In this document: one piece after another, positions 1 to 64,000 of the stretch
How the letters are laid out: each line of letters begins with the position of its first letter
Position numbering within the stretch: position 1 is the stretch's first letter
Origin: Acidimicrobiales bacterium
GTDB lineage: Bacteria; Actinomycetota; Acidimicrobiia; Acidimicrobiales; AC-9
NCBI GenBank assembly: GCA_036270875.1
Contig: DATBBR010000070.1
Location: 5,002 to 69,001 of the forward strand
Direction: 5' to 3'
DNA: 64,000 nt
Made by a program: the position numbers and the translations under genes
Notes under the pieces: generated by a model
The model's database searches: none
The model's input: only the letters and a program-made list of their open reading frames with translations
Told to the model about the DNA's origin: nothing

Positions 1-263
1 AGCAGGATCAGCGGGGCGGCGTAGGCCGCCTGCGTCGAGAAGGCCAGGTTGAGCAGGATGAAGGGATATGGATCGAAGCTGAGGCTGGCGGCCACGGCGT
101 TGAAGGTGATCCACATGACGACGATGATGCTCTGGATAGCGAGGAAACGAGCTGTCCCGAAGAACCGGGCCAGCGTCTCCGAGAACCGTCCGAAGGCCTC
201 GGGGTCGTAGTGGATCCCGCCGCTGATCCCGCGGGGCATCGCCAGGGTGTCTTCATGGGCCAT
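1..263 (-). CDS. DUF1003-family membrane protein (N-terminal part; gene continues beyond window start)
   Basis: Hand translation of the minus strand from ATG at 263 gives MAHEDTLAMPRGISGGIHYDPEAFGRFSETLARFFGTARFLAIQSIIVVMWITFNAVAASLSFDPYPFILLNLAFSTQAAYAAPLILL. The FDPYPFILLNL.FS.QAAY..P.IL block is the DUF1003 signature as I remember it. It is missing from the ORF track because no stop lies inside the window. An alternative ATG is at 239. The start overlaps the stop of the upstream CBS gene. Confidence 0.7.
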   Translation of the reverse strand, partial: MAHEDTLAMPRGISGGIHYDPEAFGRFSETLARFFGTARFLAIQSIIVVMWITFNAVAASLSFDPYPFILLNLAFSTQAAYAAPLIL

Positions 264-1479
264 TCGCTGTCGTCCTCCTCGGGTCTCGCCAGTTTGGGGG
301 CAGCACTCGGTCGAGCACGTCGTCGACGGTGACGGCGCCGACGAGGCGCCCGGCGGAATCGGTGACGGCCACGGCGAGCGCGTCGTAGGCGGCGACCCGG
401 GCGGCGACCTCGGCCGCGCTGATGTCGGCGGCGACCGGTGCCGGCCTGTCGTCGAGGCATCGACCCAAGGGCCTCGGAGGAGGCTCCCGGAGCAGGCGTT
501 GATAGCCCGCCACGCCCAGGTACCGGCCGGTCGGGGTGTCGGTCGGCGGGTGGGTGACGAACACCTGGGCGGCCAAGGTGGCGGGGAGCTCCGGGTCGCG
601 CATGCGGGCCAGCGCCTCGGCCACGGTCACCGTCGGCCGCAGGATGACCGGCTCCGGGTTCATCAACCCGCCGGCGGTGTTGGGGTCGTAGTCGAGCAGC
701 CGGCGCACGGGGGCCGCCTCGTCGGGCGTCATCGCCGCCAGCAGGGCGCCCTGGCGCTCGGCCGGGAGCTCGCCCAAGAGGTCGGCGGCGTCGTCAGCCT
801 CCATCTCGTCGAGCACGTGGGCCAGCCGGTCGCCGTCGAGCCCTTCCACGATGCGCAGCTGCTCGTCCTCCGAGAGCTCTTCGAGCAGATCGGCCAGCCG
901 GTCGTCATCGAGGGCCCCCGCCAGCACCCGCCGGCGGGCCAGCGGGAGCGCCCGGATCGCCGCCGCCATCTCCACGGGGTGGAGCGCTCCGATGGCGGCG
1001 GCCTCGCGCCCGACGGGGCTGCGAACGGTGAACAGCTCGGTGGCCTCGGGCCAATCGATGATCTCGGGAGGCCGCCGGCGCCCGAGGCGACCACGAGAGC
1101 CGAGGGCCACGGTCGCCACTTCCCAGGCGAACGACACCATCGGGTCGGGGCGGATGGCCAGGTCGATGACCCTCTGTCCGCGCAACGAGCGGCCGAGCAG
1201 CTGGCCCATGACCAGGAGCTCGCCCGGCCGCAGCTCGAACTGGCGGAGGTTGATCGCCCCCCGCAGGCGGGCGCCCTCGTGGCTCAGCTCGGCGATGCGA
1301 CCGGCGGCGACGAAGACCCGCCGGCGCTGGAGCGCGACGACAAACCCGCGGACGTCCGGCGCGTCACGGCCGCCCCATGCGCTGAGCACGACGTCCGCCA
1401 GCTGGCCAACGGCGGCCCCGTCGGCGCCGAGCAGCGACAATCGGACCAGCCGCGAGACATAGACGAGACGCTCCGCCAC
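253..1479 (-). CDS. cytoplasmic MgtE-N-domain / tandem CBS-domain protein (no transporter domain)
   Basis: 408-aa ORF. It contains an acidic MgtE_N-like helical repeat (DDDRLADLLEELSEDEQLRIVEGLDGDRLAHVLDEMEADDAADLLGELP) followed by CBS-pair-like sequence (GGLMNPEPVILRPTVTVAEALARMR ... AVAVTDSAGRLVGAVTVDDVLDRV). Pairing with a downstream DUF1003 gene is, from memory, a conserved actinobacterial arrangement. Confidence 0.8.
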   Translation of the reverse strand: MAERLVYVSRLVRLSLLGADGAAVGQLADVVLSAWGGRDAPDVRGFVVALQRRRVFVAAGRIAELSHEGARLRGAINLRQFELRPGELLVMGQLLGRSLRGQRVIDLAIRPDPMVSFAWEVATVALGSRGRLGRRRPPEIIDWPEATELFTVRSPVGREAAAIGALHPVEMAAAIRALPLARRRVLAGALDDDRLADLLEELSEDEQLRIVEGLDGDRLAHVLDEMEADDAADLLGELPAERQGALLAAMTPDEAAPVRRLLDYDPNTAGGLMNPEPVILRPTVTVAEALARMRDPELPATLAAQVFVTHPPTDTPTGRYLGVAGYQRLLREPPPRPLGRCLDDRPAPVAADISAAEVAARVAAYDALAVAVTDSAGRLVGAVTVDDVLDRVLPPNWRDPRRTTANGP

Positions 1480-1748
1480 CTCGCCAAGGTAGCTCCCGCG
1501 CCCGGGGCAGCCACTGAACGTGCCTGAGGGCGACGTGTCGAAACCACGACGAAAATCATTCAGCCCGAGTTCATCTGGGCTTCACAGGCGTTCGGCCAGA
1601 CCGTTCGCTCGCCGACACGGGCGCCCAATAGCATCGGGCGTGTGCCGTGAGGAAGACTCGGGGAAGGCTCGGTCCATGACGCCCAGCGGCGCCAAGGGCC
1701 CGAGGCGATCAGCGTTTCGCTCACCTTGGCGACTGAGAGGTGAAGACC

Positions 1749-1937
1749 ATGGCGTCTAGCGCAAACGGCCGTGAGACGTCGGAGCAGAGGGCTCCGTTCG
1801 GAGACCATACGCTTCCAAAGACCATCCGCATCCTGAGCGACCGGGCCGAGCTGGAGGAGGCGCTGCGCAAGGCGGCCGCCCACGATCAGGCCCTGGCCGA
1901 CCAGATCTCGAGGCGCGCTGCCCGCTACCGCCGCTGA
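1749..1937 (+). CDS. hypothetical small protein (62 aa)
   Basis: ATG at 1749 is preceded by GAGAGGTG. The second half (ILSDRAELEEALRKAAAHDQALADQISRRAARYRR) has high third-position GC and reads as an amphipathic helix. I recognise no family. Confidence 0.3.
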   Translation: MASSANGRETSEQRAPFGDHTLPKTIRILSDRAELEEALRKAAAHDQALADQISRRAARYRR

Positions 1938-1994
1938 GCGTCCTGTCGCGAGCGGGTGCCGTCGGCGAGCCGAGGCTGCCGAAGCCGGCAGCGA

Positions 1995-3113
1995 TCAGCC
2001 CGATGAGAAAGGTACGAGCGGATCGGAGCCATCACGCTGCAACGGCATCCGCACGGTGAAGGCGCACCCGGCTCCCTCGTTGTGGACCACGATCTCACCG
2101 CGCTGCGCCTCGACGAGGCCTCGAGCGATGGCAAGACCGAGGCCCGCTCCCCCACCGCCGTCGCGGCCGCGGGCGGCGTCGCCCCTGTAGGCCACCTCGA
2201 AGACCCGCTCGAGGTCCTGGGCCGGGATCCCCCCACAGGAGTCGAGCACCGTCACCGTGGCCGAGCCGTCCTCGTAGCCGGCGGCGATCGTCACTTGCCC
2301 TCCGGCCGGCGTGTGTCGGATGGCGTTGTCGAGCAGGTTGCGGAGGGCCCGGCCGAACTCCGGGGTCGAGAGCTCGACGCTGGGGCCCGAACCGACGGCC
2401 CGGCCGCTCAGGCGTATCGCCTTGGCCTCGGCGGCGGGCCTGGCCCCGGCGAGCGCGTCGGAGACGAGGTCGGTGAGGGAGGCGGGCGCGGGCGACAGCC
2501 GCAGGGTGTGGGCCCCGATCCGGCTGAGCTCGAACAGCTCGTCGACCAGCTTGGCCAGGCGCTCGGTCTCGAGCCGCATGGTCCGGTGGTAGCGGGCGAC
2601 CGTCTCGGCGTCGTCGACCACACCGTCCTCGAGGGCCTCGACCATGGCCCGGATGCCGGACAGCGGCGTGCGAAGGTCGTGGGAGACCCACGCCACGAGC
2701 TCGCGGCGAGAGGCCTCGACGGCCTGGGCCCGGGCCCTGGCCTCGGCCAGGCGAGCCTGGTCATGGCCGAGGATGAGCGCGGCAAGGATGCCGACCGTGC
2801 CGGCCGGCGGCAGGACCACCAGGAGCACGGCGAGGTCGTGGTCGTTGATGAACATCTGCGACGCAGCGACGAGGACGCCGGCTCCCACCGCGGCCACCAC
2901 GCCCAACGCGACCACCGCGGCCTGGAACCCGACAGACCGCGGGGGCGCGCCGCGAAGGGCGCCCCACCCGATGACGCCGACCGCACCGGCCGCACCGATG
3001 CTGATGCCCGACAGCGTCATCGCATCGCCCCAGGGCATCCCGGTGGCCAGCGCGGCCAGCGTGGTGACGAGGGCGCCGGCAGCGACGACCAGCCATACCC
3101 GCCGTGCGGTCAC
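1995..3113 (-). CDS. sensor histidine kinase, intramembrane-sensing type (4 predicted TM helices, no obvious extracytoplasmic or HAMP domain)
   Basis: H-box ELVAWVSHDLRTPLSGI, N-box LRNLLDNAIRHTP and G-box GGGAGLGLAIARGLVEA are present. Start placed at GTG 3113, which forms a GTGA overlap with the response-regulator stop. The 491-aa track ORF extends upstream only as Arg/Pro-rich read-through. Confidence 0.9.
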   Translation of the reverse strand: MTARRVWLVVAAGALVTTLAALATGMPWGDAMTLSGISIGAAGAVGVIGWGALRGAPPRSVGFQAAVVALGVVAAVGAGVLVAASQMFINDHDLAVLLVVLPPAGTVGILAALILGHDQARLAEARARAQAVEASRRELVAWVSHDLRTPLSGIRAMVEALEDGVVDDAETVARYHRTMRLETERLAKLVDELFELSRIGAHTLRLSPAPASLTDLVSDALAGARPAAEAKAIRLSGRAVGSGPSVELSTPEFGRALRNLLDNAIRHTPAGGQVTIAAGYEDGSATVTVLDSCGGIPAQDLERVFEVAYRGDAARGRDGGGGAGLGLAIARGLVEAQRGEIVVHNEGAGCAFTVRMPLQRDGSDPLVPFSSG

Positions 3114-3952
3114 GGCTCGAACCGGTAGCCGACGCTCCACACGGTGACGACGTGACGAGGATCGGCCGGGTCGGCCTCGACCTTCTCGCGCAGTCGCCGG
3201 ATGTGGACCGTGACCGTCGACGTGTCGCCGTAGGTGTAGCCCCAGACATGCTCGAGCAGCTCCTCCCGGCTGAACGCCCGCCGCGGGTGGCGCATCAGGA
3301 AGACGAGGAGGTCGAACTCCTTGGAGGTGAGGGCGACGAGCGTCCCGCCGAGCCGGGTCTCGCGGGCCGCGGTGTTCACGCTGAGCCGGCCTGCCGTCAG
3401 GACGGCGCCGGACGGCGTCGAGCCGGCGGACGCCCCCCCTGCGGCCGGCCCGGCATCGGGCTGCGGCCACGGCCCACCTCGAGCCCGGCGCAGCACCGAC
3501 CGGATCCTGGCCATGAGCTCCCTGGGCGAGAACGGCTTCGACACATAGTCGTCGGCACCGAGCTCGAGGCCGGCGATGCGATCGGCCTCGTCGCTCTTGG
3601 CGGTCAGCATGATGACCGGGATTGGGGCCGCCAGCCGCAGGCGCCGGCAGACCTCGAGCCCGTCCAGGCCCGGAATCATGAGGTCGATCACGACCAGGTC
3701 CGGCAACGAGCGAAGGGCTCGCTCGACGGCGTGCGTGCCGTCCGCCACCTCTTCGACGGCGTAGCCCTCACGGGTCAGGTAGCGGGCGACCACCTCCGAG
3801 ACGGTGCGATCGTCCTCGACCACCAGCACCCGGGTGGTGGCGCCGTCGGGCGCGGGCGCAGCGAGGCCCTCCACTCCCGTGATGCTAGGCCCCGGGTCCC
3901 CGGGGCGTGGCGCGCGGCCCGCCGGGCCGCGCCATCCGTGAGGCCTCCTCAT
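3110..3952 (-). CDS. OmpR/PhoB-family response regulator
   Basis: Receiver domain (RVLVVEDD ... DLVVIDLMIPGLDG ... PVIMLTAK ... GADDYVSKPF) plus winged-helix domain (LTSKEFDLLVFLMRHPRRAFSREELLEHVWG ... VHIRRLREKVE ... VTVWSVGYRFEP). An unusually long Gly/Pro/Ala linker joins them. This is only the last 280 aa of the 787-aa track ORF. The ATG at 3952 overlaps the epimerase stop (ATGA). Confidence 0.9.
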   Translation of the reverse strand: MRRPHGWRGPAGRAPRPGDPGPSITGVEGLAAPAPDGATTRVLVVEDDRTVSEVVARYLTREGYAVEEVADGTHAVERALRSLPDLVVIDLMIPGLDGLEVCRRLRLAAPIPVIMLTAKSDEADRIAGLELGADDYVSKPFSPRELMARIRSVLRRARGGPWPQPDAGPAAGGASAGSTPSGAVLTAGRLSVNTAARETRLGGTLVALTSKEFDLLVFLMRHPRRAFSREELLEHVWGYTYGDTSTVTVHIRRLREKVEADPADPRHVVTVWSVGYRFEP

Positions 3953-5010
3953 GACGATCGCGCCGCTCGCAGCTCGGCGCGTGCGAGCTCCTGCATGCCG
4001 TCCGCGAACCCGACCTCGCTGCGAAAGCCCAGCCGATCCGCGGCCAGCGCCGGCGACGCCGTCACGTGGCGGACGTCGCCAGGGCGGTAGCGGCCGGTGA
4101 CCACCGGGGGCGGTGCATCCGATCCGACGGCGAAATGCAGGGCGGCGGCCATCTCCGCCACGGAGTGGACCTCCCCCGAGGCCACGTTGAGCGGCCCGTC
4201 CGGCGGCTCGGGGGCGAGCAGCGCGAGTCGGTTGGCCCGGGCGACGTCGCGCACATGGACGAAGTCGCGCCGCTGACCACCGTCCTCGAACACCAGCGGG
4301 GCCAACCCCGCCAGCAGGCGGCTGCGGAAGATGCTGGCCACCCCCGCGTAAGGCGTGTCCCGCGGCATCCTCGGCCCGTAGACGTTGTGGTAGCGCAGGC
4401 GGGTGACCGGCACGCCCCGCTCCTGTCCGAACACCGCGCAGAGATGCTCCTGGTGCACCTTGGTGGCGGCGTAGATGCTGCGCGGCTCCAGGGGGGCGGC
4501 CTCGGTCACGGCCGACGGCTCGAGCGGCGCCCTGCACGCAGGGCACCTCGGCTCGAAGCGCCCCGCGTCGAGATCGTCGGGCTGGCGGGGCAAGGGCCGC
4601 ACCAAGCCGTGATCGGTGCACAGATAGGCGCCCTCCCCGTAGACGACCATGCTGCTGGCGAGGACGATCCGGCCCGCGAAGCGGTGGCCGTGGAGCGCCC
4701 GGAGCAGGACGGCGGTGGCCCGGTCGTTGTCGTCGACGTAGCCGGTGACGTCGGCGAAGTCCACGCCCAGGCCCACCCTGGATGCCTGGTGGCACACGGC
4801 ATCCACTCCCTCGGTGGCGGCCATCGCCAGGTCCGGGTCGGCGAGATCGCCGAAGCGGTACTCGGCCTGTTCGTGCAAATACGACGGCAGGCCCCCGTGG
4901 GCATTCGGGTGCAGCGAGTCGACGACGCGCACCTCGACCCCGGCCTGGACCAGGTCGTCGACCACGTGCGACCCGATGAAGCCGGCGCCGCCGGTGACGA
5001 GAACCCTCAC
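3949..5010 (-). CDS. NAD-dependent epimerase/dehydratase (SDR) with a Cys/His-rich insertion
   Basis: Rossmann motif VLVTGGAGFIGSH and catalytic YAATK (YxxxK). Insertion CTDHG...(21 aa)...CPAC at residues 131-159. GTG start at 5010 overlaps the methyltransferase stop (GTGA). Confidence 0.9.
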   Translation of the reverse strand: MRVLVTGGAGFIGSHVVDDLVQAGVEVRVVDSLHPNAHGGLPSYLHEQAEYRFGDLADPDLAMAATEGVDAVCHQASRVGLGVDFADVTGYVDDNDRATAVLLRALHGHRFAGRIVLASSMVVYGEGAYLCTDHGLVRPLPRQPDDLDAGRFEPRCPACRAPLEPSAVTEAAPLEPRSIYAATKVHQEHLCAVFGQERGVPVTRLRYHNVYGPRMPRDTPYAGVASIFRSRLLAGLAPLVFEDGGQRRDFVHVRDVARANRLALLAPEPPDGPLNVASGEVHSVAEMAAALHFAVGSDAPPPVVTGRYRPGDVRHVTASPALAADRLGFRSEVGFADGMQELARAELRAARSS

Positions 5011-5705
5011 GCTCCCTCCGCCAGCGCGATCGCCCAGGCGTCAGCACCGAGGCCCGATCCGCACCCGACGCATCCGTCGTGATCCGACCGCGGATCATGG
5101 CCGTGATCACCTGCCGGGTGCCGAACGAGCCGGGCGAACCAGCGACTCCCGGACTCCCAGATGGCAGAGACTCCGAGGCCCGAGGACTCGGCCGTGAGGG
5201 GCAGGCGGGAGGCGGCCACACGGGCCCACGGGAACCACGGTCCGCGGACCGAGCCATGCTCGACGCGGGCGCGCATCCGCCCGGTCGGGGTGCCGGGCGG
5301 ATCGACCTCCACCAGCGCACAACCTCCAGGGGCCAGGAGCTGACCGATGCGACGGAGCAGTGCCGTCGGCGACCCGCCGATCCCGATGTTGCCATCGAGC
5401 AGCAGCACGGTCTGCCAGGCCTCGGCCAGCGGAAGCGGCCGGAAGACGCAGCGCTGCAGCACCGCGGCGCCACGGTCGCGCGCGACCGTGACCGCGAGGG
5501 GCGAGATGTCGATGCCCAGCGCAGGCACGCCCATCCTGGCCAGGGCCAGGACGTGGCGGCCGGGCCCGCATCCGACGTCGAGCGCTGGCCCCACGACCTC
5601 GCCCAGGATCCGCTCCTCCTCGGGCGTCGGTTGACCGCGCCAGCGGCCCGGCTCCAGCGAGAGGGACGACCCGTCGGTACCGCGAAGCACGGGACGAGCC
5701 TTCAT
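5007..5705 (-). CDS. class I SAM-dependent methyltransferase
   Basis: Motif I ALDVGCGPGRHVLALA followed by GIDISPLAV. Start set at ATG 5705 (MKARPVL), which overlaps the DUF2064 stop (ATGA). The upstream part of the 330-aa track ORF is Arg/Pro-rich read-through. Confidence 0.85.
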   Translation of the reverse strand: MKARPVLRGTDGSSLSLEPGRWRGQPTPEEERILGEVVGPALDVGCGPGRHVLALARMGVPALGIDISPLAVTVARDRGAAVLQRCVFRPLPLAEAWQTVLLLDGNIGIGGSPTALLRRIGQLLAPGGCALVEVDPPGTPTGRMRARVEHGSVRGPWFPWARVAASRLPLTAESSGLGVSAIWESGSRWFARLVRHPAGDHGHDPRSDHDGCVGCGSGLGADAWAIALAEGA

Positions 5706-6340
5706 GCCGAGCGGGCCGCCCGCTCTTCGGTGGAGAGGCGCAGGGCAGCGGCGAAGCGGGTACCGGGAGCGATCTGGGAGACGGCCACGGCGTCCTCGAT
5801 GCGGTCCACGTCGCGCAGGATCGGCAGCTCGACGACCCGATGCCCCAGGGCCCGCAGGCGCCGGTGCTGGGCCGCACCGGTGTGGGGCATGCTCATCGGC
5901 ACTCCGATGAACACCCGAGGGTCCGGGCGCGGGAGGCCGATCGCCCACCATCCCCCGTCGAAGGCGGGGCCGAACAGGGCAGCCGTCGACGGCGGGCACA
6001 GCAGCCCGAGGGCCTGGTCCAGGACCGCTGACGTCACCTGGGGCGTGTCCATCCCGATCTGCACCCCCGGGCCCCCGGTGTCGACCCAGGCGTTGGCCAG
6101 GCGCTCGCCGAGACTCCGCCCCCGCTGGGCGATGACCTCGAAGCCCGGCGGCAGCCAGTCGCCCGGCCGCCCGTCGAGGGCGACGACGCGGCGCTCGGCG
6201 CCGCAGCCGGCCACGGCCTCACAGGTGTCGGCCAACGACGCCTCGGCCAGGGCCGCGGCCTCGACGGGATCACACGGCGGGCACAACCGGGTCTTTACCC
6301 GGCCCGGCTCCGGCGCCTTGGCCATCACGAGCACGTGCAC
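5702..6340 (-). CDS. DUF2064 / TIGR04282-like (CofC-like nucleotidyltransferase-fold) protein
   Basis: N-terminus VLVMAKAPEPGRVKTRLCPP matches the remembered DUF2064 signature (MAK.P.PG.VKTRL). AGGAGG lies 5 nt upstream of the GTG at 6340. Confidence 0.8.
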   Translation of the reverse strand: MHVLVMAKAPEPGRVKTRLCPPCDPVEAAALAEASLADTCEAVAGCGAERRVVALDGRPGDWLPPGFEVIAQRGRSLGERLANAWVDTGGPGVQIGMDTPQVTSAVLDQALGLLCPPSTAALFGPAFDGGWWAIGLPRPDPRVFIGVPMSMPHTGAAQHRRLRALGHRVVELPILRDVDRIEDAVAVSQIAPGTRFAAALRLSTEERAARSA

Positions 6341-6365
6341 GAACGCCTCCTGGTCGGGCCGACGC

Positions 6366-7010
6366 TCATCGCAGGGCCGCCCCCATGTCGCGCGCGGCGC
6401 GCACCGTCCCCCTGAGCGTGCCGGTCACCTTCGAGCGCCCGACCCGGCGTCGGTAGGTGACCGGGACCTCGTTCACCCGCCAACCCGCCGCCCCGGCACG
6501 CAGCACCATCTCGAGGGGCCAGCCGAACCGACGGTCGACGATACCGAGGTCGAGCAGGGCACGACGACGGGCCGCCCGCATGGGGCCGAGATCGGAGAGG
6601 TGCACGCCGGTGCGCCGTCGCAGCTCGACGCACAAGGCCAGGTTGGCGGCGCGCAGGTGCAGCGGCCAGGCAGCCCGATCGGCGTGACGGGCGCCGAGCA
6701 CCAGGTCGGCTCGATCGACCCGCACCGGGGCGGTCACGCGCTCGAGGTCGAGCGGGTCGAGCGATCCGTCGCAGTCCATGATGCAGACGACCTCCGACGA
6801 CGCCGCAACCAGCCCGGCGAAGCAGGCCCAGCCGAAGCCGGGTCGGCCCTCGGATACGACCGCGGCGCCCGCCCGTCGGGCGATATCGGCCGAGCCGTCG
6901 GTCGACCCGTTGTCGACCACCAACGGCTCGTAGCCGGCGGGCATGCGACCGAGGACCCACGGCAGGGCCTCGGCCTCGTTCAACACTGGAAGCACGACCT
7001 GGATCGTCAT
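6366..7010 (-). CDS. family-2 glycosyltransferase, polyprenyl-phosphate-sugar-synthase-like
   Basis: VVLPVLNEAEAL ... VVDNGSTDGSADIA ... IMDCDGSLDP (a DxD-type motif). The protein is short and soluble, of the DPM1/GtrB-like type. ATG 7010 overlaps the GT-C stop (ATGA). Confidence 0.85.
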   Translation of the reverse strand: MTIQVVLPVLNEAEALPWVLGRMPAGYEPLVVDNGSTDGSADIARRAGAAVVSEGRPGFGWACFAGLVAASSEVVCIMDCDGSLDPLDLERVTAPVRVDRADLVLGARHADRAAWPLHLRAANLALCVELRRRTGVHLSDLGPMRAARRRALLDLGIVDRRFGWPLEMVLRAGAAGWRVNEVPVTYRRRVGRSKVTGTLRGTVRAARDMGAALR

Positions 7011-8581
7011 CGCGGTCCCGCCCGCCGGAGGAAGAGCACCGTCGGGCGCAGCTTCTGATCGGTGACCGGATAAAAGGCAGCGCCCGACATGATCGGCGCC
7101 GGCACTTGGACGAAGTCCCGCCGCAGCACGTCGGCAAAGCCGCGCTCGTCGTCGGTGTCGTCGAGCACGACCGCGCCGACGGCGGGCGAGGCAATGGCCC
7201 CCGGCAGATCACGCAGGAGGACGCGGCGGCCGCGATCGTCGCCGCTCCGAAGCACCTCGAAGATCGCGTCTTCCTGGGCCGAGGTCCCCTTGCCGGCGAT
7301 CGTCGCGTACCAGGGGTGGTCCAGCACGATGACCCGGCCGGGCAGATGACGAAGGGTCGCGACCAGCTGGTCCCCCGCCCGATGGTCGGCCGCGGTCGGG
7401 ATCTGGGCCGCCAGCGGGTATCGCAGCTGGCCGAGCTGGAGCGCGATCGGCGCGGCCAGCAGCCCCGTCACCAGCCAGCGCCACCGGACTGGCGGCGCCC
7501 GGCGCAGAGCGGCAACGGCGTGCCCGACGAGCAGGGCCACCCCGGCGGCCGCCGGGATGAGCACGTCGTCCCAACCACCGCTGTGCAGCCGTCCGACCCA
7601 GCTGGCGCCGACCAGGCCGAGCACCACAGCCAGTTCGAAGCCCAGCACGTCAGGGCGAAACGGCCACCGGCGGCGAATCGCCCAGGGCCCCAGCACGGCC
7701 GCCGCGGCCAACAGCAGGGCCACCCCCAGGGGGTGCCAGAGGTCGTGGACCCAGAAGCCGGTCAGTGCGCCAGAGACGAACGGCTGGTGAGCCAGCTCAC
7801 CGAAGACGTAGTAGGCGTACCAACCGTGGGACAGCGCGTTCATGACCAGGGTCGACCCGATCACGAGGACACCCGCCGTCCCGGCGGCGCTCGCCCCCAC
7901 CCGCGGCCGGCGGAGCAACAGCCAGGCCAGCAACGGGAGGGCGGCCACGAGCGCCGTCTGCTTGGTGAAGAAGGCGAGGAACACGAGGACGCCGACGGCA
8001 AGCCCGCCCCGCCATGACCGGGCGCGCCTGGCGGCGAGCACGGCCAGGAGAAACAACAGCAGGAACAGCGAGTCGACCCGGCCGAGATCGAGCCAGGCGC
8101 CAGTGAGGCGGAACGTCGCCGCGTACAGCCCGACAGCGCACAAGCCGGCGACGCGGTCGCGCGTCTCCGACCTGACGAGGACGTAGATCACCAGGAACGT
8201 CGCCAGCGACGCCGTGAACGACACGAGCCGGAGGGCCAAGAAACCGACACCGATCACGTGCGCCACCGCGCCCGAGGTCCAGAAGTACAGCGGCGGGTAC
8301 GGCCACGGCACGTAATGCAGCGATGGTTGGACGTACAGGCCGTGACCGGCAGCCGCCCGCTGCACGATGCCGACGGCACCGCCCTCGAGCCATTCGAGCT
8401 CGAAGGGGTAGCCAATCCGGTGCAGCGCCACCCAGAGGTAGGCGGCGACGGGAAGCATGGCGACCGACCCGAGCACCAAGCCGGGTAACCAGCCGAGACC
8501 GGGCCGCTCCCGGGGTGGTCTCACCGGCGCCCGCTCCTCGTGAGCCAGGAGGGGCTCGACGGCAGTGGCGACGTCGCTCAC
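7007..8581 (-). CDS. GT-C-fold polytopic membrane glycosyltransferase (PMT_2/ArnT-like)
   Basis: About 11 hydrophobic segments followed by a soluble C-terminal domain of about 110 aa. Start placed at GTG 8581 (VSDVATAVEP), a GTGA overlap with the upstream gene. The 807-aa track ORF is read-through of the two upstream genes in another frame. Confidence 0.8.
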   Translation of the reverse strand: MSDVATAVEPLLAHEERAPVRPPRERPGLGWLPGLVLGSVAMLPVAAYLWVALHRIGYPFELEWLEGGAVGIVQRAAAGHGLYVQPSLHYVPWPYPPLYFWTSGAVAHVIGVGFLALRLVSFTASLATFLVIYVLVRSETRDRVAGLCAVGLYAATFRLTGAWLDLGRVDSLFLLLFLLAVLAARRARSWRGGLAVGVLVFLAFFTKQTALVAALPLLAWLLLRRPRVGASAAGTAGVLVIGSTLVMNALSHGWYAYYVFGELAHQPFVSGALTGFWVHDLWHPLGVALLLAAAAVLGPWAIRRRWPFRPDVLGFELAVVLGLVGASWVGRLHSGGWDDVLIPAAAGVALLVGHAVAALRRAPPVRWRWLVTGLLAAPIALQLGQLRYPLAAQIPTAADHRAGDQLVATLRHLPGRVIVLDHPWYATIAGKGTSAQEDAIFEVLRSGDDRGRRVLLRDLPGAIASPAVGAVVLDDTDDERGFADVLRRDFVQVPAPIMSGAAFYPVTDQKLRPTVLFLRRAGPR

Positions 8582-9033
8582 CCGCGGGCCCTCCAGAGCC
8601 GACCGAGGTAGAGGAGCGCGGACCCGGCGAACAGGATGCCGGTGACCAGCAGCCATCGACCCAGGTACGGACCGGTACCGAGCCCGGTGGCCGATCGGTA
8701 GGTCCGCTCGCCCAGTCCCAGCACGAGTGGGAAGAACATCAGAAACAGCAACCCCGACAGCAGGGCGGGGATCCTGATGTGGTTGATCAGGGGCGGGGCC
8801 GCGCCGTGGCCGGACGGCAGGCGGATGCGGCGCATGAGACGGTCGACGAGAGCGTCCAGCGGGAACAGCACGAAGTCGTGAAGGACGGCGGCGGCCACGA
8901 AGTAGACGCCGATCATCCATGCGTAGGGCACCTGGACCACGCGGTCGATGACGTAGCCGGCGAAGGCGAAGCACCCAGCGAGCAGCACCAGATGGGCGGG
9001 TCGGGCGCCGTAGGCGCGACGAAGGCGCTCCAC
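8578..9033 (-). CDS. hypothetical 4-TM membrane protein
   Basis: 151-aa hydrophobic ORF. Its GTG start directly abuts the stop of the upstream oxidoreductase gene (TGAGTG). No family recognised. Confidence 0.65.
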   Translation of the reverse strand: MERLRRAYGARPAHLVLLAGCFAFAGYVIDRVVQVPYAWMIGVYFVAAAVLHDFVLFPLDALVDRLMRRIRLPSGHGAAPPLINHIRIPALLSGLLFLMFFPLVLGLGERTYRSATGLGTGPYLGRWLLVTGILFAGSALLYLGRLWRARG

Positions 9034-10290
9034 TCAATCCACCGCGAAGCTCATCTGGCGGACCCACTTGGTGTTGTGCACACCCGGCGCGGCGGGGACG
9101 ATGACCCGGGCCGGGTAGCCGTGGTCGGGCGAGAGGTCCACACCGTTGACCCGGAGAGCGAGCAGGGAACGGGAATCGGCGACCTGGTACCCGCTGAGCG
9201 TGGCCTGCCCGAAGGCGCCGTTCACTTCGAGGGACTGCACATAGACCGAGCGGGGCGCGTGCGCGCCCGCCATACGGGCGAGGTCGGCCAGACGGACACC
9301 GGTCCACGTCTGCTCGGTCGACCAGCCTTCCACGCAGGCGATGGGCAGGCGGTACGTGTGCTGAGGAAGGGAGAGCAGCTCGGGGCGCGAGAGCTGTCGG
9401 ACCACCGGGCCCTGCAGCACCAGGCGCCACGCGTCACCGGTGAGCTCGGGACGGATACCGGCCGCGCCCGCCGTGCGGTTGATCTGGAAGTCGGTGGGAC
9501 CGCCCCCGTACGAACGTCCTCGGGGGGCCAACAGCGCGGTGCTGCGCAGGGCATCGACCGACTCACCGAGAGTGAGGGCGAGCACGACGAACGAGGCGCC
9601 CCCCACGACCCCGAGCAGACCGCGTCGCGAGATCGTGGGCGCGGAAGGGGCGACCGGTGCCAGGCCGTCGGGTTCCGGAGGTTCGGGGACGGTCTCGGCG
9701 ACACCGGTCCGTAGTTCCGCCCGCAGGCTCCGGCTGCGGAGCGCCGTCACCAGTCGAGGCGTCTTCAGCACGACATGAACGGTGAAGCCGGCGAGGAAGG
9801 CCCAGGCCCCGAAGAAGTGGGCGTCGTAGAAGGAGAACTTCCACGGGTAGAAGTACTCGACGTTGAAGATGCCGGTGAAGAACTCGAACACCGCGCCGCC
9901 GACCAGCAGCACCAGGCTGGCCCGTTCGAGCGCATAGGCGATCGAACGGATAGGGGGCCACGCGAACAGCCTCGGGATGACCGACCACAGCTTGGCCAGC
10001 AGCACCGGCGTGAGGACCAGGCCCAGGATCACGTGCGTGCCCTGGCTGACCCGGTAGACCCACGACGGGTTGGTGATCCAGCTGAAGAGGTAGAAGCCCA
10101 GCACCCCGTGCGCCGGCGTGGTGTCGTTGTGGGCGAGCCGCGGGTTGTAGGCGGCGTAGGAGACGAGCCCGGTCACGACGAGTACCGGGATCCCGATCAG
10201 CAGGACCGAGCCCAGCACGCTCGTCAGCCATGGCCCCCGAAGCGGGCTTCGCCAGACTCTGGGCCGGAACGGCCACGGTGGGCGACGCAT
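9034..10290 (-). CDS. membrane-anchored molybdopterin-dependent oxidoreductase (sulfite-oxidase/MsrP-like catalytic domain fused to an N-terminal multi-TM domain)
   Basis: The N-terminal ~200 aa has 4-5 TM helices. The C-terminal domain carries ACVEGWS ... DHGYPARVIVPAAPGVHNTKWV, typical of the Oxidored_molyb family. ATG at 10290 is preferred over the TTG at 10293. Confidence 0.85.
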   Translation of the reverse strand: MRRPPWPFRPRVWRSPLRGPWLTSVLGSVLLIGIPVLVVTGLVSYAAYNPRLAHNDTTPAHGVLGFYLFSWITNPSWVYRVSQGTHVILGLVLTPVLLAKLWSVIPRLFAWPPIRSIAYALERASLVLLVGGAVFEFFTGIFNVEYFYPWKFSFYDAHFFGAWAFLAGFTVHVVLKTPRLVTALRSRSLRAELRTGVAETVPEPPEPDGLAPVAPSAPTISRRGLLGVVGGASFVVLALTLGESVDALRSTALLAPRGRSYGGGPTDFQINRTAGAAGIRPELTGDAWRLVLQGPVVRQLSRPELLSLPQHTYRLPIACVEGWSTEQTWTGVRLADLARMAGAHAPRSVYVQSLEVNGAFGQATLSGYQVADSRSLLALRVNGVDLSPDHGYPARVIVPAAPGVHNTKWVRQMSFAVD

Positions 10291-10411
10291 CAAGGGGTAT
10301 AGTGCCCGCTCGCATCCGCCCCTTACCGTCGATGAGCGACAGTTCAGACTTCTTTAATTCCTTGGCGCCCGCGTACCGGGCCGCCGGGTGGGGACCCTAC
10401 GGTGGACTTCC

Positions 10412-11506
10412 ATGTCCCGGGCTTGGCGGTGGATCGTGGTGGCGGGTGGCGTCGCCGTCCTGATCGCCATCCCCCCCGCCGTGGGCGCCCTCCCGGTCTC
10501 GGTCACCGCCCCGCCACCGGCCGTCCTTCTCCAGCGGGTGGTCCACTCCACGGCCGTCCCCTATCAGGGGTACGCGCTCAGCGAGGCGAACTTGGGCCTA
10601 CCCGACGTCGCCCAGGCCGGCGACGCGACCGATCTGCTGAACAACACCTCCCGCCTGCGGGCGTGGGTGGACGGCACCGACCGTTGGCGGGTCGACCAGG
10701 TCTCCACGGTCGGGGAGAAGGACACCTACGCGGACCAGGGCGGCGTGTGGATGTGGGACTCCGGGCATCACAAGACGACGCGCGTCGAAGGCCAACCTGG
10801 GGCCCGGCTGGCGCGCCCTACCGACCTCCTTCCTCCCGAGCTGGGAAGGCTCCTGGCCGCGGCGGCCACCGCCGACGAGGTGCGCGCCGTGGGACCGAGG
10901 CGAGTGGCCAACGTCGCCGCCGCCGGGATCCGGATCACGCCGCACACCAACGCCACCACCATCGCAGCCGTCGACCTCTGGGTCGATCCCGGGAGCGGTC
11001 TCCCGCTGGAGGTGGCGATCTACGCCAAGGGGAGCTCGCGCGCCGCGCTGCGGTCGCGGTTCCTGGACGTCTCGCAGTCGCGGCCCTCGTCGTCGCTGGT
11101 GACCTTCCAGCCGCCATCGGGTGCGATCGACTACCACGACTGGGACGACGTCGACATCGCGGCCCGCATCGACCAGCGGTCTCCGATCCTGCTTCCGAAC
11201 GTCCTCGGGTCGCTCGTCCGGAGGACTTCCCGCCCTGCGGCCGTCGCGACCTACGGGGCTGGCTTCTCGGTCGTGGCCGCCGTCGGCATCCCCGGACAAG
11301 TCGGGGGCCAACTCGAGCGGCAGCTGGCCCGCCTCCCGACGATCGACACCCCGGTAGGTCAAGGGCGGCTGGTGCAGACGCCGTTGCTCAACGGGCTCGT
11401 GGTGTCGAACGGTGGCGCGCTCTACGCCATCATCGGTGCCGTTCCTCCCGGTCAGCTCGCCGGCCTAGCCGGGAGCCTTCCGTACCTGGGAGTTGCACCG
11501 CTATGA
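10412..11506 (+). CDS. membrane-anchored/secreted LolA- or RseB-like protein (tentative)
   Basis: N-terminal hydrophobic anchor (WRWIVVAGGVAVLIAIPPAVGA) and a beta-rich body. Its stop overlaps the start of the downstream ABC ATPase (ATGA). An alternative GTG start is at 10388. The family call is from memory only. Confidence 0.6.
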   Translation: MSRAWRWIVVAGGVAVLIAIPPAVGALPVSVTAPPPAVLLQRVVHSTAVPYQGYALSEANLGLPDVAQAGDATDLLNNTSRLRAWVDGTDRWRVDQVSTVGEKDTYADQGGVWMWDSGHHKTTRVEGQPGARLARPTDLLPPELGRLLAAAATADEVRAVGPRRVANVAAAGIRITPHTNATTIAAVDLWVDPGSGLPLEVAIYAKGSSRAALRSRFLDVSQSRPSSSLVTFQPPSGAIDYHDWDDVDIAARIDQRSPILLPNVLGSLVRRTSRPAAVATYGAGFSVVAAVGIPGQVGGQLERQLARLPTIDTPVGQGRLVQTPLLNGLVVSNGGALYAIIGAVPPGQLAGLAGSLPYLGVAPL

Positions 11507-12468
11507 GCGCGGTGATCGAGACCAGCGGGCTGATCAAGCACTACGGCACGGTCACCGCCGTGGAGCGCCTGGACCTCGAGGTGGAGGAGGGCGATCTCTA
11601 CGGATTCCTCGGACCGAACGGGTCGGGCAAGTCGACAACCGTGCGAATGCTCCTCGGCCTGGTCTTCCCCAGCGCCGGGCGGATCCGCGTGCTCGGTCGC
11701 GACATGCCCGCCGAGGGGCGATCGGTCCTGCCGGCGATCGGCGCCATCGTGGAGGAGCCCGGCTTCTACGGCCACCTGTCGGGCGCCAGGAACCTCGCCC
11801 TCATCGAAGCGGCGAGACGGGACGACACGCGCGCCGGCCGTAGGCGCCGGATCGGCGACGCCATCGACAAGGTGGGGCTTCTGGGCGCCGCCCGGCGCCC
11901 GGTGAAGGCCTACTCGACGGGCATGAAGCAGCGCCTGGCCATCGCCGCCGTGCTGCTCCGGCGCCCCCGCCTCGTCATCCTCGACGAGCCGACAAACGGT
12001 TTGGACCCACAGGGGATCCACGAGATCCGCGACCTGCTCCGCGAGCTCGTGACCCAGGGGACGACCGTCTTCCTCTCCAGCCACCTGCTCGCCGAGGTCG
12101 AGCTGATCTGCAACAGGGCGGCGATCATGTCCGACGGCCGCCTGCTGGCCCAGGGCGATGTCACTCAGCTGCTGGCGCCGACCGGTCGCGTCCGGGTCGA
12201 GACCCCTGACGCGAGCACCGCCGTCGAGCTGGCCCCGACCATCGGCGGGGTCACGGTCCACGACCGGACGCCGAGCTCGGTGGTCCTGGCCCTCGACGGG
12301 AAGGCCCCGGAGGAGCTCAACCGGGTGCTGGTCGAGAAGGGCGTGCGGGTGCGGGAGCTCATAATCGAGCGGCGCCGGCTGGAGGATCTGTTCCTGGACC
12401 TCACGGGCCACCAGACCGCCGACCGGAGCACGCCGAGGGAAGGGCACGGGGACAGTGCTGCGGGTTGA
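11503..12468 (+). CDS. ABC transporter ATP-binding protein (ABC-2/DrrA-like exporter type)
   Basis: Walker A GPNGSGKST, signature YSTGMKQRL and Walker B LVILDEPTNGLD. This is the last 321 aa of the 688-aa track ORF. Confidence 0.9.
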   Translation: MSAVIETSGLIKHYGTVTAVERLDLEVEEGDLYGFLGPNGSGKSTTVRMLLGLVFPSAGRIRVLGRDMPAEGRSVLPAIGAIVEEPGFYGHLSGARNLALIEAARRDDTRAGRRRRIGDAIDKVGLLGAARRPVKAYSTGMKQRLAIAAVLLRRPRLVILDEPTNGLDPQGIHEIRDLLRELVTQGTTVFLSSHLLAEVELICNRAAIMSDGRLLAQGDVTQLLAPTGRVRVETPDASTAVELAPTIGGVTVHDRTPSSVVLALDGKAPEELNRVLVEKGVRVRELIIERRRLEDLFLDLTGHQTADRSTPREGHGDSAAG

Positions 12469-13258
12469 GCTTTACAAGATGATCGTGCGCCCCCGCACCT
12501 GGCTCATCATCACGGTGCTCACCGGGTTGCCCGTCGTGGTGGGCGTCCTGCTCAAGGTAACTGGAGTGGCTCCCCGGCCGGGAACGGGCCCGCCCCTGCT
12601 GGCCGAGGTGCTCAGCAACGGCAGCCTGTTCCCCGTCGCCGCCCTCGGCCTCGTGCTGCCGCTGTTCCTGCCCGTGGCCGTGGCCATGGTCGGCGGGGAA
12701 GCCGTCGCTGGCGAGGCGGCGGGGGGCACGCTCCGTTACCTGCTGATCCGGCCTGTCTCGCGCGGCTACCTCCTGCTCGCCAAGCTGGCGACGGTCAGCA
12801 TCTTCGTGGTGCTGGCGGTCGTCGTGATCGCCGCGGTGGGCTTCATCGTGGGAGCGTCGCTCTTCGGCGTCCATCCGCTCGCCACCGTCTCGGGTCAGAC
12901 CGTTCCGGCCCAGGACGCGACCCTGCGCATCTTCGTCGCCGTGGTGTTCGCCATGGTCTCGATGCTCGGCGTCGCCGCCATCGCCCTGTTCGCATCGGTG
13001 CTCACCGACTCGCCCGTCGGAGCCGGCCTGGGAGCCATCGCCGTGCTCGTGTGCTCCGAGGTCTTCGACCTGCTCGACGCCGCCGCCGTGCTCAAGCCGT
13101 ACCTCCCCACGCACTACTGGCTGTCGTTCGTGGACATCTTCCGGTTCCCCATCCTCTGGCACAACGTGGCCCGAGGCTTCCTCATCCAGGCTGTCTACAT
13201 CCTCATCTTCCTTGGGGCCGCCTGGGCGAGGTTCTCGACCAAAGACATCACGAGCTGA
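12455..13258 (+). CDS. ABC-2 family transporter permease
   Basis: 267-aa protein with 6 TM helices. It overlaps the ATPase gene by 14 nt. Confidence 0.85.
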   Translation: MLRVELYKMIVRPRTWLIITVLTGLPVVVGVLLKVTGVAPRPGTGPPLLAEVLSNGSLFPVAALGLVLPLFLPVAVAMVGGEAVAGEAAGGTLRYLLIRPVSRGYLLLAKLATVSIFVVLAVVVIAAVGFIVGASLFGVHPLATVSGQTVPAQDATLRIFVAVVFAMVSMLGVAAIALFASVLTDSPVGAGLGAIAVLVCSEVFDLLDAAAVLKPYLPTHYWLSFVDIFRFPILWHNVARGFLIQAVYILIFLGAAWARFSTKDITS

Positions 13259-13317
13259 GGGGGACAGCGGCGCCGCCCTGCGTCGCCGTGAGGTCGACCG
13301 CGTCTACGCTTCCGCCC

Positions 13318-13812
13318 ATGCGCCGGCGCTCGGACGCTCGAGGCGGTCGCGCCGGTGACGGCAGCTCCGTGGTTCATCGCACGGTCGAGATCGACCTCGA
13401 CATCTACACCTTCGACATCGACTTCGCAGGCCACGTCAGCAACATCACCTACATCCGCTGGCTGGAGATCGGGCGTCTTCAGCTGCTCGTCGACGCTGGC
13501 ATGCCCACGCCCGAGCTCCTCGCCGAGGGGCTGGCACCGTTGCTCGTGCGCACCGAGATCGACTACCGACTCCCGCTGAGGCTCGGGGACCCCGTGCACC
13601 TGTCGCTGGACCTGGCCGAGCTGCGGGCCGCGTCGGCGGCCATCGACTTCCGCATCACCTCGAACGGCCGGCTGGCGGCGGCGGCCCGGCAGCTCGGGAT
13701 CTTCGTCAAGCTGGACACGGGCAAGCCCACCCCGATCACCCCTGACCGCCGTGCTCGGTTCACGCCCTATCTCCAGCAGGAGCCGTCCGATCGCGAAAGA
13801 CTGGAATCGTGA
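13318..13812 (+). CDS. acyl-CoA thioesterase, 4HBT/YbgC-like hotdog fold
   Basis: FDIDFAGHVSNITYIRWLEIGR matches the D..GHV.N..Y hotdog thioesterase motif. The ATG at 13318 is the first in-frame Met before the domain. The start is uncertain. Confidence 0.75.
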   Translation: MRRRSDARGGRAGDGSSVVHRTVEIDLDIYTFDIDFAGHVSNITYIRWLEIGRLQLLVDAGMPTPELLAEGLAPLLVRTEIDYRLPLRLGDPVHLSLDLAELRAASAAIDFRITSNGRLAAAARQLGIFVKLDTGKPTPITPDRRARFTPYLQQEPSDRERLES

Positions 13813-14159
13813 GAACGCTCGGTGTCCATCACGTCTCGATCAAGGTCGCCGACACCCGGGAGGCGATTCGCTTCTACTGCGACGTGCTCGGTCTCTCGGC
13901 GCGAAGCGACCGACCGGACCTCGGCTTCGGCGGGGCCTGGCTCGACGCCGGCGGCCAGCAGGTCCACCTGGTGGAAGGCGAGCTGCCCCAGGACCAGGGT
14001 CAGCACTTCGCCCTCCAGGTCGACGACCTGGGCGCGGCGATCGACGAGCTGCGGTCCCGTGGCGTCAGCGTGAGCGATCCCATTCCCATCGCCAGCGCCC
14101 AGCAGGCCTTCGTCAACGACCCCGACGGCAACCTCATCGAGCTGCACCAGCCCGGCTGA
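13809..14159 (+). CDS. VOC-family (glyoxalase/bleomycin-resistance/dioxygenase) protein
   Basis: VHHVSIKVADTREAIRFYCDVLGL ... HFALQVDDL ... DPDGNLIELHQ. The GTG start overlaps the thioesterase stop. Confidence 0.85.
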   Translation: MRTLGVHHVSIKVADTREAIRFYCDVLGLSARSDRPDLGFGGAWLDAGGQQVHLVEGELPQDQGQHFALQVDDLGAAIDELRSRGVSVSDPIPIASAQQAFVNDPDGNLIELHQPG

Positions 14160-14243
14160 ATCGCCCGGCAGGGCGCGGCACCCGTCTGTAAACGCCGACC
14201 AGCTTGATCTGCGCTGCGACCAGGGCATATTCTCCTGCCCGCT

Positions 14244-16193
14244 TTGGGCGATTTGTCCGAAGGACGACAGTGCGCAGCTGGGGAAGGGGAGCCCGACACC
14301 GTGCAACGGGTCGATCGTCGTCTCGCCACGTATCAAGGCGACGCCAGGGCTGGCGACATCGATGCCATGTACAACCTGGCGGTCTCGCTCGAAGCGCGAC
14401 AGATGTGGGCCGGTGCCCGACTGTGGTACGGCCGGGCGGCAGCTGCCGGCGACGTCGACGCCATGTTCAACCTGGCCGTCCTGTTCGACCGATTGGGGCA
14501 ACCGGCCGAAGCCACCAGATGGTTCCGGCGAGCAGCCTCGGCAGGGGACCACGAAGCGCGGCTGACCTTCGACCCGCCGCTCGAGTCGATCCGCCATGCA
14601 TACCGCGACCCGGTGCTCGACACCGCACCCGTCGCCGACGCAGCCGACGATGCTGTCGATGCTCGCCCCGGCCTGACGCGGGTCTCTCTGAGCCCTTCGA
14701 CCCGTCGATGGCGCTGGCTTGTCGGTTCCATCGTCCTGGTTGCGGGGATCTGGCCCATCGTGGGGTCCATCTGGCTCTTCCCGAGCCTCACACGAAACGC
14801 CGACGAGGTTGTCTGGCTCGCCCAGGCCGAGGTGCTCGAGTCGGGATCGCTGACAGCACCCGCCCCGGCCAAGCACCCGGAGAGCTACCGGCCTTGGTTC
14901 GCCTCCATGCGGGACGGGCGGTATGTCTACCGGTACGCGCCGCTGTTTCCCGCCGTCCTCGCCGCCTCCGACCTCGTCACCGGCACGCCTCGGACCGGGC
15001 TCGGTCTTGTCAGCGCCTGGGCCATTCTCGCCGTCTACCTCCTCGTCGCCGAGCTCGTGAGGCGGCGAGGTACAGCGCTCCTCGCTGCCGTCCTGGTCGG
15101 AACCAGCCCTCTCTTCTTCCTGACGTCGGCGATGTTCCTCGGGTACGTGTTCTTCATCGGGGCCTTTTGTACAGCCGCATGGCTCCTCGTCCGGGGGGCA
15201 CGTACCGATCGGAGTGCTGACCTCGTCCTTGCCGGCGCCGCATTCGGCCTCGCCATCTTCCACCGCCCCTACGACGCGCTGTGGCTCGGCGTGCCGTGGC
15301 TGGCGTGGTTCGCGTGGAGATCTCGCCGGAAGACGCCAAAGGCCATCCTCCTCGTCGCCGTCGGTGCCCTCCCGGTTTTCGTCGCCATGCTGATCTACAA
15401 CTGGCATCTCACAGGCGATGCGTTGAAGCCGCCGTTCCTGCTCTGGGATCCGAGAGACACCGTCGGTTTCGGACTCCACTCCTTGTCGCCAACCGACCCG
15501 CAAGTTGAGTTCACCTTCAGTATGGGCCTGACGGGAGTGGGCCACTTCTGGGAGGACCTGCTCCTGTGGACCGTGCCTGGCCTACCGCTCCTCGCCGGAG
15601 CGAGCCTTCTCGTGCTGAGAACGGCAGGGCGACGGCTGGCCCCGCTGGCGGGGATGCTGCCGGCCCTGACATTCGGATGGATCGGCTTCTGGGGGAGCTA
15701 CTACGCACAGTTCCGTAATCAGCTCGGCCCGATGTACTTTCTCCCGCTCGTCGTGCCCTTGGCGGCCCTGACAGCCGTCGGTGCAACCGCTCTGGTGCAG
15801 GCGATTCGTCGCCCTGCCCACCGGGCTCTCGCGTACGCCGTCGGGGGGTGTCTCCTCGCTGCCGCGCTCGTCGAGGGTGGCGCCCACGCTGCTGCATGGC
15901 AGCCGAAGGCGAGAACGGCTGCACGTGTCGTCTGGCAGCTGCCGAGTCCCGCCTCGCTGTCAAGGGCAGTCGGTGGAACCGGTCGCACCCGGGCGATCAT
16001 CTTCCTGCCCGAGGCGTTCGTCGGCTTCCTCCCCCCTCTCCACAACACGCCGCAGCTCGACGGCACGCGGCTGTATGTGGCTGACCGTCCCGGCACAAAT
16101 GACCTGGCGATCGTGGCGGCGCATCCCGACCGGGCCGTGTTCCGGCTCGTCGCCGCCCTCGATGGCTCTGTTCGTCTCCAACGTCTGCGCTGA
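14244..16193 (+). CDS. Sel1-repeat domain fused to a GT-C-fold (PMT_2-like) membrane glycosyltransferase
   Basis: The N-terminus has two Sel1-like repeats (GDIDAMYNLAVSLEARQMWAGARLWYGRAAAAGDVDAMFNLAVLFDRLGQPAEATRWFRRAASAGDHEA). About 11 TM segments with ArnT/PMT-like spacing follow. An alternative GTG start at 14301 sits behind GGGGAAGGGGAG. Confidence 0.8.
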   Translation: MGDLSEGRQCAAGEGEPDTVQRVDRRLATYQGDARAGDIDAMYNLAVSLEARQMWAGARLWYGRAAAAGDVDAMFNLAVLFDRLGQPAEATRWFRRAASAGDHEARLTFDPPLESIRHAYRDPVLDTAPVADAADDAVDARPGLTRVSLSPSTRRWRWLVGSIVLVAGIWPIVGSIWLFPSLTRNADEVVWLAQAEVLESGSLTAPAPAKHPESYRPWFASMRDGRYVYRYAPLFPAVLAASDLVTGTPRTGLGLVSAWAILAVYLLVAELVRRRGTALLAAVLVGTSPLFFLTSAMFLGYVFFIGAFCTAAWLLVRGARTDRSADLVLAGAAFGLAIFHRPYDALWLGVPWLAWFAWRSRRKTPKAILLVAVGALPVFVAMLIYNWHLTGDALKPPFLLWDPRDTVGFGLHSLSPTDPQVEFTFSMGLTGVGHFWEDLLLWTVPGLPLLAGASLLVLRTAGRRLAPLAGMLPALTFGWIGFWGSYYAQFRNQLGPMYFLPLVVPLAALTAVGATALVQAIRRPAHRALAYAVGGCLLAAALVEGGAHAAAWQPKARTAARVVWQLPSPASLSRAVGGTGRTRAIIFLPEAFVGFLPPLHNTPQLDGTRLYVADRPGTNDLAIVAAHPDRAVFRLVAALDGSVRLQRLR

Positions 16194-16301
16194 TCAGCGC
16201 CACCGGCCTCCGGTCGGCCCGATCCCGGCGTGAAACGGCGACGGGGACAGAAGCCGGATCCTCGACCCGACTCCTGTCCCCGCCACCTCCGGGGGGAGTT
16301 G

Positions 16302-18151
<1,850 letters not shown>

Positions 18152-18278
18152 CTCCTAGGGCTGTCGTTCCGAACGCTTGCTCAGGACGATCGCCCGAGCA
18201 CCGATTGCCCGCCGGCCGCGCCGGCGTCTCGAATTACGTGAAGTTCCAGTCCAGGTCGTGACAGTGCGCCAGAGCTCC

Positions 18279-18824
18279 TCACCTCCTCCGGCGCTGCGGC
18301 GCCGTATAGCGCGCCGAGCTCGCCGGTCGTGGGCGCGCCGCCTCAGCTGCCGGGGCGGGTGAAGGAGCGAACCTGAGCCGCAGCCCCGACAACAACGAGG
18401 AGATGCGGCTGTCTGCCGCGGTGGTGGCCCGTGTCTGACGGGCGACCATCACCATGAGGAAGACGGCATAGAAGAAGAACAGGATCTGGATGTAGAACTC
18501 GGGGCCCCACGGCCCGACGGCCACCAGCAACGCCCCTCCCGCCATGAGCACGCCACGGCGAGTGATCGTCGCGGCGGCGAGGAGCCCCGAGAGCACCAGC
18601 CCGATGAGCAGATAGCTGGTCCCTGTGGCGCCGGTCGCGACCCGGCTGCCGAGGTTGGGCACCCAGAGAGCGGCGAACCCTCCAGCCGCGGTCACCGCCG
18701 CAAAGAGGCCGACCCAGCGGTGCCGGTCGGCCAGGCGGATCGTCAGGGGCCCAGGGCGTTCGCTGCCTTTGCTTCCCCCGGACCGAGGTCGGTCGAGAAC
18801 TGCGCGCGATGAGTTCGTTGCCAC
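18279..18824 (-). CDS. hypothetical 4-TM membrane protein
   Basis: Hydrophobic ORF directly upstream of amt on the same strand. The GTG at 18824 lies 9 nt behind GGAAGG. The track start (TTG 18833) is less likely. Confidence 0.55.
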   Translation of the reverse strand: MATNSSRAVLDRPRSGGSKGSERPGPLTIRLADRHRWVGLFAAVTAAGGFAALWVPNLGSRVATGATGTSYLLIGLVLSGLLAAATITRRGVLMAGGALLVAVGPWGPEFYIQILFFFYAVFLMVMVARQTRATTAADSRISSLLSGLRLRFAPSPAPAAEAARPRPASSARYTAPQRRRR

Positions 18825-18890
18825 GTCAGCCAACCCTTCCGTTAGGCATGGCGGAGAAGGTAAGGCTCGTACGTCACAGGCGTTCGACAG

Positions 18891-18989
18891 GCTGATTAAC
18901 AGCGCGTTAACAGCCTGACGCTCGGAACTGAAACAGAAGCGCTCGCTGATTAACGCGCCGTTTACATGCCCTGAAGCGACACGAAACAG
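18891..18989. promoter_or_regulatory. tandem ~54-bp operator-like units: GCTGATTAAC-n6-TTWAC-n17/18-GAAACAG, twice
   Basis: Unit 1 spans 18891-18936 and unit 2 spans 18945-18989. In unit 2 the pentamers TTAAC/TTTAC/TGAAG/GAAAC fall exactly every 11 nt (18950, 18961, 18972, 18983). The segment is AT-rich, sits in a GC-rich divergent intergenic region, and ends 41 nt before the wHTH regulator start. Confidence 0.5.
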
Positions 18990-19029
18990 CCGAGACGTAC
19001 GATCCGCTCACGACGGAGGAGGTGTCCAC

Positions 19030-19644
19030 GTGCGGGAACCGGATCGAGCCATGCCTTCGTACGGGCCCTCGCAGGGGCTCGCGTACGAGGTCCCGATGGC
19101 CCACGCCGACTCTGAGCCGGTGATCGTGGCTGTGGTGCACTGGCCGGAGGACGAGGAGCTTCTCCGCTGGTTCGCAGAGTCGGGGACGGCGCGGCTCGTG
19201 CTCGCCAGCGGCGACGAGCCCGTACCGTGGGTCGACGACCCGCTGCAGGACTGGGTGCGGATGCCCGTCCACCTCGGTGAGGCCCAGGCCCGCCTCGAGG
19301 CCCTGGCCCGGAAGGTGGCGGATCGTCGCCGGGTTGCGACCGTCCCCGTGCTCGACGAGAACGGCCGGTTGTTCCAGGGCGGACGCTGGGTCCCGTTGTC
19401 GGGCGTGACGGCGCGACTGGCGGCGGCACTCGTGGAGGCGTTCGGACAGGTGGTCGAGGACGCCGAGCTGCTGTCCCGCGGCTGGCCCGACGGCGGTGGG
19501 CAGCGGGACACCCTGCGGGTCCAGCTGACCCGGTTGCGGCGCCGCATCAAGCCCCTCGGGTTGGGGATCCTGTACGTGAACGGCGGCCACGTGCTCAGCG
19601 ACCTGCGGCAGATGCCGCCGAGCCGCCGACCGGACGGCACGTGA
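19030..19644 (+). CDS. atypical OmpR/PhoB-type winged-helix regulator with a short, degenerate receiver-like N-terminus
   Basis: The C-terminus fits the Trans_reg_C pattern (VPLSGVTARLAAALVEAFGQVVEDAELLSRGWP ... LRVQLTRLRRRIKPLGLGILYVNGGHVL). The N-terminal ~90 aa has no recognisable phospho-acceptor pocket. GGAGGAGG lies 7 nt upstream of the GTG at 19030. Confidence 0.7.
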   Translation: MREPDRAMPSYGPSQGLAYEVPMAHADSEPVIVAVVHWPEDEELLRWFAESGTARLVLASGDEPVPWVDDPLQDWVRMPVHLGEAQARLEALARKVADRRRVATVPVLDENGRLFQGGRWVPLSGVTARLAAALVEAFGQVVEDAELLSRGWPDGGGQRDTLRVQLTRLRRRIKPLGLGILYVNGGHVLSDLRQMPPSRRPDGT

Positions 19645-19671
19645 CTCGGCAGGTGCCCGGACCCGGCCTGA

Positions 19672-19977
19672 CTAGGCCGCTCCGGCGCGGGGAACCTCCC
19701 GGCGCCGTCGATCGGCCCGTAGCTCGTGGGCCGAGAACGTGATCGGAAGGACCTGGCCGTCCGAGAGCCGTCTCAAGTGGTAGGCATGGTGCTCGACGCC
19801 GGCGACCACGAAGCCGCGGCTCCAGCTCCCGGTGAAGCGGGTCGCCACCTCGACCAGCTCCCCGACCTCAGGTCCCTGGGGCAGGGATCCGCTTGCCTCC
19901 GACGCCAGCTGCTCCATCACACCTCGCCTTCTCACCGTCGCGAGCACCTCGCCGTCATTGAACTCCTCGCCGGTCAC
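19672..19977 (-). CDS. hypothetical protein
   Basis: Third-position GC is high. A possible internal start MEQLASE sits behind GAAGGCGAGG. No family recognised. Confidence 0.45.
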   Translation of the reverse strand: MTGEEFNDGEVLATVRRRGVMEQLASEASGSLPQGPEVGELVEVATRFTGSWSRGFVVAGVEHHAYHLRRLSDGQVLPITFSAHELRADRRRREVPRAGAA

Positions 19978-20314
19978 GAGCCGATTGCCCCGATGTAAAC
20001 GCTCGATGAACGCGCCCCCGGAGCTTGCGGCTGGTCACCGGCTCCTCGCCACGCGGGGGGTGGGTCTTGCTCGGGCGCTGCGATCCTGAGCGAAAAGAGC
20101 CGGCACCAGCTACCCTCGAAGGACCGGGATAGGGGACGGGCGGGAGACCTATCTGGGGGGAGGACTCTCGGCCGCTCTTTGTGTCTTAGGCGAAGGGGGG
20201 CGCCGTGGGCATTCAGATCATGTCCGGCGCTCGGTGTGCCGGAGCGAGAGTGTGGACGTCAGGTCGACGCTGCTGCTATCTCAACGCTTGCTCTCGGCGT
20301 GACTGGAGGGCTTC

Positions 20315-20467
20315 GTGAGCGTACCCGTCGGCCGCAACCCGTGGCCGTTCCTCAAGCGAAACATCTGCCAGCACTGCCGCGAGCAATTGCGGTTCGTCGA
20401 CTCCCGCGACGGACAGGAGGTCGTCATCTGTCCCAATTGCGACTCGCCCTCGGGCGTGTTCAGATGA
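20315..20467 (+). CDS. hypothetical 50-aa zinc-ribbon protein (CxxC...CxxC)
   Basis: Not in the ORF track (<60 aa). Hand translation gives VSVPVGRNPWPFLKRNICQHCREQLRFVDSRDGQEVVICPNCDSPSGVFR. GGAGGG lies 4 nt upstream of the GTG at 20315. The two CxxC pairs are 18 residues apart. Confidence 0.5.
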   Translation: MSVPVGRNPWPFLKRNICQHCREQLRFVDSRDGQEVVICPNCDSPSGVFR

Positions 20468-20512
20468 CGCCACGCCAGGGCGCCGGCCCCAGCTCCTGAG
20501 CGACCTAGCTCA

Positions 20513-20851
20513 TCAGGTCTCGTCAGCGGCGTCGCGCTCGCGGTAGTTCGCCGACGGATGACTCGTCCCGCTACGACGTCCTCTATTGGTCCGGCCACTC
20601 CGACCGCGCCTGCTGCGAGGTGGCCCGAACAGTCGCTTGAGCTCGAGTCTCTGCCCGTCGTCGGCCTCGACCGACTCCTCGTCCCACGCCCGCAACAGCT
20701 CCGGAGCGTTGGCCCACCACCACGGGGACGGCTTGTCGCCCCGATCGTGCCGCCCACAGAGCTGGCTGCCCGGAGCAGCTGGATTTCGGCAGGGGCGCCC
20801 GTTGCCCGTCCGGGCCTTGCAGGTCCCCCCGTTGCCGTTGCTTTGCACCAC
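20513..20851 (-). CDS. hypothetical protein with an N-terminal C-x9-C-x10-C-x2-H motif and an Arg-rich tail
   Basis: GGAGGGGGG lies 4 nt upstream of the GTG at 20851. The motif is GTCKARTGNGRPCRNPAAPGSQLCGRH. I recall similar motifs in actinobacterial and actinophage proteins but cannot name the family. Confidence 0.55.
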   Translation of the reverse strand: MVQSNGNGGTCKARTGNGRPCRNPAAPGSQLCGRHDRGDKPSPWWWANAPELLRAWDEESVEADDGQRLELKRLFGPPRSRRGRSGRTNRGRRSGTSHPSANYRERDAADET

Positions 20852-20869
20852 GATTCCCCCCTCCGGGCC

Positions 20870-20883
20870 CCTGGAATTCCAGG
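20870..20883. promoter_or_regulatory. perfect 14-bp palindrome CCTGGAATTCCAGG just upstream of the 20851 start
   Basis: Read directly from the sequence. It lies 19 nt upstream of the GTG start, adjacent to the SD, and is the only AATT core in a GC-rich stretch. Confidence 0.4.
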
Positions 20884-21157
20884 ACCCGCCGCGAACCGAC
20901 GAACGCGACGCTCCCCCACATCGAGAGCGTTCTCCGGTAGACCCCGAGATTAGGGCTTTCTGCCGCCGGTTGCGAGGTGAACTTACGCCACCCCAACGGG
21001 GTAATCCTGCTCCCCATTTTGACCACGCAGTGGCGCGAGATTCCGATGGAAATACGCCGTGATGCAGGAGCCCTTTCCGAGCGGCATCGGCTGGAAGGGC
21101 GACGCCGGCTGGAAACTGGGTCCAACGGACCAGGCAGTTGGGGCGGGGACGAAGGAC

Positions 21158-21814
21158 TCAGCTCGAGGGCGTGCCATTGGCGCTCAGAGCGGCGATGATC
21201 GCTTCTCGAGCCGCCAGCAGGGCCTCCCTCACCGCACGAAGTTGACCGGTATCGATCGGTCTCCGTCGGGCGGCAGTCATCACGTCGGTCACGAAGGCGT
21301 CGAGATCTGCCCCGAGCGACCGGGTCTCATCGCCCCGGCCCTCGGGCGGCCGGCGATCGCCAGCGACGTCCCGCATCTGATCGTGTCGCTGCTTGGCCCC
21401 CTCGCGGGCCGTGCGGCGTTCCTCCCGGCGAAGGTCGCGCATGGCCACGCCAAGCTCCTGACGCAGCTCCCGCACCGAGGCCTTCACCTCGTGGCGGATC
21501 TCGCGGGCCAGATGGCGGGCCGACTCGGCGGCGCGGGCCTCGAGGTCGCGAAGCTCGTGCCGGTGGGCCTCGAGCTCGGCCCGCCCGGCGTCGGTGAGGC
21601 GGTAGATCTTGCGGCCCTCGATCTCGTCGTGCTCGACCAGGCCATCCTCCTCGAGGGCAGCGAGGCGTGGATAGACCGTGCCCGCCGACGGCGTGTAGAG
21701 GCCGAGGAAGCGGTCCTCCAGGAGCCTGATCAGCTCGTAGCCGTGGTTGGGCCGCTCGGCCAGCAACAGGAGCAGGAAGAGCCGCAATCGCCCATGGGAG
21801 AACACCTGGCTCAT
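21158..21814 (-). CDS. PadR-family transcriptional regulator with a long C-terminal coiled-coil-like extension
   Basis: LRLFLLLLLAERPNHGYELIRLLEDRFLGLYTPSAGTVYPRLAALEEDGLVE is a typical PadR wHTH. Start ATG 21814 overlaps the stop of the upstream DUF4097 gene (ATGA). Confidence 0.9.
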   Translation of the reverse strand: MSQVFSHGRLRLFLLLLLAERPNHGYELIRLLEDRFLGLYTPSAGTVYPRLAALEEDGLVEHDEIEGRKIYRLTDAGRAELEAHRHELRDLEARAAESARHLAREIRHEVKASVRELRQELGVAMRDLRREERRTAREGAKQRHDQMRDVAGDRRPPEGRGDETRSLGADLDAFVTDVMTAARRRPIDTGQLRAVREALLAAREAIIAALSANGTPSS

Positions 21815-22845
21815 GCCACGGCCTCGACGGGTGCCCCGCACATCATCGAGACGTCCCCGAGGAGGCTGGCCATGCGCAGCGTCACGTCACCTTGTCCGAG
21901 CCGGCCGCGCACGGCACGCCCGAGACCGCCGAGGGGCAGCGAGTTGCGAGCACACGACCCCGCAGGCTCGCCCAGCAGCCGCGTCCCCGCTCCCGCCAGT
22001 GCGTCGGCCCACGCGCCGGCCCGGTCAGCCAGCGCGCCCGCCCGGTCAGCCAGCGCGCCGGCCCGGCCGGCCCAGTCGCCAGCCCAGGTTGCCCAGGCGT
22101 GGGCCGTCTCTGACCAGGCCTGCGCCGTCCCTGGCCACCTATGGGCCCAGGGCGGCGCCTCCTCCTCCGATGTCTCGGCCCAGGCGGGCACGTCGATGTG
22201 CCCCATCAGCGACTCCGCCTCGAAGGCGACGCTGGCGTCGGCTGGCAGGCGCACCGTCACCGGACCCGACGCCGAGCGACACGAGCAGCGGGCGCCGGGA
22301 CGGGGGTCCAGATCGGCGACGACCTCGCCGGTGACCGTGGAGATGGCCGCCTCCTGGAGTCGGCCTCCGACAACGGTGACGGGGCCGGAGACGGACTCGA
22401 CCCGAAGCCGCCCCGCCACCCCGTCGAGCGCCACCTCGCCGGAGACCGTTCGGGCCCTGACATCGCCGGACACGCACGTGGCCGTGACCTCGCCCGACGC
22501 CGTCGTGAACGACATCCGACCTGCCAAACCGGCGGCGAGAAGGGCCCCCGACTCAGTCTGGACCGTCGCCGCCGCCGCCGGCGGCATGGTGAGCGTGATC
22601 GTGGCCCGGGGGCGGACCAACCTGCCGGACCACCTCGTTGGCTGCTCGACGGTGAGCACGCCGTCGTACAGCCGGATCGCGACCGGCTCCTCGGTCACGC
22701 CGTCGACCTCGAGCCGGGGCGGCGAGGACGTGCCGGCCAGGGATACCTCGCCGCCACCCATTCGCACGTGCGCCGCATCCAGTTCCCCGAGATCCAGCCG
22801 CAGTCCCTCGCTCCCGGGCTCGACCGCGTAGTCCATGCTCATCAC
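21811..22845 (-). CDS. DUF4097-like (putative adhesin beta-solenoid) protein
   Basis: Repetitive SGEV/SGPV strands (TASGEVTATCVSGDVRARTVSGEVALDGVAGRLRVESVSGPVTVVG). Pairing with PadR is a common arrangement. The true start may be the ATG at 22836 behind GGGAG. Confidence 0.75.
   Translation of the reverse strand: MMSMDYAVEPGSEGLRLDLGELDAAHVRMGGGEVSLAGTSSPPRLEVDGVTEEPVAIRLYDGVLTVEQPTRWSGRLVRPRATITLTMPPAAAATVQTESGALLAAGLAGRMSFTTASGEVTATCVSGDVRARTVSGEVALDGVAGRLRVESVSGPVTVVGGRLQEAAISTVTGEVVADLDPRPGARCSCRSASGPVTVRLPADASVAFEAESLMGHIDVPAWAETSEEEAPPWAHRWPGTAQAWSETAHAWATWAGDWAGRAGALADRAGALADRAGAWADALAGAGTRLLGEPAGSCARNSLPLGGLGRAVRGRLGQGDVTLRMASLLGDVSMMCGAPVEAVA
22012..22074. repeat. 21-bp tandem repeat, about 3 copies, inside the DUF4097-like gene
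   Basis: CGCGCCGGCCCGGTCAGCCAG / CGCGCCCGCCCGGTCAGCCAG / CGCGCCGGCCCGGCCGGCCCA. On the minus strand it encodes WAGRAGALADRAGALADRAGAW. Confidence 0.8.
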
Positions 22846-22923
22846 TCCCGCTCTCAGCGCCCGTCCCCGTGCCCGGCCAACACACGATATGTCGCGACTG
22901 GGTGGCAGTCAAGATATATCGCG

Positions 22924-23391
22924 TTAGCGGTCCTCAAGCGTTCGTACGGCATCGCCGACCCGGATCCGACCGCCCGACGCGACCTCACACCGCAGGCCGC
23001 CCCGGTGCACGAATGCCCGGCGCACTCCCTTCGCGGTCAGGGACTCCAGGTGGGCGCACGGCTCAGCCAGCCGGACCCCGATGACCTCGACCTCACCCAC
23101 ACGGAACGTGCGACCCACCAGGTGGTTGAGGGCGACGCCGCGCGTGACGACGTTGCGCCTCGTCGCCCCCGGTTCCAGGTCGATGCCGTAGTCCCGTCGG
23201 ACGGCCTCGATGGCTTCCTCCTCGATGAGGGTCAGCGCCCGCCCCGAGGCCGGCTTCGACGACCAGCTCCCGTTCTCGGAGGCGTAGCGATCGCCAACGA
23301 CACCCGAGGCGTGCACCTCCAGCTCGTCCTCACCCCGCATGTCCGCACCGGCCGTCGCGCTCAGGAACAGGTCTGCGACCACGCCGTCCAT
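22924..23391 (-). CDS. MOSC domain-containing protein
   Basis: 155 aa: ALTLIEEEAIEAV ... ATRRNVVTRGV ... FRVGEVEVIGVRLAEPCAHLE. The conserved Cys context is typical of MOSC. Confidence 0.8.
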   Translation of the reverse strand: MDGVVADLFLSATAGADMRGEDELEVHASGVVGDRYASENGSWSSKPASGRALTLIEEEAIEAVRRDYGIDLEPGATRRNVVTRGVALNHLVGRTFRVGEVEVIGVRLAEPCAHLESLTAKGVRRAFVHRGGLRCEVASGGRIRVGDAVRTLEDR

Positions 23392-23442
23392 GCCGAGAGC
23401 TTCGAGGCGGCCGCTCGCTTCGTCAAACGTCTTTTGAGTTCG

Positions 23443-24540
23443 CTACCCGCCGGCCGTTGGGGTGCCGGGGACGGCACCTGACGACGGGGCGCCCGCCGCC
23501 GAGGCGCCAGATGGCGACGAACCCGACGACGTCGCCCCCGACGACGAGCCCGAGGTCCCTGGCGTCGAGCCGTTCGAGCCTGGCGGACTCGACGGTTGGG
23601 TCGACGGAGTCGGTGTGGTGGTGGCCGTCGACGGCGTGGTCGTGCTCGACGAGGACGGAGACGTGGTCGTTGTCGACGAGCCGTCCGGGGTGGTCGTCTG
23701 CGGGTTGGTCGTGGTCGAGCTCGAAGGGGTGGACGGTGTCGTCGGTGACGGCTTGGACGACTGGCCGCCGCCGACGATCCCACCGAGCGAGGTCGTCGCA
23801 CCGGCGGGAGTCGAGCCGCCGACGATGCCCGACAGCGGCTTCTTCGCCAGGGCCTCGACGGCGGTCACGGCGGCCATGGACAGGCCGAACGCCGCCACCG
23901 TGGCCAGGGCGATGTTGCGCCAGCGGAGGGAACGGACGAGGCGGAGCAGGCCCGACCAGAGCGCCTCGATGCTGGCACCCACTTCGCGTTCCTTCGGGGG
24001 TACCGGTACGCCCGGAGGCGGCGGCGGCGCGCCGGGACCCCTCCCCGACGGGATCGGGGGAGGGCCGAGGGGGCCCGGAGGCGGGACCTCCGTGGACCGA
24101 TCCAGGGCCGGCACCTCGTTGGTGTTGTCAGGATCCCCACCAATGCCGTCGCCGCCCGTCCTGCCCGAGGCGCCACCGGAGACCGGGCCACCGGAGACCG
24201 GGCCACCCGAGACGCGGGCTCCGCTGCTCACGAGGGAGCGGACGGTCGTGGCCGGCTGCTTGATGGCCGTCGGGAGGGTGTCTTTGAACGCCGACGGAAT
24301 GGATTGCCGCAGGGCCTTGCGGGTCGACCTGATCGAGTACGAGTACACCGCGTTGCCGATGCTGGCGGCGGCGCTGACAACGCCGGCGCCGATGACCGTT
24401 CCCGCCACGCCGAAGAACGAAGCCAGCACGGCCGCGGTGATCGACGCCAGCGCGCTGGCCACGACCTGGACGGGGCTGAGGTGAAAGGTGCGTTCGCGAT
24501 CGTTCATGGTCACGGCAGAGGGACGTTCGTTCATCGTCAC
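23443..24540 (-). CDS. hypothetical bitopic/polytopic membrane protein with a Pro-rich loop and a C-terminal Ser/Thr/Pro-rich tail of about 110 aa
   Basis: TM segments VVASALASITAAVLASFFGVAGTVIGAGVV and IALATVAAFGLSMAAVTAV. The tail reads SSKPSPTTPSTPSSSTTTNPQTTTPDGSSTTTTSPSSSSTTTPSTATTTPTPSTQPSSPP. The start is uncertain (GTG 24540 or ATG 24534). Confidence 0.65.
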   Translation of the reverse strand: MTMNERPSAVTMNDRERTFHLSPVQVVASALASITAAVLASFFGVAGTVIGAGVVSAAASIGNAVYSYSIRSTRKALRQSIPSAFKDTLPTAIKQPATTVRSLVSSGARVSGGPVSGGPVSGGASGRTGGDGIGGDPDNTNEVPALDRSTEVPPPGPLGPPPIPSGRGPGAPPPPPGVPVPPKEREVGASIEALWSGLLRLVRSLRWRNIALATVAAFGLSMAAVTAVEALAKKPLSGIVGGSTPAGATTSLGGIVGGGQSSKPSPTTPSTPSSSTTTNPQTTTPDGSSTTTTSPSSSSTTTPSTATTTPTPSTQPSSPPGSNGSTPGTSGSSSGATSSGSSPSGASAAGAPSSGAVPGTPTAGG

Positions 24541-24568
24541 GGCACAGGGATGTTCACTAGTTGCAAAG

Positions 24569-24596
24569 CATATACAGCATGTGCTTACTAAATCAA
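24569..24596 (-). promoter_or_regulatory. candidate sigma-70-type promoter (TTGATT-16 nt-TATATG) for the 24540 gene
   Basis: Minus-strand reading: TTGATT (24596-24591), a 16-nt spacer, then TATATG (24574-24569). It sits in the only AT-rich patch of this intergenic region, about 25-30 nt upstream of the start codon. Confidence 0.35.
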
Positions 24597-24676
24597 CTTA
24601 CGGACCAACCCCAGCACCGCCCGACCGGTCATCGGACACTTCTCCCCACCCCCGGCCCGCCAGGCCAGTGTATGGG

Positions 24677-25501
24677 TCAGCGCGCCGGACCCGTGTCGCG
24701 GCCGTCCTGCGCCGCGACCTGTTCCGGCTGCTGCGCCTCGTAGGCAGCCACGACGTCCGGCGGCGGCTCCTCCCCGCGCAGCGCCCAACCCCACTCCTCG
24801 CTGCGACGGAAGGCGCGCACCGCGTACCAGATCGACCACGCCATGAGGGCCACGATGAATGGTCCGCTGGTGATCAGGTTGACGACCAGGAAGGCGTCGA
24901 TGCTCCCCTTGCTGAGCGCCCCCAGTCGGACGACGCTGCGCAGCACCTGGTAGACGCCCCAGGCCAGCGAGATCCGGGTGAAGACCCGACGAAACGTCGC
25001 CGAGCTCCGGACCTCGTCGGGGAACGGAAAGATGTCCTGGGCGAAGAGCCCGGCGAGCGGCCGGCGAAGCGCGATGGACACCAGGAAGGCGACGCCCAAC
25101 CCGGCTGACAGCAGGACCTGCTGGGCCAGATAGATCCGGGCGCTGTGGAACGCCAGACCCACGCCGGCTTGGACGAACACGAACCCGAGCGCCAGCAGGG
25201 CCACGGCGCCAGGTCGCTCGCGTCGCCGCGCCGCGTACCAGGCCACGATCCCGACAGCGGTGGCCACACCGATCCCGACCTCCGTCCCTGCGACCTTCCA
25301 GCCCACATAGAAGGCGAGCACCGGCCCGAAGGCGTCTCCGGCGAAGCGCGGTCCGCTCCCGAATAGCAGTGATCTGACGGTGAGCGAGCCCGCCGCCGTC
25401 AGCGCCGCCTCAGCGGCCGATAATTCGGCGGTAGGCACCGCCACCTCCGGAGGTGCGTGCTCGCCGCCTCTCCCCTGCCGGTGCGCCGCCCGCACACTCA
25501 T
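24677..25501 (-). CDS. polytopic membrane protein (DUF3159-like, tentative)
   Basis: About 6 TM helices. Start placed at ATG 25501, which overlaps the stop of the upstream diiron-oxygenase gene (ATGA). Confidence 0.7.
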   Translation of the reverse strand: MSVRAAHRQGRGGEHAPPEVAVPTAELSAAEAALTAAGSLTVRSLLFGSGPRFAGDAFGPVLAFYVGWKVAGTEVGIGVATAVGIVAWYAARRRERPGAVALLALGFVFVQAGVGLAFHSARIYLAQQVLLSAGLGVAFLVSIALRRPLAGLFAQDIFPFPDEVRSSATFRRVFTRISLAWGVYQVLRSVVRLGALSKGSIDAFLVVNLITSGPFIVALMAWSIWYAVRAFRRSEEWGWALRGEEPPPDVVAAYEAQQPEQVAAQDGRDTGPAR

Positions 25502-26487
25502 GCCGCACGTTCGCCATCGGTCACGTCGCGCCACAGTCCGAGCAGCCTCCACAGGGACCGATAGACGGGGCCGGCCAGCCCGAGGTCCGCCCACAGCCGA
25601 CGAAGCTTGTGCATGGACGCCAGGGCCTCGTCGTGATGGACAGCATTGCGGGTGAAGGCCTCCGTTACCACCTCCTTCGGGATGTGGTGGCGGCGGACGA
25701 TCTGCGTCGACGGCCGGAGCATCATCTGGGCCATCACGGCGAGCACCAGCGGCGCGCCGATGGCCAGCTGCGCACGCCGCAATCGGCCCAGTCCGGGGAC
25801 GCTGCGCTTGAGGTAGTGGCGAGCGAACGAGAGATGCCGGGCCTCCTCGGTCACATGGATGCGCATGACCCGTTCCAGCAGCGGGTGGATGGTGCGGCTG
25901 CTGCGCAGCTCCCGGCGCTGCACGTAGTCGATGGGATCCTCTCCACCGAGGACGAACGCGAAGAACAGCGGGGGGAAGCGGCGCCCGAGGGAGGCAATGA
26001 GACGGGATGCGGCGCGCTCGAAGCGGTCCAACCCCTTCGCGTCGAAGCCGCTGCGGTTGACGAACTCCTGGAACATGAGCGAGTGCTGGGCCTCTTCGAC
26101 GACCTCATGGTAGGCATAGCGAAACTCCGGCGACCCGTTGGGCAAGGTCGCCGCGTACTCGAGCAGCCCCCGCTTGAGCACGTTCTCGAACTCGAGCCCC
26201 GTCTTCATCTTCGACGCCACCAGGTCCAGCCCAAGGCGAGCGCGCGCCGGCTGGGGCAGCGCCCGGTACCAGGCTGTGCCACCGAGCGAGTCGTCGCTCG
26301 ACAGCTCCCAGCGAGGATCGCCGCCGTCGATCGCCAGCTCGGGCGCGTCCCAGTCCACATCGGCATAGGCGTCGAAGTGCTTCACGACGGACTGGTGGCT
26401 GAGCCGGGCGAGCAGGGCGGCGTACGGGTCGAGCTCGCGATCCGGGAGGTGCTCCTCGCAGGCGAGCTCTCGATCGAGGGTCGTCAC
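25498..26487 (-). CDS. diiron oxygenase of the AurF (p-aminobenzoate N-oxygenase)-like family
   Basis: Two E-x(2)-H iron-ligand helices (YHEVVEEAQHSLMF and IHVTEEARHLSFARHY) in a protein of about 330 aa. This matches my memory of the PF11583-type family. The start overlaps the TetR stop. Confidence 0.8.
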   Translation of the reverse strand: MTTLDRELACEEHLPDRELDPYAALLARLSHQSVVKHFDAYADVDWDAPELAIDGGDPRWELSSDDSLGGTAWYRALPQPARARLGLDLVASKMKTGLEFENVLKRGLLEYAATLPNGSPEFRYAYHEVVEEAQHSLMFQEFVNRSGFDAKGLDRFERAASRLIASLGRRFPPLFFAFVLGGEDPIDYVQRRELRSSRTIHPLLERVMRIHVTEEARHLSFARHYLKRSVPGLGRLRRAQLAIGAPLVLAVMAQMMLRPSTQIVRRHHIPKEVVTEAFTRNAVHHDEALASMHKLRRLWADLGLAGPVYRSLWRLLGLWRDVTDGERAA

Positions 26488-27161
26488 GGCGCTTCCTCCT
26501 TCTCGTCGCGCCGTTCTCCAGGACCGGCGGTGTCAGGTGGGCGGGGCACGAAGAGCCGGCTGATCGCCTTGAGCGCGTCGATCATCTGCTGCTGGTGCAG
26601 CTCGTCGCCGACGACCATTCGCTGCAGGGCGAGACCCTCCATGAGCGTGCTGGCGAAGGCCTGACCGACCTCGTAGAAGCCGGGATCGACGCCGTGCTCG
26701 GGCGGGAACAGCTCGAGGAAGACGGCCCGGCTCTCCTCCATGAACGTGTTGTCCATCTCCAGCACCTGGCGGCGCAGATCCGGGTCGGTTCGAGCGGCGA
26801 CCCACAGTTCGACCCAGGCCACGAACGTGGGACCTCGGAACATCGACCACAGCAGATCGATGGCCACGTCGAGGCGGTCGGCACCTGGCTCGGCCTGGGC
26901 GAAGCCCTTCCGGAACTCCGTGGTCCGGCGCTCGCACAAGTGGTACACGGCGGCCGTGAGCAGCTCGGCCTTGGTCGGGAAGTGGTGCAGCTGGGCACCC
27001 CGTGAGATCCCTGCCCGCCTGGCCACCTCCACCGTCGTCGTCGCCCCGTACCCCTGCTCGACCAGGCAGTCGACGGCGGCGTCGAGGAGGGCCGCGCGTG
27101 TGGCCACCCCGCGCTCCTGGGTTCGCCGTTGACGGACACCGTCCGTGTCTTCCCCAGCCAC
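26484..27161 (-). CDS. TetR/AcrR-family transcriptional regulator
   Basis: HTH TRAALLDAAVDCLVEQGYGATTTVEVARRAGISRGAQLHHFPTK. The track start (TTG 27185) is followed by the rare codons AGA AGA and lies inside the palindrome, so GTG 27161 is preferred. Confidence 0.85.
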   Translation of the reverse strand: MAGEDTDGVRQRRTQERGVATRAALLDAAVDCLVEQGYGATTTVEVARRAGISRGAQLHHFPTKAELLTAAVYHLCERRTTEFRKGFAQAEPGADRLDVAIDLLWSMFRGPTFVAWVELWVAARTDPDLRRQVLEMDNTFMEESRAVFLELFPPEHGVDPGFYEVGQAFASTLMEGLALQRMVVGDELHQQQMIDALKAISRLFVPRPPDTAGPGERRDEKEEAP

Positions 27162-27182
27162 GGCGCATCTTCTAGCAGGGGT

Positions 27183-27212
27183 CAAACCAATCAGTCAAGA
27201 CTGATTGGTTTG
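27183..27212. promoter_or_regulatory. perfect 30-bp palindrome (14-bp arms, 2-bp spacer), candidate TetR operator
   Basis: CAAACCAATCAGTC-AA-GACTGATTGGTTTG. All 14 pairs were verified base by base. It lies about 22 nt upstream of the preferred TetR start. Confidence 0.6.
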
Positions 27213-27257
27213 GCGGGCGCTCCTAGGACCGCCTCACAACTCTGTCAAGACGGCGCG

Positions 27258-27464
27258 CTAGTCGTCCGGTCCGGTCTTGGGGTCTCGCCGAAAATCGACG
27301 CCGGCCAGGAGCTCGGCGGTCTCACGGGACCGCCGGCGTCGGGCCCGCATGATCAGCAGGGCGATACCAGGATGACCGGCTGGGACGGGCGAGATCGGCT
27401 CGGAAGGGCGCTCCGAGGTCGGCTGCTCCGACGTCGACGGCGGTGCCCCGTGGGCATCCGGCAT
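27258..27464 (-). CDS. hypothetical small protein (68 aa)
   Basis: The ATG is preceded by AAGGAG at 12 nt. Third-position GC is high. No family recognised, and it could be non-coding. Confidence 0.3.
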   Translation of the reverse strand: MPDAHGAPPSTSEQPTSERPSEPISPVPAGHPGIALLIMRARRRRSRETAELLAGVDFRRDPKTGPDD

Positions 27465-27620
27465 GTGAAGAATATTCTCCTTCGCTCACCCTTCTTCCTA
27501 CCCGCGACAGAATGGCGGCAATCAACGGTCGGTTGGCACCGGTCTTCACGACCATCCTCGCCTTCACGCCCCAAATAACGCAGAATGGTCGGGCGCTGAG
27601 GGCCTACGAAGGAGGCGAGC

Positions 27621-28106
27621 ATGAACCGCAGAGACCTCGTGCGAGCGGTAGCGAACGAGACCGGCCAGGATGCGAAGGCCATCGACTCCGCCCTACGGGG
27701 CTTTACTGACGTGGTGACGGCCGCGGTGTCCAAGGGGGAGCAGGTGGCGATCTCCGGGTTCGCCAAGTTCGCCAAGGTGGAGCGGGCAGCCCGTATGGGC
27801 CGCAACCCCGCGACCGGGGAGCAGATCCGAATCAAGGCGTCGAAGCGGGCCCGCATCACCGCGCTCAAGGGCTTCAAGGAGGCGGTCCTCAACCCCTCCC
27901 AGGCGCCCAAGCTGGGGCGTGGCGTGCTCGATGGGACGGCCGGCCCCGCCAAGAAGTCGACCGCCAAGAAGTCGACCGCCAAGAAGTCGACGGCCAAGAA
28001 GTCGACCGGCAAGAAAGCCACGGCCAAGAAGTCGACCGCCAAGCGACCAGCGGCGAAGAAGACGGTCAAGAAGAAGGCTGCGGCGAAGAAGACCGCCAGG
28101 CGTTGA
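27621..28106 (+). CDS. hup: HU-family nucleoid protein with a lysine/alanine-rich histone-H1-like C-terminal tail
   Basis: HU fold: MNRRDLVRAVANETG ... VAISGFAKFAKVERAARMGRNPATGEQIRIKASKRARITA. Tail: (AKKST)n ... KKTVKKKAAAKKTARR. GAAGGAGG lies 6 nt upstream of the ATG. Confidence 0.95.
   Translation: MNRRDLVRAVANETGQDAKAIDSALRGFTDVVTAAVSKGEQVAISGFAKFAKVERAARMGRNPATGEQIRIKASKRARITALKGFKEAVLNPSQAPKLGRGVLDGTAGPAKKSTAKKSTAKKSTAKKSTGKKATAKKSTAKRPAAKKTVKKKAAAKKTARR
27948..28037. repeat. 15-nt tandem repeat (GCCAAGAAGTCGACC, about 6 copies) encoding the AKKST tail of HU
   Basis: Read directly from the sequence. The copies are near-identical with 1-4 substitutions. Confidence 0.9.
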
Positions 28107-28284
28107 ACCGCCTCCGGCCTCAGCGCGATCAACCGCTCCTAGTCGTCGGGAACTGAGTTAGTCGTCGGCCAGCTCGCTGTGCGGGCTGACTGTCCACTGT
28201 CTTGGCCTACGATCTCCCCGTCGATCAAGCGTCACCAGCGCCGGCCCGCCCGCCTGCGCTGAGTCGAGGAGGAGCAACGCGATC

Positions 28285-29166
28285 GTGCTGAGCTATCTTC
28301 AGGCCGTCATCCTGGGCCTTCTGCAGGGGATCACCGAGCTGTTCCCGATCTCCAGCCTGGGCCACACGGTGATCTTCCCGGCGCTGTTCGGCTGGCACGG
28401 TGTGGTCCAGGCCCAGTCGGCCAAGGAGTCGTTCTATCTGGCCTTCCTGGTCGGCATGCACGTGGCTACCGCCCTGGCCCTGCTGATCTATTTCCGGGAC
28501 CAGTGGTACCGGATCATCAGGGGGTTCTTCGTCACCCTTCGCACGCGCCGCATCGAGACGGCGGACGAGCGCCTGGCGTGGCTCCTGATCGTGGCCAGCA
28601 TCCCGGCCGGGCTCGTGGGTCTCGTCTTCGAGCACGTGTTCCGTACCGTCTTCGCCAAGCCGCTCGCCGCCGCCGCCTTCCTCATGGTCAACGGACTGAT
28701 CTTGTTCAGCGGCGACGCGGCCCGGCGACGGGCCGAGGCGAGACAGCCCGCGGGCGCGCCGGGTGCGGCGAGGGCCGCCGCCCGGAGGCTGGACAGCCTC
28801 GACTTCCGGGAGTCCGGCGTGATCGGCGTCGCCCAGGTCTTCGCGCTGTTCGCCGGGATCAGCCGTTCGGGTATCACCATGGTCGCCGGCCTCTTCCGCG
28901 GCCTCGACTACGAGGACGCGGCTCGCTTCTCGTTCCTGCTCGCGACTCCGATCATCCTGGCGGCCGGGATCTACAAGCTCCCGGACCTCCTGGGCCACAA
29001 CGGCGACGGTGTGCGTAGCCAGATCCTGGTCGGCAGCGTCGTCGCCGGCGTGGCCGCCTACCTGGCCGTGCGGTTCCTCATGCGGTACTTCGAGACCAAC
29101 AAGCTGTGGCCGTTCGCCGTCTACTGCCTCCTCTTCGGCGGCGCGATGGTCATCCGTTTCCACTGA
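28285..29166 (+). CDS. uppP: undecaprenyl-diphosphate phosphatase
   Basis: AVILGLLQGITELFPISSLGH ... SRSGITMVAGLFRGL are BacA/UppP signatures. GAGGAGGAG lies upstream of the GTG at 28285. Confidence 0.95.
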   Translation: MLSYLQAVILGLLQGITELFPISSLGHTVIFPALFGWHGVVQAQSAKESFYLAFLVGMHVATALALLIYFRDQWYRIIRGFFVTLRTRRIETADERLAWLLIVASIPAGLVGLVFEHVFRTVFAKPLAAAAFLMVNGLILFSGDAARRRAEARQPAGAPGAARAAARRLDSLDFRESGVIGVAQVFALFAGISRSGITMVAGLFRGLDYEDAARFSFLLATPIILAAGIYKLPDLLGHNGDGVRSQILVGSVVAGVAAYLAVRFLMRYFETNKLWPFAVYCLLFGGAMVIRFH

Positions 29167-29200
29167 CGGTGGCAGCTGCCGGAGGCTGACGGCCGGCGAC

Positions 29201-29908
29201 TCAGTGGAACCGCAGGATCGGCCAGCCCGATGCACGGGCCGCGCTCCGCAACTCGCGGTCCGGATTGACGGCGACGGGGCGACGGCAGGAGCGGAGCAGC
29301 ACGAGGTCGGAGGCGGAGTCGGAGTAGGCCGCGGCGTCGGTCAGCGGCACGGGTCCGACCTCCTGGGCAAGACGGTCGAGCTTTCCTCGGCCCTGGCAGA
29401 ACGGCCCCGCCAGCCGCCCCGTGTAGCACCCGTCGACGACCTCGGCCACGGTGCCGACTCCCCGATGCGCACCGAGAAGGGCGCTCACAGCCGTCACCAG
29501 CTCGTGGGGGCTGGCGGACAGGACCACGCAGAAGTCACCGCGCTCGAGGTGCTGCTCGAGCAGCCAGCGGGCGCCGGAGTAGACGTCGGAGGCGACGTCG
29601 CTCGCCACCTCCATGACGGCTGAGAGCAGCGGGGCCTGCGGGGTACCCGAGAAAGCCCCGAGCATGCTGTCCCGCAGGCGCTCCACCTTGGACTCGCTGG
29701 CCCCGCAGCGCCGGAACACCAGGTTGCGAGCCATGTGGGTGGGCAGGGTCCAGGGGCTCACCAGCCCTCGTCGGGCCAGGGCCCGGCCGAGATGGACGAG
29801 GCTCGAACCGGGTATCAGCGTCCGGTCGAGGTCGAAGATGGCGAGGGTGCTGGAGGGCGCCGTGGTGAGACCCGGCCGGCTTCGCTCGAGGGCCGCCAGT
29901 GCCGCCAT
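29201..29908 (-). CDS. HAD-IB family hydrolase (SerB-like phosphatase)
   Basis: Motif I AIFDLDRTLI and motif IV AYSDSASDLVLL. Confidence 0.85.
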   Translation of the reverse strand: MAALAALERSRPGLTTAPSSTLAIFDLDRTLIPGSSLVHLGRALARRGLVSPWTLPTHMARNLVFRRCGASESKVERLRDSMLGAFSGTPQAPLLSAVMEVASDVASDVYSGARWLLEQHLERGDFCVVLSASPHELVTAVSALLGAHRGVGTVAEVVDGCYTGRLAGPFCQGRGKLDRLAQEVGPVPLTDAAAYSDSASDLVLLRSCRRPVAVNPDRELRSAARASGWPILRFH

Positions 29909-30113
29909 GGCCCCAGTGTGCGATGGGCCTCTTGCGCCGCGATGAACGCGGTCGACAGGCCAGATGAACCGTCGGCGAACATTCCGCCTGCCGCGTCACG
30001 AACCACATCGCGCCGCGGCAACTGCGCCGCCCGACCATTCTTTGCCTCGCGTTCACCCGCACGCTCCGATATCGTCATAAACCGGTCACAGTCGGGCCGT
30101 AACGTCCCCCACC

Positions 30114-31664
30114 ATGCGCAAACTTTCGCACGTGGGGAAGCTCGGTATCGCTGCCATGACGCTGGCGACCACCGCCGTGATGACGGCAGTGGGCTCGGGC
30201 GCGATCGGGGCGGCCAGCCCGGGCGCGCCACCGCCCGACAGCTCCGCAGCCGCCACGACCACGCCAATCAAGCACCTGGTCGTCATCTTCCAAGAGAACA
30301 TCTCGTTCGACCACTACTTCGGCACCTATCCTCACGCCACCAACCCGGCGGGTGAGCCGTCGTTCACGGCCAGCCACGACACACCGAGCGTCAACGGCCT
30401 GACCCCGTCCCTGCTGACCGCCAACCCAAATCAGGCCAACCCCAACCGACTGGACCGCAGCCAGGCGATCACCTGCGACCAGAACCACGACTACACGTCC
30501 GAGCAGCAGGCCTTCGACCACGGCCTGATGGACAAGTTCGTGCAGGACACAGGCGCGACGCCCCCATGCGATCCAAAGCAGGTCATGGACTACTACGACG
30601 GCAACACCGTCACGGCGCTCTGGAACTACGCGCAGCACTTCGCCATGAGCGACAACTCATTCTCGACCGGCTTCGGGCCGTCCACACCCGGCGCCCTCAA
30701 CCTCGTCTCCGGCCAGACCCACGGCGCCACACCCGCTGCCCTGCCGGGCGAGGTGGCCAACGGCACCGTCATCGGCGACCCCGACCCCACGGGAGACGAC
30801 TGCGGGGGGTCTACGGGAACGGCGAGCCTCACCGGCAACAACGTCGGCGACCTCCTCAACGCCAAGGGGGTCACGTGGGGCTGGTTCCAGGGGGGTTTCA
30901 AGCCCACCGGTCAGAGCAACGGCAAGGCGGTCTGCAACTCCGCCCACCCCAACGTCGGGGGCGTGAGCCAGCGGGACTACAGCGCTCACCACGAGCCCTT
31001 CCAGTACTACGCCCAGACGGCGAATCCGCACCACCTGCCCCCGACGTCGGTGGGCGCCATCGGGACGACCGACCAGGCGAAGCACCAGTACGACTTGTCA
31101 GACTTCTCGGCTTCGGCCGACAGCGGTCACCTGCCGGCGGTGAGCTTTCTCAAGGCCGCCAGGTACCAGGATGGCCACCCCGGGAACTCGGATCCGCTCG
31201 ACGAGCAGCACTTCCTGGTAGACACCATCAACCACCTCCAGAAGCTCGACAGTTGGAACTCGACGGCTGTGGTCGTGGCCTACGACGATTCGGATGGGTG
31301 GTACGACCACGTGATGGGACCCATCGTGAGCCAGTCCAACGATCCGAGCGCCGACGCCCTCACCGACCCGGGGATGTGTGGGACAGCCCAGCCCGGCGCC
31401 TACCAGGACCGCTGCGGCTACGGTCCCCGGCAGCCTCTCCTGACCATCTCGCCCTGGTCCAAGAGCAACTTCGTCGATCACTCGATCACCGACCAGACGT
31501 CGATCCTCCAGTTCGTCGAAGACAACTGGGGAACTGGTCGGATCGGCAACCAGTCGCTCGACGCCAAGGCCGGGAGCCTGACCAACCTCTTCGACTTCAC
31601 CGGGAATGCGGATGGGCGCCGGCTGACGCTCGATCCGACCACCGGGCAACCGACATCCGGCTAG
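30114..31664 (+). CDS. secreted phosphoesterase-family protein (AcpA / non-haemolytic phospholipase C family)
   Basis: N-terminal signal-like region, then IKHLVVIFQENISFDHYFGTYP and a later DDSDGWYDHV motif. Both are typical of the PF04185-type phosphoesterases I remember. Confidence 0.9.
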   Translation: MRKLSHVGKLGIAAMTLATTAVMTAVGSGAIGAASPGAPPPDSSAAATTTPIKHLVVIFQENISFDHYFGTYPHATNPAGEPSFTASHDTPSVNGLTPSLLTANPNQANPNRLDRSQAITCDQNHDYTSEQQAFDHGLMDKFVQDTGATPPCDPKQVMDYYDGNTVTALWNYAQHFAMSDNSFSTGFGPSTPGALNLVSGQTHGATPAALPGEVANGTVIGDPDPTGDDCGGSTGTASLTGNNVGDLLNAKGVTWGWFQGGFKPTGQSNGKAVCNSAHPNVGGVSQRDYSAHHEPFQYYAQTANPHHLPPTSVGAIGTTDQAKHQYDLSDFSASADSGHLPAVSFLKAARYQDGHPGNSDPLDEQHFLVDTINHLQKLDSWNSTAVVVAYDDSDGWYDHVMGPIVSQSNDPSADALTDPGMCGTAQPGAYQDRCGYGPRQPLLTISPWSKSNFVDHSITDQTSILQFVEDNWGTGRIGNQSLDAKAGSLTNLFDFTGNADGRRLTLDPTTGQPTSG

Positions 31665-31755
31665 TCGCACTAGGCCTCCGGGCGCCTTCGGCCGACGGTA
31701 GGATCTTCGCATCGATGAGATCCTGACGATTGCCTTCGGGATCGGACTGGCCGGT

Positions 31756-32169
31756 GTGGGCCTCGTCCGGCGGTGGCGCGGCGGTCGCTCGTCACTGGGC
31801 GCGACGGTGAACCGGCTCGGCACGGACGTCACGGTAGGTGTCGCCGGGGCCACGGAGGAGGCCGCCAAGCAGGCGGGCTCGCTTGCGGGAACGGCCGTCT
31901 CGGTCACGGGCTCGATCGTCGTGGGCGGCGCCAGCCTGATGGCCGACGGCGCCGTAACCCTCGCCAGTGTCGCTACAGGACACATCCTGAGCCGTCCGCC
32001 TTCGCCACGAGCGATGCCGGAGAAGGCAGCAGGCGAGAGAGGGCGTCCCGAGGCCGGCAATCCCAGTGGCGGCCAGCAAGCCAAACGCGCTCGCCCGAGC
32101 TCGACGCCGACATCCACCGGGCGGCGCTCGTCGACCACCAAGGCGCGCAAAGCTCCGAAGTCGTCATAG
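31756..32169 (+). CDS. hypothetical Gly/Ala/Val-rich protein (doubtful)
   Basis: The first ~70 codons have very high third-position GC, and the C-terminal half looks non-coding. A TM-like segment (ILTIAFGIGLAGVGLV) lies in frame upstream of the first canonical start (GTG 31756). Confidence 0.3.
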   Translation: MGLVRRWRGGRSSLGATVNRLGTDVTVGVAGATEEAAKQAGSLAGTAVSVTGSIVVGGASLMADGAVTLASVATGHILSRPPSPRAMPEKAAGERGRPEAGNPSGGQQAKRARPSSTPTSTGRRSSTTKARKAPKSS

Positions 32170-32213
32170 ACAGCGGCCAAGGGCGCCCCTGGCGAGCCCC
32201 CCGATAGCCTCGG

Positions 32214-34103
32214 GTGATGGCGGAGGAGACCCCGGCCGGGGAGGAAGCCGAACGCCAGGCCGGCGGCGGGCGCCTCGAGCAGATCTACCGAGAGTCGGAG
32301 CGCCTTCTGGCCAGGTGGCGCAGCCGATACCGCGGTCGCCCCGAGCGGGAGCGGCGCCGGCTCTGGCTCCTCGCCCTCGAGCGGGAGCAGCTGGTCGGTG
32401 TGGCCTACCGGGAGCGGGCGATCGCCCAGCGCGTCGCCCGAATGCCCCTCGATGCGGAGGTGCGCCATCTCGTGCGCCGGGCGCTCGTCTGGGTCTGGCA
32501 GGACGAGGAGATGCACGCCGCTTACGTGCGGGGGGTCCTCCTCCACCACGCCTCGGGGTGGATGCGAGGTTTGACCTACGGCGAGCAGCTCTACGGCGCC
32601 CTGTCCGGATGGGCCAGCGCCACGGACCAGCATCTCCACCTACGGGAGCGCCCGCTCGCGGTCGCCTTGGCGCGGACGTTGACCCTTGGGGGTTTGCTCA
32701 CGGGTCAGCTGAGCAGCGCCCTACGACAGGAGCTCGACTACGGGCCCTTCCGAAAGTTCTGCCGCCTCAACGTGGAGCTCGAGCGCAGCGCGGCGCTGTG
32801 CTGGGCCCGCATCGTCGAGCTGGCTGAGACCGAGGACGAGCGCGAGGCGGCCGAGCAGATCGCGGACGACGAGCGCAGGCACGGTCAGGTCTTCGCCCTG
32901 CTGGCAAGGGCCCTCGGTGACGACGACCGCCTCCGCCCGGGATGGACGAGGGATGTCGTCGTCGACGAGCTGCGGTCCGTCGGAGAGTGGTTCCTACCCG
33001 GGCGGGATCGAGCGGCGGCGGTCCGGCCCGGTCGCTTCGCCACCGGCGCGCCGGTGTTCGTCGAGCGGGGCAGCTCGTCCCCCGACAAGCGCGCCAGCCT
33101 CCGTCGGGTCCTCGACCGAGCGGGCCTGGCCGAGCTCATCACCTCGAAGGCCGCGGCTGGCCGGCCCCTCCGAGCCGCGGTGAAGACGGCCTTCATGCTC
33201 GGCTACGACCGCCACGACCGCTCGACGGTCGTCGACCCGATCCTGGTAGAGGAGCTCGCTCTCTACCTGGTCGACCACGGCGTCGCCGAGGTGGCGGTAC
33301 TGGAGGCGCCCACGCTCTACGACCGCTACTACGGGCACCGCTCGGTCGCCGAGGTGGCGCGCTACTTCGGCTTCGAGTCGCCCGCCTACCGCGTCGTCGA
33401 CTGCTCGCGGGACCAGGTCCCGTTCGCTTACCTGCGGGGGGCGGCCCAGTCGTGCATCAGCAGCACATGGCGCACCGCCGACGTGCGTCTCGTCCTCGCC
33501 AAGCTGCGCACCAACCCGTCGGAGCTCGGACACCTCTGCCTGTCGTCCCTCGAGGGGCTCGGCGAGCGCCAGGATCGCTACGTCTTCTCCGATCGCCAGC
33601 TCCACTACCGGATGGCCACCATGATGGTGATCGACGCCTACGCGCCGGATTTGGGCGTGGTCGACGCCTTCGAGGACGCCGCCCAGGGTCCCTTCGGCGT
33701 GATGGCCTGCCGCCACCCGGTGTCCCCCCGTCGTGTCTATGCCGGTGCCGACGCGCTGTCGGTCGACACCGTCGTGCTGCGGGACATGGGCGTGCCCGAT
33801 CCCCTCCTGTCACCGATGATCCGCATGGCCACCTACTGGTTCGACGCGCCGGAGGACGCTGCGACCGTGGTCGGTGGCGGCGGCCCGATCCCCGGCTTCC
33901 GCCACCCGTACCACAGCGGCATCTCGACCGCGCTGTCGACAGCCGCGTACCCCGTCTACGTCTACGGCAGCGGCGCCGGGCGGCTCTTCGTCCCCGCCAT
34001 GGACGAGGGCGCTTTTCCCCCCTTGGCCAAGACCGGGCCGGTCGTCGCCGCCGTCCGCGGAGCGGCCCAGCTGGCCTTCGGCCTGCGGCCGCCGGCCCGC
34101 TAG
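32214..34103 (+). CDS. fusion protein: N-terminal ferritin-like diiron four-helix-bundle domain + C-terminal DUF362 domain
   Basis: The N-terminal ~235 aa has ExxH pairs (WQDEEMHAAY at residues 98-101, IADDERRHGQVF at 220-223) preceded by Glu-bearing helices. From residue ~300 onward (AAVKTAFMLGYDRHDRSTVVDP ... VAVLEAPTLY ... VVDAFEDAAQGPFGVM) it resembles DUF362 as I remember it. Confidence 0.75.
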   Translation: MMAEETPAGEEAERQAGGGRLEQIYRESERLLARWRSRYRGRPERERRRLWLLALEREQLVGVAYRERAIAQRVARMPLDAEVRHLVRRALVWVWQDEEMHAAYVRGVLLHHASGWMRGLTYGEQLYGALSGWASATDQHLHLRERPLAVALARTLTLGGLLTGQLSSALRQELDYGPFRKFCRLNVELERSAALCWARIVELAETEDEREAAEQIADDERRHGQVFALLARALGDDDRLRPGWTRDVVVDELRSVGEWFLPGRDRAAAVRPGRFATGAPVFVERGSSSPDKRASLRRVLDRAGLAELITSKAAAGRPLRAAVKTAFMLGYDRHDRSTVVDPILVEELALYLVDHGVAEVAVLEAPTLYDRYYGHRSVAEVARYFGFESPAYRVVDCSRDQVPFAYLRGAAQSCISSTWRTADVRLVLAKLRTNPSELGHLCLSSLEGLGERQDRYVFSDRQLHYRMATMMVIDAYAPDLGVVDAFEDAAQGPFGVMACRHPVSPRRVYAGADALSVDTVVLRDMGVPDPLLSPMIRMATYWFDAPEDAATVVGGGGPIPGFRHPYHSGISTALSTAAYPVYVYGSGAGRLFVPAMDEGAFPPLAKTGPVVAAVRGAAQLAFGLRPPAR

Positions 34104-34158
34104 TCGGCGCTGCCCACCAATGCCCGCCTGCCGGGGCCAACTGCTAGACAGGTGACCG

Positions 34159-35961
34159 ATGCTCACCGTCGGGTCGCCGCTGCACGGGACGGTCGTCAGC
34201 ATCGACGTCGGCGAAGGCGACGTCGTACGCAGCGGACAACAGGTGGTCGTCATCGAGTCTATGAAGATGCAGCACCCAGTCGAGGCGGCGGCCGGCGGCT
34301 TCGTCCGCAAGATCGAGGTGTCGGTGGCCGACACGGTCGTGCCGGGTCAGGCCCTGGTTGTACTGGAGGAGGCGGCAGTCGGCGACGATGACGGACGTCA
34401 GGACCAGACCGGCCCCCCGCAGCAGATCCGGCCCGATCTCGCCGAGGTCCTCGAGCGCCACGCCATCGGACTCGACGACGCAAGACCGGACGCCGTGGAG
34501 CGACGCCGGCACACGGGCCAACGCACGGCCCGGGAGAACATCGAGGACCTGTGCGACGACGGGAGCTTCGTCGAGTACGGAGCGCTCGCCATCGCCGCGC
34601 AACGGCGACGCCGTGAGGTGGACGACCTGATCAGGCGAACGCCGGCGGACGGCATGGTGGCGGGGATCGGGACGGTCGACGATCACCGGACGATCGCCAT
34701 GTCCTACGACTACACCGTGCTGGCAGGGACCCAGGGTCTGCAGAACCACCGCAAGAAGGACCGGCTCTTCGAGCTGGCCGAGACGCTCCGCCTCCCGATC
34801 GTGTTCTTCACCGAGGGAGGCGGCGGACGACCCGGGGACACCGATGGCGTCGGCGTGAGCGGGCTCGACTGCATGGCCTTCAACCTCTTCGCCGGGCTGA
34901 GCGGCCTCGTGCCGCTGGTTGGTGTCAACTCCGGCTACTGCTTCGCCGGCAACGCCGCCATCCTCGGCTGTTGCGATGTGGTCATCGCCACGGCCAACTC
35001 CAACATCGGGATGGGCGGTCCGGCGATGATCGAAGGGGGCGGGCTGGGCGCCTACCCGCCTGGTGCCATCGGACCCATGGAGGTCCAGGTACCCAACGGC
35101 GTGGTGGACATCGCCGTGGCGGACGAGGCGGCCGCGGTCGCGACAGCGCGGCGGTACCTGTCATATTTCCGAGGGGCGGTCCCCGAGTGGGACGAGATGG
35201 ACCAGGCCCGCCTTCGCCACATCGTGCCCGAGGACCGGCTGCGCACCTACGACGTCAGGCAGGTGGTCTCCACGCTGGTCGACCGGGGCTCGCTGCTCGA
35301 GCTGCGCGAGGGGTTCGGGACGGGCATGATCACGGCCCTCGCCCGCGTCGGTGGTCGGCCCGTGGGCGTGATCGCCAACAACCCCGCTCATCTGGGCGGA
35401 GCCATCGACGGGGCGGGCGCCGACAAGGCCGCCCGCTTCATGCAGCTGTGCGACGGCTTCGACGTGCCGCTCATCTCGCTCTGCGACACGCCGGGCATCA
35501 TGGTGGGTCCCGAGTCGGAGAAGCAGGCGACCGTCCGCCATTGCGCTCGCATGTTCGTGATCGGGTCCACGATCACGGTCCCCTTGCTCACGATCGTGCT
35601 GCGAAAGGGCTACGGGCTGGGCGCCCAGGCCATGGCAGGAGGCAGCTTCAAGGCGCCGATCTTCACCGTGGCCTGGCCGACCGGAGAGTTCGGGGGAATG
35701 GGCCTCGAGGGCGCCGTGCGACTCGGTTACCGCCGCGAGCTCGACGCCATCGACGACCCCGAGCGCCGCGAGCAGGCGTTCCAGGAGATGGTCGCAGCCA
35801 TGTACCGGCACGGGAAGGCGCTCAACACCGCGACCTACTTCGAGATCGACGACGTGATCGACCCGGCCGACTCGCGCCGATGGATCATCGCCGCCCTCGA
35901 CTCGGCTCCACCCCCTCCAGCGCGGACGGGCAAGAAGCGTCCGTGCATTGACACCTGGTGA
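34159..35961 (+). CDS. biotinyl-domain (BCCP)::acyl-CoA carboxyltransferase fusion protein
   Basis: N-terminus SPLHGTVVSIDVGEGDVVRSGQQVVVIESMKMQHPVEA carries the E-S-M-K-M biotinylation motif (Lys36). The remaining ~500 aa is an AccD/PccB-type carboxyltransferase (DYTVLAGTQG, PIVFFTEGGGGRPGD, GVIANNPAHLGGAI, PLISLCDTPGIMVG). Confidence 0.9.
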   Translation: MLTVGSPLHGTVVSIDVGEGDVVRSGQQVVVIESMKMQHPVEAAAGGFVRKIEVSVADTVVPGQALVVLEEAAVGDDDGRQDQTGPPQQIRPDLAEVLERHAIGLDDARPDAVERRRHTGQRTARENIEDLCDDGSFVEYGALAIAAQRRRREVDDLIRRTPADGMVAGIGTVDDHRTIAMSYDYTVLAGTQGLQNHRKKDRLFELAETLRLPIVFFTEGGGGRPGDTDGVGVSGLDCMAFNLFAGLSGLVPLVGVNSGYCFAGNAAILGCCDVVIATANSNIGMGGPAMIEGGGLGAYPPGAIGPMEVQVPNGVVDIAVADEAAAVATARRYLSYFRGAVPEWDEMDQARLRHIVPEDRLRTYDVRQVVSTLVDRGSLLELREGFGTGMITALARVGGRPVGVIANNPAHLGGAIDGAGADKAARFMQLCDGFDVPLISLCDTPGIMVGPESEKQATVRHCARMFVIGSTITVPLLTIVLRKGYGLGAQAMAGGSFKAPIFTVAWPTGEFGGMGLEGAVRLGYRRELDAIDDPERREQAFQEMVAAMYRHGKALNTATYFEIDDVIDPADSRRWIIAALDSAPPPPARTGKKRPCIDTW

Positions 35962-36050
35962 GCAGCGTCTCGACGTCGGATCCGGTGGCCTCCTTCTGCC
36001 GGCCGGCACTCCGCTGCCGACATTGACCGTCGAGTCAAGCGGAGTAGCAC

Positions 36051-36082
36051 TTGACATACGGACTGTATGTCTGTGTTAGCAT
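36051..36082 (+). promoter_or_regulatory. candidate promoter with extended -10 (TGTTAGCAT) and a 7-bp inverted repeat overlapping a TTGACA box
   Basis: TTGACA at 36051-36056. Inverted repeat GACATAC-GGACT-GTATGTC at 36053-36071. TG-T-TAGCAT at 36074-36082. This AT-rich island lies about 70 nt upstream of the 36150 start. Confidence 0.35.
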
Positions 36083-36149
36083 TTCGGTCGTCAGTATCCA
36101 CTCGTCGGCGGCGCCCTGTCGGGCACCGCCGATGCCCAGGAGGTGGGAG

Positions 36150-36815
36150 ATGGGGTTGCCCCGGGAAGAGACGCTGACCGGCAGCGCGGACGAGCTGGCG
36201 CGGTTCGAGGAGCTGGTGCGACCGCTCACCGCGACCGAGTGGGAGGCCCCGACGAGGTGCGCAGGATGGACGGTCGGGGACCTGGCCGCCCACGTCACCG
36301 GCACGATCGCTGACATCGCCACCGGGCGCCTCGACGAGCTGGCCGCACCAGACGCGTCCGCCCGCCAGGTGGCCGAGCGACGCGGCCGGTCGCCACGGGA
36401 GGTGGCCGACGAGCTGCAGCAGGCGACGAAGGTGGTGCGTGATCTCGCCGCCGCCTTCGACGACGCCGCCTGGTCCGGTCCCGCTCCCGCGGGGATCCCC
36501 GGCACCCTCGGCGAGGGCATCGAGGCGGTCTGGTACGACGCCTACGTCCACGCCGAGGACATCCGTTCGGCGCTCGGCCGCCAGCCGGAGCGGGGGCCCG
36601 GCCTCCGGGTCTCTGTGTCCCACCTGGCCGACCTCCTCGCCCGGCGCGGCTGGGGACCGGCGGTCCTCGTCCTCGACGGGCTCGACGAGGTAGCCGTGGG
36701 CGGCGACGGCGGCCGGCGAATCACGGGCGACCCACTCACCTTCGTGCTGGTCGCCACCGGCCGGCTCGCGGCGGCGGAGCTGGGACTCGATCACACCGTC
36801 AACGTCTATGCATGA
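36150..36815 (+). CDS. DinB-like / mycothiol-maleylpyruvate-isomerase N-terminal-domain family protein
   Basis: FEELVRPLTATEWEAPTRCAGWTVGDLAAHVTG is typical of the MDMPI_N/TIGR03083 family. AGGAGG lies 6 nt upstream of the ATG at 36150. Confidence 0.8.
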   Translation: MGLPREETLTGSADELARFEELVRPLTATEWEAPTRCAGWTVGDLAAHVTGTIADIATGRLDELAAPDASARQVAERRGRSPREVADELQQATKVVRDLAAAFDDAAWSGPAPAGIPGTLGEGIEAVWYDAYVHAEDIRSALGRQPERGPGLRVSVSHLADLLARRGWGPAVLVLDGLDEVAVGGDGGRRITGDPLTFVLVATGRLAAAELGLDHTVNVYA

Positions 36816-36901
36816 AGGCCCCCCAACTTCCGCGCCGCCGTGGGCCGTGTCCGCGGGTCGGCTGGCGCCGATCGCCGTCGAGACGGTGAGCGACCTGTTT
36901 C

Positions 36902-38239
36902 CTAGCTGATCGCCTGGCCGACCGAGAAGATCACGAGACCGGCCAGACCGCCCACGACAGTCCCGTTGATGCGGATGAACTGGAGGTCGCGTCCGAGGAG
37001 GATCTCGAGCTTGCTGGACGTCTCGGTCGCGTCCCACCGGGAGATGGTGCCGCTCACGAGATCGATGATCTCGTCGTGGAAGTGCTCCGCGACATAGCGG
37101 ATCCCCGACTCGACGACCTGCTCCACCTTGTCCGCCAGCGCCGGGTCGTCGCGGAGCCGTCGTGCGATGCCGATCAGGACGTCGGCCAAGCGCCGACGGA
37201 GCTCCGACTCGGGGTCGGCCGCCTGCGATCGAAGGGTCGCCTTCACCTCGTCCCACAGCGAGGAGGTCCACTTCCGCAGCTCCGGGTTTGTCAGCAGGTC
37301 ACGCTTGAGCTGCTCGCCGCGCTCGCGGTACTCGGGCGCGTTCTCGAGGTTGTCGGCGAGCGTGGCGACCCATTTGTCGAGCTGGGAGCGGATCTCGTGG
37401 CCGGGGTCGGTGTTGATCTCCCGCAGCACGTCGTGCACCCCGTCGAGGATGCGATCGAAGATGCGCTCGTCGACGACGCGCGGCAGCCACCACGGCGACT
37501 CTCGTGCGTACCGCGTTCGTAGGCCGTCTCGGTTGTCGTCGAGGAACCGCTCGAAGCCGCGGAGGACCGAGTCGAGCAGCTCCTGGTGCCGTTGGTTGGC
37601 CGTCATGGTCCGCAGGGCACGCGCCGCCAGCGGTGCGAGCGGAACCCGCTCGAGGCCGCCCGAGATCTCCTCCTCGATCAGACGGTGGACGTCCTCGTCC
37701 CGGACGGCGTCGGCGAGACCGACCACCAGCGTCGCTGCATGGCCGGCAATGTTCTCGGCGTTCTCGCGCACGATGAGCCAGTCCGCGGCCCTCGTCAACT
37801 GCTGGGAAGACCGGATGCGATCGGTGATGGTGTCGGAGCTGAGGAAGTTCTCCTGCACGAAGCCGCCAAGCGCGGCGCCGAACTGGTCTTTGCGCTCGAC
37901 GATCACCGCGGTATGGGGGATGGGCAGCCCGAGGGGGTGGCGGAAGATGGCCACCACCGCGAACCAGTCGGCCAGCCCGCCGACGAGTGACCCCTCCACC
38001 GCCGCCCGCACGTAGGCCAGCACGCCATGGTTGCTCCCGGCGACGCTCACGACGACGAACACGGCGAACATCACCACGAGGAGGCCGGTGGCCTGGCGCT
38101 TCTTGGCCCGGAGCTGGCGGAGCCGCTCCCCGTCCCCCCGCCCCGGCGACTGGGCGGACCGCGTGCGCGCCTCGGTGCGTCCCGGCTCAGGCGACGACGG
38201 CGAGGCGCCACGACCCGTGCGTGTGTCGAGCGCGCTCAT
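36902..38239 (-). CDS. DUF445 domain-containing membrane-associated protein
   Basis: GGLADWFAVVAIFRHPLGLPIPHTAVIVERKDQFG is the DUF445 signature. A C-terminal TM segment is present (INGTVVGGLAGLVIFSVG). Confidence 0.85.
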   Translation of the reverse strand: MSALDTRTGRGASPSSPEPGRTEARTRSAQSPGRGDGERLRQLRAKKRQATGLLVVMFAVFVVVSVAGSNHGVLAYVRAAVEGSLVGGLADWFAVVAIFRHPLGLPIPHTAVIVERKDQFGAALGGFVQENFLSSDTITDRIRSSQQLTRAADWLIVRENAENIAGHAATLVVGLADAVRDEDVHRLIEEEISGGLERVPLAPLAARALRTMTANQRHQELLDSVLRGFERFLDDNRDGLRTRYARESPWWLPRVVDERIFDRILDGVHDVLREINTDPGHEIRSQLDKWVATLADNLENAPEYRERGEQLKRDLLTNPELRKWTSSLWDEVKATLRSQAADPESELRRRLADVLIGIARRLRDDPALADKVEQVVESGIRYVAEHFHDEIIDLVSGTISRWDATETSSKLEILLGRDLQFIRINGTVVGGLAGLVIFSVGQAIS

Positions 38240-38357
38240 AGAGCTTGGTCATCATGCTAGGCGCTCCCGCTGGCCCCGGCGACGCGGGTGCCAGCGCGGG
38301 TGCACCCAACGTCTCGGTTCCACCTCTTGTCGAAATCGGCCCCTCCGGGCGGGTGGC

Positions 38358-39245
38358 TCAGTCGCCTGACTCGATGAGCCCCCACCGACGGCGGATGGAG
38401 CGGTCGGCGAACGAGAACACGGAGTCGGCCAGGATGCCGATCAACAGGACCACGATCATGAGGGCCAGCAGCGTGTCCGCCTGCGAGAACTCCCGGGCGA
38501 ACTCCAGCCTGGCGCCGATGGATGGGCGGTTGGCCACGATGACGAGCAGCTCGCCGGCCATGAGACTCCGCCAGGCGAACGCCCACCCCTGCTTGAGCCC
38601 GCCGACGAAGGCCGGCATCGCCGCGGGCAGGATGACGAATCGGAACAGCCTGATCCCGCGAGCCCCCAGCACCCGACCCGAGCGAAGCATGAGGGGTGGG
38701 ATGTGGTCGATGCCGGAGATGAGGCCGTTGGCCACCGAGGGGGCGGCGCCGAGGACCACGACGAACAGGATGGCCCCCTCCCCGAGCTTGAACAGCAGGA
38801 TGGCGAGCGGGAACCACACGATCGAGGGCATGGTCTGAAGCCCGGTGATGAGCGAGCCGATGGCCCGCCGCAGGGGTCGGATCCGTGCCACCGCCGCCCC
38901 GACCAGCGAGCCGATGAGGACGGCGACTGCGTAGCCGATCGCTGCCCGCTGCAGCGTGATGCCGACAGCGTGCCAGAAGCTGGCCTGCGAGAGCTGACTG
39001 CCGAGCTCGCTGAAGACCGGCGCCGGCCCTGGCAGCACATAGTCCGGGCGCCACTGCGACCACACCACGATCTGCCACACCAGCAGCCCCACGCCGATCG
39101 CAGCCAGCTTCGGCCACAGCGCGCTGCCGGCACGCACGAGCCGGCTCCGCGCCGGTGCAGTGGACAGCTCGAGCGCGTCGAGGCCGGCCATCTCCCGGTC
39201 AAGGCTGGATGCCTCGACGGTGGAGGTCGACGCGTCAACGGCCAT
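38358..39245 (-). CDS. ABC transporter permease, NitT/TauT (sulfonate/nitrate/taurine) family
   Basis: Binding-protein-dependent permease EAA-like loop: ISGIDHIPPLMLRSGRVLGARGIRLFRFVILPAAMP. Confidence 0.9.
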   Translation of the reverse strand: MAVDASTSTVEASSLDREMAGLDALELSTAPARSRLVRAGSALWPKLAAIGVGLLVWQIVVWSQWRPDYVLPGPAPVFSELGSQLSQASFWHAVGITLQRAAIGYAVAVLIGSLVGAAVARIRPLRRAIGSLITGLQTMPSIVWFPLAILLFKLGEGAILFVVVLGAAPSVANGLISGIDHIPPLMLRSGRVLGARGIRLFRFVILPAAMPAFVGGLKQGWAFAWRSLMAGELLVIVANRPSIGARLEFAREFSQADTLLALMIVVLLIGILADSVFSFADRSIRRRWGLIESGD

Positions 39246-40047
39246 GGCGGCCCACCTCCTCGCGGAGCCGCGCCGTCACCCGTCCCGCCAGCTCGGACAC
39301 CTCGGGCGACTCGATGCGCCGCGGTCGGGGAATGTCCACGTCGAACGTGGCTGCGACCCGACCGGGTCGGCTGGTGAACAGCACGATGCGATCGCCCAGG
39401 CGAGCAGCCTCGCGGACGTTGTGGGTGACGAAGAGCACGGTGATGTCCCGGGCCTGCCAAATCCCCTCGACCTCGTCGTGCAGCAGGTCCCGGGTGATGG
39501 CGTCCACCGCACCAAAGGGCTCGTCCATGAGCAACACCCGGGCATCCTGGGCCAGCGCCCGGGCCAGGGCGACCCGCTGTCGCATCCCTCCTGAGAGCTC
39601 GTGCGGCCTCCGTCGTCCCATCTCACCGAGGTGAACCGCCTCGAGCAGGTGTGCGGCGCGTGTCCGGCGCTCGGCCTTCGGGACCCCGTTCAGCCGCAGG
39701 GCCAGCTCGACGTTGGCCGCCGCCGTGAGCCACGGGAACAGGGCCGCGTCCTGGAACATCAGGGCTGGCCGTCCTCCGCCGGCGTCCACCGCCCCGGCGC
39801 TGGGCCGGTCGAGCCCGGCGACCAGGTTCAGCAGCGTCGTCTTGCCGCAGCCGGAGGCGCCGACCAGGCAGACGAACTCGCCCGGCCGCACGTCCAGGCT
39901 GACCCGGTCAAGGGCGAGCACCGCGGCGCCGCGCTCGCCGAATGCCCGGGAGACATCCCGGAGCGAGACCGCTGGCGAGGGCCCCACGGCGGCGGGCGGA
40001 TCGGGGGCCCCGACCCTGGCGGCGAGCTGGCGGGCGATGGCCGTCAC
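39235..40047 (-). CDS. ABC transporter ATP-binding protein, NitT/TauT family
   Basis: Walker A GASGCGKTT, signature LSGGMRQRV and Walker B LLMDEPFGAVD. GTG 40047 overlaps the binding-protein stop (GTGA). Confidence 0.9.
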   Translation of the reverse strand: MTAIARQLAARVGAPDPPAAVGPSPAVSLRDVSRAFGERGAAVLALDRVSLDVRPGEFVCLVGASGCGKTTLLNLVAGLDRPSAGAVDAGGGRPALMFQDAALFPWLTAAANVELALRLNGVPKAERRTRAAHLLEAVHLGEMGRRRPHELSGGMRQRVALARALAQDARVLLMDEPFGAVDAITRDLLHDEVEGIWQARDITVLFVTHNVREAARLGDRIVLFTSRPGRVAATFDVDIPRPRRIESPEVSELAGRVTARLREEVGRHGR

Positions 40048-41141
40048 GCCGCCTTCACCTGCGGCTCGTTCACCTGGGCCAGCGCCTGGTTGAGCGGCGT
40101 CAGGTCGTAGATGCCCTTCAAGTCGCCCGGTGGGAGCAAGCCGATCTTCTGGGCGTGGGCGGCGGAGGCGGCGAGGGAAGCCGCCACGGGGTCGTTGGTA
40201 AACGTGAGGTCGGGCCACGCCGCCTGGATGACCCCCGGCGACAACCCCTTGCCGGTGAGCTGGGTGAGGCCCTGGTTGACGATTTGCTGAGCCTCCACCG
40301 GATGCTGGTTCACGAAGTCGTTGGCGCGCACCTGACCCTGCAGGAGACGGGCAACGGCGTCCGGGTGCTGCTTGAGGAAATCAGTGCGCACCGCGAGCTG
40401 AGTGGTGACAAAGCGCCCGCCCGGCCACAGGCTCTTCTCGTTCACGAGCACCTTGCCGCCGGCAGCGACCATCTGGCTGACCCACGGCTCGGGCTCCCAG
40501 GCGCCGTCGATCTGTCCGGTCTGGAAGGCGCGCAGGGCAGTGGCATTGTCCTGGGGCAGGATCGAGACGTCTCCGCCTCCCTGCGGGTCGGTCTTGAGGC
40601 CCTTGCCCTGCAGCCAGAACCGGAGGGCGACGTCCTGGGTGTTCCCGAGCTGCGGCGTGGCCAGCTTCTTCCCCCGCAGGTCGGAGGCCGAGTTGATGGT
40701 GGGCTTGACGACGAATGCAGCGCCCCCCGAGGTTGCCCCGGAGATGATCCGGATGGCCTGGCCGTGGGACTGCTGGAAGGCGTTGATGGCGGGATTTGGT
40801 CCGATGTAGGTGGCGTCGACGGCGCCCGAGAAGAGGGCCTCGACCGCTGCTGGCCCAGCGTTGAACGTGGCCGTCTGGAGCTTGTCCTGCCCCAGGGCCT
40901 GGGCGAAGATGCCCTGCTGCACGCCGACGATGGCGGTGGCGTGGGTGAGGTTGGGGTAGTAGCCGAGCTTGACCGTGACGGGCGGCCCGCCTGACGACGA
41001 GGTCGTCGCCGTGGTCCCGGCGTTGGCGGAGCTGCTGGTCCCGCCCCCGCAGGCCGCGGTCACTAGTGCGGCCACGGCGAGCGGGGCGAGGAGGAGGAGT
41101 GGACGAGGACGGCGGAGCGGCACGGAAAGTTCCTTCTTCAC
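40044..41141 (-). CDS. ABC transporter substrate-binding lipoprotein, NMT1/SsuA-like
   Basis: Lipobox LVTAAC followed by a Ser/Thr/Gly linker. The body (VKLGYYPNLTHA ... ATPQLGNTQDV) is typical of aliphatic-sulfonate/NitT-type binding proteins. Confidence 0.85.
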   Translation of the reverse strand: MKKELSVPLRRPRPLLLLAPLAVAALVTAACGGGTSSSANAGTTATTSSSGGPPVTVKLGYYPNLTHATAIVGVQQGIFAQALGQDKLQTATFNAGPAAVEALFSGAVDATYIGPNPAINAFQQSHGQAIRIISGATSGGAAFVVKPTINSASDLRGKKLATPQLGNTQDVALRFWLQGKGLKTDPQGGGDVSILPQDNATALRAFQTGQIDGAWEPEPWVSQMVAAGGKVLVNEKSLWPGGRFVTTQLAVRTDFLKQHPDAVARLLQGQVRANDFVNQHPVEAQQIVNQGLTQLTGKGLSPGVIQAAWPDLTFTNDPVAASLAASAAHAQKIGLLPPGDLKGIYDLTPLNQALAQVNEPQVKAA

Positions 41142-41240
41142 CCAGTTGGAGAGGCAATCTCTACCTATTTGATCAAGATAGTCAACAAGACCGCCGCTCG
41201 CCCCGTCAAACAGGCCCCCGGGGACGGCGGGCCGGACGGC

Positions 41241-42929
41241 TCAGGCGGACGGCAGGGGCCGCAGCCAGAGCTGCATGCCCTCCACCGTCCCGAGATGGGT
41301 GGCGCCCGCCGTCGAGACCGCCGGTGAGGGGTCATGTGGGCCGCTGATGACGAGGAGCGCCTGGTCAGGGCCCCGGACCTGCTCCTGGGGGCCGTAGCTG
41401 GTGCTGGCGGGTGGCTCGAGGTGGGTGGCCACGCCCGCCTTCTGGAGCTCCACGACGACCGAGGCAGCCAGGCCGAACTGGTCCGGGTCGGCTTCCTGGA
41501 CCCTGAGATCGCGCACGTGCATCGCCCGCACCGGCCGTTCGACGAGCTGGGCGGCGACCTGGCGTCCCGGGTCGTCGCCGTAGCCGATCGGCGGATCGCG
41601 GAGCAGCGACCACCCCAGGGCCAGGCACGGCACTGCGCAGCCCACCGCCAACGCCCCTGAGAGAACCCGGCGGCCGACGGGCCTCGAGAGCGGCCCGCCC
41701 TTCCGTTTCGCGACGAGGTCGAGCGCCAGCAGGCCGGCGCCGATCCACGCCGGAACGAGCACCGCGGTCGTCCACCACAGCAGGTGCTCGTACAACGGCC
41801 CGACGACCTGGGTCGCCGACACGACAGCGGCTCCGGACGCAACCACGGAGACGGCGCCGAGGGCCATGACCAGCTGGTGGCGACGTCGCCAACCGATCAG
41901 CGCAAGACCCACCCCGACCAGGACGCCGCCCCCGAGGATGACGAGGCGACCGGTGTAGGCCGAGTTGGGCCCGGCAAACTGGTTGGGCTCGCAGCATGGA
42001 AAGGGATCCGCCTTGAGCGGCAGGGTGGCCGCGTACTCGGCCACGCCCCGCACCGCCTGGCCCCTCGTGTGTCGTCCCCCGGCCTCTTGCGCCGTGGGCG
42101 GGTGCTCGAAGAACGAGACGATCCTGCCGGCGTTGCCCGGCGTCCGGGTCGTCTGCTGGATCAGCGGCGGCACCCACACCAGCACGACGAACAGCGCGCT
42201 CCCCGCCAGGGCGACGAGGTGACGCGAGGGCCTGGTCCAGGGAGGCAGCGCGGGCGCCGTCGCCGCTGACCCCGCCCGCTTCCTCCAAACTGCCCAGCCC
42301 CACAGGGCGGCGCCAACCACGAGCACGGCGAGGACGGCCGGCGCAGTCCCCAGCTCACTCTGGATGACGAACGAGCCGACCAGCCCGGCCCACAACAAGG
42401 AGAGGGTCGATCCGGTCGCGGCGGCCGCTGCCAGGATCATCACCAGCAAGAAGGGCAGTGCCAACAGGGCCGGGTTCCACGGGTTGTACAGCGACAGGGA
42501 AGAGGCCTCGCTGAAGAAGAGGAGGCCGCCGACCACCAGGGCGCCCCACCGCGCGGCCCACTCTCCAGCCCGCCAGCGGATGACGACGATGATGGCGAGC
42601 GCGCAGACGGCGTTGATGAGAAAGGCACCCAGGAACATCGCCCGGGCGCTCTCCCCGAAGATCCAGTAGACCGGGGCCATCACGTAGAAGTAGGCCGGCC
42701 CGGGATGGAACCAGCCGAAGTGCGAGTAGGGCCCCAGAAGCTGATGGCCGCCGAGGGTGTCCCTGATGGTGGACTCGAGGACGGCGACGTCGCCGAAGCT
42801 GACGAACGGTTGATTGATGCTGGACAGGGCCCGGCCGACCCCCACCCCGACGGGCACCAGCATCATCACGATCGAGATCGGCGCGAAGCGGCTCGCGGTG
42901 CCGGCGATCCTTGCCGCCCGTTCACTCAT
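41241..42929 (-). CDS. large polytopic membrane protein with a C-terminal soluble domain (possible GT-C-like)
   Basis: About 12 hydrophobic segments. Start placed at ATG 42929 (MSERAARIAG). Conserved-looking segment GPYSHFGWFHPGPAYFYVMAP. The family was not identified. Confidence 0.65.
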   Translation of the reverse strand: MSERAARIAGTASRFAPISIVMMLVPVGVGVGRALSSINQPFVSFGDVAVLESTIRDTLGGHQLLGPYSHFGWFHPGPAYFYVMAPVYWIFGESARAMFLGAFLINAVCALAIIVVIRWRAGEWAARWGALVVGGLLFFSEASSLSLYNPWNPALLALPFLLVMILAAAAATGSTLSLLWAGLVGSFVIQSELGTAPAVLAVLVVGAALWGWAVWRKRAGSAATAPALPPWTRPSRHLVALAGSALFVVLVWVPPLIQQTTRTPGNAGRIVSFFEHPPTAQEAGGRHTRGQAVRGVAEYAATLPLKADPFPCCEPNQFAGPNSAYTGRLVILGGGVLVGVGLALIGWRRRHQLVMALGAVSVVASGAAVVSATQVVGPLYEHLLWWTTAVLVPAWIGAGLLALDLVAKRKGGPLSRPVGRRVLSGALAVGCAVPCLALGWSLLRDPPIGYGDDPGRQVAAQLVERPVRAMHVRDLRVQEADPDQFGLAASVVVELQKAGVATHLEPPASTSYGPQEQVRGPDQALLVISGPHDPSPAVSTAGATHLGTVEGMQLWLRPLPSA

Positions 42930-43153
42930 CGATCGGGCGCGACGCCCGCCGGCGGCGGTGGTCTCGCCGCCAGGTCGGGCCGGCCTCCCGGGGCGCCCCC
43001 AGGCCCGCCTGGTCGTGACCGACATGGGGCCTGATAGTAGAGGCCCGGCGGCTGGCTCCACGGCGTCCGAGCGGGCCTGATGCGCCTCGGCGCGGCGCTA
43101 CGATCGAGGTGCAAGCGAGCGAGGGCCGTCTGCGGCGAGCGTCGAGGGGGAGC

Positions 43154-43579
43154 ATGGCGAGCGAAGTCGACAAGACTGACGAGCAGTGGCGCCAGGAGCT
43201 GACGCCCGAGCAGTACCGGGTGCTGCGGCAGAAGGACACGGAGCGTCCCTTCACGGGGGAGTACCTCGACGCCAAGGAGGACGGCACCTATCGCTGCGCC
43301 GGGTGCGGCGCGGTGCTGTTCGACTCGTCGACCAAGTTCGAGTCGGGCACGGGTTGGCCGAGCTTCACGGAGCCGGCGGTGGCGGCCAACGTGGAGCTCC
43401 ACCGCGACGCCAGCCTCGGAATGGTGCGGACCGAGGTGATCTGTCGGCGCTGCGGCGGCCACCTGGGCCACGTCTTCGACGACGGTCCCCGTCCCACCGG
43501 CCAGCGCTACTGCATCAACTCGGTCGCTCTCGCCCTCGATCCCCGCACCGGCGGCGACTCGCCAGTCGAGCCCGGCTGA
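43154..43579 (+). CDS. msrB: peptide-methionine (R)-S-oxide reductase
   Basis: Two CxxC pairs (YRCAGCG and [12 protein letters not shown]) plus GTGWPSF and RYCINS, the canonical MsrB/SelR motifs. Confidence 0.95.
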
Positions 43580-43652
43580 TCGGAGGGACGGCTGGGCCGT
43601 CCTGGGCGTGGTGGCATCCGGGCCACGGCGGCGGTGACTACCCTGGCGGGCC

Positions 43653-45263
43653 GTGACGAGCCGCTCCGTCGAAGCACCCCCGGAGCACCCCGAGCCGGTC
43701 GTTCCGAGCGAGCGCGCGCCGGGCCGCCTGTCCCGCCCCACCATGTGGCTGGGACTGGCCGCAGCCGCAGTGCTGGTCGCCGCCATCGTGCTGCGCTTCT
43801 GGGCCCGGTCGCCACTGTGGTTGGACGAGGCGAACACCGTCGGCATCGCCGGGCTTCCGTTCTCCCGCATCCCCGACGCCCTCCGCCACGACGGGGCACC
43901 CCCGCTGTACTACCTGCTCCTTCACGGGTGGATCCGGCTGTTCGGCACCAGCGATCTGGCCGTGCGGTCGCTGGGCGGCGTGATCGCCGTCGCCGCGTTG
44001 CCGTTCATGTGGCTCGCCGGGCGTCGGGTCGGAGGACGGCCGGGGGCGTGGGTCGCCCTGCTGCTCCTGGCCAGCTCGCCGTTTGCCGTGCGCTACGCCA
44101 CCGAGGCCCGCATGTACTCGCTGGTCATCCTCCTCGTCGTGTGCGGCTTCCTCGCCCTGTCCCGGGTGCTGGAGCGTCCCCGGCCGAGACCACTCGACCT
44201 CGTCGCCGTGACCGCCCTCACCGCCCTGCTCCTGTACACCCACTACTGGTCGATCTACCTGCTCGTGGTGGTGGTCGCCATCCTCGCCTGGCGCATCCGC
44301 ACCCGGCCCGCGGATCGGACCGCCCCCTTCTGGGCGCTGGGCGCCATCGCCGCCGGGTGCGTCCTGTTCCTGCCTTGGGTGCCGATCTTCCTGTCCCAGC
44401 TCCGGCACACCGGGACACCGTGGGCCGAGCCGGCGAGCTTCAGTGCCATGGTCAACGCCATCGGCGAGTTCGCCGGCGGTAAGTCCAGCGCCGGTCGGGG
44501 CCTCGGGCTGACCTTCTTCGCCCTGACCTTCCTCGCCCTGTTCGGCATGGCTCTGGACGGTCACCGGATAGAGCTCGATCTCCGCACCCGGCGACCGCCC
44601 CGGGCTCTGGCTATCGCCACGGCGGGAACGCTCGCACTGGCCATCGCCGTCGGCCTGGTCTCGAGGAGCGCCTTCCAGGGTCGCTACGCGGCGGTCGTGC
44701 TCCCGATCTTCCTCCTCCTGGCTGTGCTCGGGATGGCGACCCTGGCCGACCGGCGCATCAGGGCAGGGGTGCTCGCCATCGCCGTGGTCCTGGGGCTGGT
44801 CGCCTCGGCCAGCAACGTGACGACCAACCGCACCCAGGCCGGACAGGTGGCCGCGGCGATCAACGCGGCAGCCAAGCCTGGCGATGTGGTCGGTTACTGC
44901 CCCGACCAGCTGGGCCCGTCCGTGAGCCGCCTGCTCCCGAGCAATCTGGTCCAGCTGACCTTCCCGGCGGGCGCAGCGCCGCAGCGGGTGGACTGGTCCG
45001 ACTACTCGGCCAGGAACGCCGCGGGCCAGCCGGCCGCCTTCGCCCGGACCCTCGCCTCCCGGGCTGGTCCCGGCCACACCATCTGGCTGGTGTGGATCAG
45101 CGGCTACAAGACACTCGACTTCAAGTGCGAAACGCTCTCCAGCCAGCTGGCGGGCCTGCGACCAGGTGCGACCCAGGTCGTGAGGCCGGACACCAACGCC
45201 CACGACGACCTCACCGGTGTCTTCGAGCAGCAGGCCCTGTTCCGCTACCCGGCAACCCCCTGA
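43653..45263 (+). CDS. GT-C-fold membrane glycosyltransferase (family 39 / PMT_2-like)
   Basis: SPLWLDEANTVGIA ... DGAPPLYYLLLHGW ... RSLGGVIAVAALPFMWLAGRR is typical of the ArnT/PMT_2 N-terminal region. A C-terminal soluble domain is present. An alternative ATG start is at 43743. Confidence 0.8.
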   Translation: MTSRSVEAPPEHPEPVVPSERAPGRLSRPTMWLGLAAAAVLVAAIVLRFWARSPLWLDEANTVGIAGLPFSRIPDALRHDGAPPLYYLLLHGWIRLFGTSDLAVRSLGGVIAVAALPFMWLAGRRVGGRPGAWVALLLLASSPFAVRYATEARMYSLVILLVVCGFLALSRVLERPRPRPLDLVAVTALTALLLYTHYWSIYLLVVVVAILAWRIRTRPADRTAPFWALGAIAAGCVLFLPWVPIFLSQLRHTGTPWAEPASFSAMVNAIGEFAGGKSSAGRGLGLTFFALTFLALFGMALDGHRIELDLRTRRPPRALAIATAGTLALAIAVGLVSRSAFQGRYAAVVLPIFLLLAVLGMATLADRRIRAGVLAIAVVLGLVASASNVTTNRTQAGQVAAAINAAAKPGDVVGYCPDQLGPSVSRLLPSNLVQLTFPAGAAPQRVDWSDYSARNAAGQPAAFARTLASRAGPGHTIWLVWISGYKTLDFKCETLSSQLAGLRPGATQVVRPDTNAHDDLTGVFEQQALFRYPATP

Positions 45264-45417
45264 GCCTGCGGCCATGCTGCGCCGGGACGGCATCGGACAG
45301 CGCCTGCCGACGACCTCGAGTCGGCCCTCGGGCCGGGCTCGGGCAAGCGTGTCGGGCAGGCTGCGGGTGGCCTGGACGGGAGCTCCGGGCCGCCCGGGCG
45401 GGATCAGGGCCGACGTC

Positions 45418-46503
45418 ATGGCGGCGCTTCCGGGCTGGATCACGGCTCGGCTCATCGTGCTCGGGGCGCTCGCCCTGTCCCACTTCCTGGTGACTCACCT
45501 GCATCCGACGGCGGCGGGCGTGTCCTTCCGGGTCGACCAGGGCCTCCTCGGTTGGGACGCCGGCTTCTACCGCGCTATCGCCTCGCACGGCTACGCCCCC
45601 CTCGGCCACAGCGCAACGCGGTTTTGGCCGCTGGTCCCCCTCGTGGCCCGCTACCTCGCCCTGGGCATCGCCAGCGCCACCGGTGTCACCCTGCTGATCG
45701 TCGCCAACGTCTCGGCGCTGGCCCTCGGCGCCCTGCTGCACCGCCTGGCGCTCGTCGAGACCGGCGACCGCGCCCTCGCCCGGCGGGCGGCCTGGCTGAT
45801 GGCCCTGGTGCCGCCGGCTTTCGTCCTGGTGATGGGGTACGCCGAGGCCACAGCCATCGCCCTGGCGGTGGCCGCCTTCCTCGCTCTCCGCACCCGGCGC
45901 TGGGAATGGGCGGTGGCGGCCGGCCTGGCCGCCGGCCTCGCCCGACCGCTCGGCGTGCTCCTGGTGGTGCCCGCCGCCGTGGAGGCGGCACGGGGCTGGT
46001 CCGCCATCTCGCGACGGGAGGCGGTGGCCCGCGTGGGGGCGGTGGCGGCGCCGGCCGTGGGCGGCGCCATCTTCCTCGGTTGGTCGTGGCTGGCCTACGG
46101 CGATCCGCTGGTCCCGGTGCACGCCCAGCAGGCGGCCGGCCAGCGCGGCGGCTTCGTCGACCCTGTCACCTCCCTCGGCCACGAGGCTCGCCTGTTCATC
46201 CACGGGCACATCGGCAGCGGGCTCCACGACCCCTGGGCGATCGGCCTGGTCCTGCTGCTGGTCGTGTGCCTGCTCCGTTGGCCTGCGTCCTACGGGGCGT
46301 TCGCTGCCGCCACGCTGGTCCTGGCTCTGAGCTCGCGCAACCTCGACTCCCTCGAGCGCTACGCCCTGAGCGCGTTCCCACTGGTCCTGGCGGGCGCAGG
46401 CCTCACGGCCAGCGGCCGCGTGGAGCGAGGCGTGCTCGCCCTCGGCGCCGCGGGGATGGCTGGCTACGCCACCCTCGCCTTTCTCAACGCCTATGTGCCC
46501 TGA
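45418..46503 (+). CDS. GT-C-type mannosyltransferase-family membrane protein (PIG-V/GT76-like, tentative)
   Basis: About 9 TM helices with an early loop LLGWDAGFYRAIASHGY, reminiscent of the W-D-..-Y..IA..GY motif of PIG-V-like mannosyltransferases. The start is uncertain (ATG 45418 chosen). Confidence 0.7.
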   Translation: MAALPGWITARLIVLGALALSHFLVTHLHPTAAGVSFRVDQGLLGWDAGFYRAIASHGYAPLGHSATRFWPLVPLVARYLALGIASATGVTLLIVANVSALALGALLHRLALVETGDRALARRAAWLMALVPPAFVLVMGYAEATAIALAVAAFLALRTRRWEWAVAAGLAAGLARPLGVLLVVPAAVEAARGWSAISRREAVARVGAVAAPAVGGAIFLGWSWLAYGDPLVPVHAQQAAGQRGGFVDPVTSLGHEARLFIHGHIGSGLHDPWAIGLVLLLVVCLLRWPASYGAFAAATLVLALSSRNLDSLERYALSAFPLVLAGAGLTASGRVERGVLALGAAGMAGYATLAFLNAYVP

Positions 46504-46618
46504 GGCCGCTCCACGGATGCCACCGCCCTCGTCTCCGTCGCGGGCGGACGGGGACGGTATCGTGGAATGTCCCGTCCCGGCGCTGCCCAGTGTGGGCACG
46601 CGGCCCACTAAGGAGAAC

Positions 46619-48208
46619 ATGGAGCCCTCCTCAGAGGCGACTGCAGATCCTCGCGAAACCGCACCCTCTGGGCGCACCCAGGACGGATCCGATCGACCCG
46701 CAACGGCGAGGGACTTGGAGGCGGTCATCATCGGCGCCGGCCCGGCAGGGCTCACCGCCGCGTACCAGCTGGCCAAGTCGGGGAGGACGTCCACGGTGCT
46801 GGAAGCCGACTCCGTCGTCGGCGGCATCAGCAGGACCACCGAGCGCGACGGCTGGCGCTTCGACATGGGCGGTCACCGGTTCTTCACCAAGGTGCCGGCG
46901 GTCGAGCGGCTCTGGCACGAGATCCTCCCCGAGGGCGACTTCCTCCTCCGCCCCCGCAAGAGCCGCATCTTCTACGGCGGCAGGTACTTCGACTACCCGA
47001 TCCGCGGCGGCAACGCCCTGCGCAACCTCGGTCCCGTCGAGGCGGTTCGCTGCGTCGGCTCCTACGCGCGGGCCCGGGTGCGCCCGCCCAAGGACCAGGA
47101 CAACTACGAGGGCTGGCTGGTCGCCCGTTTCGGATGGCGGCTCTACCGGACGTTCTTCAAGACCTACACCGAGAAGGTCTGGGGCATCCCGGTGAGCCAG
47201 ATGCCGGCGGACTGGGCGGCGCAGCGGGTCAAGGGTCTGTCGCTGGGCAAAGCGATCGTGAACTCCCTCACGCCCAAGCGCAACCAGAAGGACATCACGT
47301 CGCTCATCGAGGAGTTCCAGTACCCGAAGTTCGGGCCGGGAATGATGTGGGAGGCCTGTCGCGAGAAGGTCGAGGCCCAGGGCTCGAAGGTCGTCTTCGA
47401 GACCAAGGTGACGCGCATCGGTCGTCGCGACAATCGCGCCGTCGAAGTGGAAGCGACGACGACCGGGGGTGGGACCACGACCTACCCCGTCAGCGAGGTC
47501 ATCTCGTCCATGCCGTTCGGCGCCCTTGTCGAGGCGATGGACCCACCCGCTCCCGACGAGGTCCGTCGGGCCGCGGCCGGGCTCATCTACCGGGACTTCC
47601 TCACTGTCGCCCTGGTCGTGCCGGCCGACCGGGTGGCCTGGGACGACAACTGGATCTACATCCACGCTCCCGACGTGAGAACGATGCGGATCCAGAACTT
47701 CGGCTCCTGGTCGCCCTACCTCGTCAAGGGCGGCCGCAACGTCCTGGGTCTCGAGTACACGGTGTTCGAGGGCGACCACTCGTGGACCGCGAGCGATGAG
47801 GAGCTGATCGAACGGGGCAAGCAGGAGCTCGAGCAGCTCGGGCTCATGAAGGCCGCCGATGTGGAGGCCGGCTACGTGGTGCGGATGCCCAAGGCGTACC
47901 CCATCTACGACGAGCATTACCGGGACAACGTGGAGGTACTGCGCGCCTGGCTGGAGGCCAACGTGGTCAACGTCTATCCCGTCGGTCGCAACGGCATGCA
48001 CCGGTACAACAACCAGGACCACTCCATGTACACGGCGATGCTCACCGTCGAGAACATCCTCGGTGCCAGCAACGACATCTGGAGCGTCAACGTCGAGGCC
48101 GACTACCACGAGGAGAAGGCTTCGGACCGGCCCGGTCAGGGTCGGTCGGGAACGGGCCGAGACGCCCCGGTGCTCCCCCGCGAGGCGATCCAGGGCGCCC
48201 GCCGGTAG
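46619..48208 (+). CDS. NAD(P)/FAD-dependent oxidoreductase (amine-oxidase / UDP-galactopyranose-mutase-like fold)
   Basis: Dinucleotide motif VIIGAGPAGLTAAYQL ... EADSVVGG. Conserved YPKFGPGMMWE and GRNGMHRYNNQDHS. AAGGAG lies 5 nt upstream of the ATG at 46619. Confidence 0.85.
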   Translation: MEPSSEATADPRETAPSGRTQDGSDRPATARDLEAVIIGAGPAGLTAAYQLAKSGRTSTVLEADSVVGGISRTTERDGWRFDMGGHRFFTKVPAVERLWHEILPEGDFLLRPRKSRIFYGGRYFDYPIRGGNALRNLGPVEAVRCVGSYARARVRPPKDQDNYEGWLVARFGWRLYRTFFKTYTEKVWGIPVSQMPADWAAQRVKGLSLGKAIVNSLTPKRNQKDITSLIEEFQYPKFGPGMMWEACREKVEAQGSKVVFETKVTRIGRRDNRAVEVEATTTGGGTTTYPVSEVISSMPFGALVEAMDPPAPDEVRRAAAGLIYRDFLTVALVVPADRVAWDDNWIYIHAPDVRTMRIQNFGSWSPYLVKGGRNVLGLEYTVFEGDHSWTASDEELIERGKQELEQLGLMKAADVEAGYVVRMPKAYPIYDEHYRDNVEVLRAWLEANVVNVYPVGRNGMHRYNNQDHSMYTAMLTVENILGASNDIWSVNVEADYHEEKASDRPGQGRSGTGRDAPVLPREAIQGARR

Positions 48209-48343
48209 CAGCGGGGGGCGACCGTCTCCACATCAGTTCCGCCGGTAACGCCCTCGGCCGCGCCGGCCTCCGAGGCCGGCTCGACAACACCTCCGGGCCG
48301 GGAGGACCGCCCGAAGTCACGGCTGGCCCGCAGGCAGTGGCTG

Positions 48344-49852
48344 GTGTCCTTCGCGCTGCTCTTCGTGATGGGCGCATCGTGGGCCGTGGCCAGCCCCTTG
48401 CTCAGCGGGTCCGACGAGGGAGCCCACGCCATCAAGGCCGCGGCCGTCGTCAGGGGCGAACTGCGGGGGGCGAACACCGGACCGCGTGGTCGACCTTGGC
48501 TGGTGCACGTCCCGGCACCGTTCGCCGGCGCCCAGGTCCCCTCCACCCTGTGCTACCTCTTCCGCTCCGGCGCGGCCGGCAGCTGCGGGTTCTCAATCGG
48601 CGGGCCGACATCGCTCGAGCAGGTCAACACGCAGTTCGGCGGCTATCCGCCGCTGTACTACCTGGCGGTCGGGCTGCCGAGCCTGGCCGCGCCGTCGGCG
48701 CTGGGGCTCTACCTGATGCGCCTGGTCAGCGTGGCCATCACGTCTGCGTTCCTGGCCTCGGCCCTTGTCTCGGCCTTCTCCTGGCGCAGGTCACGGATGT
48801 TGGTCCTGGGCACGGGAGTCGCGATCGTGCCCGCCGTGATCTACATCGGCGCCGTGATCAACGACAGCGGTCTCGAGATCAGCCCGGCCATCTGTCTGTG
48901 GGTGTCCCTGTTGGTCTTCATCCTCGACCCGCCGCCCGACGGTGGCGGGCGACTCCTCACCCGAGCCGGCGTCTCGGCCGGCGCCCTCGTGTTGGCCCGC
49001 CCGCTCTCGCCAGTGTGGCTCGTCGTGATCGTCTGCACTGTGCTCGCCCTGATGAGCCGGGAGCGCCTGGCTGCCGTGCTGAGACGCCGCGACGTCCAGG
49101 TGTGGGCGGCGATCGTGGCGGTGTGCACGGGCCTTGCCGTCGTGTGGACCACCTCGGTCGGCGTCGCCGTGGTCGGCCGCCCCTGCCCCTCGAGATGCAC
49201 GTCTGCGTTCGTAACCGGGTACGTGCTCAGCCACACTGACACCTACATCCGCCAAATGACGGGACTGTTCAGCTACAACAACGTGGCCGCCCCCCTGTTC
49301 ACCTTCGTGCTGTGGTGGACCCTTGCCGCGGCGCTCGCCGTCATAGCGCTCATCGTCGGCCGGCGCCGGGACGCGCTCGTCCTCGTCGGTCTGACGGCGG
49401 CGACGATCTTCCTGCCGGTCGTCATCCAGCTCGGGGAGGCCGCCAACTACGGAATACTGTGGCAGGGCCGCTATTCCCTGCCCTTGGCGACCGGGATTCC
49501 TCTCCTCGCCGCATTCATCATCGGGCGGCGGTCACCCGGTCTCGAGCTACGGCAGCGGCGGTTGGCAACGACCGCCATCGCCGCCATCGCCGTGGGCCAC
49601 GCCGGCGCCTTCATCTGGAGCCTTCGCCACTTCATGTGGGGTCAAGGACAGTGGAGCTTCCTGCATTCTCAGTGGGAGCCGCCGGTACCGGGCATCGTGC
49701 TCGTCATCGCCTTCGTGGCCGTGGCCTCCAGCTACGCGTGGTGGTTGCGCGCCCACCTTGTGCTCGGTGGCGCGCCATCAGCCCCGTCAGTTGCCGGTGC
49801 TCGAGGCGGTCGCACCCGAGGCGACCGGCAGGCGGGGTCGCAGTCGGGATAG
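48344..49852 (+). CDS. DUF2142-like polytopic membrane protein (GT-C-like candidate)
   Basis: The early periplasmic-loop motif SGSDEGAHAIKAAAV resembles the P-DE..H..RA motif of DUF2142. About 11 TM helices. The first canonical start in frame is the GTG at 48344. Confidence 0.75.
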   Translation: MSFALLFVMGASWAVASPLLSGSDEGAHAIKAAAVVRGELRGANTGPRGRPWLVHVPAPFAGAQVPSTLCYLFRSGAAGSCGFSIGGPTSLEQVNTQFGGYPPLYYLAVGLPSLAAPSALGLYLMRLVSVAITSAFLASALVSAFSWRRSRMLVLGTGVAIVPAVIYIGAVINDSGLEISPAICLWVSLLVFILDPPPDGGGRLLTRAGVSAGALVLARPLSPVWLVVIVCTVLALMSRERLAAVLRRRDVQVWAAIVAVCTGLAVVWTTSVGVAVVGRPCPSRCTSAFVTGYVLSHTDTYIRQMTGLFSYNNVAAPLFTFVLWWTLAAALAVIALIVGRRRDALVLVGLTAATIFLPVVIQLGEAANYGILWQGRYSLPLATGIPLLAAFIIGRRSPGLELRQRRLATTAIAAIAVGHAGAFIWSLRHFMWGQGQWSFLHSQWEPPVPGIVLVIAFVAVASSYAWWLRAHLVLGGAPSAPSVAGARGGRTRGDRQAGSQSG

Positions 49853-52231
49853 CCGCCGGCCCTCGCCTGGGCCCTCACCGCCGCCGTCGACCGGCGCCAG
49901 ATCGGACTCGGGCCACCGGCCCACGACGACGTGAGCCAGGGCGACGAGATAGCAGGCGAGCGCGAGCAGCGTCGTGACCGCGTAGCCCCAGTTGATCGCC
50001 ACGAAGACGCCCAGAGCCGACCCCAGCACGGAGGTGATGCCGTTGATGCCCCACGCCCACGCCACGCCGGCGGGATGGAGCGCGCTCAGGCGGCGGAGGC
50101 CGATCGGCATGGCCATGCCGAGGACCACGCCGACCGGCGCGAGAAGGGCGATGGTCACGACGACCCGGGCCGAGAAGGGAATCGTGATGAGGTGACGGAG
50201 CAGGGGCTGGAGCAGGTAGGCGCTCAGACCGATCAGCCCACACGTCAGGCCAAGGGCGATGGCCAGCGCCCGGCGCGGTGAGCGCCATCGGCTGGACAGG
50301 AGCGCGCCGAGGCCGGTGAAGATCAGCAAGGAGAAGAGCACGACCGACAGGGCGTACGTCGGGAAGCCGAGGAACAGCACGAAGCGCTGGATCAGGGCGA
50401 TCTCGAGGGTGAGGAAGCCGAGACCGATCGCAGCGAAGTACAGCAGCGACGATTGGGGCGGTCGGTCCCTGCCCCGCGTCAGGCCCAATGGCAGGCCGAA
50501 GGCCAGCAACGTCAGCAGGACGAGGATCCCGACGGTGACACCAAGCAGAAGGAACGGATCGATGGTGTAGCTGTAGCCGGCCGGCATCGGCTTGGCGATG
50601 TCGGTCAGGCGCTTCATGTTGAAGAAGAACGGCTTGTCGTCGGTTGGTGCGCACACGTCGAGGCGATAGCTGCCGCAGAAGGCCTGCAGGCTGCTCGACT
50701 GGTGAAGGCCAACCCACTCTCGCTCGTAGGGCCCGCTGGGAGCGAACGCGATGGTGTCGCCGCGCTGGGCCGCCAGGGTCCGGATCTGGGCCAGCTGGGC
50801 CGGGCTGAACGGCTGGAGTTGCGACAGGACCGTCCCCGGGATGCCGCCGAACTGGTCGTGACCGAGGATCACGACCACGTTGTTCTCCGGGTGGGGGATC
50901 CCTCGTTGCTGGAGCGACTGGAGGGTGAGAACCGTCACCTTCAGCGCCTCGTCGCCGACGAGGTGATAGGGCCGGGTGACGTTGAGCATGCCGCCGGGCG
51001 CGAGATGGTCGTAGTACTCCTCGAACGCCTCGACGGTGTACAGGTTGTTCTCGGAGAGAGCGAAGGCGTCCGCCGAGCTCCCGCTGAGCGTGTCGGTGAA
51101 GCCGATGTGGATCTTGTCGTACCTGGTGCTCTGGGCGGCCAGTATGGCGCGGCCGTCGCCGATCACCGTGTGGACCGCTGGCAGCGAGTAGGGAGCCCCC
51201 GAGAACGATCCGAGGGATCGGTCGACGACGTCGCGGATGGCGCTGTTGAGCTCGATGACGTCGACACGCCGAGCGCCGGACGACAGGGCGTCGTAGATGT
51301 CGCGCCCCCCTCCCCCGCCGATGACCAGGACATGACCGTTGGGCGGCGTGGTCAATCCGACACTCTGCGAGCTGGTCAGTAGCTGCTGGTAGTCGGGGTA
51401 GGGCTGGCCGGGGTGGTACTGGGGGACGGGCGCGTAGACGCGGTCGTAGAACAGGTACCCGAAGGCGGCGGCGGCGGTGGGTGCATACCCGATCACCCGG
51501 TTGAGCGGGCTCCACTCGACGGCCGCCGGCTTGACGTTCGGAAAGTAGGGAGACGCCAGGCTGTTGAGTCCCGTTGTCGCCGAGATCGCCACCACGGCAC
51601 AGCCGCCGGCGGTGATGCCGGCCGCCACTCTCCTCGACGGGAGGTAGGAACCAGCGAAGAGGACCGCCGCTACGGCGGCGAGCGCGCCCAGGGCCACCAT
51701 CCCGGTCGGGGCGGAGACGATCCACATGACCGGCACGATCGCCAGCGCCCCGATCCCCGCCCCGGCCAGGTCGAAGGCGTAGAGGCGGCCGATCGAGGCC
51801 GTGTAGCCCCGGATGGCCAGCGTGATCGCCACGCCTGCGCACAGAAACGGCAGCAGCGCCAGCACGCACGCCAGCCCGAAGTTGAGCACGAACTTCAGCG
51901 TGATCGAGTTGTTGTAGCTGTAGTTCAGACGGACCAGCAGCGACGGCGTGACGATGAGGAGCACGGCGAACAGCGCCGTCCATCGGGCCAGCGACTGCTC
52001 GAGCGGCCGCCGGTCGAACAAGCGCGGCCACAGGTAGATGGCGATCCCCCCGGCGCCGGTCCCGAGCAGGGCGAGGGAGATGGCCAGGAAGGTGAAGTGG
52101 TAGAAGAGGACCGCCGAGAACATCCGGGTCAGGAGCACCTGCTGGGCCAGGGCACACCCGGCGACGAGGCCGACGCCGATGAGGACGCGGAAGGGCGGCC
52201 GGCTGTCCATCGCTGGCCGATGGTAGCCCAT
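49787..52231 (-). CDS. membrane-embedded spermidine-synthase-like (class I SAM/dcSAM-fold) protein: TM bundle - SpeE-like domain - TM bundle
   Basis: About 7 TM helices, then a soluble domain of about 300 aa (HVLVIGGGGGRDIYDALSSGARRVDVIELNSAI ... TVIGDGRAIL ... YDKIHIGFTDTLSGSS ... LYTVEAFEEYYDHLAPGGMLNV), then about 6 more TM helices. GAGGAG lies upstream of the ATG at 52231. Confidence 0.85.
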   Translation of the reverse strand: MGYHRPAMDSRPPFRVLIGVGLVAGCALAQQVLLTRMFSAVLFYHFTFLAISLALLGTGAGGIAIYLWPRLFDRRPLEQSLARWTALFAVLLIVTPSLLVRLNYSYNNSITLKFVLNFGLACVLALLPFLCAGVAITLAIRGYTASIGRLYAFDLAGAGIGALAIVPVMWIVSAPTGMVALGALAAVAAVLFAGSYLPSRRVAAGITAGGCAVVAISATTGLNSLASPYFPNVKPAAVEWSPLNRVIGYAPTAAAAFGYLFYDRVYAPVPQYHPGQPYPDYQQLLTSSQSVGLTTPPNGHVLVIGGGGGRDIYDALSSGARRVDVIELNSAIRDVVDRSLGSFSGAPYSLPAVHTVIGDGRAILAAQSTRYDKIHIGFTDTLSGSSADAFALSENNLYTVEAFEEYYDHLAPGGMLNVTRPYHLVGDEALKVTVLTLQSLQQRGIPHPENNVVVILGHDQFGGIPGTVLSQLQPFSPAQLAQIRTLAAQRGDTIAFAPSGPYEREWVGLHQSSSLQAFCGSYRLDVCAPTDDKPFFFNMKRLTDIAKPMPAGYSYTIDPFLLLGVTVGILVLLTLLAFGLPLGLTRGRDRPPQSSLLYFAAIGLGFLTLEIALIQRFVLFLGFPTYALSVVLFSLLIFTGLGALLSSRWRSPRRALAIALGLTCGLIGLSAYLLQPLLRHLITIPFSARVVVTIALLAPVGVVLGMAMPIGLRRLSALHPAGVAWAWGINGITSVLGSALGVFVAINWGYAVTTLLALACYLVALAHVVVGRWPESDLAPVDGGGEGPGEGRRLSRLRPRLPVASGATASSTGN

Positions 52232-52249
52232 CGTCTCCTCAGGCCTTCG

Positions 52250-54097
52250 CTATGGCGAGCTCGACGTGCCGGGGGGCTGACCGGATCCGCAGTACTCGCG
52301 GTAGGCCACGCGCGGATCGGGCGGGATGCGAAGGCTGGTCTGGGAGAACGAGCGGCCGATGTTGCCGAGAAATGTCCCCGGTGTGAGCGGCCGCGAGGAC
52401 GCCTGCAGCAAGCTGCTGATGTTCTTGCACCCGAGGGCGGCGCGGGCCCACGCCACCTCCTCGTCGAAGGCGGGACCGGTGGTCGGTTGGAGCGTGGAGC
52501 CGATGTACTTGCCGGGCGGGAAGTCGACCGGGTCGACGTTCGTGCCGGGCCGGATGAACCGAGCCACGAGCCAGGGGATCGGTATGGGCTTCTCGTGGCC
52601 GGGAATGGGGCCGCGCGACAGGTTGGCGAACCCCGCCGGCCGGCATGTGGGGTCGGTGACGGGGCATCTCGACACGATCGGTTGGAGCTGCAGATGCGAC
52701 GTGAACGGGTCGGCAAGCCCGAGCATGTCGATGGTGTCGACGTTGGGCCCGAAGGCGTAGCTGGCGATGCCGATGCCGAACGAGGCGACCTCGGGGTCCG
52801 GGACTCCGCGAGCGAGCGGGTACGGCAGGCGGCGGCCGTTGTAGTAGAAGCCCTCGCCGGTGAACCAGGAGCGGTACGGGCTACCGGGTTGCCATCCGAA
52901 CTCGTTCACCGTGACGGCGTGTTGGGCGTTCGACCCGAACACGCCGAAGGTGACGCCGGGTGGGCGCAGGGCCAGCCCGCACCACAGGGCCCAGGGCACG
53001 ACCAGGAGGGCGCCGAGGGTCCACCGTCGAAGCGGGACCACGGCGACCGGCGCGCAGAGGGCGAAGATGGACGGCAGCAGCAGCCGGGCGTGCAGGTAGT
53101 CGCCGCCAACCCGCACGATGTAGAGCGCAGCGAGCACTCCACCGAGCACGAAGGCACCGACGACGAGCAGGGCGCGCCGCTCGGCGTGGCGCCGCAGGCT
53201 GCGCACGGCCGGCGCGTACGCCGCGCCGGCCAGGATCACCGCCGGGATCCAGAGCCAGTACGGGCTGAGGCTCGAACGGAAGTACTGCCAGCCGGCTCCC
53301 CACCGCGCCCGACCCGCCTCCTTGGCCAGCGCCACGTTCGGCACGAGGCTGGCGTAGTAGCCCATGCGGAAGATCTCGTAGGCAAGTGGCAACGCGGCCA
53401 GGGCGACCACGAAGCGCACGCGGTCCTTCCAGCTCTCCCGGCGCCAGCCCGCCCCCAACACGACGGCAGCGAAGACCAGCGTGAACAGGACGAGCTCGGG
53501 TCGGATCAGCCAGCTGAGCCCGAGGACAACCGCGCCCCACCACGGGATCGTCCCCCCGTCGCGCGCCCACCGGGCGAGGATCCAGAGCGACGCGCCCTCC
53601 CAGAGGAAGACCAGGCCCATCTCCAACCCGCTGGTGGCGAAGTACCACACCGGCATCAGGGCCAGCAGCACCAGCACGCCGGCGGGAACGAGCAGCTCGC
53701 CCGGACGCCGGTCCCGGACGAGGATGGCGGCACCGGCGATGGCGAGGGCCAGGCCGGCCACGGAGCAGGCGATGCCCAGCGCCACCGCCGTCCACTCCAT
53801 CTGGATCGGCAGGATCACGTGACCGACGACGAGCATGAACAGCCAGATCGGGCTCGTGAACGCCTCGACCCGCTGTCCGCCGTTGAAGACGGGGCCGTTG
53901 CCCGCCATGATCTGCTGCACGACGTGCAGGTTGATGAACCCGTCGTCCTCCATCCACCGGTGGCCCCAGGCCTGGACGCCGAGGATCACCACCGGGGCGG
54001 CAAGTAACGCCCACTGCACCCACGGGCGCAGGCCCAGCAGCCGTCGGCTGCGCCCCGCCGGCGCCGGTGCCGGAGCAGCGTCGACGGTGGACGTCAC
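52250..54097 (-). CDS. GT-C-fold membrane glycosyltransferase (arabinofuranosyl/mannosyl-transferase-like) with a C-terminal Cys-containing soluble domain
   Basis: The first-loop acidic motif WMEDDGFINLHVVQQI is a DD-type motif typical of GT-C enzymes. About 11 TM helices. GTG 54097 overlaps the upstream GT-C stop (GTGA). Confidence 0.75.
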   Translation of the reverse strand: MTSTVDAAPAPAPAGRSRRLLGLRPWVQWALLAAPVVILGVQAWGHRWMEDDGFINLHVVQQIMAGNGPVFNGGQRVEAFTSPIWLFMLVVGHVILPIQMEWTAVALGIACSVAGLALAIAGAAILVRDRRPGELLVPAGVLVLLALMPVWYFATSGLEMGLVFLWEGASLWILARWARDGGTIPWWGAVVLGLSWLIRPELVLFTLVFAAVVLGAGWRRESWKDRVRFVVALAALPLAYEIFRMGYYASLVPNVALAKEAGRARWGAGWQYFRSSLSPYWLWIPAVILAGAAYAPAVRSLRRHAERRALLVVGAFVLGGVLAALYIVRVGGDYLHARLLLPSIFALCAPVAVVPLRRWTLGALLVVPWALWCGLALRPPGVTFGVFGSNAQHAVTVNEFGWQPGSPYRSWFTGEGFYYNGRRLPYPLARGVPDPEVASFGIGIASYAFGPNVDTIDMLGLADPFTSHLQLQPIVSRCPVTDPTCRPAGFANLSRGPIPGHEKPIPIPWLVARFIRPGTNVDPVDFPPGKYIGSTLQPTTGPAFDEEVAWARAALGCKNISSLLQASSRPLTPGTFLGNIGRSFSQTSLRIPPDPRVAYREYCGSGQPPGTSSSP

Positions 54098-55875
54098 CGG
54101 CGTTGCCCCGTGTCCGCGGGCCGGCCTGCCGGGCCGGCCGGAGGCGGCGGCCACACGATCTCGGCCACGTCGTACGGGGGCGAGGCGCCGACGGCCGGGA
54201 AGGAGGCGACCGTCCGGGTCGTGACTCGGGGGTCGAGCTGTTGGAGGCGGGCGCGGACGCCCTTGATGGCGAGCGACTCGTCCACCAGGAAGGTGATGTG
54301 GCGCCGCTGGATGTACCGGGCGAGACCGGGGCCGTCGTTGTGGAGCGCCGCGGTGGCGGGGTTCACGACCCCGTCGAGGTTGACGACGGTGACCCCCTTC
54401 CCCGCGAAGTAGCTGATGGCACCGCTGTTCCAGCCACCGACGACGCTGCCCGGCGGCGGCACGAGCATCGCCTGACTGGTCACCTGGCGGTACCCGGTGG
54501 CGGCGTCGTAGAAGTGGGCGCTTCCCAGCGGGACCTGGGGCACGGCGCGCACGGTCAGGTCGTGGGCGTCGGCCTGGCCGGCGCCGACAACCGGGACGGC
54601 GAGAAGCGCAGCGAGGCCGACCAATGCAGGCGGTCGCCAGCGCGCCGCGCTGGAGGCCACCCGGCCCACGACCGCGGCGACGATCACCACGGCGACGAGT
54701 GCCACCGGCGCCAGGTACCGCGTGAAGTAGAACGTCACGCCGAACCAGGCATAGAAGACCAGCAGACCGGCGGCGAAGGCGGGAAGGCTGGCGGCGACCG
54801 CCCACGCGCCCGGCCCCGAGAGCGTCACCGAGGGGTCAACGACGGAATGCTGCCTCCGGCGGCGCACCCACAGCGCGGCGACAGCCAGCAGGACCACGAC
54901 GAACAGCCAGAACACCAGCGACCCGACCGTCGTGTGGCCGATCAGTCGCAGCCGCAGCCAGTCCCAGGGCTGAAACGGTCCACCGCTGACGGCGCCAGCG
55001 GCGAGGGACATCGTGATGGCCGAGAAGGACTTGAACGGCAGCAGTTGGTGGGCAGCCGACCCGCTTGTCGGAAGCGGGGTGCCGAAGGTCAGCGTGCACC
55101 ACACCCACCACGGGGCGAGCACCACCGCGCCGGCGATCGTCGCCGGCAGGAGCGGACGCCGAGGTCCGCGCCAGAGCTGGATCGCGACGAGCAGGGCGAT
55201 CAGCAACAGGCCGTCCGTGCGAGCCAGCACGGTCAGACCGGCGACGGCACCCACCACGGCCCATCGCAGCGCGGTGTGGCGGTCGTTCGCCCAGATCCAC
55301 AGCGCGACGAGGCTGACCTCGCAGAAGATCGCCAGCGACGTCTCGAGACCACCAAGCGACATGGACACACCCACCGGGGAGAGCGCCCACAGGCCGGCTG
55401 CGGCCACGGCGGCCACCCTGCCGGCCAGTCGGTACGCGACCCACGCCAGCACCAGGATGGTCGCGGCGTCGACCACCACGAGCAGGGCGAGGTCGGCGCG
55501 CAGGCCGGCATCGGCGCTGTTGGTGATCCAGAAGACCGGTGTGAGCAGAAAGCCCAGCAGCGGTTGGAACCCGCTGGTGAGGGTGCTGCCGTCGACGGTC
55601 GGACCGTGGCCGTGGGCCATCGAGCGGGCGATGGTCAGCGTGTAATACGTGTCGTCGGGGATGAAGAGGCGGTCGACGACCTCGAGCGGCCGCAGCAGCA
55701 CCGCCACACGCAGGCCGAGACCCGCCAGGGTCAACCCGGCCACGGCGAGCACCGCCGGGCTCGGCATCGCCACACGGCGGCGACGACGGTCCTCCGCCGT
55801 TGCCGGTGACGTCGCTCGGGCCGGACCTCCTCCGGGCGTGCCCACGAGCGAGCTACCCGCCTCTCGGGTGGTCAT
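54094..55875 (-). CDS. GT-C-fold membrane glycosyltransferase (PMT_2-like) with a C-terminal soluble domain
   Basis: First-loop motif FIPDDTYYTLTIARSMAHGHG, about 12 TM helices, and a soluble tail of about 150 aa. Confidence 0.8.
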   Translation of the reverse strand: MTTREAGSSLVGTPGGGPARATSPATAEDRRRRRVAMPSPAVLAVAGLTLAGLGLRVAVLLRPLEVVDRLFIPDDTYYTLTIARSMAHGHGPTVDGSTLTSGFQPLLGFLLTPVFWITNSADAGLRADLALLVVVDAATILVLAWVAYRLAGRVAAVAAAGLWALSPVGVSMSLGGLETSLAIFCEVSLVALWIWANDRHTALRWAVVGAVAGLTVLARTDGLLLIALLVAIQLWRGPRRPLLPATIAGAVVLAPWWVWCTLTFGTPLPTSGSAAHQLLPFKSFSAITMSLAAGAVSGGPFQPWDWLRLRLIGHTTVGSLVFWLFVVVLLAVAALWVRRRRQHSVVDPSVTLSGPGAWAVAASLPAFAAGLLVFYAWFGVTFYFTRYLAPVALVAVVIVAAVVGRVASSAARWRPPALVGLAALLAVPVVGAGQADAHDLTVRAVPQVPLGSAHFYDAATGYRQVTSQAMLVPPPGSVVGGWNSGAISYFAGKGVTVVNLDGVVNPATAALHNDGPGLARYIQRRHITFLVDESLAIKGVRARLQQLDPRVTTRTVASFPAVGASPPYDVAEIVWPPPPAGPAGRPADTGQRR

Positions 55876-55921
55876 CGGGGCCCGACCCTAGCCTCCGGCC
55901 CCTCGCATGAAGTGCCCGCCG

Positions 55922-58618
55922 TCAGGGGTGATCATCGGGGCAGGCTCCAGGCGGATCGTTGTAGGTGTGGTTCTTCGTCCAGGAGCCCGCCCACCAACCG
56001 TCGGCTGCAGGCGGCAGCTGCAGCACCGGCGTCAGCTGGGCGAGCACCGCCTGGCCGAGGCGAGCGGCTCCCGTCGGGCACACGTGGAAGTTGTCGACCT
56101 TGCGGGCCCGCGACAACGCGCCTCCCGGCGCCGGCAGCCAGGCCGAGTACTGGCCGTTGAGCTCGAGTGAGCTGGCCGTCGGCAGGTAGAGGTAATGGCC
56201 CGGCCAGAGGGGCGCCACGGAAGCCATGACCGAGTTCCACGCCTGCGCGCCCGTCGCCGCGTCCGCCAGCGACCTGGCCTGCGCAGCGGGGTCGGTGGCC
56301 GACGTGGTGGGCCGGGAGCGAGGAAACTCCATCATTGCCACGCCATCGACCCCTGTCCCGGGGGCCAGCAGCAGGCCGACGGCCTGGTCGACAAGGCGGC
56401 CGTAGCCAACGGGGTCGAGGTGTGCGGGCCAGCCGTCCCAGCTCCACATGCCGAGCACGAGCTCGGGCCGATACTGCTGGATGAAGCGGGGCCAGTCCGT
56501 CTTCCACCCGGTCGTCATGTCGAGGCCCCAGTACTTCTTGGCGTCGTTGTCGACGACCTGGACCACTCCGGTGGCCTGCAGGGCGGCGATGATGCCCGGC
56601 GCCGAGTCCTGCATGACGCTGTCGCCGACGATCAGCACCCGCAGCGGGTCGGTCGGCGACAGGACCCGGCCGGGCGGAAGCTTGAGCGTCGGATTGCCGA
56701 TCATGGCCAGCTCGGTGTCGAGGCCGTCGGCGAACCGGTCCGTCGCCGGCGGGGTGAGATGAACACCGTCGCTCAGGTCGCCGGGCACCACCTGAGATGC
56801 CAGGTCGTAGAGCGTCACGTCGGAGTGGCTGGCGGCAAAGGTTCGGTACGCGGCGTTCAGGGCACCCACCCGGGCCGGGTCGGCGAACGACGCGCCCGGG
56901 CGCGAACGGGTGGGGACGAATGGGTACTGCGGCATCGTCGCCATGACCACCCGGGTGCCACCTGAGCTGAGGAGCGACACCATCTGGCCGAGCTGGTCCT
57001 GGTAGTACGCCTGCCACTCCGGGGAGCCGACGCGCAGCCAGCGGCGGCCGACGAGATGGTCAGCGGTGTCCCCCGCGCCGAAGAGCACGAAGGCGACCTT
57101 GGGTTGCCATTGCGCCACCTGCTGGGTCCAGCGCGTGCGCCACTGGCAGCCCGGGTCGGGCCGCTCCTGCTGCACGGGGCCATAGGTGTTCTGCGCCGTG
57201 AAACCGTCGACGATCGTGCACCCGGTCCCGGCGGCGTCGTGCACCGCCAAGCCGTGATAGATCTCCTTCGACGTCATGTCGGCGGCAAGGGCCGAGGCCG
57301 TGCCGTCGCCCACGACAAGGGCGGACGTGGCGCCGGCCACCGCCGCGGGCGACGCCGGAGGCGGGCTGACCGGCGGAGGAGCCGCGGCCGCCACGGTGGT
57401 GGGCGCGACGGTGGCGACGACGAGGCCGCCTGCCGTGGCGGCCACTGCGGTGGGGACCGCCAACCAGGCCCGCCACCCCTTGAACCTCGCCCTGCGGATC
57501 GGCCGCTCTACCAGGAAGTAGCTGGTGGTCGCCAGGGCGAGCATGGTCGCCACCTGGGCTCCCCGCAGGGGCCAGCCCGACAGCCCGACGTTGGCGGCCG
57601 TCATGAGCACGATCACGGGCCAGTGCCACAGGTACAACCCGTAGGAGATCACCCCCACAGCCCGGACGGGTGGGAGCGAGAAGAGCGCGCCGAGCGGTCC
57701 CGAACGGGACTGGGTGATGCTGGCGATCACCACCACCGTGACGATGCCCACCCCGAACAAGCCGCCGTCCCACATCCACCCAGGAGGGCCCGCGGCGCTG
57801 ACACAGAAGTAGACGAGCAGCGCCATGGCCACGAGGCCGGCGCCGTGCAGCACCTTGCGGCCGCTTGCTGACGGCTTCGAACGCCGCGCCATGACCACGG
57901 CGAGAGCGGCGCCGATCAGCAGCTCGAAGGCCCGGGTGTCGGTGCCGTAGTAGATGCGGCTCGGATCGGTGCCGGGGTGGAACAGCAGGCCCATCAGCAG
58001 GGCCGAGGCCGCCGCCATCACCAGGATGGCGGCCGTCAGGGCCCGCCGTGATCCACGCGTGACCCGGAGCAGGACCACGAGGATCAGCGGCCAGAGCAGG
58101 TAGAACTGCTCCTCGATGGCGAGGGACCAGGTGTGCTTGAGCGGCGAGGGGGCCGAGAACTGGGCGAAGTACGACTGGTGGCCGAAGATGAGGTGCCAGT
58201 TGGCGCTGTAGAAGAGCGTGGCGAGCGAGTCGGGGCGCAGGCTCGACCGATCCAGACCAGGCCCGCCGAGCCCGGCGTACAGCGCCAGGGCCGCCAGCAT
58301 CAGCAGCAGTGCGGGGAGCAGGCGCCGCGCCCGTCGGGCCCAGAAGGCCCGGAAGGCGATGCCGCCGGTGCGGGCCCGCTCCTCCACCAGCAGGCCGGTG
58401 ATGAGGAACCCGGAGAGGACGAAGAAGACGTCCACGCCCAGGTAGCCGCCGCCAGCTCTGGTGAGATTGAGGTGGTAGGCGATGACCGCTGTCACGGCGA
58501 ACGCCCGCAGCCCGTCGAGGGCGGGCATGTAGCGCTGGGCGCCGGCCGTCTCCTGCCGCCTGCTGGGCAGAGACTCGGGGCGAGAGATCCTTGCTGACCG
58601 TTCGTAGGTGGTTGCCAT
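55922..58618 (-). CDS. AT3-family (OafA/YrhL-like) membrane acyltransferase fused to two tandem SGNH/GDSL-like domains
   Basis: AT3 motifs: LDGLRAFAVTAVIAYH, GVDVFFVLSGFLIT and SLAIEEQFYLLWP. SGNH-like domain 1 has block I VVGDGTA (Gly in place of the Ser) with block V DGVHL. Domain 2 has IVGDSVM and DNFHV. Confidence 0.9.
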   Translation of the reverse strand: MATTYERSARISRPESLPSRRQETAGAQRYMPALDGLRAFAVTAVIAYHLNLTRAGGGYLGVDVFFVLSGFLITGLLVEERARTGGIAFRAFWARRARRLLPALLLMLAALALYAGLGGPGLDRSSLRPDSLATLFYSANWHLIFGHQSYFAQFSAPSPLKHTWSLAIEEQFYLLWPLILVVLLRVTRGSRRALTAAILVMAAASALLMGLLFHPGTDPSRIYYGTDTRAFELLIGAALAVVMARRSKPSASGRKVLHGAGLVAMALLVYFCVSAAGPPGWMWDGGLFGVGIVTVVVIASITQSRSGPLGALFSLPPVRAVGVISYGLYLWHWPVIVLMTAANVGLSGWPLRGAQVATMLALATTSYFLVERPIRRARFKGWRAWLAVPTAVAATAGGLVVATVAPTTVAAAAPPPVSPPPASPAAVAGATSALVVGDGTASALAADMTSKEIYHGLAVHDAAGTGCTIVDGFTAQNTYGPVQQERPDPGCQWRTRWTQQVAQWQPKVAFVLFGAGDTADHLVGRRWLRVGSPEWQAYYQDQLGQMVSLLSSGGTRVVMATMPQYPFVPTRSRPGASFADPARVGALNAAYRTFAASHSDVTLYDLASQVVPGDLSDGVHLTPPATDRFADGLDTELAMIGNPTLKLPPGRVLSPTDPLRVLIVGDSVMQDSAPGIIAALQATGVVQVVDNDAKKYWGLDMTTGWKTDWPRFIQQYRPELVLGMWSWDGWPAHLDPVGYGRLVDQAVGLLLAPGTGVDGVAMMEFPRSRPTTSATDPAAQARSLADAATGAQAWNSVMASVAPLWPGHYLYLPTASSLELNGQYSAWLPAPGGALSRARKVDNFHVCPTGAARLGQAVLAQLTPVLQLPPAADGWWAGSWTKNHTYNDPPGACPDDHP

Positions 58619-58791
58619 GCTCTGCTGCGGGGCCCCTCAGGCTCTCGACGGACGGGTCACTCGAGCCGCTGACATCTCCTCAGCCGACAACGGTTGACAC
58701 CCCCCTCGTTGCCCGAAACGAGGCGGCACAAGGTCGGACGGCCGCGCTCTCGGTCGCCGACAGTGTACGGGCCGGCCTGGACCTTCGAAGG

Positions 58792-59709
58792 TCAACCCCG
58801 AGGCGGGCCAGGGCGGGGCGCGTGAGGGCGGCGAGGGCTCCCATCCACCCCCGCCGGGGCGTCGACGGACGCGCTGCCGTCGGTCCGCCGGCGATCGAGG
58901 TCGATGGGGGCACCCCCGACCCCGCCATCCGGCGCGTTGCGCCGTCCCATCACCGCCGTCGGCCGCGAAGCCGTCCCGGCCCGAGACCCGCCGATGGTGG
59001 CCCAGACCGGCGAGTACCGCGCGATGCAGTAGAGGGCCTTGAAACCGTCCCGCCAGCCGATCTTCTTGCCCTGGGCGTACGTCCTCCCTGAGTACGACAC
59101 ACCCACCTCGTAGATACGCCAATCGCCCCCGGCCACCTTGGCCGTGATCTCCGCCTCGAACCCGAAGCGGTCCTCACGCAGCTCCAGCCCGTCGAGAACC
59201 TCTCGGCGGAAGGCCTTGTAGCAGGTCTCCATGTCGGTGAGGTTCAGATTGGTCGACATGTTGGACAGCGTGGTCAGCAGCCGGTTGCCGACGCTGTGCC
59301 AGAAGTACAGGACCCGATGGGGTTTGGCCGTGTGGAACCGGGAGCCGTACACCACGTCGGCCTTGCCTTCGAGGAGGGGCGCCAGCAAGGCTCCGTACTC
59401 GTCGGGGTCGTACTCGAGATCGGCGTCCTGGACGATGACGAACGGGCCGCCGGCCAGGGCGAAGCCACGGCGGAGCGCAGCACCCTTGCCCCGGTTGACC
59501 GGCTGCTCGACGATCACGACCCTCGGGTCCGCGACGGTGCGCAGCACCTCCAGGGTGCTGTCGGTCGAGCCGTCGTCCACGGCGATGAGCTCCTTGGTGT
59601 ACGGAGAGGCGAGCACTCGCTGCACGACCCGAGCCGCGGTCGCCTCCTCGTTGAAGCAGGCCATGACCACCGATAGGCACGCCTGCTCGTGCGTTGCTGC
59701 TGCGCTCAC
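58792..59709 (-). CDS. family-2 glycosyltransferase, polyprenyl-phosphate-sugar synthase-like (DPM1/ArnC/GtrB type)
   Basis: [16 protein letters not shown] ... [10 protein letters not shown] ... [11 protein letters not shown] ... [10 protein letters not shown] ... [12 protein letters not shown] 59709 overlaps the upstream GT-C stop (GTGA). This is only the last 305 aa of the 744-aa track ORF. Confidence 0.9.
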
Positions 59710-61085
59710 GACGAGACCTCCGTCGGGTCCCCGCTGTGGACGGCCGGCTCCAGCGCTCCATCGCCGTCGCCGGCCGGCTCGCTGGCCGTGTCCGCGGCTC
59801 GAGAGGACCGCCGCAGCGACAGTAGGCCATCTGCGCCCACCGCCGCCAAGGCGACGATCGCCACCTCGCCGGGCGCGCGGAACCTCGTGCTCCCGTACGT
59901 GACGACAACACCGATCGTGACGGCCACGACCACGCTGACCAGCGGAAAGACGGGCACTCTGCGCCGGCGTAGGATCACTGCCCCCGCCACGGCGCCGACG
60001 GCCAGCACGTAGTAGCTGAAGAGATGGATCTGGTTCACGGTGAGCTCGTACCCGTCGATCGTGTCGATGTGGGTCTGGCCGAGGGGCTGGTAGAGCGCCC
60101 ACGTCCGACCGATGCGCGCCGCCACGACCACCGGGACCCGACTGAGATGGTGCCGGACGTAGGTTGTGGCGACCTGCCGGTAGTACTGGTCGGCCACCGA
60201 CTCGTCGCCGGGCGGTGGATGGAGGGAGGCCCCGCAGTTGAAGTACCAGGATCCGACGGACGGGCCGTAGTACGTGTTGTCGCAGTTGGCCACGGTCAAC
60301 GTCGGATCGAACTGGCTGGACAGGTACACGGGATGCGTGAAGGTCACCGTGTTGCGGATCAGCCAGGGCGCCATGATGAGCAGGGCGGCCAGCACCGACA
60401 GCCCGGCCAGGCCCAGGCGCCGGCCAACGCTGTGGCCGCGTGCGAGGAGCGCAAGCGGCGCGGCCAGCAGCGGCACGAGGGCGACCAGCTCGGACCTGCT
60501 CAGGGCGGCCAGGCCGCAAGCCAGCCCAACCCCTATGGCCAGCATCGGACCCGGTCGGCTCCAGAAGCGGTAGGCGAGCAGCACGGCGACGGCGACCGCG
60601 AGCATGGCGAGGGGTTCGGCCAGGATCTGGCCGTCGTGGATCCAGAACCCGGGGTAGAGAGCTCCGAGCACGGCGGCGATGATCCCGGCCCGGTCTCCGG
60701 CGACACGCCTGGCTATGAGCGCCACGACGATGATGGTCAGCACACCGATCAGGCAGATGAGCACCTTGTGCGACGTCAAGCTGCTCAGGCCGATCTTGTC
60801 GGCGGCGGCGAGCAGGATCGGGAGGAGCGGAGGATGATCGGCAGCGGCGACGGACTGGTGGCCGTACACGTACTTGAAGGGCTCGATGAAGCCCTTGCCC
60901 GCGGCCAGGAGCGACGCCTGGCGGTTGTAGTAGAAGGCGTCGCCCCACAGCGCGAAATGGGCCTTGACGATGAAGACGTAGCAGAGGCGGAGGGTGAGCC
61001 CGCCCGCGCATGCGACGCTCAACCAAATCCAGAAGGGCCTGGATCGGGCCTGCACGCCGGGCACGCTAGCAGTCGACCCTGTCAC
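59706..61085 (-). CDS. GT-C-fold membrane glycosyltransferase (family 39 / ArnT-like)
   Basis: [20 protein letters not shown] ... [12 protein letters not shown] ... ALIARRVAG is typical of the PMT_2 N-terminal region. About 11 TM helices. Confidence 0.85.
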
Positions 61086-61120
61086 GGCAGTCGACCGTTG
61101 GTCCCGGTCGGCTCGTTAGC

Positions 61121-62653
61121 ATGACCAGGATGGCGTCCCAAACCGGCGGGTCTGGCGGGCCCGCCGCAACCGGCTGGCGCGGGGGTCCCGGCTCGCCACC
61201 TACCGCGGCGGCCACGGGGCCGGTGGGCGACGCCGACCTCGCTCCGGCCGGAGCCCAGGCCGGTCAGATGATGGGTGCCCTCCGCCGGGCGGGCCCGCTC
61301 GCCTTCGCGGGCGTGGCCGCCAACGCCGCCAACGTCATCGTCACCGTCACCATCGCCCACCTGCTCAGCTCCCGCGACTACGGGTCGCTCGGGCAGCTGC
61401 TGGTGCTGTTCCTCCTGCTCTCGATGCCGGGGTCGGCCCTGCTCGTGGCGGTCGTGCGCCGGGTCACGGCCTGGTCGATGGCGGGTCAGGCCGATCGGAT
61501 CAAGCCCTGGGCCTCGAAGGTGCGGCGGTGGGGCCTGGTCGGCCTGGCGCTCCTCGCCGTGGTGGCCTGGCTGAGCCGTTCCTGGCTGGCCAGCGTGCTC
61601 TCGCTGCCGAGCGCCGACGGGGTGGCCGAGTTCCTGATCGCCGGCGGGGCCTGGGGCCTCCTCTCGTTCGAACGGGGCCTGATCCAGGCCGATCGCAACT
61701 ACACGGGGCTGGCCTGGAACCTGTGCGTCGAGGCGGGTGTCCGCACCTCTCTCACCGTGGTCCTCATCGCGGCCGGTCTCGGCGTCGAGGGCGCCGGGCT
61801 GGCCCTCATGGCAGCCATGGCCGCGGCCATCGGGCATGCCCGCTGGGCCGAGGTGCGCGCTCGGCCGCTACGCCAGCCGGCAGCGGCCGACCCGACCGAG
61901 CCGGAGGCCGATGCCGGCCCACCGGTACTGCCGGCGGAGGCGGAGGCCAGCCCGGGAGGCTGGCCCAACGGAGACCATCAGGTGCAACCGGCCACCCCGG
62001 TCCCGACGGTCCACGATGCCGGGGTCAGGGGCCGGCACCTCGCCATGGACCTCGTCGCCGCCCTCCTGGCCCTCTTCTTCCTGGCCTGCCTCCAGGGCCT
62101 CGACGTCGAGATCGTGGGCCGGGACGCGCCGGGCTCGGTCGGCTCGTACAACGCCATCTCCGTCGCGTCCAAGGCCGTGGTCTTCCTGGCCATCGTCCTG
62201 AGCGGCTACCTGCTGCCCGAGGCAGTCGTGCGATGGCGACGAGGGGGCCACGCCCTGCGCCAGCTGGGCGTGGCGCTGGCCCTGGTGGCCGCGCCCGTCG
62301 TCGTCCTCGTGATCCTGGCCGCAGCAGCCCCCGACGAGATGCTGCGCATCCTGTTCGGGCCGGACAAGGTGGGAGCGGCTCCCGCCTTCGCCACCCTGGC
62401 CCTGGCCATGGGCTGCCTCGCGGCCAGCACGCTGTTCACCTACTACCTCCTTGGAACCGGACGCCGGTGGGTCCTCGGCGTGCTGGCCGTGGCGACCATC
62501 CTCTCGGTGCTCCTCGTGAACGCCGCTCACGGCCACGCCGTGTCGACCGCCCGGGCCGAGCTGGCCTGCCAGGGCGTTCTGGCCCTCGTCCTGGGCGCGG
62601 TGGTGGTGTCGGCTCCCCGGCGCATCCGATCCAGTAGCCTGATCCGCCCGTGA
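61121..62653 (+). CDS. polysaccharide/oligosaccharide flippase (MOP/Wzx-like) family membrane protein
   Basis: About 12-14 TM helices. The early region FAGVAANAANVIVTVTIAHLLSSRDYGSLGQL is typical of Wzx/MurJ-superfamily N-termini. It is divergent from the GT-C gene, with only a 35-nt spacer. Confidence 0.75.
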   Translation: MTRMASQTGGSGGPAATGWRGGPGSPPTAAATGPVGDADLAPAGAQAGQMMGALRRAGPLAFAGVAANAANVIVTVTIAHLLSSRDYGSLGQLLVLFLLLSMPGSALLVAVVRRVTAWSMAGQADRIKPWASKVRRWGLVGLALLAVVAWLSRSWLASVLSLPSADGVAEFLIAGGAWGLLSFERGLIQADRNYTGLAWNLCVEAGVRTSLTVVLIAAGLGVEGAGLALMAAMAAAIGHARWAEVRARPLRQPAAADPTEPEADAGPPVLPAEAEASPGGWPNGDHQVQPATPVPTVHDAGVRGRHLAMDLVAALLALFFLACLQGLDVEIVGRDAPGSVGSYNAISVASKAVVFLAIVLSGYLLPEAVVRWRRGGHALRQLGVALALVAAPVVVLVILAAAAPDEMLRILFGPDKVGAAPAFATLALAMGCLAASTLFTYYLLGTGRRWVLGVLAVATILSVLLVNAAHGHAVSTARAELACQGVLALVLGAVVVSAPRRIRSSSLIRP

Positions 62654-62705
62654 CACGGCGGCCCGGCCGCGGGCGCAGCCCGGTCGCGAGACGTTGACGA
62701 GGAGC

Positions 62706-63968
62706 ATGAGGCAGATGGATTTCGAGGCGCGCTCGGCCACGCCTGGACCCGGCTCCCGACGAGACGCCGACGCCGCCTCCCCGGCCGACGCTCCGCGGCA
62801 CGCGAGTGCGGGCACGCCGGACGACGACATCGCCGCCATTGCCCGTGGGGCCGGCCTGCACCGCATTCACATCCTCGCCTGGCGCGACCTCGACGATCCG
62901 GAGGCTGGCGGCTCCGAGCTCCACGCGTCGACCATCGCCCGCCTCTGGGCACGCGCCGGGCTCGACGTCACCATGCGCAGCTCGGCCGCGGCCGGGCACC
63001 CCGCCTACACCCGCCGCGACGGGTACCGGGTGGTCCGCAAATCCGGCCGGTACGCGGTGTTCCCCCGCACGGCATTGAGCGGCCTCGTGGGCCGGACCGG
63101 CCAGCGGGACGCGCTGGTCGAGGTCTGGAACGGCATGCCCTTCTTCTCGCCGGCATGGGCCCGGTGCCCACGCGTGGTGTTCCTCCACCACGTGCACGCC
63201 GAGATGTGGCGAATGGTGCTCAAGCCCGAGGTCCTCGCCCGCCTCGGGGAGATGGTCGAGTTCACCGTGGCTCCGCCCGTGTACCGCCGCAGCCGCATCG
63301 TCACCCTGTCGTCCTCCTCGAAGCAGGAGATCGTCGACATGCTCCGGCTCCCCGAGGAGAACATCTCGGTCGTCAACCCGGGCATCGATCCCCGCTTCAC
63401 GCCCGGTGGGACCCGTTCCCCCCGTCCGCTCGTCGTCGCCGCCGGGCGGCTGGTGCCGGTCAAGCGCTTCGAGCTGCTCATCGACGCGCTCGTGGAGCTC
63501 CGCAGCCGCCACCCCGGCCTCGAGGCGGTGATCGTCGGCGAGGGCTATGAGCGCCCGGCCCTGGAGGCCCGGGTCCGGGCCGCCGGCGCCAGCAGCTGGC
63601 TGACCCTGCCCGGACACCTCAGCGACGACGACCTTCTGGCGCTGTACCGGCGGGCGTGGGTGCTGGCCAGCACCTCCCTGCGGGAGGGGTGGGGCATGAC
63701 GGTCACCGAGGCCGCCGCCTGCGGCACGCCCGCCGTCGTCAGCCGCATCGCCGGTCATCTGGATGCCGTTGACCACGGCGCCAGCGGCTTCCTGGCCGAG
63801 GGGCCGGAGCTGGCCCACCATCTGGACCTCGTGCTCCGCGACGAAGCCCTCCGGCGCCGGCTGGGCAAGGGCGCGCTCGAGCTCGCTTCCCGGTTCACGT
63901 GGGAGGCGACCGCTCGGGGCACGCTCGAGGCCCTGGCCTCGGCCGCTGCCGCGCGTCACCGACCATGA
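62706..63968 (+). CDS. family-4 (GT-B fold) glycosyltransferase
   Basis: C-terminal GT1/GT4 motif LASTSLREGWGMTVTEAAACGTPAVVSRIAGHLDAV (the E-x7-E region) and N-terminal GGSELH. The start is uncertain (TTG 62694, ATG 62706 or ATG 62715). Confidence 0.9.
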   Translation: MRQMDFEARSATPGPGSRRDADAASPADAPRHASAGTPDDDIAAIARGAGLHRIHILAWRDLDDPEAGGSELHASTIARLWARAGLDVTMRSSAAAGHPAYTRRDGYRVVRKSGRYAVFPRTALSGLVGRTGQRDALVEVWNGMPFFSPAWARCPRVVFLHHVHAEMWRMVLKPEVLARLGEMVEFTVAPPVYRRSRIVTLSSSSKQEIVDMLRLPEENISVVNPGIDPRFTPGGTRSPRPLVVAAGRLVPVKRFELLIDALVELRSRHPGLEAVIVGEGYERPALEARVRAAGASSWLTLPGHLSDDDLLALYRRAWVLASTSLREGWGMTVTEAAACGTPAVVSRIAGHLDAVDHGASGFLAEGPELAHHLDLVLRDEALRRRLGKGALELASRFTWEATARGTLEALASAAAARHRP

Positions 63969-64000
63969 GCGTGCTGCGCACGGCGCCCGCGTCGCGGGCT
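63965..64000 (+). CDS. start of a further gene (MSVLRTAPASRA...), truncated by the window end
   Basis: ATG 63965 forms an ATGA overlap with the GT4 stop, the same coupling pattern seen throughout the window. Only 12 codons are visible. Confidence 0.3.
   Translation, partial: MSVLRTAPASRA

Follow-up and report, generated by a model that had tools for sequence, protein, structure and literature searches.

An OmpR-type regulator with a receiver remnant and a phased, two-sided operator region beside amt-glnK in Acidimicrobiales: a candidate nitrogen regulator and operator pair distinct from GlnR

In a 64-kb stretch of Acidimicrobiales DNA (the window hereafter), a 196-bp intergenic gap (18834-19029) separates a 4-TM membrane protein gene and amt-glnK on the minus strand from a gene for a 204-aa OmpR-type regulator on the plus strand. 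The gap is proposed to be a bidirectional, activator-dependent control region composed of 11-bp-phased xxxAC pentamers, and the adjacent regulator would be a phosphorylation-independent, autoregulated activator of amt-glnK. We give this reading a probability of roughly one half. The comparative evidence strongly supports a regulator and operator pair that is linked to nitrogen and differs from canonical GlnR. The first-pass annotation of this DNA had suggested a lineage-specific pair. The distinction from GlnR stood, but the pair was found to belong to a large Acidimicrobiales family and is not private to a narrow lineage. The features of the locus are listed in Table 1.

Table 1. Positions of the operator, promoter and gene features in the window
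Feature	Position	Strand	Basis or remark
glnK, P-II signal protein gene	16302-16640	-	Pfam PF00543, NCBIfam P-II models; overlaps the amt stop codon
amt, ammonium transporter gene	16637-18151	-	Pfam PF00909, 260 bits
4-TM membrane protein gene, first in the leftward unit	18279-18833	-	without Pfam match
Putative leftward -10 box TACCTT, 10 nt past GTGAC	18857-18862	-	conservation
Left block: TTAAC 18910-06, TTAAT 18899-95, GTCGA 18888-84 (degenerate), GTGAC 18877-73	18873-18911	-	exact 11-nt phase
Unit 1	GCTGATTAAC 18891-18900; TTAAC 18907-18911; GAAACAG 18930-18936	+	sequence
Lone conserved CTGAAAC between the arrays	18928-18934	+	out of phase with both; TGxAAC core invariant in all orthologues
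Unit 2	GCTGATTAAC 18945-18954; TTTAC 18961-18965; TGAAG 18972-18976; GAAACAG 18983-18989	+	sequence
Right array: TTAAC 18950-54, TTTAC 18961-65, TGAAG 18972-76 (degenerate), GAAAC 18983-87	18950-18987	+	invariant in orthologues
Putative -10 box TACGAT, 10 nt past the last pentamer	18998-19003	+	conservation
Shine-Dalgarno GGAGGAGG, 7 nt ahead of the GTG start codon	19015-19022	+	invariant in orthologues
Regulator gene, 204 aa	19030-19644	+	Pfam, PDB sequence search, AlphaFold2, Foldseek, family alignment

The earlier calls of amt, glnK, the 4-TM reading frame and the winged-helix gene were borne out by Pfam, with Trans_reg_C (PF00486) slightly under its cutoff (25.5 against 26.2 bits). Against NCBIfam TIGR00836, amt scored 322 bits, under the cutoff of 343.3. 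The synteny of the 4-TM gene is conserved in L001-L010, L015 and L016, and an alternative start at GTG 18824 is possible for this gene. The regulator gene lies between the 4-TM gene and an ORF of 101 aa without a family match. A partner histidine kinase gene near it was found neither in the window nor in the orthologous loci. In the gap between the 4-TM gene and amt, no separate boxed promoter was found, and no alternative promoter is visible there. A conserved GC palindrome is the only feature observed in this gap.

The regulator starts with ~32 disordered aa; residues 33-101 form a three-strand receiver remnant, and residues 113-191 an OmpR/PhoB-type winged helix. Its AlphaFold2 model has a pLDDT of 85, and the N-domain in it has strands at 33-38, 54-59 and 73-77 and helices at 42-51 and 82-101. 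The N-domain had earlier been described as short, receiver-like and devoid of a phospho-acceptor, and the model agrees: it is a three-strand remnant without beta2-alpha2-beta3-alpha3. In the PDB sequence search, only residues ~60-100 aligned, to the alpha4-beta5-alpha5 end of receivers. The first strand is followed by an invariant W38-P39 where receivers have the acidic pair, the position of the receiver Lys is hydrophobic in the mini-receiver family (DW(V/I)R(M/V)P), and the family alignment contains no conserved acidic residue at a beta3 end. As judged from the model and the alignment, phosphorylation at the canonical site is not possible in the remnant. Pfam and NCBIfam gave no model for the whole regulator or its N-domain. 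The winged-helix fold was superposed on isolated OmpR-type domains with a TM of ~0.7 and an rmsd of 2-3 A (Foldseek), the wing hairpin is predicted to be intact, and the best Foldseek matches of the regulator are PhoP, PrrA, VanR and KdpE. Every distant family member has a precomputed PF00486 match, as do two of the nine full-length relatives in the window branch. The fold and profile comparisons identify the C-terminal part as an OmpR-type DNA-binding domain. The recognition helix and wing of this domain have diverged to an unusual degree; together with the sub-cutoff Trans_reg_C score, this may mean altered or weak DNA binding.

By alignment, the window protein is a diverged sub-branch of an uncharacterised Acidimicrobiales family that combines a mini-receiver with a winged helix (436 clusters at E≤1e-30). 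The representative of its own 50%-identity cluster, P0003, was found at E 2e-56. The family was defined by a length of ~160-210 aa and by Trans_reg_C behind an N-domain that carries the motifs V..V.WP, R.L.L and DW.R.P. The window protein shares 35-45% identity with family members and has all of the family-invariant columns (26/26), an invariance that holds by definition since the alignment includes the window protein. The window branch lacks the recognition helix (RNALDVH.LRLRRRI) and the wing (RTVR[SA]RGY) typical of the family. The recognition helix reads QRDTLRVQLTRLRRRI in the window branch against RNALDVHMLRLRRRI in the main family, and the wing ILYVNGGHVL against RTVRSRGYLL. The operators differ as well, TTTAC/TGAAG/GAAAC with a fourth upstream TTAAC in the window against TTCAC/GAAAC/GAAAC in the family. 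By this comparison, the DNA-binding domain and the operator of the window branch have diverged together. Within the main family, an S in the wing goes with the box GAAAC and an A with GTAAC, a correlation that amounts to about two independent switches and has three exceptions. Natural tandem fusions of two complete modules also occur in the family and would fit dimer function on direct repeats. The window branch is rare relative to the main family (3/80 metagenome loci). Every window-branch locus that reaches far enough contains amt or glnK, and so do 8 of the 82 main-family loci, the median length of which is 3.9 kb. Most main-family members have no adjacent nitrogen genes; leuC, a MarR-like gene and a cNMP-binding gene are among the genes beside them.

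The coordinates and sequences given earlier for the two repeat units were reproduced exactly on re-reading, as was the exact 11-nt phase of unit 2, the pentamers of which start at 18950, 18961, 18972 and 18983. A repeat search recovered a 22-nt direct repeat at 54-nt spacing, and the GATTAAC heptamers of the two units are identical. GCTGATTAAC, GATTAAC and TTAAC-n6-TTWAC occur in this region alone on both strands of the 64 kb. Within the repeated GCTGATTAAC, which the first-pass annotation had treated as one element, the GATTAAC core is conserved but GCT of the second copy is not. An inverted repeat, AACAGCGCGTTAA / TTAACGCGCCGTT (12/13 complementary), accounts for the two units no worse than the direct repeat does. 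The array reaches further left than had been described, with GTCAC at 18873-18877 and TCGAC at 18884-18888. In orthologous loci (77-93% protein identity), the pentamers and -10 boxes are invariant and the spacers vary. MAGs with the orthologous locus include CAVQWQ01 (contig_77111), CAVSUO01 (contig_38391), JBPYEZ01 and VAWP01. A consensus sigma-70 promoter scan gave no match, and a terminator scan gave one terminator-like match, fewer than shuffles predict.

The promoter of the regulator gene was recognised through the family. A promoter of the form TTYAN-n6-SNAAC-n6-SNAAY-n9-11-TAnnnT lies directly upstream of the family gene, on the strand of the gene, in 69 of 80 distant loci, with the consensus TTCAY-n6-GWAAC-n6-GWAAC-n10-TAnnnT, and the genes are mostly leaderless. 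The start codon follows the -10 box by 6-8 nt in 57 of 63 family cases; therefore a leaderless mRNA is indicated and the assignment of the -10 box is supported. A strict position weight matrix built from the own promoters missed the amt promoters, and a generic pattern was used instead. It gave 73 matches in ~490 kb and 0-1 per shuffle in 20 shuffles. The matches consist of 67 own promoters, one own-promoter variant and five promoters ahead of amt (L011, L026, L039, L058 and L093), and each of these amt genes adjoins a family regulator. By this pattern, amt genes beside distant family members share the promoter type of the regulator genes. The window sequence TTTAC-n6-TGAAG-n6-GAAAC-n10-TACGAT has the three phased pentamers, n10 and TAnnnT of the family. 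Its variants are the degenerate middle site, the fourth upstream site and a Shine-Dalgarno leader instead of a leaderless start. The -10 box retains TAnnnT in diverged orthologues, as TACGAT or TACCAT, and rightward transcription is predicted to start at ~19010. On this homology, the right array and TACGAT are the regulator gene's own promoter, homologous to the family-wide one, and the pentamers would be candidate activator sites for it. Unit 2 had been taken as part of a tandem array upstream of amt-glnK. This view was revised, as unit 2 is the regulator's promoter and is directed away from amt.

The left block is nearly invariant across orthologues. Its putative -10 box reads TACCTT in the window, L001 and L016 and TACCGT in L003 and L095; the flanks vary and TAnnnT is kept. 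The pattern xxAAC-n6-xxxA[CT]-n17-xxxAC-n10-TAnnnT, which was defined post hoc after the left array had been seen, has two matches in 64 kb, at + 18950 and - 18910, with a shuffle mean of 0.01. The left promoter fits the family pattern less well, and its proximal site is GTGAC, not GAAAY. The block is proposed to contain the activator sites of the 4TM-amt-glnK promoter. It can also be read on the plus strand, as GTCAC, TCGAC, TTAAC, TTAAC. Two divergent promoters are favoured over one tandem array because the left block on the minus strand is a mirror four-site array, ten bases from the conserved TACCKT.

In GlnR-dependent promoters, four sites are separated by 6-nt spacers, a2 is weak, b2 lies downstream of the -35, and the scaffold starts at -64 (PMC5826061, PMC10235972). 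It had been stated that the sites here resemble the GlnR grammar but do not match it. They do match: there are four pentamers with 6-nt spacers, the third is degenerate, and the last falls between -35 and -10, an arrangement also seen in the amtB promoters of Streptomyces and M. tuberculosis (PMC5826061, PMC10235972). The hallmarks of a GlnR target (gTnAc-n6-GaAAc, 11-nt phase, arrays around the -35, b2 downstream of it) are thus present as DNA pattern and geometry only. The impression that the protein is not canonical GlnR was upheld, as BLASTP, hhalign, and PDB sequence and fold searches all spoke against orthology. Between the window protein and M. tuberculosis GlnR (sequence verified against 8HIH_O), BLASTP aligned only 85 aa of the DNA-binding domain, at 28% identity and E 3.9. 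The hhalign comparison of the family profile with GlnR covered the DNA-binding domain only (75% probability), in which the main family is 35% identical to GlnR. No GlnR chain appeared among the PDB sequence matches, and by fold GlnR ranked 44. Orthology to GlnR was rejected, since of the two domains the DNA-binding domain alone aligns. GlnR (PDB 8HIH, 8HIG) and the window system have in common an OmpR-type winged helix, no nearby partner kinase gene, xxxAC pentamers with 6-nt spacers, four-site arrays and a link to amt-glnK. GlnR is independent of canonical phosphorylation, and the window regulator appears to be likewise. However, the receiver of GlnR is complete, with five strands and a conserved Asp for dimer stabilisation, whereas the window protein has the three-strand remnant. 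Unlike GlnR, the window regulator gene carries its own boxes, and most genes of its family are leaderless. A literature search gave no paper tying GlnR or any nitrogen regulator to Acidimicrobiia and no description of such a truncated receiver.

The agreement of the sites with the published GlnR consensus and geometry, as well as the family-consensus proximal GAAAC, would also suit binding by an OmpR-type nitrogen regulator encoded elsewhere, either GlnR or a main-family paralogue, with the adjacent gene as its target or as a GlnRII-like modulator. We hold this to be a tenable if somewhat doubtful explanation. The degenerate wing and the sub-threshold Trans_reg_C score of the window protein point the same way, and the rarity of the window branch would suit an extra paralogue. 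Nevertheless, no canonical GlnR and no second mini-receiver family member was found within the 64-kb window or the fetched flanks, and the literature gave no GlnR link to Acidimicrobiia. The operator departs at positions invariant in the main family (TTCAC to TTTAC, GAAAC to TGAAG), along with the protein. Moreover, the boxed amt promoters in main-family loci adjoin no regulator except the family member.

Another explanation is a single plus-strand array that serves the regulator promoter only, so that 4TM-amt-glnK would be uncontrolled from here or repressed by occlusion. It draws on the plus-strand series GTCAC, TCGAC, TTAAC, TTAAC, GAAAC, TTAAC, TTTAC, GAAAC, on the GATTAAC heptamers shared by both units and on the additional upstream a3-b3 box of Streptomyces amtB (PMC5826061). 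It also draws on the AG extension: six plus-strand pentamers within the 196 nt run on as ACAG, where the window-wide count would predict ~0.5, and no minus-strand pentamer does. However, the plus-strand phase slips (11, 12, 11, 23, 20), whereas the minus-strand left block keeps exact phase 10 nt from a conserved TAnnnT. In distant loci, amt has its own promoter of the same type, and the 4TM-amt gap offers no substitute. The single array is considered unlikely.

There is a small chance that a response regulator of the classical, phosphorylated type (MtrA-like or PhoP-like) is the main binder. The stretch GTCACAGGCG (18873-82) resembles the MtrA site GTCACAgcg. The window's other OmpR-type gene belongs to an ordinary two-component system (1995-3830), the regulator of which scores best against the MtrA model, and MtrA and PhoP are documented to compete at GlnR boxes in Streptomyces (PMC3561978, PMC9151340). 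However, this regulator is under the MtrA cutoff (241 vs 300 bits) and 15 kb distant, and such a binder would leave the family-wide coupling of the boxes with mini-receiver genes unexplained. It is hardly credible that the repeats arose by chance or are a mobile-element remnant or an intergenic repeat without a regulatory role, as nothing but the mere existence of a repeat speaks for it, and the repeat is unique in 64 kb, has a fixed orthologous position with footprint-like conservation, shares its architecture with 69/80 distant loci (0-1 matches in shuffles) and lies in an intergenic region without an Rfam match. The two Rfam matches elsewhere are at chance level (E 0.25-0.29, far under the gathering scores). 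A widespread repeat family unrelated to regulation, which the first-pass annotation had named as the finding that would speak against its proposal, was searched for in the 64 kb and the fetched loci and was not found. A dispersed repeat or mobile-element family was rejected, as the two copies are both in one intergenic region of the 64 kb. No copy was found in the fetched loci besides the orthologous position, or near other genes of the window.

The proposed pair of an adjacent activator and two divergent promoters can be compared with other known systems. GlnRII of Streptomyces coelicolor is encoded by an OmpR-type gene beside the nitrogen assimilation gene glnII, as the window regulator is beside amt-glnK. 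If the genome also has a main-family member, the window protein would be an analogue of GlnRII, a second and locus-attached paralogue. The NnaR-type proteins (PRK07239) are, like the window family, actinobacterial and nitrogen-related, with an OmpR-type domain that lacks a functional receiver partner, but their N-domain is HemD-like and unrelated to the mini-receiver. The C-terminus of PRK07239 is the best or second-best NCBIfam match of main-family members (E ~1e-9), with 37 bits against a cutoff of 273, and the window protein gave no match. The pho boxes of PhoB/PhoP and OmpR-family recognition consist of 11-bp direct repeats bound head-to-tail over the -35, as proposed here; unlike the window regulator, PhoB/PhoP have a complete receiver phosphorylated by a partner kinase. 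AmtR of Corynebacterium is a lineage-specific replacement of GlnR over amt-glnK, the role proposed here, and is a precedent for signal input via GlnK, which releases AmtR. On the other hand, AmtR has a TetR-type fold, a palindromic operator and a repressor function, whereas the window regulator is proposed to be an activator.

In the proposed mechanism, the direct-repeat grammar would be of the OmpR/PhoB type and the geometry that of GlnR-dependent promoters. The adjacent 204-aa protein would occupy the pentamers head-to-tail as an oligomer. It would switch on its own gene in positive autoregulation and, via the left block 18873-18911, activate 4TM-amt-glnK under nitrogen limitation. The signal would enter without phosphorylation, and the candidates are the co-encoded GlnK, a metabolite or the abundance of the regulator itself.

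More tentatively, the mini-receiver family might be a class-wide, phosphorylation-free master nitrogen regulator of Acidimicrobiales that replaces GlnR with a GlnR-like grammar and geometry, of which the window branch would be a locus-attached variant. If so, the receiver would have been reduced to a dimerisation stump, and nitrogen status would be read without phosphorylation, through direct contact with GlnK, through a metabolite or through positive autoregulation on a leaderless mRNA. The window branch would then have co-evolved with its own operator. Acidimicrobiia are abundant in soil and water, and most of them have not been cultured. For these bacteria, the locus and ~80 related loci provide a candidate regulator family with a defined operator and a predicted promoter geometry, and the first candidate regulon is the regulator's own gene together with amt-glnK. 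The family may also be regarded as a natural experiment, in which an OmpR/PhoB-type activator minus its phospho-acceptor half apparently still keeps the GlnR-style four-protomer promoter architecture.

The tandem repeats that the first-pass annotation described beside the 204-aa regulator gene were confirmed on the sequence at exactly the reported positions, and its observation as a whole was upheld. When both strands of the 64 kb were searched, no further copy of GCTGATTAAC or of TTAAC-n6-TTWAC was found. The G+C content of the window is 70%, and it is most closely related to contigs from Acidimicrobiales MAGs. At the amt start (18142-18160), AGGAGG directly adjoins the earliest candidate start codon (GTG, 18151); a TTG at 18142 is better spaced and may be the real start. 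The 101-aa ORF convergent with the regulator gene is kept as an 82-aa gene in orthologous loci and had no Pfam or NCBIfam match. The window also holds an ordinary OmpR-type two-component system, in which a response regulator with a full receiver (best model MtrA, 241 bits, below the cutoff of 300) is directly followed downstream by a histidine kinase gene.

Coordinates of the features discussed in the text.
Feature	Position (nt)	Strand	Remark
Two-component system	1995-3830	minus	response regulator (best model MtrA), histidine kinase
glnK	16302-16640	minus	
amt	16637-18151	minus	
Gap between amt and 4-TM ORF			127 bp
GC palindrome in this gap	18211-18225	minus	GCCGGC-GCG-GCCGGC
4-TM ORF	18279-18833	minus	without family match
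Intergenic region between 4-TM ORF and 204-aa gene			196 bp
Left block	18873-18911	minus	TTAAC, TTAAT, GTCGA, GTGAC
Lone site	18928-18934		TGxAAC
Unit 2 pentamer starts	18950, 18961, 18972, 18983	plus	TTAAC, TTTAC, TGAAG, GAAAC
204-aa regulator gene	19030-19644	plus	preceded by GGAGGAGG
101-aa ORF	19672-19977	minus	

A metagenome scan gave 80 loci, of which 77 carry distant members of the regulator's family (35-45% identity). Of the 80 main-family loci examined, 69 have the pattern TTCAY-n6-G(A/T)AAC-n6-G(A/T)AAC-n10-TAnnnT directly upstream of the gene and on its strand. The start codon follows the TAnnnT box by 6-8 nt in 57 of 63 non-redundant cases. The main-family regulator mRNA is thus predicted to be leaderless, which independently supports the assignment of the box as a -10 element. 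The right-hand repeat of the window, unit 2, has the same geometry together with TACGAT (TTTAC-n6-TGAAG-n6-GAAAC-n10-TACGAT), with one more TTAAC upstream and a leader. This shared geometry argues that unit 2 is the regulator gene's own promoter, homologous to the family-wide one and directed away from amt. In L012 (864-935), a terminator-like GC hairpin and a Shine-Dalgarno sequence take the place of the boxed leaderless promoter before the gene of the distant member P0014, which is situated downstream of amt.

Searching the fetched DNA (about 490 kb) with a generic form of the promoter pattern gave 73 matches; 20 shuffles gave 0-1 each. Own promoters account for 67 and an own-promoter variant for one. 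The remaining five, which show the same promoter type, all precede amt genes adjoining family members (L011, L026, L039, L058 and L093; GTAAC-n6-CACAC-n6-GAAAC-n10-TACCGT in L093). The amt or glnK genes are present in 8/82 main-family loci (median 3.9 kb). By these matches, the targets of the factor reading the boxes would include the regulator genes and amt(-glnK) at the least. A large subgroup has the boxed regulator promoter at a distance of only about 50 nt from a divergent leuC start (MSQTLSEKVWERHVV...), with leuC identified by eye (L018, L021, L024, L034, L041, L043, L044, L046, L050, L053, L054, L056, L059-L062, L064, L070, L073, L074, L080 and L092), and leuA is nearby in L054. Leucine biosynthesis genes may be further targets of the family regulator.

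The cis-element of GlnR consists of a and b pentamers (gTnAc and GaAAc) 6 nt apart, normally four in a row. The half-sites had been judged not to match this grammar; however, their pentamers, 6-nt spacers and four-site geometry do match. With TACGAT as the -10 element, the four sites are at about -60, -49, -38 and -27, the third being degenerate. Three published details of GlnR promoters agree with this arrangement. The amtB promoter of Streptomyces has an atypical, dispensable a2 site and an additional a3-b3 box upstream (PMC5826061). For M. tuberculosis, the transcription complex with GlnR has an amtB scaffold starting at -64 and places the b2 site downstream of the -35 element (PMC10235972). 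The box grammar is common to GlnR and the window locus, whereas the window protein itself is unlike GlnR.

Pfam recognised only Trans_reg_C in the window protein, just under the cutoff, and NCBIfam gave nothing near a cutoff. In PDB sequence searches, residues ~60-178 aligned to the receiver alpha4-beta5-alpha5 end and the DNA-binding domain of VanR, NsrR and KdpE. The AlphaFold2 model (70-sequence alignment, pLDDT 85) has a disordered N-terminus of ~32 aa, a small strand-helix-strand-strand-helix domain (residues 33-101) and a complete winged helix (residues 113-191). In the sequence alignment, the receiver acidic pair, acceptor Asp and Lys are absent from the N-domain. The first-pass description of a short receiver-like region without a phospho-acceptor pocket before a winged-helix C-terminus holds, and the DNA-binding domain is of the OmpR type. 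Foldseek matched OmpR/PhoB regulators in general (isolated DNA-binding domains, TM ~0.7), with GlnR only at rank 44. M. tuberculosis GlnR, its sequence checked residue by residue against PDB 8HIH, aligned weakly and over the DNA-binding domain alone. The window protein is not a GlnR orthologue, as had been suspected.

A profile of the window protein and its first relatives revealed a large family of ~170-aa proteins with the same two-part build, labelled Acidimicrobiales wherever a source label exists. An exhaustive HMMER search gave 436 clusters (50% identity) at E≤1e-30. Two metagenomic members, P0015 (351 aa) and P0125 (392 aa), each carry two complete mini-receiver and winged-helix modules in tandem and are natural fused dimers. 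The window protein groups with its close relatives in a single diverged cluster, with QRDTLRVQLTRLRRRI in the recognition helix and ILYVNGGHVL in the wing, against RNALDVH.LRLRRRI and RTVR[SA]RGYL in the main family. For P0013, P0064 and P0076 of the main family, the best or second-best NCBIfam match is the C-terminal OmpR-type part of PRK07239 (E ~1e-9, far below cutoff). PRK07239 stands for HemD-like proteins with a DNA-binding domain, which are NnaR-type. This hints at nitrogen co-regulators, and not GlnR, as possible nearest relatives of the family DNA-binding domain.

Of the candidates for binding the boxes, the adjacent window protein is the most economical, with a probability of about 0.5. 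The boxes travel with family genes in varied contexts (next to leuC, a MarR-like gene, a cNMP-binding gene or amt), a family member is the sole regulator in view at loci with boxed amt promoters, and operator and DNA-binding domain have both diverged in the window's branch. Besides, the wing tracks the boxes in the main family. In the L011-L093 alignment, genes encoding Ser in TVR[S/A]RGY have GAAAC boxes upstream, and those encoding Ala have GTAAC boxes; no more than about two independent switches (in L011 and in the large GTAAC clade) underlie this correlation, which has three exceptions (L020, L052, L072). On the other hand, the diverged wing makes DNA binding by the window protein less certain than by the main family. 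A canonical GlnR or a main-family paralogue encoded elsewhere in the genome is a possible, though less probable, binder, in which case the role of the window protein would be GlnRII-like.

The pentamers of the left block are in exact 11-nt phase on the minus strand, and ten bases past GTGAC follows a conserved TACCKT. A single pattern for both halves had exactly two matches in the window, at 18950 (plus) and 18910 (minus), against a shuffle mean of 0.01; since the pattern was written with both halves already in view, this lends support but is not a clean test. A distance of 44 bp (4 x 11) separates the innermost sites of the two arrays, and the inverted repeat found in the region would be a trace of their mirror symmetry. 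The left block is quasi-palindromic, and it is possible to read it on the plus strand instead, as four xxxACAG sites in 11-12-11 phase. Two divergent promoters are the favoured reading. The lone conserved TGxAAC is explained by neither array. No boxed promoter was found in the gap between the 4-TM gene and amt, so that co-transcription of amt-glnK with the 4-TM gene is probable. The conserved GC palindrome in this gap, with no T-run after it and no boxed promoter nearby, could be an RNA hairpin acting on amt expression or transcript processing.

The glnK-amt-4TM/regulator arrangement is kept in orthologous loci of four species-representative genomes and several soil metagenome contigs (77-93% protein identity). 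In their intergenic alignments, the pentamers, the TACGAT/TACCAT box ten bases past the last pentamer, the opposite-strand TACCTT/TACCGT box and the Shine-Dalgarno sequence of the regulator gene show no change or retain their defining letters, while the spacers vary. The alignments show conserved phased sites at a fixed distance from the predicted -10 boxes on both sides. Protein-binding sites and core promoter elements would be expected to stay fixed in this way while spacers change, and a neutral repeat does not fit this pattern.

With the window protein as the binder, its head-to-tail oligomers would cover about -60 to -23, stand in for a poor -35 element and recruit RNA polymerase in a GlnR-like manner. 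The result would be positive autoregulation of the regulator gene and activation of 4TM-amt-glnK under nitrogen scarcity; speculatively, the signal might enter via GlnK, a metabolite or the protein level. The idea of a nitrogen regulator and operator pair is sharpened and partly supported. The locus would represent a GlnR-like operator/promoter system under the control of, or at least in tight coupling with, an undescribed OmpR-type family with a receiver remnant, which is relevant to actinobacterial nitrogen regulation and to response-regulator evolution.

What the first reader, a model, noticed from the sequence alone, without database searches (positions are those of the whole stretch)
32214..34103. 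Ferritin-like diiron domain fused to a DUF362 domain
Seen: residues ~50-235 form four predicted helices carrying E...ExxH twice (…LEREQ…, WQDEEMH; …VELERS…, DDERRH). This is the ligand pattern of diiron-carboxylate four-helix bundles (ferritin-like / rubrerythrin / demethoxyubiquinone-hydroxylase type). Residues ~300-629 resemble DUF362, a family of unknown function that I recall often being associated with Fe-S or ferredoxin-like inserts.

I do not know of a characterised protein with this combination.

Inference: this may be a self-contained oxidase/oxygenase in which DUF362 supplies substrate binding or electron transfer.
Basis: partly seen in the sequence, partly recalled or inferred. Interest (0 to 1): 0.55.

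Follow-up and report, generated by a model that had tools for sequence, protein, structure and literature searches.

The report
Diiron-type domain fused to DUF362
This gene encodes a conserved, uncharacterised two-domain protein of soil bacteria: a two-metal (diiron-type) helical bundle permanently fused to a lactate-racemase-fold domain of unknown function, most likely an oxygen-using tailoring enzyme whose substrate is unknown.

Summary
ORF 32214-34103 (+) encodes 629 aa. Residues 323-522 pass Pfam's threshold for DUF362. The N-terminal half carries a full E / ExxH / E / ExxH ligand set (E56, E98-H101, E190, E220-H223), conserved in 157-158 of 159 full-length relatives (30-99.7% identity).

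The fusion is no frameshift artefact. It is encoded full-length in at least 213 species-level genomes from about eight phyla, and the N-domain occurs almost only in this architecture (425 hits among 1.84 billion representatives).

The C-half has the LarA (lactate racemase) fold but no conserved histidine and no Fe-S motif. It is therefore neither a LarA-type nickel-pincer enzyme nor an Fe-S electron-transfer module.

In other phyla the gene heads a conserved operon with a CrtI-like flavoprotein desaturase and an Asp-nucleophile (epoxide-hydrolase-type) hydrolase, and rare proteins fuse these partners to it. In Acidimicrobiia a SAM methyltransferase follows instead. The window's own copy has no such partner nearby.

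The best reading is a dimetal-carboxylate oxidase/oxygenase whose DUF362 domain holds the substrate or a cofactor. It belongs to a small-molecule or lipid tailoring pathway. The substrate is unknown and no characterised homologue was found. I rate it a new variant of a known kind, of moderate interest.

The parts
32214..34103 (+). Complete gene for the fusion protein: 629 aa from GTG 32214 (or 628 aa from ATG 32217), stop TAG 34101-34103.
   Evidence: ORF listing; 100%-identical 628-aa database protein P0001 and more than 120 full-length homologues; codon check.
32214..33029 (+). N-terminal all-helical domain (residues 1-272), a divergent ferritin-like dimetal-carboxylate bundle.
   Evidence: AF2 domain model with pLDDT 89.6; Ferritin_2 and Rubrerythrin hits in homologues; profile hits in the PDB only to diiron or ferritin-like proteins; best-probability fold hits Rv2844, TM1526 and MJ0754.
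32340..32912 (+). Core bundle (residues 43-233) holding the four ligand helices 43-64, 81-110, 179-203 and 207-233.
   Evidence: DSSP on the models; invariant columns.
32379..32387 (+). E56-R57-E58 (the 'LEREQ' motif): first carboxylate ligand on helix 43-64. Both Glu residues are conserved.
   Evidence: E56 157/159 and E58 157/159.
32502..32516 (+). D97-E98-x-x-H101 (the 'DEEMH' motif): first ExxH ligand pair.
   Evidence: E98 158/159, H101 158/159, D97 154/159.
32556..32732 (+). Extra helices (residues 115-173) inserted between the two helix pairs, with the conserved G128, G132 and W133. A candidate lid, substrate channel or inter-domain contact.
   Evidence: Secondary structure; conservation. 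The role is inferred.
32769..32783 (+). N186...E190 (the 'NVELE' motif): third-helix carboxylate ligand E190.
   Evidence: E190 158/159, N186 147/159.
32868..32882 (+). D219-E220-x-x-H223 (the 'DDERRH' motif): second ExxH ligand pair.
   Evidence: E220 158/159, H223 158/159, D219 152/159.
32913..33053 (+). Structured linker (residues 234-280) with the conserved D238, F260, P262 and R266.
   Evidence: Conservation; the full-length model has pTM 0.86, which points to a fixed domain arrangement.
33039..34100 (+). C-terminal alpha/beta domain (residues 276-629) with the LarA / DUF362-clan fold.
   Evidence: Foldseek hits to LarA and LarA-like structures (9eia, 6c1w, 5huq, 9q3j, 7s91) at E 2e-4 to 1e-2 and probability 1.0; DUF362 and DUF2088 share Pfam clan CL0471 (PMC11770544).
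33180..33779 (+). Pfam DUF362 (PF04015) match, residues 323-522.
   Evidence: 29.6 bits against a gathering score of 24; 24 of 24 homologues match, best E 1.5e-17.
33501..33503 (+). K430, the only highly conserved Lys in the C-half (in the 'KLRT-P' motif). Possibly the counterpart of the cofactor-binding Lys of LarA; this equivalence is not established.
   Evidence: K430 155/159; no His column in residues 276-629 reaches 90%.
33978..34022 (+). Highly conserved C-terminal segment (residues 589-603, 'G-x-LFVP-x-MD-x-x-AFPP').
   Evidence: G589, F592, D597, F601 and P602 conserved. Role unknown.

Best explanation
The gene encodes a cytoplasmic two-domain enzyme. The N-terminal helical bundle binds a two-metal centre (Fe-Fe, possibly Mn-Fe) through E56, E98, H101, E190, E220 and H223. 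By analogy with other ferritin-like dimetal-carboxylate enzymes, the reduced centre reacts with O2, or less likely H2O2, to hydroxylate, epoxidise or otherwise oxidise a substrate. The fused DUF362 domain has the LarA fold but lacks LarA's histidines and any Fe-S insert. It provides the binding pocket for the substrate or an organic cofactor and is rigidly packed against the bundle. Electrons must come from a separate protein. In most relatives the gene is the first of an operon. In one type a CrtI-like FAD desaturase and an Asp-nucleophile, epoxide-hydrolase-type alpha/beta hydrolase follow it. In the other type a SAM methyltransferase follows it. The family therefore most likely performs the oxygen-inserting step of a short tailoring pathway on a hydrophobic small molecule or lipid: desaturate, then oxygenate, then open or hydrolyse; or hydroxylate, then methylate. 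Shown: domain identities, ligand conservation, obligate fusion, and operon or fusion partners. Inferred: metal binding, O2 chemistry, the role of DUF362 and the nature of the substrate. The window's own copy has no partner gene within 64 kb.
For: A complete six-residue ligand set is conserved in 157-158 of 159 relatives down to 30% identity, with each ligand near mid-helix on a separate long helix. All weak sequence matches of the N-domain are to diiron or ferritin-like proteins: Ferritin_2 and Rubrerythrin in homologues, and EncC, bacterioferritin, Mn catalase KatB and designed due-ferri proteins. The highest-probability fold hits are Rv2844, TM1526, MJ0754 and Dps-like. The C-half is DUF362 above threshold with the LarA fold. 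The fusion is obligate: 213 species genomes carry it. The N-domain profile finds only 425 proteins among 1.84 billion, and the best are all about 600-635-aa fusions or fragments. The apparent stand-alone N-domains are a contig-end fragment and a frameshifted full-length gene. Context: 37 of 77 loci have a CrtI-like gene and then a hydrolase directly downstream, and 22 of 77 have a methyltransferase. The hydrolase has HGYP and G-x-D-M-G-G in 36 of 38 sequences, plus conserved D244 and H272, and its best PDB hits are epoxide hydrolases and fluoroacetate dehalogenases. The flavoprotein's best hits are carotenoid desaturases. Natural fusions add an alpha/beta-hydrolase domain (P0164, P0181) or an amine-oxidase-type domain (P0132) to the C-terminus. 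Precedent: the CrtI-like UfaD desaturates acyl chains alongside an O2-dependent partner (PMC7380195).
Against: There is no experimental datum on any family member. For the window protein itself the ferritin-like HMM hits are below threshold. The N-domain has no significant structural neighbour, with all Foldseek E-values above 0.27. The window gene and its nearest relatives (61-90% identity) lack the partner genes nearby, so the operon inference is transferred from relatives at 42-50% identity. No reductase is identified. The same ligand set also occurs in non-oxygenase ferritin-like proteins such as ferroxidases, peroxidases and catalases.
Confidence: 0.55

Rival explanations
1. The N-domain is a protective or iron-handling module (rubrerythrin-like peroxidase, ferroxidase, or Dps/encapsulated-ferritin-like) and not an oxygenase. 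The DUF362 domain carries the real, O2-independent catalytic activity.
For: The closest sequence families are Ferritin_2 and Rubrerythrin. The PDB profile hits are EncC, bacterioferritin and Mn catalase. Fold hits include Dps-like proteins.
Against: All these matches are marginal. There is no rubredoxin-type CxxC domain. A 350-aa domain fused to every subunit, plus the extra helices at 115-173, does not fit cage-forming ferritins. The N-domain is found almost only in this fusion. The operon partners are tailoring enzymes, not iron or peroxide genes.
Confidence: 0.15
2. The dimetal bundle is a sensor or regulatory domain responding to O2, iron or redox state that switches the DUF362 domain on or off. 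It performs no chemistry on the substrate.
For: The domains are rigidly coupled (pTM 0.86). ECF sigma and ZAS anti-sigma genes lie next to the operon in 12 loci. The DUF362 function is unknown, so it could be the sole catalyst.
Against: Near-absolute conservation of a complete catalytic-type ligand set plus the second-shell D97, D219 and N186. Ferritin-like bundles are not an established sensor class (established knowledge). The partners, a desaturase, an epoxide-hydrolase-type hydrolase and a methyltransferase, fit an oxygen-inserting step.
Confidence: 0.1
3. The C-half is a LarA-type nickel-pincer-nucleotide (NPN) racemase or epimerase, with the N-domain as an accessory.
For: The best structural matches of the C-half are all LarA or LarA-like NPN enzymes at probability 1.0. 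DUF362 shares a clan with LarA_N. One Lys, K430, is 97% conserved.
Against: No His column in residues 276-629 reaches 90% conservation, so counterparts of LarA His108, His174 and His200 cannot be conserved. There is no sequence-level match to LarA. No larB, larC or larE-like cluster appears among the conserved neighbours.
Confidence: 0.05
4. The fusion is an artefact: a sequencing frameshift or a gene-calling error has joined two separate genes.
For: None. One relative (L086) shows the opposite error: a fused gene broken apart by frameshifts.
Against: 159 non-identical full-length proteins and 213 species genomes show the same continuous reading frame. The linker is conserved. The two domains are confidently co-modelled.
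Confidence: 0.01

Closest known systems
Ferritin-like dimetal-carboxylate superfamily (Pfam clan CL0044), e.g. Ferritin_2 PF13668, Rubrerythrin PF02915, Rv2844 (2ib0), TM1526 (1vjx), COQ7, acyl-ACP desaturase, AurF/CmlI
   Same: It has a helical bundle with the E / ExxH / E / ExxH ligand set on four helices. Weak HMM and fold matches point to this superfamily and no other.
   Different: It matches no existing family model at threshold for this protein. It has about 60 residues of extra helices between the helix pairs and a long N-terminal helix. It is always fused to a 350-aa DUF362 domain. It has no rubredoxin domain and is unlikely to form a cage. No partner reductase is identified.
DUF362 (PF04015), uncharacterised; often carries nested 4Fe-4S ferredoxin inserts
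   Same: There is a full-length HMM match above the gathering score in every family member.
   Different: There is no Fe-S insert or Cys motif. It is very divergent: 29.6 bits here, and word-based searches do not reach canonical DUF362 proteins. It has an added conserved C-terminal segment and is fused to a dimetal bundle. The hosts are soil and peat Actinomycetota, Acidobacteriota and Planctomycetota.
LarA lactate racemase and LarA-like nickel-pincer-nucleotide enzymes (DUF2088; PDB 5huq, 6c1w, 9eia, 9q3j)
   Same: The fold of the C-half is shared (Foldseek probability 1.0), as is the Pfam clan.
   Different: It is only 9-16% identical, with TM 0.31-0.39 over the target. No conserved His could serve as the Ni ligand or as catalytic bases. 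There is no sequence-level match.
Alternative oxidase / PTOX (membrane-bound diiron quinol oxidases; TAO, PDB 3vv9 and 9kun)
   Same: It shares the ligand pattern and has additional helices between the ligand-bearing pairs. In the full-length fold search TAO was the best N-half match (probability 0.97, 244 columns). Like PTOX with phytoene desaturase, it neighbours a CrtI-type desaturase (an analogy only).
   Different: The match is not robust: probability 0.47 and rmsd 16.9 with the domain-only model. There is no Pfam AOX hit and no hydrophobic membrane-binding segment (maximum Kyte-Doolittle 1.31).
Furan-fatty-acid pathway UfaM / UfaD / UfaO (Rhodobacter, PMC7380195)
   Same: The logic of the gene set is shared: a CrtI-like FAD desaturase acting on a lipid chain, an O2-dependent enzyme and a SAM methyltransferase, in a regulon controlled by an ECF sigma factor.
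   Different: UfaO is a DUF1365 protein, not ferritin-like or DUF362. Orthology of the flavoprotein to UfaD was not tested. The Asp-nucleophile hydrolase has no counterpart in that pathway.

Membership tests
Ferritin-like dimetal-carboxylate superfamily | A six-residue ligand set (E, ExxH, E, ExxH) spread over four helices | tested here: met
   E56, E98/H101, E190 and E220/H223 lie on helices 43-64, 81-110, 179-203 and 207-233 and are conserved in 157-158 of 159 sequences.
Ferritin-like dimetal-carboxylate superfamily | A significant match to an HMM of a family in the clan | tested here: inconclusive
   The window protein scores only 12.9 bits for Rubrerythrin against a cut-off of 22.8. Among homologues, Ferritin_2 matches 9 of 24 (best E 8.7e-6), Rubrerythrin matches 4 of 24, and P0162 scores 25.1 bits for Rubrerythrin.
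Ferritin-like dimetal-carboxylate superfamily | A four-helix-bundle fold that superposes on known members | tested here: inconclusive
   The model is confident (pLDDT 89.6) but no Foldseek hit has E below 0.27. The best probabilities are ferritin-like proteins: Rv2844 0.94 (TMt 0.65), TM1526 0.87 and MJ0754 0.75.
Ferritin-like dimetal-carboxylate superfamily | Binds two metal ions at the site | not testable with these tools
   This needs metal analysis, spectroscopy or a structure.
DUF362 (PF04015) | An HMM match above Pfam's gathering score over the whole domain | tested here: met
   29.6 bits against 24, residues 323-522, profile positions 3-199 of 200; 24 of 24 homologues match.
DUF362 (PF04015) | A nested Fe-S (ferredoxin-like) insert. 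This is frequent in the family but not defining. | tested here: not met
   The match is contiguous with no insertion. There are six scattered Cys and no CxxC. Only C499 is semi-conserved, at 84%.
LarA / NPN-dependent 2-hydroxyacid racemases | The LarA fold | tested here: met
   Foldseek probability 1.0, E 2e-4 to 1e-2, to 9eia, 8ezf, 6c1w, 5huq, 2yjg, 9q3j, 7s91 and 6d6z.
LarA / NPN-dependent 2-hydroxyacid racemases | Catalytic His108 and His174 and the Ni-ligand His200 | tested here: not met
   The residue roles come from PMC11770544. No His column in residues 276-629 exceeds 69% conservation.
LarA / NPN-dependent 2-hydroxyacid racemases | NPN-binding Lys184 and Arg75 | tested here: inconclusive
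   K430 (97%) and several conserved Arg residues (R376, R425, R432, R461) exist. Structural equivalence could not be checked because no residue-level superposition is available.
LarA / NPN-dependent 2-hydroxyacid racemases | Association with the larB, larC and larE cofactor-synthesis genes | tested here: not met
   The conserved neighbour clusters identified within 7 kb across 85 loci are a CrtI-like flavoprotein, an alpha/beta hydrolase and a methyltransferase (Pfam-annotated), and by sequence inspection an ECF sigma factor, an SDR and an MFS transporter. Genome-wide presence was not tested.
Alternative oxidase (AOX/PTOX) | A match to the AOX family model, and membrane-binding amphipathic helices | tested here: not met
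   There is no Pfam AOX hit. The fold match is unstable, probability 0.97 then 0.47. There is no strongly hydrophobic segment.
Rubrerythrin | A C-terminal rubredoxin-like domain with two CxxC pairs | tested here: not met
   There is no CxxC anywhere in the protein.

The most novel reading that the evidence does not exclude
The family is a new class of O2-activating dimetal enzyme in which a LarA-fold (DUF362) domain presents a lipid or isoprenoid-like substrate, or a nucleotide-derived cofactor, to the metal site. With its CrtI-like desaturase and epoxide-hydrolase-type partner it would make a so far undescribed oxidised lipid or metabolite in soil Acidobacteriota, Planctomycetota and Actinomycetota. 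This would also give the first functional assignment to any DUF362 protein.
Probability: 0.2. Interest if true: 0.7.

Novelty: new variant of a known kind. Interest (0 to 1): 0.55.

Why it matters
Ferritin-like diiron enzymes are a rich source of unusual oxygen chemistry, including desaturation, N-oxygenation, epoxidation and alkane formation. DUF362 is a large family with no known function, and its only characterised structural relatives use an organometallic nickel cofactor. This family is an obligate fusion of the two, conserved in more than 200 species of abundant but little-studied soil bacteria. It has a clear three-gene operon and natural triple fusions, which makes it a well-defined experimental target. 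A cultured host, Actinoplanes, is available. Solving it could assign a first function to DUF362 and uncover a new oxidative tailoring pathway.

Tried and rejected
1. Frameshift or artefactual fusion: rejected. The short N-domain-only hits are a contig-end fragment (P0174) and a frameshifted full-length gene (P0162 in L086).
2. AOX-like quinol oxidase: suggested by the first fold search but not reproduced with the domain-only model, and there is no AOX HMM hit. It is kept only as an analogy.
3. LarA-type NPN enzyme: rejected because the C-half has no conserved His and no sequence-level match to LarA.
4. UfaO of furan-fatty-acid synthesis: recalled from memory, then checked. UfaO is DUF1365, so this family is not UfaO.
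5. Riboswitch or other RNA in the 550-bp upstream spacer: Rfam found nothing.
6. NCBIfam: no model matches the protein.
7. The window's own context (phosphoesterase upstream, BCCP-carboxyltransferase downstream): shared only with the 90%-identical L005, so it is not informative.
8. The amine-oxidase gene at 46.5-48.2 kb: not an orthologue of the conserved partner, at 25% identity against a within-cluster median of 53%.
9. PDB matches for the methyltransferase partner: generic only.
10. Literature searches for DUF362, PF04015 or the gene combination: no functional study found.
Full report
**Observation.** Pfam places DUF362 (PF04015) on residues 323-522 at 29.6 bits, above the gathering score of 24, and the match covers essentially the whole profile without interruption. 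For this single sequence the ferritin-like half is only hinted at. Rubrerythrin scores 12.9 bits, below its cut-off. The best PDB sequence matches are the encapsulated ferritin EncC and the ferritin-like Rv2844, at E 0.016-0.026. NCBIfam has no model for the protein.

**The fusion is real, old and widespread.** A database search returned 169 relatives. More than 120 of them are full-length (about 610-640 aa) and cover at least 95% of the query at 42-100% identity. They are annotated only as 'DUF362 domain-containing protein' or hypothetical. A scan of one genome per species found full-length relatives in 213 species. The hosts are Actinomycetota (mostly Acidimicrobiia, also Actinoplanes), Acidobacteriota, Planctomycetota, Verrucomicrobiota, Chloroflexota, Binatia, a betaproteobacterial MAG and Candidatus Entotheonella, and almost all come from soil or peat. 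The nearest relative (L005, 90% identity) is an uncultured Actinomycetes MAG. Relatives at 82-85% identity are annotated Acidimicrobiales.

A profile of the N-domain alone was searched against 1.84 billion representative proteins. It found only 425 proteins at E <= 1e-3, and 148 at E <= 1e-30. The listed hits are about 600-635-aa fusions, fragments, or still longer fusions. Two apparent stand-alone N-domains were checked. P0174 is cut by a contig end. P0162 is followed immediately by the C-half broken over three reading frames, so it is a frameshifted or decayed full-length gene. The refutation test 'the two halves are separate genes in relatives' therefore fails, and the fusion is obligate.

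**N-terminal half.** I aligned 159 non-identical full-length proteins (30-99.7% identity to the window protein, median 47%). Conservation of the ligand positions is as follows.

| Residue | Conserved in (of 159) |
|---|---|
| E56 | 157 |
| E58 | 157 |
| E98 | 158 |
| H101 | 158 |
| E190 | 158 |
| E220 | 158 |
| H223 | 158 |

The second-shell residues D97, D219 and N186 are conserved in 147-154 sequences. In VELERS the conserved residue is E190, not E188. AlphaFold models are confident: full length has pLDDT 85.2 and pTM 0.86, and the N-domain alone has pLDDT 89.6. They place each ligand near the middle of a separate long helix (43-64, 81-110, 179-203, 207-233). A long N-terminal helix (8-38) and extra helices at 115-173 lie outside the two helix pairs.

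Every weak sequence signal points to the ferritin-like clan. Ferritin_2 matches 9 of 24 homologues (best E 8.7e-6) and Rubrerythrin matches 4 of 24. The profile hits in the PDB are EncC, a bacterioferritin, Mn catalase KatB and designed due-ferri bundles. Structurally the domain has no significant neighbour, with all Foldseek E-values above 0.27. The highest-probability matches are small ferritin-like proteins: Rv2844 0.94, TM1526 0.87 and MJ0754 0.75. In the full-length search the best N-half match was the trypanosome alternative oxidase at probability 0.97. That fell to 0.47 with the domain-only model, so I treat AOX as an analogy and not a relationship. I conclude that this is a divergent, self-contained lineage of the ferritin-like dimetal-carboxylate superfamily. 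Metal binding itself was not testable.

**C-terminal half.** All significant structural matches of the full-length model are lactate racemase LarA and LarA-like nickel-pincer-nucleotide enzymes, at E 2e-4 to 1e-2, probability 1.0 and 9-16% identity. This agrees with DUF362 and the LarA N-domain (DUF2088) sharing Pfam clan CL0471 (PMC11770544). LarA depends on His108 and His174 for catalysis, His200 as the Ni ligand, and Lys184 and Arg75 for cofactor binding. Here no His column in residues 276-629 exceeds 69% conservation. The only highly conserved Lys is K430, at 97%. There is no sequence-level hit to LarA. The domain therefore has the LarA fold but not the LarA mechanism.

That is true of the wider family (PMC7955657; PMC5742341) but not of this protein. 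The HMM match is contiguous, there are six scattered Cys and no CxxC, and only C499 is semi-conserved. No paper in the held library assigns a function to DUF362.

**Genomic context.** The window's own neighbours are a secreted PF04185 phosphoesterase upstream and a biotinyl-carboxyltransferase fusion downstream. These are shared only with the 90%-identical L005, so they carry no functional signal. No Rfam family matches the 550-bp upstream spacer or anywhere else in the window.

I clustered all flanking ORFs across 85 loci and then ran a relaxed tblastn. The 77 loci with at least 1.5 kb of downstream sequence fall into three groups.

| Arrangement downstream of the fusion gene | Loci | Hosts |
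|---|---|---|
| CrtI-like flavoprotein (~468 aa) directly downstream on the same strand, then an alpha/beta hydrolase (~296 aa) | 37 | All non-actinobacterial |
| SAM methyltransferase (~349 aa) directly downstream | 22 | Acidimicrobiia and other Actinomycetes |
| None of the three | 18 | The window, its closest relatives, and Actinoplanes |

- **Flavoprotein.** In the initial clustering its median gap from the fusion gene is 12 bp. It scores 187 bits on the phytoene-desaturase family model (below that model's cut-off). Its best PDB hits are gamma-carotene and phytoene desaturases, at E about 1e-28.
- **Hydrolase.** It carries HGYP in 36 of 38 sequences, G-x-D-M-G-G in 36 of 38, and conserved D244 and H272. 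That is the Asp-His-Asp machinery of epoxide hydrolases and dehalogenases. Its best PDB hits are epoxide hydrolases and fluoroacetate dehalogenases.
- **Natural fusions.** P0164 and P0181 (888-889 aa) add the hydrolase domain to the C-terminus of the fusion protein, and P0132 (1006 aa) adds an amine-oxidase-type domain.
- **ECF sigma factor.** One lies just upstream in 12 loci. In L045 it is paired with a ZAS-type anti-sigma factor.
- **The window's other flavoprotein.** The window does encode an amine-oxidase-superfamily protein at 46493-48208, but it is only 25% identical to the partner cluster, whose within-cluster median is 53%. It is not an orthologue.

**Mechanism.** The shown facts are these: a complete, strictly conserved dimetal-carboxylate ligand set; an obligate and rigid fusion to a LarA-fold domain that has neither LarA's histidines nor an Fe-S cluster; and operonic or fused association with a CrtI-type desaturase plus an Asp-nucleophile hydrolase, or with a methyltransferase. 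From these I infer that the N-domain binds two metal ions and uses O2 to oxidise a substrate held by the DUF362 domain, with electrons supplied in trans. Both operon types fit an oxygen-inserting step. One would be desaturation, then epoxidation or hydroxylation, then hydrolytic opening. The other would be hydroxylation followed by methylation. The precedent that a CrtI-like enzyme (UfaD) desaturates lipid acyl chains next to an O2-dependent enzyme (PMC7380195) makes a lipid or isoprenoid-like substrate plausible. That pathway's oxygenase is DUF1365, however, so this is an analogy only. I put 0.55 on the general reading (dimetal oxidase/oxygenase with DUF362 as the binding module) and about 0.2 on the specific pathway logic.

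The rivals are:
- a protective or iron-handling ferritin or rubrerythrin-like module (0.15);
- a sensor domain (0.1);
- a LarA-type NPN enzyme (0.05);
- an artefactual fusion (0.01).

**Novelty and verdict.** Both superfamilies are known, and the proteins already sit in databases as 'DUF362 domain-containing protein'. The N-terminal dimetal domain is not recognised by current family models in most members. The architecture has no characterised representative in any source searched here, and the conserved operon has not been described in the literature available to me. I classify it as a new variant of a known kind. Interest is moderate, at 0.55. It is a clean and widespread target that could yield new diiron chemistry and a first function for DUF362. 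It does not bear on a long-standing open question, and its function remains inferred.

Noticed in passing
window 31665-32213 (ORF 31756-32169, + strand): The 550-bp spacer upstream of the gene carries about 440 bp that are absent from the 90%-identical relative L005, where the gap is 130 bp. The extra DNA holds a 137-aa ORF with a Gly/Ala/Val-rich hydrophobic core and a basic Ser/Thr/Pro-rich tail. No Rfam match.
   Followed up: partly
window 34159-35961 (+): The downstream gene fuses a biotinyl/lipoyl carrier domain directly to a carboxyltransferase domain (Biotin_lipoyl + Carboxyl_trans, 600 aa), with no biotin carboxylase domain. It starts 56 bp after the stop codon of the fusion gene. The longest ORF at the corresponding place in L005 is 709 aa and lies 204 bp downstream.
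   Followed up: no
window 30114-31664 (+): A PF04185 phosphoesterase (phospholipase C / acid phosphatase family, 281.9 bits) with a signal-peptide-like N-terminus lies directly upstream. The arrangement is syntenic with L005 only.
   Followed up: no
L086 4001-5851: In a 1.33-Mb long-read MAG contig the family gene is split over several reading frames and was called as a 281-aa 'stand-alone' N-domain. It is either an assembly indel error or a pseudogene. A methyltransferase still follows it.
   Followed up: yes
protein P0173 (1274 aa): One family member continues after the DUF362 domain into CAP, fibronectin-III and DUF4214 domains, an odd extracellular-type extension on an otherwise cytoplasmic-looking enzyme. 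It may be a gene-call or assembly artefact.
   Followed up: no
window 46493-48208 (+) and 48344-49852 (+): An amine-oxidase-superfamily flavoprotein sits next to a DUF2142 membrane protein. It is not orthologous to the conserved CrtI-like partner of the family (25% identity).
   Followed up: partly
window 41241-43061, 43638-45455 and 45211-46866 (all - strand): Three long ORFs (550-605 aa) have no Pfam match at E <= 1e-5. In a 70% G+C genome they may be spurious antisense ORFs or unannotated genes.
   Followed up: no
L045 8328-9729 (- strand), plus 11 other loci: A divergently transcribed ECF sigma factor with a ZAS-type (H-x3-C-x2-C) membrane anti-sigma factor lies immediately upstream of the operon in 12 loci of both operon types. 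This hints at stress-responsive control.
   Followed up: partly
L002 / L015 (Actinomycetes MAG), downstream of the family gene: A 444-aa FAD amine-oxidase-type gene and then a sigma-70-family gene follow the family gene, with DUF1295/PEMT and CMAS genes about 9-10 kb further on. The flavoprotein did not cluster with the CrtI-like partner at my thresholds, so the count of 37 may be a lower bound.
   Followed up: no
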